Assembly (NCBI GenBank): GCA_040387495.1
Contig: JAZKDQ010000018.1
Location: 62,001 to 89,897, forward strand
Direction: 5' to 3'
Source: Pseudomonadota bacterium
GTDB taxonomy: Bacteria > Pseudomonadota > Alphaproteobacteria > Paracaedibacterales > CAIOTO01
Length of the DNA stretch: 27,897 bases
The position numbers and the translations under genes were made by a program. Numbering within the stretch: the stretch's first letter is position 1; each line of letters begins with the position of its first letter. The notes below the pieces were generated by a model that ran no database searches, was not told the DNA's origin, and saw nothing but the letters and a program-made list of their open reading frames with translations. Of this stretch, positions 1 to 27,897 are shown in pieces.

Positions 1-724
1 CTTGTCGTTGAGTTCCTTAAAACCAAAAATGAGTCGACTTTCACTTAAACAAGGCGTTAAAAAGATATTTTCAAAGAATGCTGTCGTGGAATTTCTTAAA
101 ACGGTTTTTAAAACCGTTATTTTATTTGCAGCAACATTTTGGTTGTTCAGCGGACACTCTCCTGAGATTAAAAATTGGACGGGATTAACATTTCGTCAAA
201 TGTTTAATATGTTTGAAAAGTTACTTTTCAAACTATTCATGATGATTTTGGTGATTTTGTTCTTTTTAGGCCTATTAGATTATTTGTACCAACGCTATCA
301 ACATACAAAAGGCCTTCGCATGACAAAGCAAGAAGTGAAGGAAGAACACAAAGATATTGAAGGTGATCCTGCAATCAAGCAGCGTATTCGTCGTCTGAGA
401 ATGGAACGCTCACGCAATCGTATGATGAAAGATGTGCCAACAGCGACTGTTGTCATCACGAACCCTACACACTACTCAGTCGCGCTTGCGTGGGATCCTG
501 ACACGATGGACGCACCTAAGGTCGTTGCTAAAGGGCAAGATTTTGTTGCACTTAAAATCCGAGAGGTTGCAAAAGAGCATAATGTGCCTATTATTGAGAA
601 TCCACCTGTTGCACGTGCTTTGTTTAATGAGGTGGAGATTAGTCAAGACATTCCATCCGAATATTATAAAGCAATTGCAGATATTATCCGTCTTGTTATG
701 AAATTAAAGAGTAATAGGTTTTAA
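1..724 (+). CDS. flhB: Flagellar export apparatus switch protein FlhB (5'-truncated by window edge)
   Basis: TM segments, then MTKQEVKEEHKDIEGDP, the NPTH autocleavage motif (ITNPTHYSVAL), APKVVAKG and IIENPPVARAL; stop TAA at 722-724. Confidence 0.97.
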   Translation, partial: LSLSSLKPKMSRLSLKQGVKKIFSKNAVVEFLKTVFKTVILFAATFWLFSGHSPEIKNWTGLTFRQMFNMFEKLLFKLFMMILVILFFLGLLDYLYQRYQHTKGLRMTKQEVKEEHKDIEGDPAIKQRIRRLRMERSRNRMMKDVPTATVVITNPTHYSVALAWDPDTMDAPKVVAKGQDFVALKIREVAKEHNVPIIENPPVARALFNEVEISQDIPSEYYKAIADIIRLVMKLKSNRF

Positions 725-742
725 CCAAAGATGTTTAATTTC

Positions 743-771
743 TTGACTCGTTTCCCTGAATTGAGTACGTT
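743..771 (+). promoter_or_regulatory. Putative sigma70 promoter for the tRNA
   Basis: TTGACT-N17-TACGTT, 55 bp upstream of the tRNA; followed by a leader hairpin at 786-819 (ACTGTTT..TGAGC/GCTCAAACAGT). Confidence 0.5.
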
Positions 772-825
772 TAATTATTATCTATACTGTTTTTTGAGCA
801 TAACCAACGCTCAAACAGTTTTATT

Positions 826-902
826 GGGCCTTTAGTTCAGTTGGTTAGAACCCTCCGCTCATAACGGAGATGTCGCAGGTTCGAGTCCTGCAGGGCCCAC
901 CA
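826..902 (+). tRNA. tRNA with CAT anticodon, most likely tRNA-Ile2 (lysidine-modified) rather than Met
   Basis: Acceptor stem GGGCCTT/AGGGCCC, anticodon arm CTCCG-CTCATAA-CGGAG (CAT at 860-862), GTTCGAGTC T-loop, encoded CCA. The paired G1-C72 and lack of a GGG/CCC anticodon stem exclude initiator tRNA; the sequence resembles alphaproteobacterial Ile2. Confidence 0.9.
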
Positions 903-925
903 TTTTTCTTCTCCAATGATTAAAT

Positions 926-1396
926 TCAGATGTTTATGTCAGTTTGCAGTGCCTTGTTCTGATTTATAGGGGCACTGAGGTTATCATTTGCTTCATGTTC
1001 TAGTACATTGCTTGGATTGATAATAACATGATTTTGAATGTCTGTTTTTTTTAGAAGTTGTTCCATATGACGAAGATTATCACATAATTTTTTAAGTAAG
1101 GCAGAGTCTGGCTCAATCATATGGACATTGAGTGTGCGTAAGAGTGATAGAAAATAGTCATCCCAGGCTGCAGATACGCTTTGTGTAAGTTCGCTTTGTA
1201 GAAAAGAAGATAGTCCATGTATGACTGAAATGGCACGTTGATTTTGATATGCAAATTCTTGATATTGATGATCAATTCGCAAGCGGTCACCTTCTTCAAT
1301 GAAATGAAGAATACGACCAAAAAGAAATGAAATTTGCTTTGATGTGCTGTCCATAAGTGGATTGTGGCGATAAGCAGTGGGCGTTTTATTGTACAT
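926..1396 (-). CDS. fliS: FliS-like flagellin export chaperone (divergent)
   Basis: Directly downstream of fliD; helical pattern AY..N...S..QI.FLF..I ... RAI.VI.GL...L ... Y...L...D...L..L...LR matches FliS. Confidence 0.7.
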   Translation of the reverse strand: MYNKTPTAYRHNPLMDSTSKQISFLFGRILHFIEEGDRLRIDHQYQEFAYQNQRAISVIHGLSSFLQSELTQSVSAAWDDYFLSLLRTLNVHMIEPDSALLKKLCDNLRHMEQLLKKTDIQNHVIINPSNVLEHEANDNLSAPINQNKALQTDINI

Positions 1397-1434
1397 AAAT
1401 AAACTTTCTTGTTTTTACTATGATACGGGTTTTA

Positions 1435-4326
1435 TTAGCCATAATGTGAGGCAAGTTCGGCAGCTAACATCTGTGAAATTGCTTCTGTTCGGTGCGCTTG
1501 TGCGTAGAGCTTCTGTTGACCATGATTAGATTGTTTTCGAATATTCTCAGCGTCTTCAACAATGTCCTTGATGCGATTTTCATTACCCTTGTTTTCTTCT
1601 AACAAGATTTGAACTGCAACATCAAATGCACTTGTGGGTACTTCCTTATTTGAGGGATTGTATCTCGTTGTGGCGGCTGATACTGCTTTATCAAAACCCA
1701 CAGAAATTCCTTCTGTTAGTGTTAATATTGTTGTATTTGTTTTATTGAAGCCGAGTGGTAGATAGTTACCTGTAACGTCATAACCTAATTTAAGTCCTTC
1801 GTAGATTGAACCTTTTGGCGCCTTAATAAAGTCATCGCGCACATTAGAAATAAGCACATCTTCTTTGCCGTCCATGGAAAGTATTGCCGTAAATTGAGGA
1901 AGTGTCAGTGTTGTTGTAATTGAAGAACCAACTATTAGTGCTGATGCATCATCCTTAAAATTGATAATAAGTCCCGCATAGATTGAATCATCTGGAAAAG
2001 TAAACGTTTTATTTGAATTACTAAGTACTGCCGTGGATGTACATTTGTCACCTGAGATAAGCTGACCCTTCTCATCTTTTAGCTGGTTCCCAGTTATGGT
2101 TGCTGAATAAGTTGTTCCATCATCATTGAGCGCGTACGTAAGTGAGACTGTTTGGCCAGACACAGCATAACTTAACTTTTTAGTGGGTTCTGGCACAGTA
2201 AAATTTTCAGCAAATGTTTCATCTGTTGATGTGGCGCCATTATATGAATAAGTTAGATTAATAGGCTTTCCGGCCATCTCTGTAGTCAATTTTTCAGGCA
2301 TGCTAGATGTATAAAATTGCGAATTGGTCGATTGGGCAAAGTTGCCAAATAATCTAACAATTTTCTCAAAATCACTATTAAGTATTTTTTCTTGTAAGGT
2401 TTGAGTATTAACATTAAATTTCCCGGTTTTGGAGTCTATCATGATTCCAATATCGCCCAGGCCTTTGTAATTCTTAATTTTTGATTCATTTGCAGCTTCT
2501 TCTGATCCAGCAAGAGAGCTATCTGAGCCAGCTACAGTGAAATTAGTTGCGTAACGTAATAAATTATCGATGCTATTAAGGATGTCTTCGCCATATAAAA
2601 TAGCCTTTTCATCAGGCATTTTTCCATCAGCGTTCATCTTTTTGTGTTCGTTAACGCCATCAACAACAAGATTGTAGTTTGTAATAAATTCATTGATAGC
2701 AGAGAAAGCTTGCTGTTTATCATAATCAATGGCGAAAACTGTATTCTTTGTAGAAACTTTATCGATGGTGATTCGAACCCCGGAAATGGCATCAGAAATA
2801 ATATTATCGGGGCGTTCAATATCAGATCCATTGATGGATAATTTGGCAATAAGTAAATTAGAATCTTTGTTTATTGTTGATAATATGAGTTTTCCTGCGC
2901 CACGAAGGCTATCATCCGTCTTCTTTCCATCAAAATCAATGGGGATCCCTGCTTGTGTTCCCTCAATGACAAGCTGAATGTTTCCACTTTCGTCGGGGTC
3001 AGAGAGTTTTGCTATTACTTTCGCTTCTTTACTTAAGGCATTGATAGATTTTATTATTGTGTTTAATGAAGAGCTAGCTGTGACTTTTATCAGCTGGTTG
3101 TTGATCAGTAAATTTCCTGAGAAATTAGCCGCTGCAGCTGGGTCTGTCGTTGTATACGTACTGGTAATTTTATCTTTTATAGCAATTTGGTCTTCACCAA
3201 TTAAATCGTTTGGATCTGTATTTGCCAGAGGCACAAGAGCGTCACTGCCGCCCTTAAGGCTGGCATCTGTTGTTAGCGCATCAAATTTAATAGGGACACC
3301 TGTTTCAGTGCTGGTAAGGACAAGCGCGAAATTCGGACCATTAGAAATGCTAGCAGTAACATTTGTCTTATCACTTATATAATTGATGGAGTCCATGATT
3401 GTATTGAGTGTTGATGCTTTTTTAAGTTCTTCTGGATTTGTAGCATCTATTAGGTCTGTGCCTGTAATTGGTATTGCTTGCCCATTGATGACAAGATTTC
3501 CTGAAAATCCTACGGCTGCTGTTTTGCTTGCATTTGTATAGGCAGTCGTGATTTGATCTGTCGCAGTTCCGTCCAAGGCACTTGGATCTGTTGGCGTTAT
3601 GTTAAGGCCCCCTACGCCTAGAATAAGTGCATCAGTCCCGGCATTTCCTAAGAAATTAATAGGTTCAGCAAGTTTTGTGCTTTCTAAAATTAAAACACAC
3701 CCTTTTGTGTTTGATATGTGGAGTGAGCTTGCTTTAACATTTGAGAATTCTGTCGTGCTATTAATGTCATTAATAATTCTGCTTAGAGTAGATACATTTT
3801 GAGTAATAGGAATAATTTGATTGTTAACTACAAGATTGCCAGAAAAACCAACGGTTTCTTCGAGACTCTTAAAATTAATGCCACATGTGACTCTGTCAGC
3901 TGTTGCTTTTTGCGTTACATTAATGTCGTAGTCAGTAATTGATGCTTTTGCGATTGAGTCTATTGATAATACAATAGCGCCGTCTGATTCTTTAGATCGA
4001 GAGATTTTTGTATTAAGTGCATTTGGTATACTTGAATCATAGAAAGCAACGTTTGACCTCAGATCATTAGTGAGTTTTTTAAGGCTATTACCGAGTGCCT
4101 CAACTTTTGTACGAAGATCTTCAACAGCAGGAATCTTTTTATCAACGTTAATTGTAATTTTATCTTCATATGCTTCGGTTTTGCTCATTTTAATAGCAAT
4201 AATATTGTCGGAAAAAGTATTTGGATCAAGATTACCAATTAAGGCACCAACTTGCATCCGACCTGTTTCTTTATCTGTTTTTAGCGCGCCGTATGTAGCG
4301 CTAATTCCGACTCCACCACCAGGCAT
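1435..4326 (-). CDS. fliD: Flagellar filament cap protein FliD (HAP2), unusually long (963 aa)
   Basis: FliD_N features (LIGNLDP..., YDINVTQKATA) and FliD_C features (INGSDIERPDNIISDAISGVRITI, INEFITNYN, LGDIGI); located between flagellin and fliS. Confidence 0.88.
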   Translation of the reverse strand: MPGGGVGISATYGALKTDKETGRMQVGALIGNLDPNTFSDNIIAIKMSKTEAYEDKITINVDKKIPAVEDLRTKVEALGNSLKKLTNDLRSNVAFYDSSIPNALNTKISRSKESDGAIVLSIDSIAKASITDYDINVTQKATADRVTCGINFKSLEETVGFSGNLVVNNQIIPITQNVSTLSRIINDINSTTEFSNVKASSLHISNTKGCVLILESTKLAEPINFLGNAGTDALILGVGGLNITPTDPSALDGTATDQITTAYTNASKTAAVGFSGNLVINGQAIPITGTDLIDATNPEELKKASTLNTIMDSINYISDKTNVTASISNGPNFALVLTSTETGVPIKFDALTTDASLKGGSDALVPLANTDPNDLIGEDQIAIKDKITSTYTTTDPAAAANFSGNLLINNQLIKVTASSSLNTIIKSINALSKEAKVIAKLSDPDESGNIQLVIEGTQAGIPIDFDGKKTDDSLRGAGKLILSTINKDSNLLIAKLSINGSDIERPDNIISDAISGVRITIDKVSTKNTVFAIDYDKQQAFSAINEFITNYNLVVDGVNEHKKMNADGKMPDEKAILYGEDILNSIDNLLRYATNFTVAGSDSSLAGSEEAANESKIKNYKGLGDIGIMIDSKTGKFNVNTQTLQEKILNSDFEKIVRLFGNFAQSTNSQFYTSSMPEKLTTEMAGKPINLTYSYNGATSTDETFAENFTVPEPTKKLSYAVSGQTVSLTYALNDDGTTYSATITGNQLKDEKGQLISGDKCTSTAVLSNSNKTFTFPDDSIYAGLIINFKDDASALIVGSSITTTLTLPQFTAILSMDGKEDVLISNVRDDFIKAPKGSIYEGLKLGYDVTGNYLPLGFNKTNTTILTLTEGISVGFDKAVSAATTRYNPSNKEVPTSAFDVAVQILLEENKGNENRIKDIVEDAENIRKQSNHGQQKLYAQAHRTEAISQMLAAELASHYG

Positions 4327-4350
4327 TATATAGCTCTTTCTATTTTGTTA

Positions 4351-4390
4351 AATTAGGGAATTGATCCATGATAAATCAATCCCCTTAATT
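4351..4390 (-). terminator. Stem-loop between fliC and fliD (partial terminator or mRNA-stabilising hairpin)
   Basis: AATTAGGGAATTGAT ... ATCAATCCCCTTAATT imperfect inverted repeat just after the flagellin stop; no clear U-tract. Confidence 0.5.
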
Positions 4391-4397
4391 AGTTTAT

Positions 4398-5885
4398 TTA
4401 ACGCATTACTGTTTGCACAAGTTCAGCAAGTTTTTTTGGTTGCTGAAGTGTGTTTTGGAAAATGGTTGATGACATGTTCACCAAAGCAGTTGCTTCTTGC
4501 GCGCTCTGCAGTGCTGTTGTAATATCCGCATCCGTAAATGTTGCTTTTGCGTATTGTTCGTTCTGTATTTGAAGTGCTAGACTTTGACCCGTAAAGTTCA
4601 GCTGTGCTTTCGTACCACCAAGTTTTGCAATCATATTACTTACTTCAATAAGTGCTTTATCAATTGAGTCAGCTGTTGTTGCTGCTGTAGATTTTTCTGA
4701 AATAACTGTTCCAGTAAGATTTAAAGATAACACAGTTGCTGGCTTAAACTGTATATCGATAACATTTGTAGAAACATCTCCAACTTGGAAAGTCATCGTT
4801 ACTTGATTTCCTGCCTCCACATTAATGATTTCAACACCAGCTGGTGGGTTGGTTTCGTTATTATTAGCAGTAGTTTTGACTGTAAACCCATTATCAAAAA
4901 CAACAGTTCGTGCAGCTAAGCCAAGATCTGAGTCTGAAGCTGAATTGGCATCATAGGTCTTTTCCCAAACTTGTAGCCCATTCGATACTTTATAAGTGAT
5001 CGTATTGGCTGTGCTATTGTAACCAGAAGAAAGTCCATATATACCAGGTGATGTTGCTGCACTTGTTGTGGCACTTGTAATAGTTCCTGACAAATCTCTT
5101 GATGCAGAACGCATGGAAATTGGACTGCCAATATCTAATTGGAATAGCTTTTTTAATTCTCTTTGGATATCATCTGTATCGGTAAGGCCAGTACCTGTCA
5201 AGTTTAGAGTAATTGTATTTGCATGATCTGTAACACTGGTAAGTTGAGCTGAACCTGTTGCACCAAGTGGAATTGTTCCTTGAAAGGACTGGCCGCCAAC
5301 GACAACATTAACTAAGCCTGATGCGTCACCAGAACTTTTAACATTTACAGACTCAACCCCTCCAGCTACAAAACCATTAAGCGTAAAGTCTGTGCTAATA
5401 TTATCTGTAGTAGCACCAGTGCCCGTTAAACTTTTGTCTCCAAGACGATTGTTAGCCCCACTGCCTCCGGCAAATAAAGTAACACCATTCCATGTAGTTT
5501 TAGCTGTATTGTCAACTTGTGATAAAAGTGATTGATATTCTTCATTAAGCATTGCACGCTGTGCTGGTCCGATTGTGTCGGCATTTGCCTGTGTTGCTCG
5601 TGCTTTCATGGTCTGTAAAATTTGTGACATTGACTGCAATGAACCGGCTGCGAGTGAAATAAGTGCGCTGGCCTGTGTAACGTTGCTGGCTGCTTGTGTT
5701 TGAGCTAGAATCGCTGAACTCAAGTTCGCGCCAACTGCAGCTGCTGCAGGCGCATCTGATGCGTCAGAGTCAATGCGGCCAGAGGAAAGCTGTGCATTGG
5801 CTTTTGATAAATTGCCGATATTTTGGTTGAAAAAACGCCCTGCATTCAATGCATCGATGTTTGTATTAATACTAACTAGTCCCAT
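4398..5885 (-). CDS. fliC: Flagellin
   Basis: N-terminal INTNIDALNA...LSSG and ILQTMKARATQA; TTWNGVTLF; FQVG; C-terminal AKLGG..AQL and TDAD helices; variable Thr/Gly/Ser-rich middle. Confidence 0.93.
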   Translation of the reverse strand: MGLVSINTNIDALNAGRFFNQNIGNLSKANAQLSSGRIDSDASDAPAAAAVGANLSSAILAQTQAASNVTQASALISLAAGSLQSMSQILQTMKARATQANADTIGPAQRAMLNEEYQSLLSQVDNTAKTTWNGVTLFAGGSGANNRLGDKSLTGTGATTDNISTDFTLNGFVAGGVESVNVKSSGDASGLVNVVVGGQSFQGTIPLGATGSAQLTSVTDHANTITLNLTGTGLTDTDDIQRELKKLFQLDIGSPISMRSASRDLSGTITSATTSAATSPGIYGLSSGYNSTANTITYKVSNGLQVWEKTYDANSASDSDLGLAARTVVFDNGFTVKTTANNNETNPPAGVEIINVEAGNQVTMTFQVGDVSTNVIDIQFKPATVLSLNLTGTVISEKSTAATTADSIDKALIEVSNMIAKLGGTKAQLNFTGQSLALQIQNEQYAKATFTDADITTALQSAQEATALVNMSSTIFQNTLQQPKKLAELVQTVMR

Positions 5886-5938
5886 AATATTCTCACTTCC
5901 TGTGAATGGTTAAACTACTTGCGTGGACTCTCATTACG

Positions 5939-5956
5939 ATGCAAGTGTTGTGCCAA
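5939..5956 (-). promoter_or_regulatory. Sigma54 (RpoN) -24/-12 promoter of flagellin
   Basis: Minus strand TTGGCACAACACTTGCAT is an exact TGGCAC-N5-TTGCA match, 54 bp upstream of the fliC ATG, with an AT-rich region further upstream. Confidence 0.85.
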
Positions 5957-6250
5957 CTTAAGGGGTGAATATGAAAATAATATAAAATAGATTAATTTGA
6001 TGTATACATAGTGTATGTATTTATTTTTAATTAAGGGCATAAAAACACACGTGATATTTATGCGGAGCATGTGGCTAGAAAATTTTGAGTGTGAGAATAG
6101 TAAATTTAAATGCGCGTTTTGTGCATGTGATAATACATTTCCTGGATCTTTTTTGCGAAAGTTCAATGTGAATTGTGTTGATTAAATAAAATAATTATAC
6201 GTGTATCGGAGTCATGTATAGGCAAGATTTACCGATGCGGCAAAAATTAC

Positions 6251-7123
6251 CTACACATTATGGGGATGTGGATCAAGCAAGGTTCGGATATGCTTTTGCA
6301 ATTTAGCAAAAGCCGCATTCTCAATTTGCCTAACACGTTCGCGTGATATGCCTAGATTATCGCTGACTTCCTCAAGGGTGAGTGGTGGTTCGCTAAGGCG
6401 ACGCGTTTGAATAATACTACGTTCGCGATCATTAAGGCATTCCATAGCACTGTTGAATAATGTGCGTCGTTTAGCCATTTCGTCTTTTTGAATCAGATTA
6501 ATTTCTTGATTATCACGTTCATCGACAAGCCACTCGATCCATTCTGTTTGATTTTCTTCGCCTGCATGCAACGGAGTATTGAGTGAATGATCTTTTTTAA
6601 GTCGCTGACTCATATGCACGACTTCTTCTTCACGCACATTAAGTTTTGTGGCAATCGCAGCAATAATTTCGGGCGTAAGCGTGTCATCATCATGGGCTTT
6701 GCGAATAGCCGCGCTGGTTTTGCGTAAACTAAAAAATAATTTCTTTTGGGCAGAAGTTGTGCCTATTTTAATAAGTGACCAATTATGAAGTATATGTTCT
6801 TGGATGCTGGCACGAATCCACCACATGGCATATGTCGACAACCGAAACCCTTTTTCAGGGTCATAGTGTTTCATTGCTTGTAACATCCCAATATTTCCTT
6901 CAGCAATGAGATCACTCAAGGGAAGGCCATACCCACGATAACCAGCTGCAATTTTAGTAACGAGGCGTAAATGTGCATTGATAAGTTTTTCAGCAGCAGG
7001 GCGATCCATGGTTTCACGCCAAGCACGCGCTAATACAACCTCTTCCTCATTCGATAGCATGGGGATTTTTTTAATTTTTCTTATGTAAAGGGAATCATGA
7101 TCACTGTCGTGAAAAAACGACAT
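6251..7123 (-). CDS. rpoH: Heat-shock sigma factor sigma32
   Basis: DLIAEGNIGM, GFRLSTYAMWWIRA, RpoH box QKKLFFSLR, region 4 HTH (TLEEVS..LGISRERVRQIE). Confidence 0.95.
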   Translation of the reverse strand: MSFFHDSDHDSLYIRKIKKIPMLSNEEEVVLARAWRETMDRPAAEKLINAHLRLVTKIAAGYRGYGLPLSDLIAEGNIGMLQAMKHYDPEKGFRLSTYAMWWIRASIQEHILHNWSLIKIGTTSAQKKLFFSLRKTSAAIRKAHDDDTLTPEIIAAIATKLNVREEEVVHMSQRLKKDHSLNTPLHAGEENQTEWIEWLVDERDNQEINLIQKDEMAKRRTLFNSAMECLNDRERSIIQTRRLSEPPLTLEEVSDNLGISRERVRQIENAAFAKLQKHIRTLLDPHPHNV

Positions 7124-7157
7124 AAGTACACCCGTGTGTTATAAAGAATCAAGGTAT

Positions 7158-7186
7158 ATACTATATGTTATATAAAAAAAACTCAA
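7158..7186 (-). promoter_or_regulatory. Putative sigma70-type promoter for rpoH
   Basis: Minus strand TTGAGT-N17-TAGTAT, about 35 bp upstream of the rpoH start. Confidence 0.4.
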
Positions 7187-7269
7187 GCCTTATAAAGACT
7201 GGTTCAATTAATCATTTTGTAATAATTATATGATACTCTGAAAATAAGTAAAAAATAAGGTTAAGACTG

Positions 7270-7860
7270 TTGAAAAAAAATCATACAAAAAATAGCGCTT
7301 TAGATACTCTTATTTTGCCAGGAAAACTTCTTGTGGCAATGCCATATATGCAGGATTCACGGTTTCATCAAAGTGTTATCTATATATGTGGAAATGATTC
7401 CAATGGCACGATGGGGTTTATATTAAGTAAATCTTTGTCAGGACTCGCCTTCCGTGATTTGTTAACGCAAGTAGATATTCCTACTGGATATAATTGCCCG
7501 GATCTTACAATAGTATATGGTGGTCCTGTTGATATAAGCCGTGGCTTTGTGCTGCATAGTTTGGATTATCATATTGATACAACGGTATGTGTTGACAGAC
7601 ACGTTGGTGTAACATCTACACTAGAAATTCTCAAAGCGTTGGGTAGAAATGAAGGTCCTAGTAGGAAAATTGTAGCGCTTGGGTATGTAAATTGGACGCC
7701 GGGTCAATTAGATACAGAAATTGCAGAGAATAATTGGTTGATTGTTCAGCCAACAACAGAACTATTATTTTGTACAGATGTTGATATGAAGTGGCGCGTA
7801 GCGCTGGCTTCTATGGGGGTAGATCCTGCTGCGTTATCACTTGAGTGTGGGCATGCCTAG
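7270..7860 (+). CDS. YqgE/AlgH (DUF179) family protein
   Basis: GKLLVAMP.M.D.RF..SVIYIC, GGPV...RGFVLHS, LGY..W.PGQL..EI..N.WL, C-terminal GHA. Confidence 0.93.
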   Translation: MKKNHTKNSALDTLILPGKLLVAMPYMQDSRFHQSVIYICGNDSNGTMGFILSKSLSGLAFRDLLTQVDIPTGYNCPDLTIVYGGPVDISRGFVLHSLDYHIDTTVCVDRHVGVTSTLEILKALGRNEGPSRKIVALGYVNWTPGQLDTEIAENNWLIVQPTTELLFCTDVDMKWRVALASMGVDPAALSLECGHA

Positions 7861-8104
7861 AAACGGGTATAGCCTGGCGTCTTCTATCATTTTTGCCTTC
7901 TTTTTTTGGTGCAAGCACGTCGCTTGGCGATATCGCTTTGCATTCCGTAATGATTGTTTTCATATCTTCCTTTGATAACAGTGCAAGGGATATGTTTTCA
8001 GGTTTTATTTTTGCAAGGCACGCTAAAATGCGAAAAGCAAGGTCTAGTTTTCCGGCAGCCTTTGCTGTTGTATAAAGATCGTTAAGTTCTGCTGTGATGT
8101 TCAA
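7811..8104 (-). CDS. Small hypothetical helical protein
   Basis: TTG start preceded by an AGGAG Shine-Dalgarno; fills the gap; 50-bp tail-to-tail overlap with yqgE. Confidence 0.55.
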   Translation of the reverse strand: MNITAELNDLYTTAKAAGKLDLAFRILACLAKIKPENISLALLSKEDMKTIITECKAISPSDVLAPKKEGKNDRRRQAIPVSRHAHTQVITQQDLPP

Positions 8105-8146
8105 AAAAGTCTCCTAAGTTGTTTTAAAACGTTTATTATTTATTAT

Positions 8147-8162
8147 TTAACACTTTTTTAAC
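8147..8162. promoter_or_regulatory. CtrA-box-like site
   Basis: TTAA-CACTTTT-TTAAC is a full TTAA-N7-TTAAC consensus in the divergent region between the 97-aa ORF and OMP 8367. Confidence 0.5.
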
Positions 8163-8366
8163 GATTCTATGCCTTTTCTTTATCCCGGGCATTTCTATCA
8201 AATATATTTACAATTTGTTCATTAAATGTGTCATTTTGACAACATGCGTTTAATTATTGATAGATGTCTATTTGTTTGCTGTATTCAAGGACTAACAAGA
8301 TGTGTCAAAAAGAGAATGTAGAACGACGCATGGTGCGTCACAAACTTAGATTTTTAGGAGTTTATA

Positions 8367-9182
8367 ATGAAGAAATTTACAAGTGCACTTTTGGCTGTTA
8401 CAGCTTTGACTGCTGCTAACGTATTCGCTGCTGGTGCTGTTGAATCAAAAACTGGTGCTTACCTTGGTGGTAATGTTGGTGCTGCTAACACAAACGTAAA
8501 ATATAGTTATGCAAACCAAAATGTTGTTGCTAGCGCTGCTGTAGCTGGTGTGCCAACAGCTGCTGCTGATCGTCAACAAAATTTTAAAGCTGAAGCTGGT
8601 AAAATGAATCCTTTGTTTGGTTTGTTTGCAGGTTATGGCATGCAAGTTGGCCAAATGTATTTCGGTGGTGAAGTATATGGTGGTTTTGATTCAGCAAAGG
8701 TAACTGCATATGATGATAGCGCAACAGGTAAGGCTGCTGGTTATTGGAAATCATCTGTTAAGCGTACAAACTTTTATGGTATAGCACCACGCTTAGGTTT
8801 CTTTGTAACACCAAGCACAATGCTTTTCGTGAAATTAGGTATTGAAGGTGGAAAGTGGAAAGCTCAAGTTAATCCAAATGCTGCTACTATTGATGCCTAT
8901 ACAACTGCTACTTCTCCATCAGCAACTGCGAAAGACATTTCAAAGAGAGTGGCTTCATCAACTAAGAATTCAATTAGCTTTACGCCAGGTCTTGGTTTAG
9001 ATGCATTTATCACTAAGAACTTGTTCTTACGCGCTGAATACAGCTACATGTTTGGTCCAAAGATCACTGTTACACAAGATATTGGTGGTTATGACAATAG
9101 CGTAATGGCTGGAACAACTACTAAGCACACATTCCAAATCACTCAACAATCATTCAAGTTGGGTCTTGGTTACAAGTTCTAG
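8367..9182 (+). CDS. Outer-membrane beta-barrel protein (OmpA-like 8-stranded, Omp25/RopB-type), paralog 1
   Basis: AGGAG SD, Sec signal peptide, GAYLGG and GLFAGYG..YFGGE strands, C-terminal LGYKF beta-signal; strong GCT/GGT codon bias suggests high expression. Confidence 0.9.
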   Translation: MKKFTSALLAVTALTAANVFAAGAVESKTGAYLGGNVGAANTNVKYSYANQNVVASAAVAGVPTAAADRQQNFKAEAGKMNPLFGLFAGYGMQVGQMYFGGEVYGGFDSAKVTAYDDSATGKAAGYWKSSVKRTNFYGIAPRLGFFVTPSTMLFVKLGIEGGKWKAQVNPNAATIDAYTTATSPSATAKDISKRVASSTKNSISFTPGLGLDAFITKNLFLRAEYSYMFGPKITVTQDIGGYDNSVMAGTTTKHTFQITQQSFKLGLGYKF

Positions 9183-9199
9183 TTTGAACGAAACATAAC

Positions 9200-9272
9200 G
9201 ATGTTGGCAGGTAACCCTGCGCTAACATCAGTTTAGAATTAACGTAGATACTCCGGGGAACCGCAGTATCTA
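9200..9272 (+). other. Two intercistronic stem-loops
   Basis: GATGTTGGCAGG-TAAC-CCTGCGCTAACATC (9200-9229) and TAGATACTCCGG-GGAA-CCGCAGTATCTA (9245-9272); no U-tract. Confidence 0.6.
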
Positions 9273-9302
9273 TTGTTATTTACAACAAAGGAAAGATAAA
9301 AA

Positions 9303-10142
9303 ATGAAAAAATTTTTAAACACAATGTTGGCAACTGCTGCTGTAGTAGCTGCATCAACAACTGCATACGCTGCTACTGGTAAAGTTGCGCAAGGTTTTTA
9401 CCTTGGTGCAAGCGCTGGTGCTGCGAATACAAACGTGAAGTATAATACAGTCTCTGCTGGACCATTTATTCCTGATAGTTTGATTGGAACCACAACTTCA
9501 ACTGCATACCAAAAGGTAACTAATTCAAATGCTGGTAAAATGGCTGGTATATTTGGTCTTTTGGCGGGTTATAACTTTCAATCCGGTTCTTTAGTATTCG
9601 GTGGTGAAATTTATGGTGGCTTTGATTCAACAAAGGTAACAGTTTCTGATGATACAGGGTCAGGCGCTAATCTTACACAATGGAGCACAACTGTTAAGCG
9701 CACAAACTTTATGGGTTTTGCGCCGCGCCTTGGTTTCATGGTTGCACCAAATACATTAATGTACGCACGTTTAGGTGCTGAATTTGGTAAATGGAAAGCA
9801 AGTATTAATCCTAATGCTGCTGGCATGGCGTCACAACTTGCTGCTTATAATGCTGCTGGTGTTGCTGGTCAAGTACTTATTACTCCTGCTGCTCTTGCAA
9901 AATCTCAACAAGTTACAAGTGGATCAAAGGGCGGTATGAGTTTTGCACCTGGTTTGGGTATGGAAGTATATATGGGTAAAGCATTTTTGCGCGCGCAATA
10001 TAGCTACTTATTTGGTCCAACAATTAAGCTTACACAAGATATTACTGGTGTTTCACCTTTGGTGGCAAATGGTACAACAACTACTCATACATTTAAAACA
10101 TCACAACACAAAGTTGAATTGGCTGTTGGTTACAAGTTCTAA
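9303..10142 (+). CDS. Outer-membrane beta-barrel protein, paralog 2
   Basis: Signal peptide; shares GAANTNVKY, GGE.YGGFDS.KVT, VKRTNF.G.APRLGF and YSY.FGP.I..TQDI.G with paralog 1; ends VGYKF. Confidence 0.9.
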   Translation: MKKFLNTMLATAAVVAASTTAYAATGKVAQGFYLGASAGAANTNVKYNTVSAGPFIPDSLIGTTTSTAYQKVTNSNAGKMAGIFGLLAGYNFQSGSLVFGGEIYGGFDSTKVTVSDDTGSGANLTQWSTTVKRTNFMGFAPRLGFMVAPNTLMYARLGAEFGKWKASINPNAAGMASQLAAYNAAGVAGQVLITPAALAKSQQVTSGSKGGMSFAPGLGMEVYMGKAFLRAQYSYLFGPTIKLTQDITGVSPLVANGTTTTHTFKTSQHKVELAVGYKF

Positions 10143-10164
10143 GCTTGTAGTTAATAATCAGATT

Positions 10165-10193
10165 AAAAAGCCGGCCTTTGTGCCGGTTTTTTT
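10165..10193 (+). terminator. Rho-independent terminator of the OMP pair
   Basis: AAAAAGCCGGC-CTTTGT-GCCGGTTTTTTT. Confidence 0.85.
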
Positions 10194-10221
10194 GTGTTTG
10201 TGGTGTGGTTTATGCTGACTA

Positions 10222-10368
10222 AGATTGCCGCGTCGCTCATGCTTCTCGCAATGACGAATCAGGATTTTTGTCATCACGAGGAGGCGAAGCCGACGTGGTG
10301 ATCTTTGTATTAGCAGCGAGATTGCCGCGCATCACTCGCAATGACAAAGAAAAGTGCTCGTGATGACG
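10222..10368. repeat. Cluster of GTCAT-tagged palindromic repeat units: R 10222-10256, L 10269-10304, R 10319-10346, partial 10356-10368
   Basis: AGATTGCCGCG...CTCGCAATGAC and TGTCATCACGAGGAG...GACGTGGTGATCT; same family as the copies at 11257, 12119-12756, 17208, 20919 and 21384. Confidence 0.9.
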
Positions 10369-10392
10369 GCCGGATGGTAGGACCCATAATGA

Positions 10393-11223
10393 TTACTGGT
10401 AAACTAACCCAAACATGCTAAACAGTGCATGCGCTTTAAAATATTTTCCACATGACTGGGTATCCTTAGGATCCCACCTCACCAATGTATATAATGCAAA
10501 TACTGCATACAGAAATGCTGACATGCTGGCCCCGCCTTTGCATAAACACAAAAACATGAATCCTAATCCATAGCAAACACCAACCATTAATTTAGGATGC
10601 TGCTTAAACCTGATCGCGCTTGATTTGATGCCGATTTGTTCATCATCCGTAATGTCTTGAAAGGCATAAATTGTATCATAGGCGATTGTCCAACAAACTC
10701 CGCATGCATATAGGTACCAGACTCCTGCGGTGGGTGCTCCGCTTAGGCAGGCATACCCTACTAGTACACCTGTGTTAAAGGCTAGGCCTAATACGATTTG
10801 AGGGTAATAGGTAATGCGTTTCATAAATGGGTATATAAATAAAAGGACGGCTCCGCATGCTGCATAAAGTCTGGCAATAGGTGGAATCATTAAAAAAACA
10901 ACAAGTGATAATGCTGCAAGGATGCTCGCGCATATTATGGCTTGTTTAAGACTTAAGGTTCCAGCAGCAAGGGGGCGTGTTTTTGTACGCTCTACTTGGC
11001 GATCAAAATCTCTGTCAGCCATGTCGTTAATGATGCAACCAAAGCCACTCAATAGAAATGCTCCGACACTCAATAGACATCCGCACGCTAGGCAGGACGA
11101 AAATGATGCTCCTGCAGTATGATAGCTATGCGCTATTCCCCAAAGGCATGGCCATGCAAGAAGAATGCGGCCAATTGGTTTGTCAAATCGGATGAGTGTA
11201 AGGTATAGTTGGAGATTATGCAT
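10393..11223 (-). CDS. ubiA: 4-hydroxybenzoate polyprenyltransferase
   Basis: RFDKPIG..LL.WPC, NDMADRDFDRQVERTKTRPL, YPFMKRITYYPQ, YDTIYAFQDITDD..IGIKSSA. Confidence 0.96.
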   Translation of the reverse strand: MHNLQLYLTLIRFDKPIGRILLAWPCLWGIAHSYHTAGASFSSCLACGCLLSVGAFLLSGFGCIINDMADRDFDRQVERTKTRPLAAGTLSLKQAIICASILAALSLVVFLMIPPIARLYAACGAVLLFIYPFMKRITYYPQIVLGLAFNTGVLVGYACLSGAPTAGVWYLYACGVCWTIAYDTIYAFQDITDDEQIGIKSSAIRFKQHPKLMVGVCYGLGFMFLCLCKGGASMSAFLYAVFALYTLVRWDPKDTQSCGKYFKAHALFSMFGLVYQ

Positions 11224-11256
11224 GATTGATTCTTTCTGCTGATTTAATAAAAATTA

Positions 11257-11341
11257 CCGTCATCACGAGGAGTCAAAGACGACGTGGTGATCCAGACTGT
11301 TTCTAGATTGCCGCGTCTGCTGCGCAGTCTCGCAATGACGG
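11257..11341. repeat. GTCAT-tagged palindromic repeat doublet (L 11257-11295, R 11303-11341)
   Basis: CCGTCATCACGAGGAGTCAAAGACGACGTGGTGATCCAG, 7-bp spacer, CTAGATTGCCGCGTCTGCTGCGCAGTCTCGCAATGACGG. Confidence 0.9.
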
Positions 11342-11407
11342 GAGGAGTGCGTAATAGCTATTAAGTTGCAATAGAATTTATAAATACTATTATTAGGGAT
11401 TTCTAAC

Positions 11408-12112
11408 ATGACACGACTTTACCTTGATTTCACACCCTCTGACAAGGTGATCGTTTTGCCGGCAGAAGAATCACATTATTTAACACGGGTGCTTCGTTTA
11501 AAAGTAGGCGACATTGTACATGTGTATAATGAACGGGTAGGGGAATGGGAGGTCGTTCTTTCTGAAGTTACAAAGTCATCGTGTGTGCTTGCGCTACAGC
11601 AACAGCTTAGAAAGGCTATTGTTGAGCCAATCACGCGACTTGTGTATGCGCCACTAAAGCATGATGCCATGGCTTTCTTGCTTGAAAAGGCGACTGAACT
11701 TGGCGTGACGCATTTACAGCCTATGGTGACTGATTTCGCTCAAAAGTATGCGGTGCATGCCGATAAAATTGAACGGCAGTTGAAACAAGCATCGCAGCAA
11801 TGTGAGCGGTTATTTGTGCCGGTTTTGTTGCCACCTAAGGCATTTGATATGGTCATTCGTGAATGTGGAGATGGTGCATATATTGCGTTGGAGAGAGCTG
11901 ATGCGTCTAGCCTTGCACATGTGTTAGCTATGAAGGATGTATCTGAACCATGTACATTTATTGTTGGGCCTGAGGGCGGGTTTTCAAGTCGAGAAGTCGA
12001 ATTGATAAAATCGATACCGGGGATTCAAGTAGTATCATTGGGAAGGACTGTTTTGCGCGCAGAGACTGCAGCGATTGTTGGGATGGGTGCTATTTCAATG
12101 TGGCGTGGGTGA
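11408..12112 (+). CDS. rsmE: 16S rRNA m3U1498 methyltransferase
   Basis: HYLTRVLRL, EKATELGV, ASQQCER, IVGPEGGFS, SLGRTVLRAETA. Confidence 0.96.
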   Translation: MTRLYLDFTPSDKVIVLPAEESHYLTRVLRLKVGDIVHVYNERVGEWEVVLSEVTKSSCVLALQQQLRKAIVEPITRLVYAPLKHDAMAFLLEKATELGVTHLQPMVTDFAQKYAVHADKIERQLKQASQQCERLFVPVLLPPKAFDMVIRECGDGAYIALERADASSLAHVLAMKDVSEPCTFIVGPEGGFSSREVELIKSIPGIQVVSLGRTVLRAETAAIVGMGAISMWRG

Positions 12113-12118
12113 TGTTTA

Positions 12119-12756
12119 CCGTCATTGTGGTTTGTCGCGGCGAAACCTTAGCGAAGATTAAGTCTTTGAAAGGGCGTGATAATATTGCTGTCTAGTACAA
12201 TAGATCGCCACGTCGTAAACTCCTCGAGATGACAAAAAAAACTTGATTCGTCATTGCGAGCCCTGAAAGGGCGCGGCAATCTTACTCTATTGATTTATGA
12301 TCTCAAATAAATCATCCCAATTAGGATTCATGGATTCAATTAGCTTAATTTTATTCAATCGTGAGCCAGCTTTTACTTGTTTTTCTCTTTTTACAGCATC
12401 TTCAATTGAATCGTGAAATTCACAATAGACTAATTTATTGCAATGGTATTTTGAAGAAAAACCTGACAAAGCCGTTTTATGTTGAGATATGCGTGCGATA
12501 AGATTTGTTGTAATACCTGTATATAGCACACCATCTTTTTTATTCGTAATGATGTATACTGCAGGTTTTTTCATAATAGATGAGGTGTTGTAGATTTAGA
12601 TTGCCACGCCCTCGTTGAGGGCTCGCAATGACGAACTAGAACTTTCCTGCCATCACGAGGAGTTTTTGCGACGTGGTAACTAGGCTAGATATATTGTCAC
12701 GTATCATAGATGCTTCAGTCTTCGCCGAAGTTTTGACTTGATGTAGCTCAATGACA
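12119..12756. mobile_element. Putative mobile or selfish cassette: GIY-YIG gene inside a mirror-symmetric array of six palindromic repeat units
   Basis: Units L* 12119-12187, R 12201-12234, L 12247-12282, then the gene, then R 12598-12635, L 12648-12683, R* 12691-12756; the innermost pair shares 18 identical bp (TTCGTCATTGCGAGCCCT) in inverted orientation. Confidence 0.6.
12287..12574 (-). CDS. Stand-alone GIY-YIG endonuclease (YhbQ/COG2827-like)
   Basis: VYI..N...LYTG.T.NL..R..QH, LVY.E, A..REKQ.K...R..K..LIE..NP.W.DL; the Tyr, Arg, His and Glu catalytic positions are present. Confidence 0.93.
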   Translation of the reverse strand: MKKPAVYIITNKKDGVLYTGITTNLIARISQHKTALSGFSSKYHCNKLVYCEFHDSIEDAVKREKQVKAGSRLNKIKLIESMNPNWDDLFEIINQ

Positions 12757-12778
12757 ACGTGATAAACTACTTAAAATA

Positions 12779-13069
12779 CTACCCAGCAACAACTTGGCGT
12801 GCTGTAATTATTTTCTTTAAACTTTTCAATTCAGAATTTAAACCGACATTTGATGAACGTAATAAAAATGCATCAAGACCACCATGAAATTCAACCGTTT
12901 TAAGGCCGCGTGTTGTCATACGCATACGAACAGAGCGCCCAAGTGATTCACTCATCAAGGAAACCTGTTGCAGGTTTGGCTGATAACGGCGTTTTGTTTT
13001 ATTGTTAGCGTGACTGACGTGGTTGCCTGAAAGGCCTTTTTTGCCAGTAATTGGGCAGAGACGAGACAT
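12779..13069 (-). CDS. rpmB: 50S ribosomal protein L28
   Basis: MSRLCPITGK...GNHVSHANNKTKRR..PNLQ, long alphaproteobacterial form with GGLDAFL. Confidence 0.97.
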   Translation of the reverse strand: MSRLCPITGKKGLSGNHVSHANNKTKRRYQPNLQQVSLMSESLGRSVRMRMTTRGLKTVEFHGGLDAFLLRSSNVGLNSELKSLKKIITARQVVAG

Positions 13070-13101
13070 AAATAAGATTCCCTTATGATTTACTTGAATG
13101 C

Positions 13102-13130
13102 ATTATGGCAGATATTAAAGGTAGGGTCAA
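13102..13130 (-). promoter_or_regulatory. Sigma70 promoter of rpmB
   Basis: Minus strand TTGACC-N17-CATAAT. Confidence 0.65.
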
Positions 13131-13131
13131 T

Positions 13132-13156
13132 AAAAAAGCCCCCGTGAGGGAGCTTT
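13132..13156 (-). terminator. Rho-independent terminator of the 13184-14227 gene
   Basis: AAAAAAGCCCCCGTGAGGGAGCTTT hairpin, T-tract on the minus strand. Confidence 0.7.
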
Positions 13157-13183
13157 AATCATTGTAATGCAATTAAAAGTTAC

Positions 13184-14227
13184 TTAAGCGGTTAAGGTTG
13201 TGATTTCTAATTGTGTAAACTCTGAAGCTAAATCTTGGGGGGATTTTTTATCAATTGCGGTGTGCAATGCAGCAGAGCCACGACCGAACCCTGCTATTCT
13301 CTTTTGCTCTGTTTTAAGAGCAGCGATTTGATCTTCCGTTAAAGTCACATTTGCTCCATCGCTTGTTGTGCATGCGTTAGTCGTAGGTGGTGGTGGTGGT
13401 GTGTCTATGCTTGCTATTTCTGCAGCTGCCTGAGTTACCGCATCAGCAACCGTTGCCTGAATTAAAGTTGTTACTGGCGTATATTTAAGATCTGTGCCAG
13501 CGTGTAAAAGCAATGCTTCGAGAGCGGCAAAAGGTCGGGCAGCGAGTGCAGCATTAAGAGCAGCCGTATGAGCAGTTTTAAGCATATAGTCATTCGCTAA
13601 AGTAGTTGCGTCTGTGTAACCGACTGTTGCATTTAGAACTTCAGCATCACGAGTAGTTTTAAGTACGAAGTCGTTCGCTAAAGTAGTTGCGTCTGTGTAA
13701 CCGACTGTTGCATTTAGAACTTCAGCATCACGAGTAGTTTTAAGTACGAAGTCGTTCGCTAAGTCAGTTGGGCTTACATAGCCTGCAAAGTCAGATTTAG
13801 CTACAAAATTTACTGCTGCATAATCTGTCATGTCTGTTATTGTCTTTGCTAATTGTAATATTATAGTCTTGTAAACATCGTCTACTTCTACTGTCTTAGG
13901 ATCTAATCCTGAGAAGTCTAGAGTTAGTTTCTGGTTATTGTGTAAGTAATCGATTGCCTTATTTACACTTTCTTCGCTTTTATTTTGCGCCGATAAAAAA
14001 CTATTAGCCGCGCCAAGTACACTTGCGTTGTTTACATTTTTTTTAGCAGGATGAGTGGCGTCTGTAAATGCTGGTTGGACAGTTGGAGTTACTTGGAAAA
14101 TAGCTGTAGCTGTGGAAGCCGTTCCGCTTAGGAGAGGGATTGAGCTGGTTAATAGATCTGCTGGATTCATTGCAGATGCTATTGATGTTGTTAGCATTAA
14201 CGCTATTAAAAATTTATTTTTTGTCAT
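13184..14227 (-). CDS. Secreted or surface hypothetical protein with 27-aa tandem repeat and shared C-terminal domain
   Basis: Signal peptide MTKNKFLIALMLTTSIASA, AGGA SD, own terminator, poly-Pro linker before the C-terminal domain. Confidence 0.85.
   Translation of the reverse strand: MTKNKFLIALMLTTSIASAMNPADLLTSSIPLLSGTASTATAIFQVTPTVQPAFTDATHPAKKNVNNASVLGAANSFLSAQNKSEESVNKAIDYLHNNQKLTLDFSGLDPKTVEVDDVYKTIILQLAKTITDMTDYAAVNFVAKSDFAGYVSPTDLANDFVLKTTRDAEVLNATVGYTDATTLANDFVLKTTRDAEVLNATVGYTDATTLANDYMLKTAHTAALNAALAARPFAALEALLLHAGTDLKYTPVTTLIQATVADAVTQAAAEIASIDTPPPPPTTNACTTSDGANVTLTEDQIAALKTEQKRIAGFGRGSAALHTAIDKKSPQDLASEFTQLEITTLTA
13593..13762. repeat. Perfect 81-bp tandem repeat (2 copies + 8 bp), in frame
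   Basis: TTCGCTAA recurs at 13593, 13674 and 13755; encodes LANDFVLKTTRDAEVLNATVGYTDATT twice. Confidence 0.95.
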
Positions 14228-14386
14228 ATTGATTTTTCCTTTTTAATTTTAATAAATATTATCTTTTAACTTATGCGTATCCACTAAGTTTAGCTATATA
14301 GTTAAACTTGCTTGATAGATACCACAAGATAAAACAGTATGCAAGAAATAAATTTTTATATAAAAAAATTAAAGAAGGAAGTTGAA

Positions 14387-14419
14387 TTTAAAAAAGCTCC
14401 TATAAGGAGCTTTTTTAAA
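14387..14419. terminator. Bidirectional rho-independent terminator after the 14446-15855 gene
   Basis: Perfect TTTAAAAAAGCTCCT-ATA-AGGAGCTTTTTTAAA. Confidence 0.9.
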
Positions 14420-14445
14420 GTTTAAGTATTATTTCAGGGATATTT

Positions 14446-15855
14446 TTATTTAGTTAATTTTTTGATCTCATCATCCTTAAAAGTTAAAACAGTATCTTTA
14501 GGGCTTGTAGCATCAATTTCGGTATGCTTTATAGCAGAACCACGGCCGAACCCTACTAGTCTCTTTTGCTCTGTTTTAAGGGTAGTGATTTGCTCATTCG
14601 TAAGTGTTACATTTTTTCCATCTAATGTTCTATAAATTCCACTGCTAGAGCTGCTAGCACCGCTACCACTTGTTATTGGCGTAGTCAGATCATCAAACGC
14701 ATAATCTGAACCATCACTTCTCTTTTTTAGTATTTTTTTCCCGGTTGTTGTGTCTCGGTCATAAACCTCACCTGCCGCATCGGTAATGATTGCATTTCCA
14801 CTGGAATCATATGTTTTCTTTGCTCCATTGCGAAGTGCACTTCCATAAAGTGTACTTCTATCCTTTGCATTGAATACTTTTTCTTCCCCAGACTTTGAAT
14901 TGTACTTAATATCGCCTGCAACACGATCATAATCTAACAGATCAAGGTTGCTACCACTTGCTTTTTTAAACTTACTGTTCTCAAAATCTATGGTTTCTCC
15001 AGTTGGTAAAACCTTTAATTTTTTAACAAAAGTTCCTGTATTGAGATCAAGCGTGTTTCCAGTTTTTTTGAATGTGATGGTTTTTGCACTTGAGTCATAA
15101 TCGAGATCATTTGGACCTGCGCCTATTTTATGTTTTTTGCCATTTGCGCCATTAATAATTTCATTCGCGCTCACGTCTAGAATCCAGCCGCTTTTATAGA
15201 TTTTGATTACTAGATCTCCTGTGCTCGAACGTTGCTCCCAACCACCAGAGCCATCACTTGTGAGTGTTCTAAGCATGTATGCTTTAGATGGATCTGCATC
15301 ATTTACTAAGTCACTAGGGTCAGTGTGCCAACCAGTTGGCCACGTATTAAAAGTGGCCATTTGAGAAGTTGAAGCTTTTAATCCTGCTGCTGGCCAACCG
15401 GCGGCATTAGTTGAATATAATGGTGGTGGTGGTGAAGACACAGTTCCTGGTCCGTGTGATAGGAGTGGCACTCCAAATGTTGCTGCAGATGAAGATCCTG
15501 TTGCAGGTGCAGGTGCCGCTGCTACATGTCCTGTTGCTGCAGATGAAGATGAAGATGAAGATGAAGATGAAGATGAAGGCCCTGTAGCTGGTGTTGTGAA
15601 CCCTGATGGATTTAGTGCTGCTGCTTTTAGAGCTCTTATTTCCCTTTCTAGTGTCTGTAATCTATGTTCAATACGGTCATTAATTGCTTCATCAATGCCT
15701 TCATTTACTTCCTTAGCTGTAGTAAAACCACTGCTTGTTGATGATTTTACATACTGTGTAGGAGTACTACTTGTAGCAGCACTTACTTCTCCAATAAAAT
15801 TTCCACTGCTAATCGCAGTTGCGCACAATAATGACATTAATAATTTGTTTCTCAT
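14446..15855 (-). CDS. Secreted or surface hypothetical protein (coiled coil, poly-Ser linker, beta-rich region, shared C-terminal domain)
   Basis: Signal peptide MRNKLLMSLLCATAISSG, AGGGG SD, heptad stretch IEHRLQTLEREIRALK; last 61 aa homologous to those of 13184-14227. Confidence 0.85.
   Translation of the reverse strand: MRNKLLMSLLCATAISSGNFIGEVSAATSSTPTQYVKSSTSSGFTTAKEVNEGIDEAINDRIEHRLQTLEREIRALKAAALNPSGFTTPATGPSSSSSSSSSSSSAATGHVAAAPAPATGSSSAATFGVPLLSHGPGTVSSPPPPLYSTNAAGWPAAGLKASTSQMATFNTWPTGWHTDPSDLVNDADPSKAYMLRTLTSDGSGGWEQRSSTGDLVIKIYKSGWILDVSANEIINGANGKKHKIGAGPNDLDYDSSAKTITFKKTGNTLDLNTGTFVKKLKVLPTGETIDFENSKFKKASGSNLDLLDYDRVAGDIKYNSKSGEEKVFNAKDRSTLYGSALRNGAKKTYDSSGNAIITDAAGEVYDRDTTTGKKILKKRSDGSDYAFDDLTTPITSGSGASSSSSGIYRTLDGKNVTLTNEQITTLKTEQKRLVGFGRGSAIKHTEIDATSPKDTVLTFKDDEIKKLTK
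15541..15578. repeat. Hexanucleotide SSR (AGATGA)6 encoding poly-Ser
   Basis: Direct reading; in-frame unit of 2 codons. Confidence 0.9.
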
Positions 15856-16075
15856 AAAACTAACCCCTGATAAAAAATGTTTTTTCTATTACAGTTATTA
15901 ATGTAGGGGAAACAGATTAATAATTTATTAAATCGCGAGATTTTTTTGTGGATTTTGTAGGAGGAGATCTTCGTATCGGGCGTGAGGAAAACTAAAAAGG
16001 GGAAGTTCTTTTGTGACATCACATCATAGCGCTTTTCGCGGCGGCTCACACCGTAGTTTCACAAACTAAGATGTA

Positions 16076-16149
16076 TGGAGGCCGGTACCGGAATCGAACC
16101 GATATAGAAGGATTTGCAATCCTTTGCATAACCATTCTGCCAACCGGCC
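16076..16149 (-). tRNA. tRNA-Cys (GCA)
   Basis: Minus strand GGCCGGTTGGCAGAATGGTTATGCAAAGGATTGCAAATCCTTCTATATCGGTTCGATTCCGGTACCGGCCTCCA; U73 discriminator and CCA. Confidence 0.97.
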
Positions 16150-16153
16150 TCAT

Positions 16154-16395
16154 TGTCCGTTGTGTTTTGCACCCTTGCTGCGTTGATCAGCGCACTCTGC
16201 AGTACTCATGTACAAAGTGTACATTTCATGCTTCGATACTTGATCGCCTAGCAATGATCCCAAACCACTTAGGACAGCTCGTTGTGTTTTGCACCCTTGC
16301 TGCGTTGATCAGCGTGTTCTGCATACTCATGTACAAAGTGTACATTCATGCTTCGACACTTGATCGCCTAGCATTGATCCCAAACCACTTTGAGC
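16154..16395. repeat. Two abutting ~120-bp RPE-like palindromic elements (16154-16276, 16277-16395)
   Basis: Near-identical direct repeats with a central TGTACA-AAG-TGTACA palindrome and self-complementary ends. Confidence 0.85.
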
Positions 16396-16433
16396 ATATT
16401 CGATAAATCGCTAGAATTTATCGTACTTTTTCA

Positions 16434-16463
16434 TTTATAGTCGTTCTAAGGGCTTTTGGTCAA
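16434..16463 (-). promoter_or_regulatory. Candidate promoter for tRNA-Cys
   Basis: Minus strand TTGACC-N18-TATAAA, upstream of the tandem repeats. Confidence 0.45.
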
Positions 16464-16486
16464 GCGATTTTACAGAAAGTTGTTTT

Positions 16487-17155
16487 ATGAATGTGTTTAC
16501 AGCCGAGCATGATATTGAATCGATTCTGTTTCAGCAAGTACGACCACACGGTGTTTTGTCTACACAGGTTGAAGCTGCGCTTCGATCTGTAAATCGTATT
16601 CCATTTTTGCCTCCAGCCTTTGCGGACGTAGCATATGGTGATGCCCCAATTCAACTGAAACGTCGGTGCGAGCTCCCTTTTTTTGTGCTCGCACGGTTGT
16701 TGCAGGTGCTTGCCATTAAGAAAGTTGATAGTGTATGTGTGGTCAGTGCGGGCGCCGGATATAGTGCGACGATTTTATCGCAGCTGTGTAGTGCTGTCGA
16801 AGCCTTCGAAAGCGATAGTATTTTGTTTGCCCGCTTAATTGACGCCACACGTGGAAATACGATTGTGACGCCAGTGCCAACCCTTAGCGCACGACTTGTT
16901 GATGTGATTTTTATGGATGGCGGTGCGTTAGATGCGATACCACAAGCCGTATTGGATAAACTTTTGCCGGGGGGACGGATTGCTTTTGTGCGCGTCATGC
17001 CGGGCGGATCACCATCACTTGAGGCACCTTTATGCGAGGGCGTGCTAATTAAGAAGGACGCAGAGGGTGTGTTTTTACCGCCGCATATTGTGTGTCAAGT
17101 GCATTTACCAAGATTAAACGTATGTATACGTCAAAATGAAGCATTCCATTTTTGA
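16487..17155 (+). CDS. pcm: Protein-L-isoaspartate O-methyltransferase family protein (divergent)
   Basis: QQVRP, V.R..FLP....VAYGD, LARLLQ.L, AGAGY...ILSQL, DVIF.DG, L.PGGR; position upstream of tolC-popZ. Confidence 0.8.
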   Translation: MNVFTAEHDIESILFQQVRPHGVLSTQVEAALRSVNRIPFLPPAFADVAYGDAPIQLKRRCELPFFVLARLLQVLAIKKVDSVCVVSAGAGYSATILSQLCSAVEAFESDSILFARLIDATRGNTIVTPVPTLSARLVDVIFMDGGALDAIPQAVLDKLLPGGRIAFVRVMPGGSPSLEAPLCEGVLIKKDAEGVFLPPHIVCQVHLPRLNVCIRQNEAFHF

Positions 17156-17207
17156 TGAAACTGGTTAGAATGGTGAGTAAGGTTTGTGATTATGGTTTTC
17201 ATGACTT

Positions 17208-17295
17208 CGTCATGGCAAGCCTGTAAGGCGTGGCCATCCAGGGTTGTTTCAAAGTAGATGGATTACCGCGTCGTCTTTGACTACTCGCAATGACG
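17208..17295. repeat. GTCAT-tagged palindromic repeat doublet (L 17208-17240, R 17259-17295)
   Basis: CGTCATGGCAAGCCTGTAAGGCGTGGCCATCCA ... TGGATTACCGCGTCGTCTTTGACTACTCGCAATGACG. Confidence 0.88.
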
Positions 17296-17347
17296 GTGGA
17301 TTTTTGGAGCATTACACAAAATTTTTAACAGTAAAATAAATGGATAC

Positions 17348-18922
17348 ATGATGAAAAATTTAAGTCTTTTTCTTTGTTTAGGGTGCGCCCTAGCTGCGCC
17401 TGTATTAGCAGAAAAAAGCGTGACTCCCACAGTGACAACTGTAGGTACTGCAAGTCAAAACGCAAAAGATGCAAAAATATTAGCAGAGGTTTCTAAAAAA
17501 CCATCTAACGTTGTCTTAAATGCACCTGCAGTCGTATCGACAGATGTTGCTGTTATTGAAATGAAAGAGTCATTGGCTGCGCCTAGTGGCCCCGTTTCAA
17601 CATTGGCTGATGCGCTTGCTGCGGCGTATGTAAATAACCATGGTCTTTTGCAAAAGCGTCAAGAATTAATGTCTGGACATGAAAAAATTGCTCAAACAAA
17701 GGCCGATTTTTTACCGTCAGTAACATCTGAAATTGGTTTAAGGGGTAATAAGTCACTTGCCTCTGGTTCTCTTAAAGATAGAAATCCAGCTGGCACTCCG
17801 AATTCCACAAGAAATAGCAGCCGCACAGGAAATATAACTATCCAACAAAATTTGTTTGCGGGTGGTTCTACCATGGCAGCGGTTTTATCGGCGGATCAAA
17901 CGATTCGCGGTTCGTGGGCGAAATTATTGTTAGAAGAACAGAAAACTTTTTTTGATGTGATAAAAGCCTATCTTGATTTAATTAGTAAAGTTTCAAAGGT
18001 TGATGTGCGTATGGCAAACCATGCTGCTTTGAAAAAAAGTTATGAAACAGCGTTTGAAAAACATAGTATTGGTGAAGAACCTTTGACGCAAGTTGCCATT
18101 GCAGAGTCAAAATTTGCTGAAGCAGAGGCAGAATTGCGTACAGCGGAAGCTGATGTCGTGGGTGCCAGGGCAATTCTAACTGCATTAATTGGGACAGATG
18201 TCATTAAGGTTGCTAAGCCAGATGCACCAACAAACTTGCCGCAAACATTAGAAGCATCTATTTCAATGGCAACTGATAATCATCCTGCTATTATGCAAGC
18301 TCAATTTGATCATAAGGCCGCAGAAGCTAATATTGATGAAGTCGAAGGAAAATATTATTTGCCAAGGGTAGACTTGCAAGCAAAATCATCACGTGAGGAA
18401 TCAAGTGCGCGAAATCTTTACGCTGGCGGCGCGGGGGATGTACGATATTCAAACAATGTAACCGATCATTCAATTGGCATTACCATGTCTTATAATCTAT
18501 ATTCAGGCGGACGGTATTCATCAAAGAAACGTGAATTGCATGATGTGGCTGTTACAAAACGAATCTCAATAGAGGGTGCAAAGACAGAAATTGTCGGCTC
18601 TGTGAAATCAACGTTTGAATCCTATCATGCAGCAAAGACAAACATTGAAAATTATAAAAAACAAGTGAAGGCCGCTGAAGTTGCTCTTGAAGCGACGCGT
18701 CAAGAAATGGAAGTTGGAACAAAGGTTTTGTTAGATGTGTTGAATGCGCAAGCCGAGCTTGTAAAGGCGCAGCTAGGGTTTATTGATGCTGAAAAGAATT
18801 TCTTCCAATTTGCATATCAAATGGTGAGCTTGCTTGGCGGGCTGCATGCAAAGGCGATGAAGCTGACTGTTAATTATTTTGACCCTGTGGCGCATTATGA
18901 TAACATTAGCGTTGGGTTTTAA
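17348..18922 (+). CDS. tolC: TolC family outer membrane efflux/T1SS channel
   Basis: Signal peptide, TLADALAAAY.NN, two OEP repeats (QNLFAGG; YNLYSGG), E.EVGTK.LLDVLNAQ.EL, YFDP..HYD. Confidence 0.95.
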   Translation: MMKNLSLFLCLGCALAAPVLAEKSVTPTVTTVGTASQNAKDAKILAEVSKKPSNVVLNAPAVVSTDVAVIEMKESLAAPSGPVSTLADALAAAYVNNHGLLQKRQELMSGHEKIAQTKADFLPSVTSEIGLRGNKSLASGSLKDRNPAGTPNSTRNSSRTGNITIQQNLFAGGSTMAAVLSADQTIRGSWAKLLLEEQKTFFDVIKAYLDLISKVSKVDVRMANHAALKKSYETAFEKHSIGEEPLTQVAIAESKFAEAEAELRTAEADVVGARAILTALIGTDVIKVAKPDAPTNLPQTLEASISMATDNHPAIMQAQFDHKAAEANIDEVEGKYYLPRVDLQAKSSREESSARNLYAGGAGDVRYSNNVTDHSIGITMSYNLYSGGRYSSKKRELHDVAVTKRISIEGAKTEIVGSVKSTFESYHAAKTNIENYKKQVKAAEVALEATRQEMEVGTKVLLDVLNAQAELVKAQLGFIDAEKNFFQFAYQMVSLLGGLHAKAMKLTVNYFDPVAHYDNISVGF

Positions 18923-18950
18923 TAATAATGATAAATAAAGGTACGAGCGT

Positions 18951-19580
18951 ATGACCACATCAAATCACAGCGATGATGATCAAGAAATGTCAATGGACGA
19001 AATTTTAGCGTCTATTCGTCGCTATGTGTCGTCGGATGAACCTGCTCAAAAGGCTGAGCCAAAAGCGGCAGAGCCTTTGTTTGCTAGGCCTCAACTAGAT
19101 ATGGGCGAAGAGCCACATACACAACGTATTACACCGCATTTAGATATGTCACGCCAAGAAGATGTGGTGCGGTTAAACGATGGCGAGAGTACGCGTGAAG
19201 AGTCCCAGCATCCTTCTGCTTGGGCGGAAGAACCCTTTAAGCCTGCTTTTGATATGAACAGAAATGAACCACGTATTGCTCGTCCATTATCAACGCCGCC
19301 AAGGCAATCGAATGCTGCTCCTAAATTAAACGCAGATGGTTTGGTTTCAGATAAAACACTTGCGACAACGATGGAATCATTTGCGCGATTGCGTGATGCA
19401 TCTGCGCCAAAGACGACTGCGAAACACGATTCTGCCGCATCATCAGGTTTGAATCAAACATTGGATCAGTTGTTTGAAAGTCTTGCAAGGCCAATGATTC
19501 GCGAGTGGCTTGATCGAAATTTGCCACCGATGGTCGAACGTATGGTTGCACGAGAGATTGAACGTATTACAAAGTCATGA
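18951..19580 (+). CDS. popZ: Polar organising protein PopZ (DUF2497)
   Basis: N-terminal SMDEILASIRR, disordered Pro/Glu-rich middle, C-terminal RPMIREWLDRNLPPMVERMVAREIERI. Confidence 0.93.
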   Translation: MTTSNHSDDDQEMSMDEILASIRRYVSSDEPAQKAEPKAAEPLFARPQLDMGEEPHTQRITPHLDMSRQEDVVRLNDGESTREESQHPSAWAEEPFKPAFDMNRNEPRIARPLSTPPRQSNAAPKLNADGLVSDKTLATTMESFARLRDASAPKTTAKHDSAASSGLNQTLDQLFESLARPMIREWLDRNLPPMVERMVAREIERITKS

Positions 19581-19725
19581 TGCCAAATACAGTAATTCAC
19601 AATTGCGGCAACGATCTTCTGGCTATGTAAACAGCGGATTTGGCCTTGTGGTGCTTCTTTACAGATGTAACCTCCGCACCTCAAACCATTGCTTGTTTAG
19701 TCTCGAACATTTCTGAATTTGGCAT
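19580..19725. repeat. 146-bp RPE/MITE-like palindromic element
   Basis: Terminal inverted repeat ATGCCAAATACAG / CTGAATTTGGCAT (12 of 13 match); central TTAC-AGAT-GTAA core followed by CCTCCGC. Confidence 0.6.
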
Positions 19726-19750
19726 GGCCATTGTCATTCTCAATTTATCG

Positions 19751-19853
19751 TTGTTATTCCCGCGTAGACGGGAATCTAGAAAATATATAGATCAAGCTCT
19801 TAGTTTAGTGTAATTTGAATTATTCTGGATCCCCGTCTGCACGGGGATGACAA
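19751..19853. repeat. dRS3-like ATTCCC-N8-GGGAAT palindromic doublet
   Basis: TTGTTATTCCCGCGTAGACGGGAATCTAG ... CTGGATCCCCGTCTGCACGGGGATGACAA. Confidence 0.88.
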
Positions 19854-19921
19854 GGTTAATAATATTTTTTTTCCGGGTTGATGTCGTTTCATCGCGCACA
19901 ATCACGAGGAGTATCCTGTTT

Positions 19922-20890
19922 ATGTATAAATCTTTTATTGTTGAAAACTGCCCAACCACACGGGTGGATCGCTGGTTAAGGCGTGAATTTCCAACTGCGA
20001 CACAAGGACAAGTTGAAAAATGGCTGAGGTCAAAAGATATTCTTGTGAATGATAAAAAAGTCGAATCATCGTTTCGTGTGAATGAATTTGATACGATTCA
20101 GGTTAAAATTGTCATTGCTGAAATTTTGTCAAGGCAGGATAAATCACCACTGAATCTTCAGGTGCAGTTGCCGACACGCGCTGAGGCTGACTTATTGGCA
20201 TCATTTATTATTTGGGAAGATGATGAGCTGTTGATTTTAAATAAGCCGTCTGGTTTGGCCACGCAAGGGGGGACAGATACGCATCAGCATATTGATCGAT
20301 TGCTGAAAGCATATCAACAATTTTATTGCCCAAAAGTGCAGCCGCGTCTTGTGCATCGCCTTGATCGTGATACAAGTGGGGTACTGGTAGTTGCTAAGAC
20401 GTTAAAGGCTGCTAATAATTTGGCGGATCAATTTAAAGAAAATGTAATGGACAAAGTCTATTGGGCAGTATGTCATGGGCGTGCATCGCCATTACATGGT
20501 TTGATTGATGCACCCATTGCAAAAATTGAACGTCCTGGGCGCGGCGGCGAAACAATGGCCGTTGATACAAAACTTGGGAAAAGAGCACAAACGAATTATC
20601 GAGTTGTGAAATCATTCTCAGATTTTAGTTGGATGGAACTTAAGCCGCTCACCGGGCGCACCCATCAGTTACGTGTACATATGGCGTGGTTTGGTAACCC
20701 AATTCGAGGTGACGGCAAGTATGGGTTGCGCATCGACGGTAAGCACGATAATGAAACGCTGCATTTGCATGCTCGGTCGATAAAACTTAAAAGCATAGAT
20801 GGTGAGACGTTGACGTTTACTGCGCCGCCTCCAGTACATATGGTTGAAACGCTTGCGCGCAATAGTATTAGCTGGGAACACTTTGCTTAA
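19922..20890 (+). CDS. rluC: RluA-family 23S rRNA pseudouridine synthase (RluC-like)
   Basis: S4 domain (RVDRWLRR), NKPSGLATQGG, HRLDRDTSG with catalytic Asp, TGRTHQLRVH, LHLHA. Start moved to ATG 19922 (GAGGAG at 19906-19911) because ATG 19847 lies inside the repeat. Confidence 0.9.
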   Translation: MYKSFIVENCPTTRVDRWLRREFPTATQGQVEKWLRSKDILVNDKKVESSFRVNEFDTIQVKIVIAEILSRQDKSPLNLQVQLPTRAEADLLASFIIWEDDELLILNKPSGLATQGGTDTHQHIDRLLKAYQQFYCPKVQPRLVHRLDRDTSGVLVVAKTLKAANNLADQFKENVMDKVYWAVCHGRASPLHGLIDAPIAKIERPGRGGETMAVDTKLGKRAQTNYRVVKSFSDFSWMELKPLTGRTHQLRVHMAWFGNPIRGDGKYGLRIDGKHDNETLHLHARSIKLKSIDGETLTFTAPPPVHMVETLARNSISWEHFA

Positions 20891-20918
20891 ATTCCAGTTT
20901 TAATATGCTTCATATCGC

Positions 20919-20999
20919 CGTCATCGCGAGGAGTTTACGACGTGGCGATCTTGTGCTCATGCAGCCAGATTGTCACGCATCAAAGATGCTCGCAATGAC
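20919..20999. repeat. GTCAT-tagged palindromic repeat doublet (L 20919-20951, R 20967-20999)
   Basis: CGTCATCGCGAGGAGTTTACGACGTGGCGATCT ... AGATTGTCACGCATCAAAGATGCTCGCAATGAC. Confidence 0.9.
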
Positions 21000-21043
21000 T
21001 ATGGATTAGACAAATAAATTAGACCAAAGCGAGGTAAAATAAA

Positions 21044-21355
21044 GTGAAGCCAGCCCCAATTTTGTTTGTCGTGTTGCTGCGGTATCTTGTGCCCTTGGAT
21101 ATGATTTTAGCGCTTCGTCCAGCGCATGTGGATTATCTGAAACAGTGTTATGACAATGGAACATTTCTAGTGTCAGGGCCGCAAGTGCCCAGGGCAGGCG
21201 GTCTTATTCTTGCACGTGCAGCAAGTCGTGCAGCGTTGATTGAGACTTTAGAACGGGATCCTTTTTATGTGCACAAAGCAATTGAATATCACGTGTATGG
21301 ATTCGAGGTGAATATGTGCGCGCCAGAATTAGAAAATATTTTAAAGCCAATATAA
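21044..21355 (+). CDS. YciI family protein
   Basis: RPAHVDYL, FLVSGPQVPRAGGLIL, DPFY; GAGGT SD before the GTG start. Confidence 0.88.
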   Translation: MKPAPILFVVLLRYLVPLDMILALRPAHVDYLKQCYDNGTFLVSGPQVPRAGGLILARAASRAALIETLERDPFYVHKAIEYHVYGFEVNMCAPELENILKPI

Positions 21356-21383
21356 CTGTTCATCCATAAAAGGATCATGAATT

Positions 21384-21497
21384 CGTTATCGCAGCCTATC
21401 TCGACAAAGCTTTAGCGAAGACGGAAGGTGTTAACGACGCGGCGATCTTTGTACGAACAGCCTAGATTGCCACGCTTCTTTGAAGCTCGCAGTGACG
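21384..21497. repeat. GTCAT-tagged doublet with long-variant left arm (L* 21384-21448, R 21464-21497)
   Basis: CGTTATCGCAG[..CAAAGCTTTAGCGAAGACGG]..CGACGCGGCGATCT ... AGATTGCCACGCTTCTTTGAAGCTCGCAGTGACG. Confidence 0.85.
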
Positions 21498-21515
21498 GCA
21501 GCCATCATAAATAAC

Positions 21516-21547
21516 AAAAAAACCCGAGGATTAACCCCGGGCTTTTT
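21516..21547. terminator. Rho-independent terminator, probably bidirectional
   Basis: AAAAAAACCCGAGG-ATTAA-CCCCGGGCTTTTT. Confidence 0.8.
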
Positions 21548-21573
21548 CTGTAGATTCTTAGAAGTCTTGCGAA

Positions 21574-22290
21574 CTAGAACTTGTACGCAGCACCGATTGC
21601 AAAACGGTGATCTTTGTAAGATACTCTTCCATTTGCAAGTACAGCTTCATCGTTGTCATTTACAGTAACTTTTTTGCCTAAATTATATGTATATTCAGCA
21701 CGTAAAAGAACTTTGCCCATTGCGCGTTCATAACCAAATGCCGGTGCGAACACAGTGCTTGTTTTATTTGAAGAAAAAGTAAAACTTCTGTTGGTGTTAG
21801 TGTTATCTAGTTCATTGCCTGAAGCTGATACTTTGTCTTTGCTAATTTCAATGCCTGGCTTTACATAAACCAAGTTCTCACCAAACACATAACCGAAACG
21901 TGGTGCGAAACCAAAAGCAATGCCTCTTTTGTATTCTGTTTTTGCGCCAAAGCTATCGCCTTGTGGATCAGTACGGTTATAAATATTTATTTTACGTTTT
22001 GCTGTGTCTGACAGAATTGACATTTCGCCGCCAACATAAAAACCATTTAAATTTTTGCCATAACCAGCATACAAACCATAAAGAAGGCCGTTTGAATTTT
22101 TACCTGAGTTAATTGTTACATTTTTCGATGCAGCTGCAGTTGCCTGAGCTTCTGTTAGTTGAACTTTTGATTTGCTCTTCACAAACCCAGCTTGTGCACC
22201 AAGGTAAGCACCATTAAATGATTTTGATGCTGCGTTTGCTGCAAATGCAGTTGCAGCCATAAGTGTAGTTGCGAGTAGTATTCTTTTCAT
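21574..22290 (-). CDS. Outer-membrane beta-barrel protein, paralog 3
   Basis: Signal peptide, FNGAYLGAQ, GLYAGYG, YVGGE, APRFGY, ends IGAAYKF. Confidence 0.9.
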   Translation of the reverse strand: MKRILLATTLMAATAFAANAASKSFNGAYLGAQAGFVKSKSKVQLTEAQATAAASKNVTINSGKNSNGLLYGLYAGYGKNLNGFYVGGEMSILSDTAKRKINIYNRTDPQGDSFGAKTEYKRGIAFGFAPRFGYVFGENLVYVKPGIEISKDKVSASGNELDNTNTNRSFTFSSNKTSTVFAPAFGYERAMGKVLLRAEYTYNLGKKVTVNDNDEAVLANGRVSYKDHRFAIGAAYKF

Positions 22291-22610
22291 AAAATAAAAT
22301 CCTTTAAATAATATAGTTACGTTTATAATTCACTATGATTCTTTTTTGTTGTCAACACAACGAATGTTGCATTCATAGCGGCGTTACTTTTTTTGGTTGT
22401 GACAATATAGTCGCATATCACGTTTGTTTTTTTTTGAGAAAGAAATTTTTTGTTTTTACATTTTTTGTAAATAGTATAATATTTTTTTCCTTAATTATAT
22501 ATTAATTTTAATTTATTTTTTTATAAATTAGATTTTTTTTTGCTTTTAGTCTAAGTTGAAAAGCCTGTAGTAGAAGTGGAATATACATATGTGACTTTGT
22601 TTAAACACAT

Positions 22611-22644
22611 AAGAAAACCCGCGGTATTAACCACGGGCTTTCTT
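22611..22644 (-). terminator. Rho-independent terminator
   Basis: AAGAAAACCCGCGG-TATTAA-CCACGGGCTTTCTT. Confidence 0.75.
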
Positions 22645-22667
22645 GTGATTCATAAAAATCTTGCCGA

Positions 22668-23393
22668 CTAAAACTTGTACGCAGCACCGATCGCCAAACG
22701 ATGATCTTTATACGATACATTTCCTAATTCAGTCACGGGCGCGGAATTTGAATTGATCCCAAGCTTTTTGCCGCGGTTGTACGTGTATTCAGTGCGTAAA
22801 AGAAGTGGTCCAAGTGCTTTTTCATAACCAACGGCCGGCACAAGTACTACATTTCTTTTGCTTGTAGAGACAGTTGAGCTTGACATTGTGCTGCTGCCCG
22901 AAGGTGCTGCTGAAACAACAGCTGTCGCTTTATCTTTGCTGATCTCAACACCTGGTTTTGCATATAACATGTTATTACCAAAAACATACCCCAAACGCGG
23001 AGCAACACCGATAGCAATACCGCGTTTATACGTTACATTGTTGTTATAAGAGGCATTGTTGCCAGAATCGGTAACATTTTGGTTGCCTTTGCGATTTACT
23101 GTATCGCTTAGAATAGATGCTTCGCCGCCGACATAATAAATGTCATTCATCGTGACGCCATAGCCACCAAATATACCGTACCCTAAACCTTTTGAGTTCG
23201 TAGTGGTATTTGTTGTTGCGCCTGCACTGTTTGCAATATTGACTGATTTTTCATTTGCCACACTTGTTTTTGTATCACTTACAACTAAAGCTGTTTGAGC
23301 ACCAACATAAGCGCCTTTAAATGATTCAGCAGTTGCATTTTTAATAAATGCCGTAGCTAGAATAATAATTGATGCTAATAATATTTTATTCAT
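22668..23393 (-). CDS. Outer-membrane beta-barrel protein, paralog 4
   Basis: Close paralog of 21574-22290 (SILSDT, YKRGIA.G.APR.GYVFG.N..Y.KPG.EISKDK, VSYKDHR.AIGAAYKF). Confidence 0.9.
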   Translation of the reverse strand: MNKILLASIIILATAFIKNATAESFKGAYVGAQTALVVSDTKTSVANEKSVNIANSAGATTNTTTNSKGLGYGIFGGYGVTMNDIYYVGGEASILSDTVNRKGNQNVTDSGNNASYNNNVTYKRGIAIGVAPRLGYVFGNNMLYAKPGVEISKDKATAVVSAAPSGSSTMSSSTVSTSKRNVVLVPAVGYEKALGPLLLRTEYTYNRGKKLGINSNSAPVTELGNVSYKDHRLAIGAAYKF

Positions 23394-23628
23394 GTGAATA
23401 TCTCCTTCTTAAACAAACAATATCATTGTATAATTAATAATGTGTAAACGCATGATCACAAAAGATTGTTTGGAAGTAAATAATTATTTTCATTCTAAAT
23501 CAAGAGCAACTAATGTTTAATATATTAAGTATAATTTTTTTTAATGTTATTAATAAGTTTATTAAATTCTAATTCCACCAAGAATTCCGGCGGTTTGCGT
23601 CCAGAACCCTAATTTCGAGGGTTAGCGG

Positions 23629-25269
23629 TTACAAGAGCATCCTGGCACGAGGTGATATTTGAGTAACTATAATATTGATATACGTCTCGATCGAATCTTT
23701 GCTTATATATTTTTTAATAAATTCTCTACCTGAATTTGCGATTTCCTGTGCTTTCGCTGGATTTTCTTCTAAAAAATTATAGATATCTTTCAGATTTGAA
23801 ATATCATTATTTATTTTTAAATGCGTTTTGCCATCTTGCAATAATGGATGAAAATATTGATCGCATATGTGTTGCATTAATAGGACTCCGCCTGTAGCCA
23901 TAATTAATAAGGGTCTCCCCCATGCTGCACCGTAACCATCACAACTTAATAAATATTTATAATGTGCATGGGTATTCCAATCAGCAAAATCTAATCCGTT
24001 CTGTTTTAGGTCTTTCTCATAATAAGCAATAAATTCAGGATCACTATGACAAGCTATCATTTTGTCATCTGATAATCTGAAATTTAAAAAAGAGAATTCT
24101 TTTGATCGCGACAACAAATGAAGGCGAGGATTCATCTGGATTGTCTGTTTAGTATATGGAAACAATGTTCCTGATGGACTTCCCCTAAAGAAAATTTCCG
24201 GAATCTTTTGACTTATCCTTTTGCTTTTGCTTACCTGCCATTTTATCTGCTCCAAATTATCTATTAAATACGGATCTGGGATAAGAACATAGTGCTGTGA
24301 ATATGTAACATTAGGATGCCTGCAAAAACCTAAAACTGGTGCTTTTTTAAATAAATTAGTTAAGTTTTGATTGTGTGTACAATACCGGTAACCAAAGAAA
24401 TAAGGTTCAAAGGTATGTAAAATTATTTTTCTAAAATGGATGTTAGATAAATTTTTATTAAGTAATTGGGTGTACAAACCTCCTCTAAATGAGAAAGTAT
24501 GGATATAATTTTTATCGCTAGACGCTAACACTCTATATGAAAAAAAGTCTTCTTGGTCTTTTTTATAAATTAGACAAAATCCGCTATCGATATTATTTTC
24601 TTCAATATACGTTACGGCTCTATCTACATCCTCTTCTGCATAACCATTTGAAAATCGTGCTGTTTGAATGTTTGCCAACGTTTCAAGTTCTTCATAACTC
24701 GCCGCTTGTACGTTATGACACCTGCCAGTATTTTTGGTTATATCTGTGGTAAATTGCACCTTAAGAATCTCTGTTTCATTATCCCATTGAAAATTGGGAC
24801 TATTGTTTAAGCCAGCACAACAATGTGGAAAAGGTAATTCAACACTTACGCTTTGTGCAGCACCTATTTTAATTGTTTTTTTTTGAAAGATTGGTAAAGA
24901 AATCACTCTGTCTCTGGAATTTCTAACGTTTAATGTTATGAATGTATTTCCATTGTCTTCATCATAAAAAAAATGTCCTGATAGTGATTCTACTGTTTTT
25001 CGTTCTCCTGGTGCCATTTCAGCGAGATAATGACTTATAAAATCAAACTTTATTTGTATTGGTAATGGATTAGAAAATTCAACTTTTTGATGCCGTGAGT
25101 CTTTGAAAATTTCATGGGTAGTTTCCATAGCCATTAGTGCTGAAAATTTATTTATAAATATCAACATTGACAATACATATATGCACACCCGTTTTACAAA
25201 ACGGATTTTTTGCATCATTAACCAGGCATTTAATATAACCAGAACCTGACTCATTTTTTCTAAAAGCAC
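23629..25269 (-). CDS. Glycosyltransferase family 90 (CAP10/POGLUT/LpsA-like) C-terminal domain with unknown N-terminal domain; true start possibly ATG 25218
   Basis: FFRGSPSG, PR..L, HAHYKYLLSCDGYGAAWGR, YFHPLL..G..HL, A.EIA.SG..F; signal-like segment MMQKIRFVKRVCIYVLSMLIFINKFSALMA. Confidence 0.8.
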   Translation of the reverse strand: MLLEKMSQVLVILNAWLMMQKIRFVKRVCIYVLSMLIFINKFSALMAMETTHEIFKDSRHQKVEFSNPLPIQIKFDFISHYLAEMAPGERKTVESLSGHFFYDEDNGNTFITLNVRNSRDRVISLPIFQKKTIKIGAAQSVSVELPFPHCCAGLNNSPNFQWDNETEILKVQFTTDITKNTGRCHNVQAASYEELETLANIQTARFSNGYAEEDVDRAVTYIEENNIDSGFCLIYKKDQEDFFSYRVLASSDKNYIHTFSFRGGLYTQLLNKNLSNIHFRKIILHTFEPYFFGYRYCTHNQNLTNLFKKAPVLGFCRHPNVTYSQHYVLIPDPYLIDNLEQIKWQVSKSKRISQKIPEIFFRGSPSGTLFPYTKQTIQMNPRLHLLSRSKEFSFLNFRLSDDKMIACHSDPEFIAYYEKDLKQNGLDFADWNTHAHYKYLLSCDGYGAAWGRPLLIMATGGVLLMQHICDQYFHPLLQDGKTHLKINNDISNLKDIYNFLEENPAKAQEIANSGREFIKKYISKDSIETYINIIVTQISPRARMLL

Positions 25270-26126
25270 GATATTTTAGCCTTGATAAAATAATAAATTA
25301 AACTCAATATTTTATATAATATGCAAAAAATTAGAGTAAAAACAGCAAAAATAGTTTTATAAACAATCGCTTAAAACACAGTTGCACAACCATTTAGATC
25401 TCTGAAAGCATACTTTTAATGACCAATAATTGTTAGTTTTTCGTCATTAACTAAAATTTTATCAAAGTAATAATATTTAAAGATGAAAAAATATACAATC
25501 GCAGTATTTTTTAACTAAGCATGCATTTTCTTTTCTAAAGTAAGCAGATTTTAAACATAAAAAGGTGTTTTTTTCTTTCTAAATATAGCATTGCGCACAT
25601 CAGGAAATTATTTTTTTATCCGCAGAAATGTCTAAGATTAATTATCATATAAGGTATGGTTTTAACGAAAATTCATGCAGACTAATACGTTCAAAACACA
25701 TAAGGAGACGGTTGAATTTCCCTCCCATGCGAACATACGTTCAATTTTTGAAACCATGCTTGAAAAATATCATTATCATACTTCCTTTTGCGACACCGTT
25801 TTATTTTTTTTTACGGTTGCGTGGATTCTCTTTTATGTTTGCCGTTGTGCCCGTATTAAAAAACTTTTTACGTGTTGGGGTATTATGGGTAGCTGTTAAA
25901 GAATATGCCGTGTTTTTTTGTATACTCACATTTTATTTATGCCATCAAAGCATAGGAAAGCAAAGAGTTTCTTCAATAAATTACATGAGCAATCAGTGTT
26001 TGCACTTTCTGAAGCGCTTTAAAAAAATTAATCAAAAATAAGATAATTAATTATCAATAATTTTAATTGATTTTTTAAAAAATAAACCTTAAGATTTTTA
26101 TAACAAGTTTCTTTAAGGTTGGTGTT

Positions 26127-27897
26127 ATGTCTAATAAAAATTTTGCAATGTTACTAAAACTGAGTGCTTTTGCTTTTGTATCTATAGGTTCTGTTGCCGC
26201 AAGCGGTGGTCAACAAACAACATATCCGTATACCGTTTTTGATGATGCGGATTTAATTGAAGAAGAAATTGTCCCTACGGATAGCACTCATGCAACCATT
26301 ACTGATACTTTTAGCAACACATACACGACATATAACTCTCCATATTTATATTACCATCCTGGGTCAGGGCATTATTCTAACACTTCACAATCTGGATATT
26401 TACCCACGAGCTCTACCTATAGTACGTACACGAGTACATCGAGGGCTGTTTACGCTGCACCTGTTACAGTTAGTGGTGGCGATGCTGACAATCCTGCCAG
26501 TGCCGCTGCATTAGCAGCTCTGCCTACTGATGGAACACAAGGCCAAGTCAGCGGTGTGTTTAATTCAACGGCTGATCAAATAATAGCCGCACCACTAGTT
26601 GCTACAGCCCCTGCAACATTTAAGGCTAATACTGGTATCATAAATACATTTAATGCTCCATTGGCATCCACACCTTTAATTTCAATAACCTTTGAGGGGG
26701 GCGGAAACGCGATTACAACACCAAACCCAAATTTAATGGGCCCTATTAATGTGACAGGATCTGCACTTTCCCTCAGCGGCGGTGCGAATCTTGGTACAGG
26801 TCCGCTTAACTTAACAAGCGCTAGTGGCACGCCAGCTAGACTTAATTTAGGTGCAAATTTAGGCGACAGCGTTACATTAAACAACCAATTCAATTTAAAT
26901 GATTCGGCTGCCGTAAGTGCCGCAAATCCAACACAAGTCGTTGTTCCAGCTAATGCACAAGCGATATTGGCTGGCCCTATCGTTGGGACCGCACAACTGA
27001 AGTTTACTGGCGCTGGCAAAACCATCCTAAGTGACACATCGGGGAACAGCGCAAACTATTCTGGCAAATTAAATGTGGCATCAGGTACCCTTGTCCCGAC
27101 TGGTGACTACAGCAAAGCAACTGTTGAGATTCGTCCTGGAGCAATTTTGGGTATGAGTGGTTCATCAGGTAAAGTAGGCGCTGTTACTCTATCTACAGGT
27201 TCGAGCGTACATGGAACTTTACCAACTGATAGGCTTTCTGCAAAATCCTGGGCAAACGTTGGTACAACGTATAACACGCCAGTAAGTAATACAGGCGGAG
27301 CGAGCGGGGCTACTGTTACTGATAATGCTACACTAACTAATCCTACTTTTAACATTTTAATGACACATGGCACCTATCCACGAGGTGTTATCGATTATAA
27401 TGTATTGCAAGCAGGCGGGACACTAACGGTAACAGGAAGAGTAACACTGAACTGGGTCAATCCTGCTCATGGAGACGGAGGAGTCACCAATCCAATCACC
27501 TGCACGATAGGAACACTCACAAAAACTACCAGTGGTGTGCTAACAAACTACTTAGTCGTAAAAGCATCACTAGCAGACGCTGTTACAGTTGGGGCGGATC
27601 AAACAACTACTAATGGCAGTGGAATTTTAGTAATTGACACGTCAGTAACACCACTAACTAATATCATTATTGCATCAACAGACATCGTTTCTGCTGACAG
27701 CGGCCTTCTCCCTGATACGGCTCCTGTTGCAGATCAAGTGGAATTGACTAACCTCGTTTTCCAGAACAACCCGACGTCTGATGACGCTGTCTCATCTGCC
27801 GTAGGCGATGCATTCCGCTTTAAAGGATTCTCATCCAGCAAAACGCCATCCGTATCTGGCAAAAAAGATGCCATAGAAACCTTACTGACTGCACTTT
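26127..27897 (+). CDS. Autotransporter-type adhesin passenger, 3'-truncated (absent from the ORF track)
   Basis: Hand translation is open from ATG 26127 to the window end (590 codons): signal peptide MSNKNFAMLLKLSAFAFVSIGSVAA, Thr/Gly/Asn-rich beta-helix-like sequence, PATR-like LKFTGAGKTILSDTSGNSANYSGKLNVASGTL. Confidence 0.85.
   Translation, partial: MSNKNFAMLLKLSAFAFVSIGSVAASGGQQTTYPYTVFDDADLIEEEIVPTDSTHATITDTFSNTYTTYNSPYLYYHPGSGHYSNTSQSGYLPTSSTYSTYTSTSRAVYAAPVTVSGGDADNPASAAALAALPTDGTQGQVSGVFNSTADQIIAAPLVATAPATFKANTGIINTFNAPLASTPLISITFEGGGNAITTPNPNLMGPINVTGSALSLSGGANLGTGPLNLTSASGTPARLNLGANLGDSVTLNNQFNLNDSAAVSAANPTQVVVPANAQAILAGPIVGTAQLKFTGAGKTILSDTSGNSANYSGKLNVASGTLVPTGDYSKATVEIRPGAILGMSGSSGKVGAVTLSTGSSVHGTLPTDRLSAKSWANVGTTYNTPVSNTGGASGATVTDNATLTNPTFNILMTHGTYPRGVIDYNVLQAGGTLTVTGRVTLNWVNPAHGDGGVTNPITCTIGTLTKTTSGVLTNYLVVKASLADAVTVGADQTTTNGSGILVIDTSVTPLTNIIIASTDIVSADSGLLPDTAPVADQVELTNLVFQNNPTSDDAVSSAVGDAFRFKGFSSSKTPSVSGKKDAIETLLTAL

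Follow-up and report, generated by a model that had tools for sequence, protein, structure and literature searches.

A probable Ssn-family GIY-YIG nuclease gene and its probable cognate hairpins between rsmE and rpmB of an uncultured alphaproteobacterium

The closest described systems are the Ssn nucleases (cd10448), GIY-YIG proteins of ~94 amino acids that occur with the NTS/SRM repeats (Chenal et al. 2025, Nat Commun 16:2388, PMC11893778). According to that paper, the hairpin is bound only as single-stranded DNA and is cut hydrolytically a few nucleotides 5′ of CGTCAT, on the GTCAT-reading strand only, the C after the palindrome being the base most crucial for binding; this hairpin-specific single-strand activity is published for four homologues. 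The gene lies in an architecture given as 'NTS-ssnA-NTS', NTS clusters are found near membrane-protein genes, and the residues mutated in N. meningitidis SsnA were Y6, Y17 and E64 (PMC11893778). The sole in vivo role shown for Ssn comes from the N. meningitidis ssn knockout, in which transformation by NTS-bearing DNA was 5-fold higher. The repeats were searched for with the SRM pattern HGTCWYN(0-2)YYVSBRHN(0-5)WNVSBRGN(0-2)RNCYNB (Methods), the enrichment published for five genomes carrying such genes is 0.4-2.5-fold, and Supplementary Data 4 records repeats kept in several Wolbachia with no ssn found. The Discussion of the paper draws a comparison with REP sequences, Y1 transposases and IS200-IS605 (PMC11893778). 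Judging by titles and abstract openings, we found no paper on mobility of the repeats in the later Ssn literature, and a full-text literature search for the 11-nt head of the hairpins described below and its complement returned only unrelated primers.

Other systems share parts of this anatomy. In REP/REPIN-RAYT systems, inverted hairpin doublets accompany a single-copy enzyme gene that is flanked by its own repeats, with a repeat dialect tied to the lineage, and the enzyme is an HUH tyrosine transposase. Insertion sequences of the IS200-IS605 type have a hairpin-bracketed gene and subterminal hairpins recognised in single-stranded DNA; both ends lie on one strand and are cut and rejoined via a covalent tyrosine intermediate. 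The I-TevI-type GIY-YIG homing endonucleases are selfish, horizontally moving genes, located in introns or free-standing in phages, whose products carry a separate DNA-binding domain beside the GIY-YIG catalytic core and cut double-stranded DNA. Finally, the UPF0213 protein BH0048 (PDB 1zg2), a small stand-alone GIY-YIG protein, is the only solved structure that the family profile of our protein retrieved (E 9e-7), but it is distant, belongs to another GIY-YIG subfamily and has no known repeat link.

The window, by which we mean the whole stretch of 27,897 nucleotides that we analysed, belongs to the 1.66 Mb, 99.9%-complete genome (G000) that a watershed metagenome yielded for an uncultured alphaproteobacterium. 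In itself the find is ordinary, a further probable Ssn nuclease with its hairpins. A preliminary description of this DNA had placed a GIY-YIG gene between convergent rsmE and rpmB genes and inside three mirrored layers of hairpin repeats. Pfam bore out the two housekeeping genes, and the features of the locus are the following.

11408..12112, + strand: rsmE, left flanking housekeeping gene (PF04452, E 1.1e-34; also PF20260)
12119..12187, + strand: long variant unit, outer layer left, with an internal TTAGCGAAGA-containing insert (fold z -0.2)
12204..12233, - strand: degenerate GAGGAG-subtype unit, middle layer left (fold z +1.4, no better than shuffles)
12250..12280, + strand: inner left unit (GTCATTGCGAGCCCTGAAAGGGCGCGGCAAT), few nt 3′ of the ssn stop, head outward (fold -8.9 kcal/mol, z -2.2)
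12287..12574, - strand: ssn, 95-aa single-domain GIY-YIG nuclease, assigned to the Ssn family from the ORF, PF01541 and the gonococcal alignment
12600..12632, - strand: inner right hairpin unit (GTCATTGCGAGCCCTCAACGAGGGCGTGGCAAT), 26 nt 5′ of the ssn start codon, head outward (DNA fold -8.9 kcal/mol, z -2.9)
12649..12680, + strand: degenerate GAGGAG-subtype unit, middle layer right, with GCCAT head and GGTAAC tail (fold z +0.1)
12691..12756, - strand: long variant unit, outer layer right, mirror of 12119-12187 (fold z -0.4)
12779..13069, - strand: rpmB, housekeeping gene for ribosomal protein L28 on the right flank (PF00830, E 1.2e-23)

The 95-aa ORF matched PF01541 over residues 4-75 (E 1.8e-14), no second domain was found, and tblastn detected a single copy in the genome (self-match E 4e-62; runner-up E 4.6). 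When aligned with a 94-aa ORF of N. gonorrhoeae, the window protein showed 45% identity and 71% positives over 93 aa (E 3e-30), with its Y7, Y18 and E64 facing the gonococcal Y6, Y17 and E64; these residues were invariant among the 30 family members that we compared. The gonococcal ORF has no annotation and lies within a 3.3 kb stretch that contains 16 matches to the published NTS pattern (≤2 mismatches); its length, residue numbering and NTS surroundings suggest that it is the SsnA orthologue. Membership of CDD cd10448 (GIY-YIG_unchar_3) is indirectly indicated by genomes that the paper scores as positive: Marinospirillum insulare DSM 21763, whose single match to the window protein has 57% identity, appears in Supplementary Data 4 as positive for an ssnA homologue and a cd10448 protein, and Ca. 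Paracaedibacter acanthamoebae is scored cd10448-positive (PMC11893778). In the NCBIfam scan no model exceeded its cut-off (TIGR01453 reached 18.7 bits against 56), and a search of 50,697 phage records with the window protein gave zero matches. In 12050-12850 a promoter scan picked up 3 promoter-like sites where 2.3 were expected, a result that is silent on how ssn is expressed.

Next to the gene, the inner layer agreed with the preliminary description: TTCGTCATTGCGAGCCCT-GAA-AGGGCGCGGCAATCT lies at 12247-12282 and its near-perfect inverse at 12598-12635, each folding as a DNA hairpin. The two units have identical 18-nt heads, unlike loops and one mismatch in the tail, and the left one, which lies 10 nt from where the ssn tblastn match ends, has an exact copy at G000:C4:30772-30802. 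The GAGGAG units of the middle layer are present at both positions, but they are degenerate; one of them reads GCCAT where GTCAT is expected, and neither folds better than its shuffles. Likewise, the long outer variants do mirror each other, but without a significant fold. No support was found for reading the three layers as a single designed structure, the middle and outer ones being decayed units. Taken whole, the arms (12113-12286 against the reverse complement of 12575-12778) are identical at 128 of 161 aligned positions (80%), and we considered one long terminal inverted repeat as a candidate. As the subtypes recur elsewhere and the outer layers have decayed, the mirrored layers may equally well have accumulated independently.

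The hairpin units are over-represented in the genome. We counted 48 GTCAT-headed units, compared with 2, 3, 2, 3 and 6 in five shuffles, and the exact head occurred 25 times against 3 for a reversed control pattern. A C directly precedes GTCAT in 30/48 units and another C follows the palindrome in 44/48, at a genomic C content of 0.19, and 31/48 have a CCA or CTA tail. The variable dinucleotide of the outer stem was Watson-Crick complementary in 29 of 50 units, when 8.1 would be expected if the two sides were independent, the covarying variants being TG/CA, GG/CC, CA/TG and CG/CG. Fourteen of the 48 units fall inside the window and every window unit is intergenic. Those away from ssn are the following.

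10224..10367, unstranded: cluster of three to four units in the spacer between an exported-protein gene and ubiA
11259..11339, unstranded: empty tail-to-tail doublet in the ubiA-rsmE spacer (fold -18.3 kcal/mol, z -2.4)
17209..17294, unstranded: empty doublet, intergenic
19825..19852, - strand: unit of another dialect (NTS type, TGTCATCCCCGTGCAGACGGGGATCCAG) that fits the published SRM pattern
20920..20999, unstranded: empty doublet, intergenic
21466..21496, - strand: unit paired with a degenerate long variant starting near 21384

Four empty doublets had been described. Those at 11259-11339, 17209-17294 and 20920-20999 stood, with core-to-core spacers of 15, 24 and 19 nt, respectively; in the fourth, the left unit at 21384 is long and degenerate.

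To see how general the association is, we used the 80 homologue loci kept by our search, which come from many phyla. The published SRM pattern failed as a detector: it was absent within 300 nt of the gene at all 80 loci (0/80) and matched neither flanking unit of the window; our implementation did recover an NTS instance. We replaced it with a generic detector (GTC, a 5-nt stem and its exact complement), controlled with far flanks and shuffles. Units were then found within 300 nt of the gene at 72/80 loci and on both sides at 60/80, with a density of 5.0 per kb near the gene and 0.34 per kb more than 600 nt away, that is, 15 times higher; the 235 near-gene units compare with 0-7 in shuffled flanks. 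These results agree with the earlier expectation that homologues are enriched for flanking GTCAT hairpins. The orientation was looser than in the window, the nearest unit being heads-out in only 43/66 upstream and 47/66 downstream cases.

In this 80-locus sample, 170 of the 235 near-gene units belong to the GTCATTGCGAG dialect. The GTCATTGCGAG...GCAAT-C dialect flanks most subclade homologues across many phyla and escapes the SRM pattern, so the published enrichment figures are likely underestimates. Because the units fail the published pattern, placing the repeat among the SRM rests on its shared anatomy. In G000 the same pattern matched 14 other units, compared with 1-7 in shuffles.

The hairpin subtype followed the nuclease phylogeny. 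When the three dialects were mapped on a 95-protein tree with 78 labelled rows, 6 of them non-CGAG, only 2 changes were required. Among relatives' homologues with at least 52% identity, 5 of the 7 loci fetched had GTCAxxGCGAG-type flanking units, the remaining two (L087 and L088) showing only more distant or atypical ones. At 50% identity or less the flanking units were mostly NTS-type or GTCATCMCCGGG-type, with CGAG-like units beside a G004:C48 homologue of 50% identity. The gene itself is patchy, with matches in 21/41 relatives, and in the 21 relatives with an ssn match the three head patterns add up to a median of 31, versus 1 in the other 20. Congener G003, for example, combines an NTS-flanked ssn with 97 NTS heads. 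Relatives that depart from this trend are G016, G028, G029, G034, G035 and G039, which are ssn-positive with 0-3 heads, and G013 and G015, which have no ssn match yet contain 15-18 heads. G001 has 91 heads of the window dialect, and the only ssn found in its 240 contigs (95% complete) is of another dialect.

The 3′ end of rpmB is adjoined by three different ssn lineages in G000, G001 and G004, in both orientations, and these modules carry two dialects, the CGAG type in G000 and G004 and GTCATCMCCGG in G001. We also looked in the congeners for the empty rsmE-rpmB site that the preliminary description called for. No clean one was found in G002-G005, where the gene order is different or other genes intervene, but G005 has the gene order of G004 with no ssn gene found, and the two are comparable. 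Divergence among the congeners prevents insertion boundaries or target duplications from being defined. This single genus supplies natural nuclease/hairpin pairs of the CGAG, NTS and CCGGG types for specificity studies, and the recurrent occupation of the site next to rpmB and the uneven occurrence of doublets among congeners offer a natural system for studying whether and how the modules move.

Our preferred reading, which we regard as very likely, is that the window gene is a member of the Ssn family and that the GTCATYRCGAG...CGYGGYRAT-C units are its cognate hairpins. Its basis is homology, catalytic residues, flanks, over-representation, stem covariation, generality and the co-variation of lineage and dialect. 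The earlier proposal that a GIY-YIG protein and GTCAT hairpins form a dedicated pair was right, and the pairing is real but not new, having been published in 2025 as Ssn with NTS/SRM. The units would belong to the published NTS/SRM repeats as a local dialect, with ssn placed between two heads-out copies as in 'NTS-ssnA-NTS'; the other ~46 units are scattered genome-wide, many of them in tail-to-tail doublets, and the module behaves like a horizontally moving, replaceable cassette. By analogy with the published homologues, the window protein is predicted to bind the single-stranded hairpin and to cleave 5′ of it. In the organism, the module may be a selfish element, may restrict the recombination of single-stranded DNA that enters the cell, or may spread the repeats.

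The likeness to Neisseria Ssn includes the ~94-aa single-domain GIY-YIG protein that shares the catalytic Tyr, Tyr and Glu, the gene set between inverted, oriented hairpins with a C-GTCAT head and a C just past the palindrome, the tens to hundreds of intergenic copies near membrane-protein genes and the patchy cross-phylum distribution. In contrast, the window palindrome is ATTGCGAG...CGYGGCAAT with a variable inner stem, where NTS is ATTCCCGCG...CGCGGGAAT; the copy number is low (48), and the SRM pattern is unmatched throughout the subclade loci. Another difference is the many tail-to-tail doublets seen here, the words 'doublet' and 'REPIN' being absent from the main text of the paper (PMC11893778). 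These doublets, the single-copy gene flanked by its own repeats and the lineage-tied dialect are features shared with REP/REPIN-RAYT systems, but the enzyme is a GIY-YIG hydrolase instead of an HUH tyrosine transposase, and no match to the Y1 transposase family PF01797 was found in the 99.9%-complete genome, although control genomes did match. The hairpin-bracketed gene and the predicted recognition of single-stranded hairpins recall IS200-IS605-type elements; the window units, unlike the ends of those elements, lie on opposite strands. We know of no strand transfer by Ssn.

The preliminary description had gone further and cast the nuclease as an autonomous partner responsible for spreading or maintaining the repeats, a claim supported neither here nor in the paper, in which the published activities are cleavage and, in Neisseria, a limit on transformation, as opposed to transposition (PMC11893778). 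A version of this idea, raised also in the Discussion of the paper, is compatible with the Ssn reading as an addition to it: Ssn would replicate the doublets, and the gene between units would be the autonomous master copy. We consider this addition possible but doubtful. The architecture is like that of a RAYT gene between REPs, and the lack of a Y1 transposase in the genome is in line with it. Doublets in G000 are tail-to-tail in 10 cases versus head-to-head in 3, and that of the ubiA-rsmE spacer folds as a single long hairpin; it occupies the same site in congener G001, where G002-G005 have a spacer of merely ~30 nt. Moreover, in G003 a single element of at least 138 nt accounts for 7 of the 8 NTS doublets sampled; its copies keep the same spacer and flanks and occur in both orientations. 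Copy numbers differ up to 100-fold among relatives, following the ssn dialect. Against it, GIY-YIG enzymes hydrolyse DNA without a covalent intermediate, and the paper shows cleavage only. Since that cleavage affects the GTCAT-reading strand only, each strand of a heads-out doublet would carry one cuttable unit, when peel-and-paste excision needs two. The G000 doublets have mutually unrelated spacers and are not copies of a single element, and the repeats occur without a found ssn in G013, G015 and several Wolbachia (PMC11893778). Of 3 public runs, one is probably where this DNA came from, a second contains fragments and the third almost nothing; in their contigs we found no join across the cassette or the doublets and no excision product, but contigs break at the repeats, which makes them uninformative on excision. 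A broader proposal, which we judge unlikely as a whole, is that Ssn modules are the GIY-YIG counterpart of REPIN-RAYT, each lineage spreading its own doublets and whole modules swapping at preferred sites, and that the published SRM census misses the GTCATTGCGAG dialect, which Figures 1d, 2c and 3e of the paper may already show.

As a further alternative, the enzyme could be a domesticated limiter of recombination, as in N. meningitidis: by cutting single-stranded DNA, whether incoming or exposed, at the repeats, it would reduce recombination across genes bounded by them, and the repeats would be kept for that purpose. The 5-fold rise of transformation in the knockout argues for it, and so does the position of the window units: as in the Neisseria NTS clusters, the 14 units found here surround genes for outer-membrane and exported proteins, namely OEP (17348-18922), OMP_b-brl (21574-22290) and, at 13184-15855, a pair of signal-peptide-like proteins that Pfam did not match. 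Yet with merely 48 units few genes would be affected, and the patchiness of the gene (21/41) and its replacement by unrelated lineages within the genus fit a selfish cassette better. We therefore see this role as rather improbable.

Lastly, that the units are regulatory hairpins, REP-like terminators or mRNA stabilisers, next to which the GIY-YIG gene is a bystander or a conventional homing endonuclease, would suit their intergenic positions and the convergent rsmE-rpmB gap, where hairpins are common, but is almost certainly wrong given the 0 terminator-like sites and no T-run in 12050-12850, an Rfam scan of 10000-13300 with only a chance-level Leu_leader (E 0.8; 19.8 bits, where the gathering score is 50), a protein that, unlike I-TevI-type enzymes, is a bare 95-aa core with TIGR01453 below cut-off, no extra DNA-binding domain and no intron around it, units at 72/80 loci from many phyla at 15 times the far-flank density, and a hairpin dialect that follows the nuclease lineage.

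The source genome, G000 (1.66 Mb, 39% G+C, 20 contigs), encodes a 95-residue GIY-YIG protein, here ssn, between the convergent genes rsmE and rpmB, and GTCAT-headed repeat units surround the gene in three layers:

11408-12112, + strand, rsmE
12119-12187 and 12691-12756, long-variant pair, outside the inner units
12204-12233 and 12649-12680, degenerate GAGGAG-subtype pair, outside the inner units
12250-12280, + strand, inner unit with its head away from the gene, 10 nt downstream of ssn in gene orientation
12287-12574, - strand, ssn ORF, 95 aa (Pfam GIY-YIG, E 1.8e-14)
12600-12632, - strand, inner unit with its head away from the gene, 26 nt upstream of ssn in gene orientation
12779-13069, - strand, rpmB

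The inner units are 31-33 nt long, read GTCATTGCGAG-CCCT-loop-AGGG-CGYGGCAAT, and both form DNA hairpins of -8.9 kcal/mol (z -2.2 and -2.9). When one arm is reverse-complemented the two arms are 80% identical (128 of 161 positions). The mirror-symmetric layers set out in the preliminary description are thus accurately placed, but the intact hairpin pair is confined to the inner layer, as the four outer units fold no better than shuffled sequence. The long variants, which include a third copy at 21384-21455, look like ordinary units carrying a ~30-nt insert with GCGAAGA right after the head. Comparable inserts are present in the congener G001 (locus L111, 4926-4988 and 5134-5199), and they may represent a further small element lying within the hairpin. 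The ssn protein has one tblastn match in G000; a Pfam-based search of the genome gave GIY-YIG matches also in UvrC and in a small frame on another contig, outside the window (C13:86882-87064; PF01541, E 5e-11). This frame looks like a pseudogene, with a tRNA-like stretch just upstream and an in-frame stop after its first few codons; it was missed by tblastn of the window protein against G000, so we assign it to another GIY-YIG subfamily.

To count the units across G000 we used a pattern of head GTCATYRCGAG and tail CGYGGYRAT, each tolerating a single substitution, with a gap of 3-60 nt. The genome holds 48 such units, compared with 2, 3, 2, 3 and 6 in five shuffles, and 14 of the 48 lie inside the 27.9-kb window, every one intergenic. 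Neighbouring units form ten tail-to-tail and three head-to-head pairs. A C stands before GTCAT in 30 of 48 units and directly after the palindrome in 44, in a genome with a C content of 0.19. One dinucleotide of the outer stem varies, mainly as TG/CA, GG/CC, CA/TG and CG/CG; its head and tail versions are Watson-Crick complementary in 29 of 50 units, where independent variation of the two sides predicts 8.1, indicating that the hairpin is maintained and not the sequence alone. The 14 window units cluster at 9300-22300, interspersed with genes encoding outer-membrane or exported proteins, a setting that resembles the NTS repeat clusters near membrane-protein genes of Neisseria (PMC11893778):

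9303-10142, 13184-14227 and 14446-15855, signal-peptide-like proteins with no Pfam match
17348-18922, OEP
21574-22290, OMP_b-brl

Relatives of similar length to the ssn protein number 562 at E <=0.001; besides its own cluster and one 76% match, their identity to it does not exceed ~63%, and the minority with a named source come from several phyla. Scanning a single genome for each species gave at least 589 encoding stretches, of which the best 80 were retained (full 300-nt flanks on both sides in 74). Units were sought with a generic detector (GTC, a 5-nt half-stem A-Y-N-N-Y and its exact reverse complement 6-60 nt on). The pairing of a GIY-YIG nuclease with flanking hairpins, proposed in the preliminary description from this one site, held among the homologues: of the best 80 of at least 589 loci, 72 carry one or more units no further than 300 nt from the gene (upstream in 66, downstream in 66, on both sides in 60). 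The 235 near-gene units correspond to 5.0 per kb, compared with 110 units, or 0.34 per kb, beyond 600 nt, and shuffling the near flanks 20 times left 0-7. An exact GTCATTGCGAG start is found in 170 of the 235. Of the 66 nearest upstream units, 43 read in the direction of the gene (median distance 37 nt), and of the 66 nearest downstream units, 47 read opposite to it (median 36 nt). P0104, an annotated homologue encoded by a Patescibacteria MAG, differs from the other 29 proteins in the alignment by 34 extra N-terminal residues, which may reflect a gene call beginning within an upstream hairpin unit.

This pairing is already published. The repeat NTS of Neisseria reads CGTCATTCCCGCGMAVGCGGGAATCYRG, and hairpins related to it, termed SRM, border genes encoding 94-aa single-domain GIY-YIG proteins of cd10448, with SRM present in 71% of homologue regions and on both sides in 42% (Chenal et al., PMC11893778). 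SsnA binds the hairpin as single-stranded DNA only, the C directly after the palindrome being the most important base, and its cut falls a few nucleotides upstream of the hairpin; cutting is abolished by Y6A, Y17A and E64A, and in N. meningitidis SsnA lowers transformation by NTS-bearing DNA (PMC11893778). The Discussion likens the 'NTS-ssnA-NTS' architecture to an insertion sequence and compares it to IS200/IS605 and to the Y1 transposases associated with REPs, with reference to RAYT papers (PMC11893778), so that the REPIN/RAYT-like system of the preliminary description is in print as a hypothesis. Judging from titles and abstract openings, no later work on the mobility of Ssn repeats was found in the literature. 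The window protein is 45% identical (71% positives, 93 residues, E 3e-30) to a 94-aa ORF of N. gonorrhoeae chromosomes filed in a plasmid collection. Its length, its residue numbering and its surroundings, 16 NTS-pattern matches within 3.3 kb, lead us to infer that the gonococcal ORF is orthologous to SsnA. Its Y6, Y17 and E64 align with Y7, Y18 and E64 of the window protein, which are invariant across 30 aligned family members. Membership of cd10448 is supported indirectly: Supplementary Data 4 scores an ssnA homologue with cd10448 in Inquilinus limosus, Bradyrhizobium hipponense, Marinospirillum insulare DSM 21763, Lacinutrix venerupis and Bizionia argentinensis (PMC11893778), the five found there from six locus species names looked up, and M. 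insulare DSM 21763 has a single match to the window protein, at 57%.

The published SRM search pattern matches neither of the window's units flanking ssn, nor any site within 300 nt of the gene in the best 80 of at least 589 loci, while our implementation does match an NTS instance. SRM enrichment is only 0.40-2.5 in the five species (PMC11893778), and the window head motif is absent from ten supplementary files of that paper. The window unit shares with NTS the C-GTCAT head, the palindrome and the C-Y-A tail, but its stem is different and longer; we therefore call it a dialect missed by the published pattern. G000 itself has 14 matches to the SRM pattern (1-7 in shuffles), of NTS and NTSvar type and some in doublets, among them 19825-19852 (- strand) in the window and C3:161100/161174, C4:42763/42835 and C14:104652/104743. 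No cognate ssn gene of the NTS/NTSvar lineage was found in G000, and these units are possible relics of earlier ssn modules.

Next, we compared dialects with nuclease lineages, and the flanking units followed the lineage of the nuclease. An ssn match is present in 21 of 41 same-order genomes, G000 included. Among homologues at 52% identity or more, GTCAxxGCGAG-type units occur at five of seven fetched loci, with identical copies on both sides of the gene at L082 and L086, and more distant or atypical units only at L087 and L088. At 45-49% identity, the ssn genes of G001, G002 and G014 have GTCATCMCCGGG-type units and those of G003 and G040 NTS-type units. In a FastTree phylogeny of 95 proteins, built on few columns and leaving many forks unresolved, two changes suffice to explain the three dialects across 78 labelled rows; the minority rows are few and largely kin (NTS 3, two of them kin; CCGGG 3, all kin), and the CCGGG-flanked proteins form one clade with 97% local support. 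Head-pattern counts agree, exceptions aside: G003 has 97 NTS heads, G012 188 CGAG heads, G004 31 CGAG and none of the others, and G000 25 CGAG, 7 NTS and 4 CCGGG. Taking the three patterns together, the 21 ssn-matching genomes have a median of 31 heads and the 20 others a median of 1, a descriptive tally rather than a test of significance, as these genomes are related. The exceptions are G016, G028, G029, G034, G035 and G039 (ssn match, 0-3 heads), G013 and G015 (15-18 heads, no ssn match found), and G001, which has 91 CGAG heads while the sole ssn found in its 240-contig assembly is CCGGG-type.

Same-genus ssn matches are 45-57% identical, compared with 58-79% for rsmE and 77-92% for rpmB in congeners (tblastn). 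In G001 (L111, contig C18) an ssn at 45% identity, belonging to the CCGGG clade and with GTCATCMCCGG-type units, lies between rsmE and rpmB in the orientation opposite to G000. In G004 (L110, C48) a 50%-identical ssn, CGAG-type as in G000, adjoins rpmB after two extra genes. G005 (L109, C15) has the gene order of G004 and no ssn match, with a 383-nt gap and a single atypical unit. The rsmE and rpmB genes of G002 are on separate contigs. The presence of three ssn lineages, in both orientations, by the rpmB 3' end in one genus points to repeated insertion or module replacement. Together, this replacement, the patchy distribution and the cross-phylum similarity argue that the ssn module is a selfish, horizontally moving cassette.

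By analogy with four characterised homologues, window Ssn would most likely recognise the GTCAT-reading strand of the unit when single-stranded and folded, and nick it just 5' of the head. As the flanking units read on opposite strands, a cassette or doublet would offer one cuttable site per strand, which does not fit a same-strand peel-and-paste mechanism. Ssn might nevertheless multiply the repeats, as the preliminary description proposed; no Y1 transposase that could do so instead was found in G000.

Finally, we examined doublets in congeners. The ubiA-rsmE spacer contains a doublet in G000 (184 nt, window 11224-11407); among the congeners (L094-L098) it contains a doublet in G001 (167 nt) and measures about 30 nt in G002-G005, at a divergence too high for boundaries or target duplications to be read. 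Between G000 and G001 the outer stem of the second unit is compensated (ATTGC/GCAAT and ATGGC/GCCAT) and the inner stem differs. The doublet spacers of G000 are mutually unrelated. In the NTS doublets of G003 the start-to-start spacing is constant at 86 nt. Seven of eight sampled (L118-L125) represent a single dispersed element, 138 nt or longer and present in both orientations, whose spacer and outer flanks are conserved and which continues past the GTCAT heads; this element is a MITE-like carrier of the doublet.
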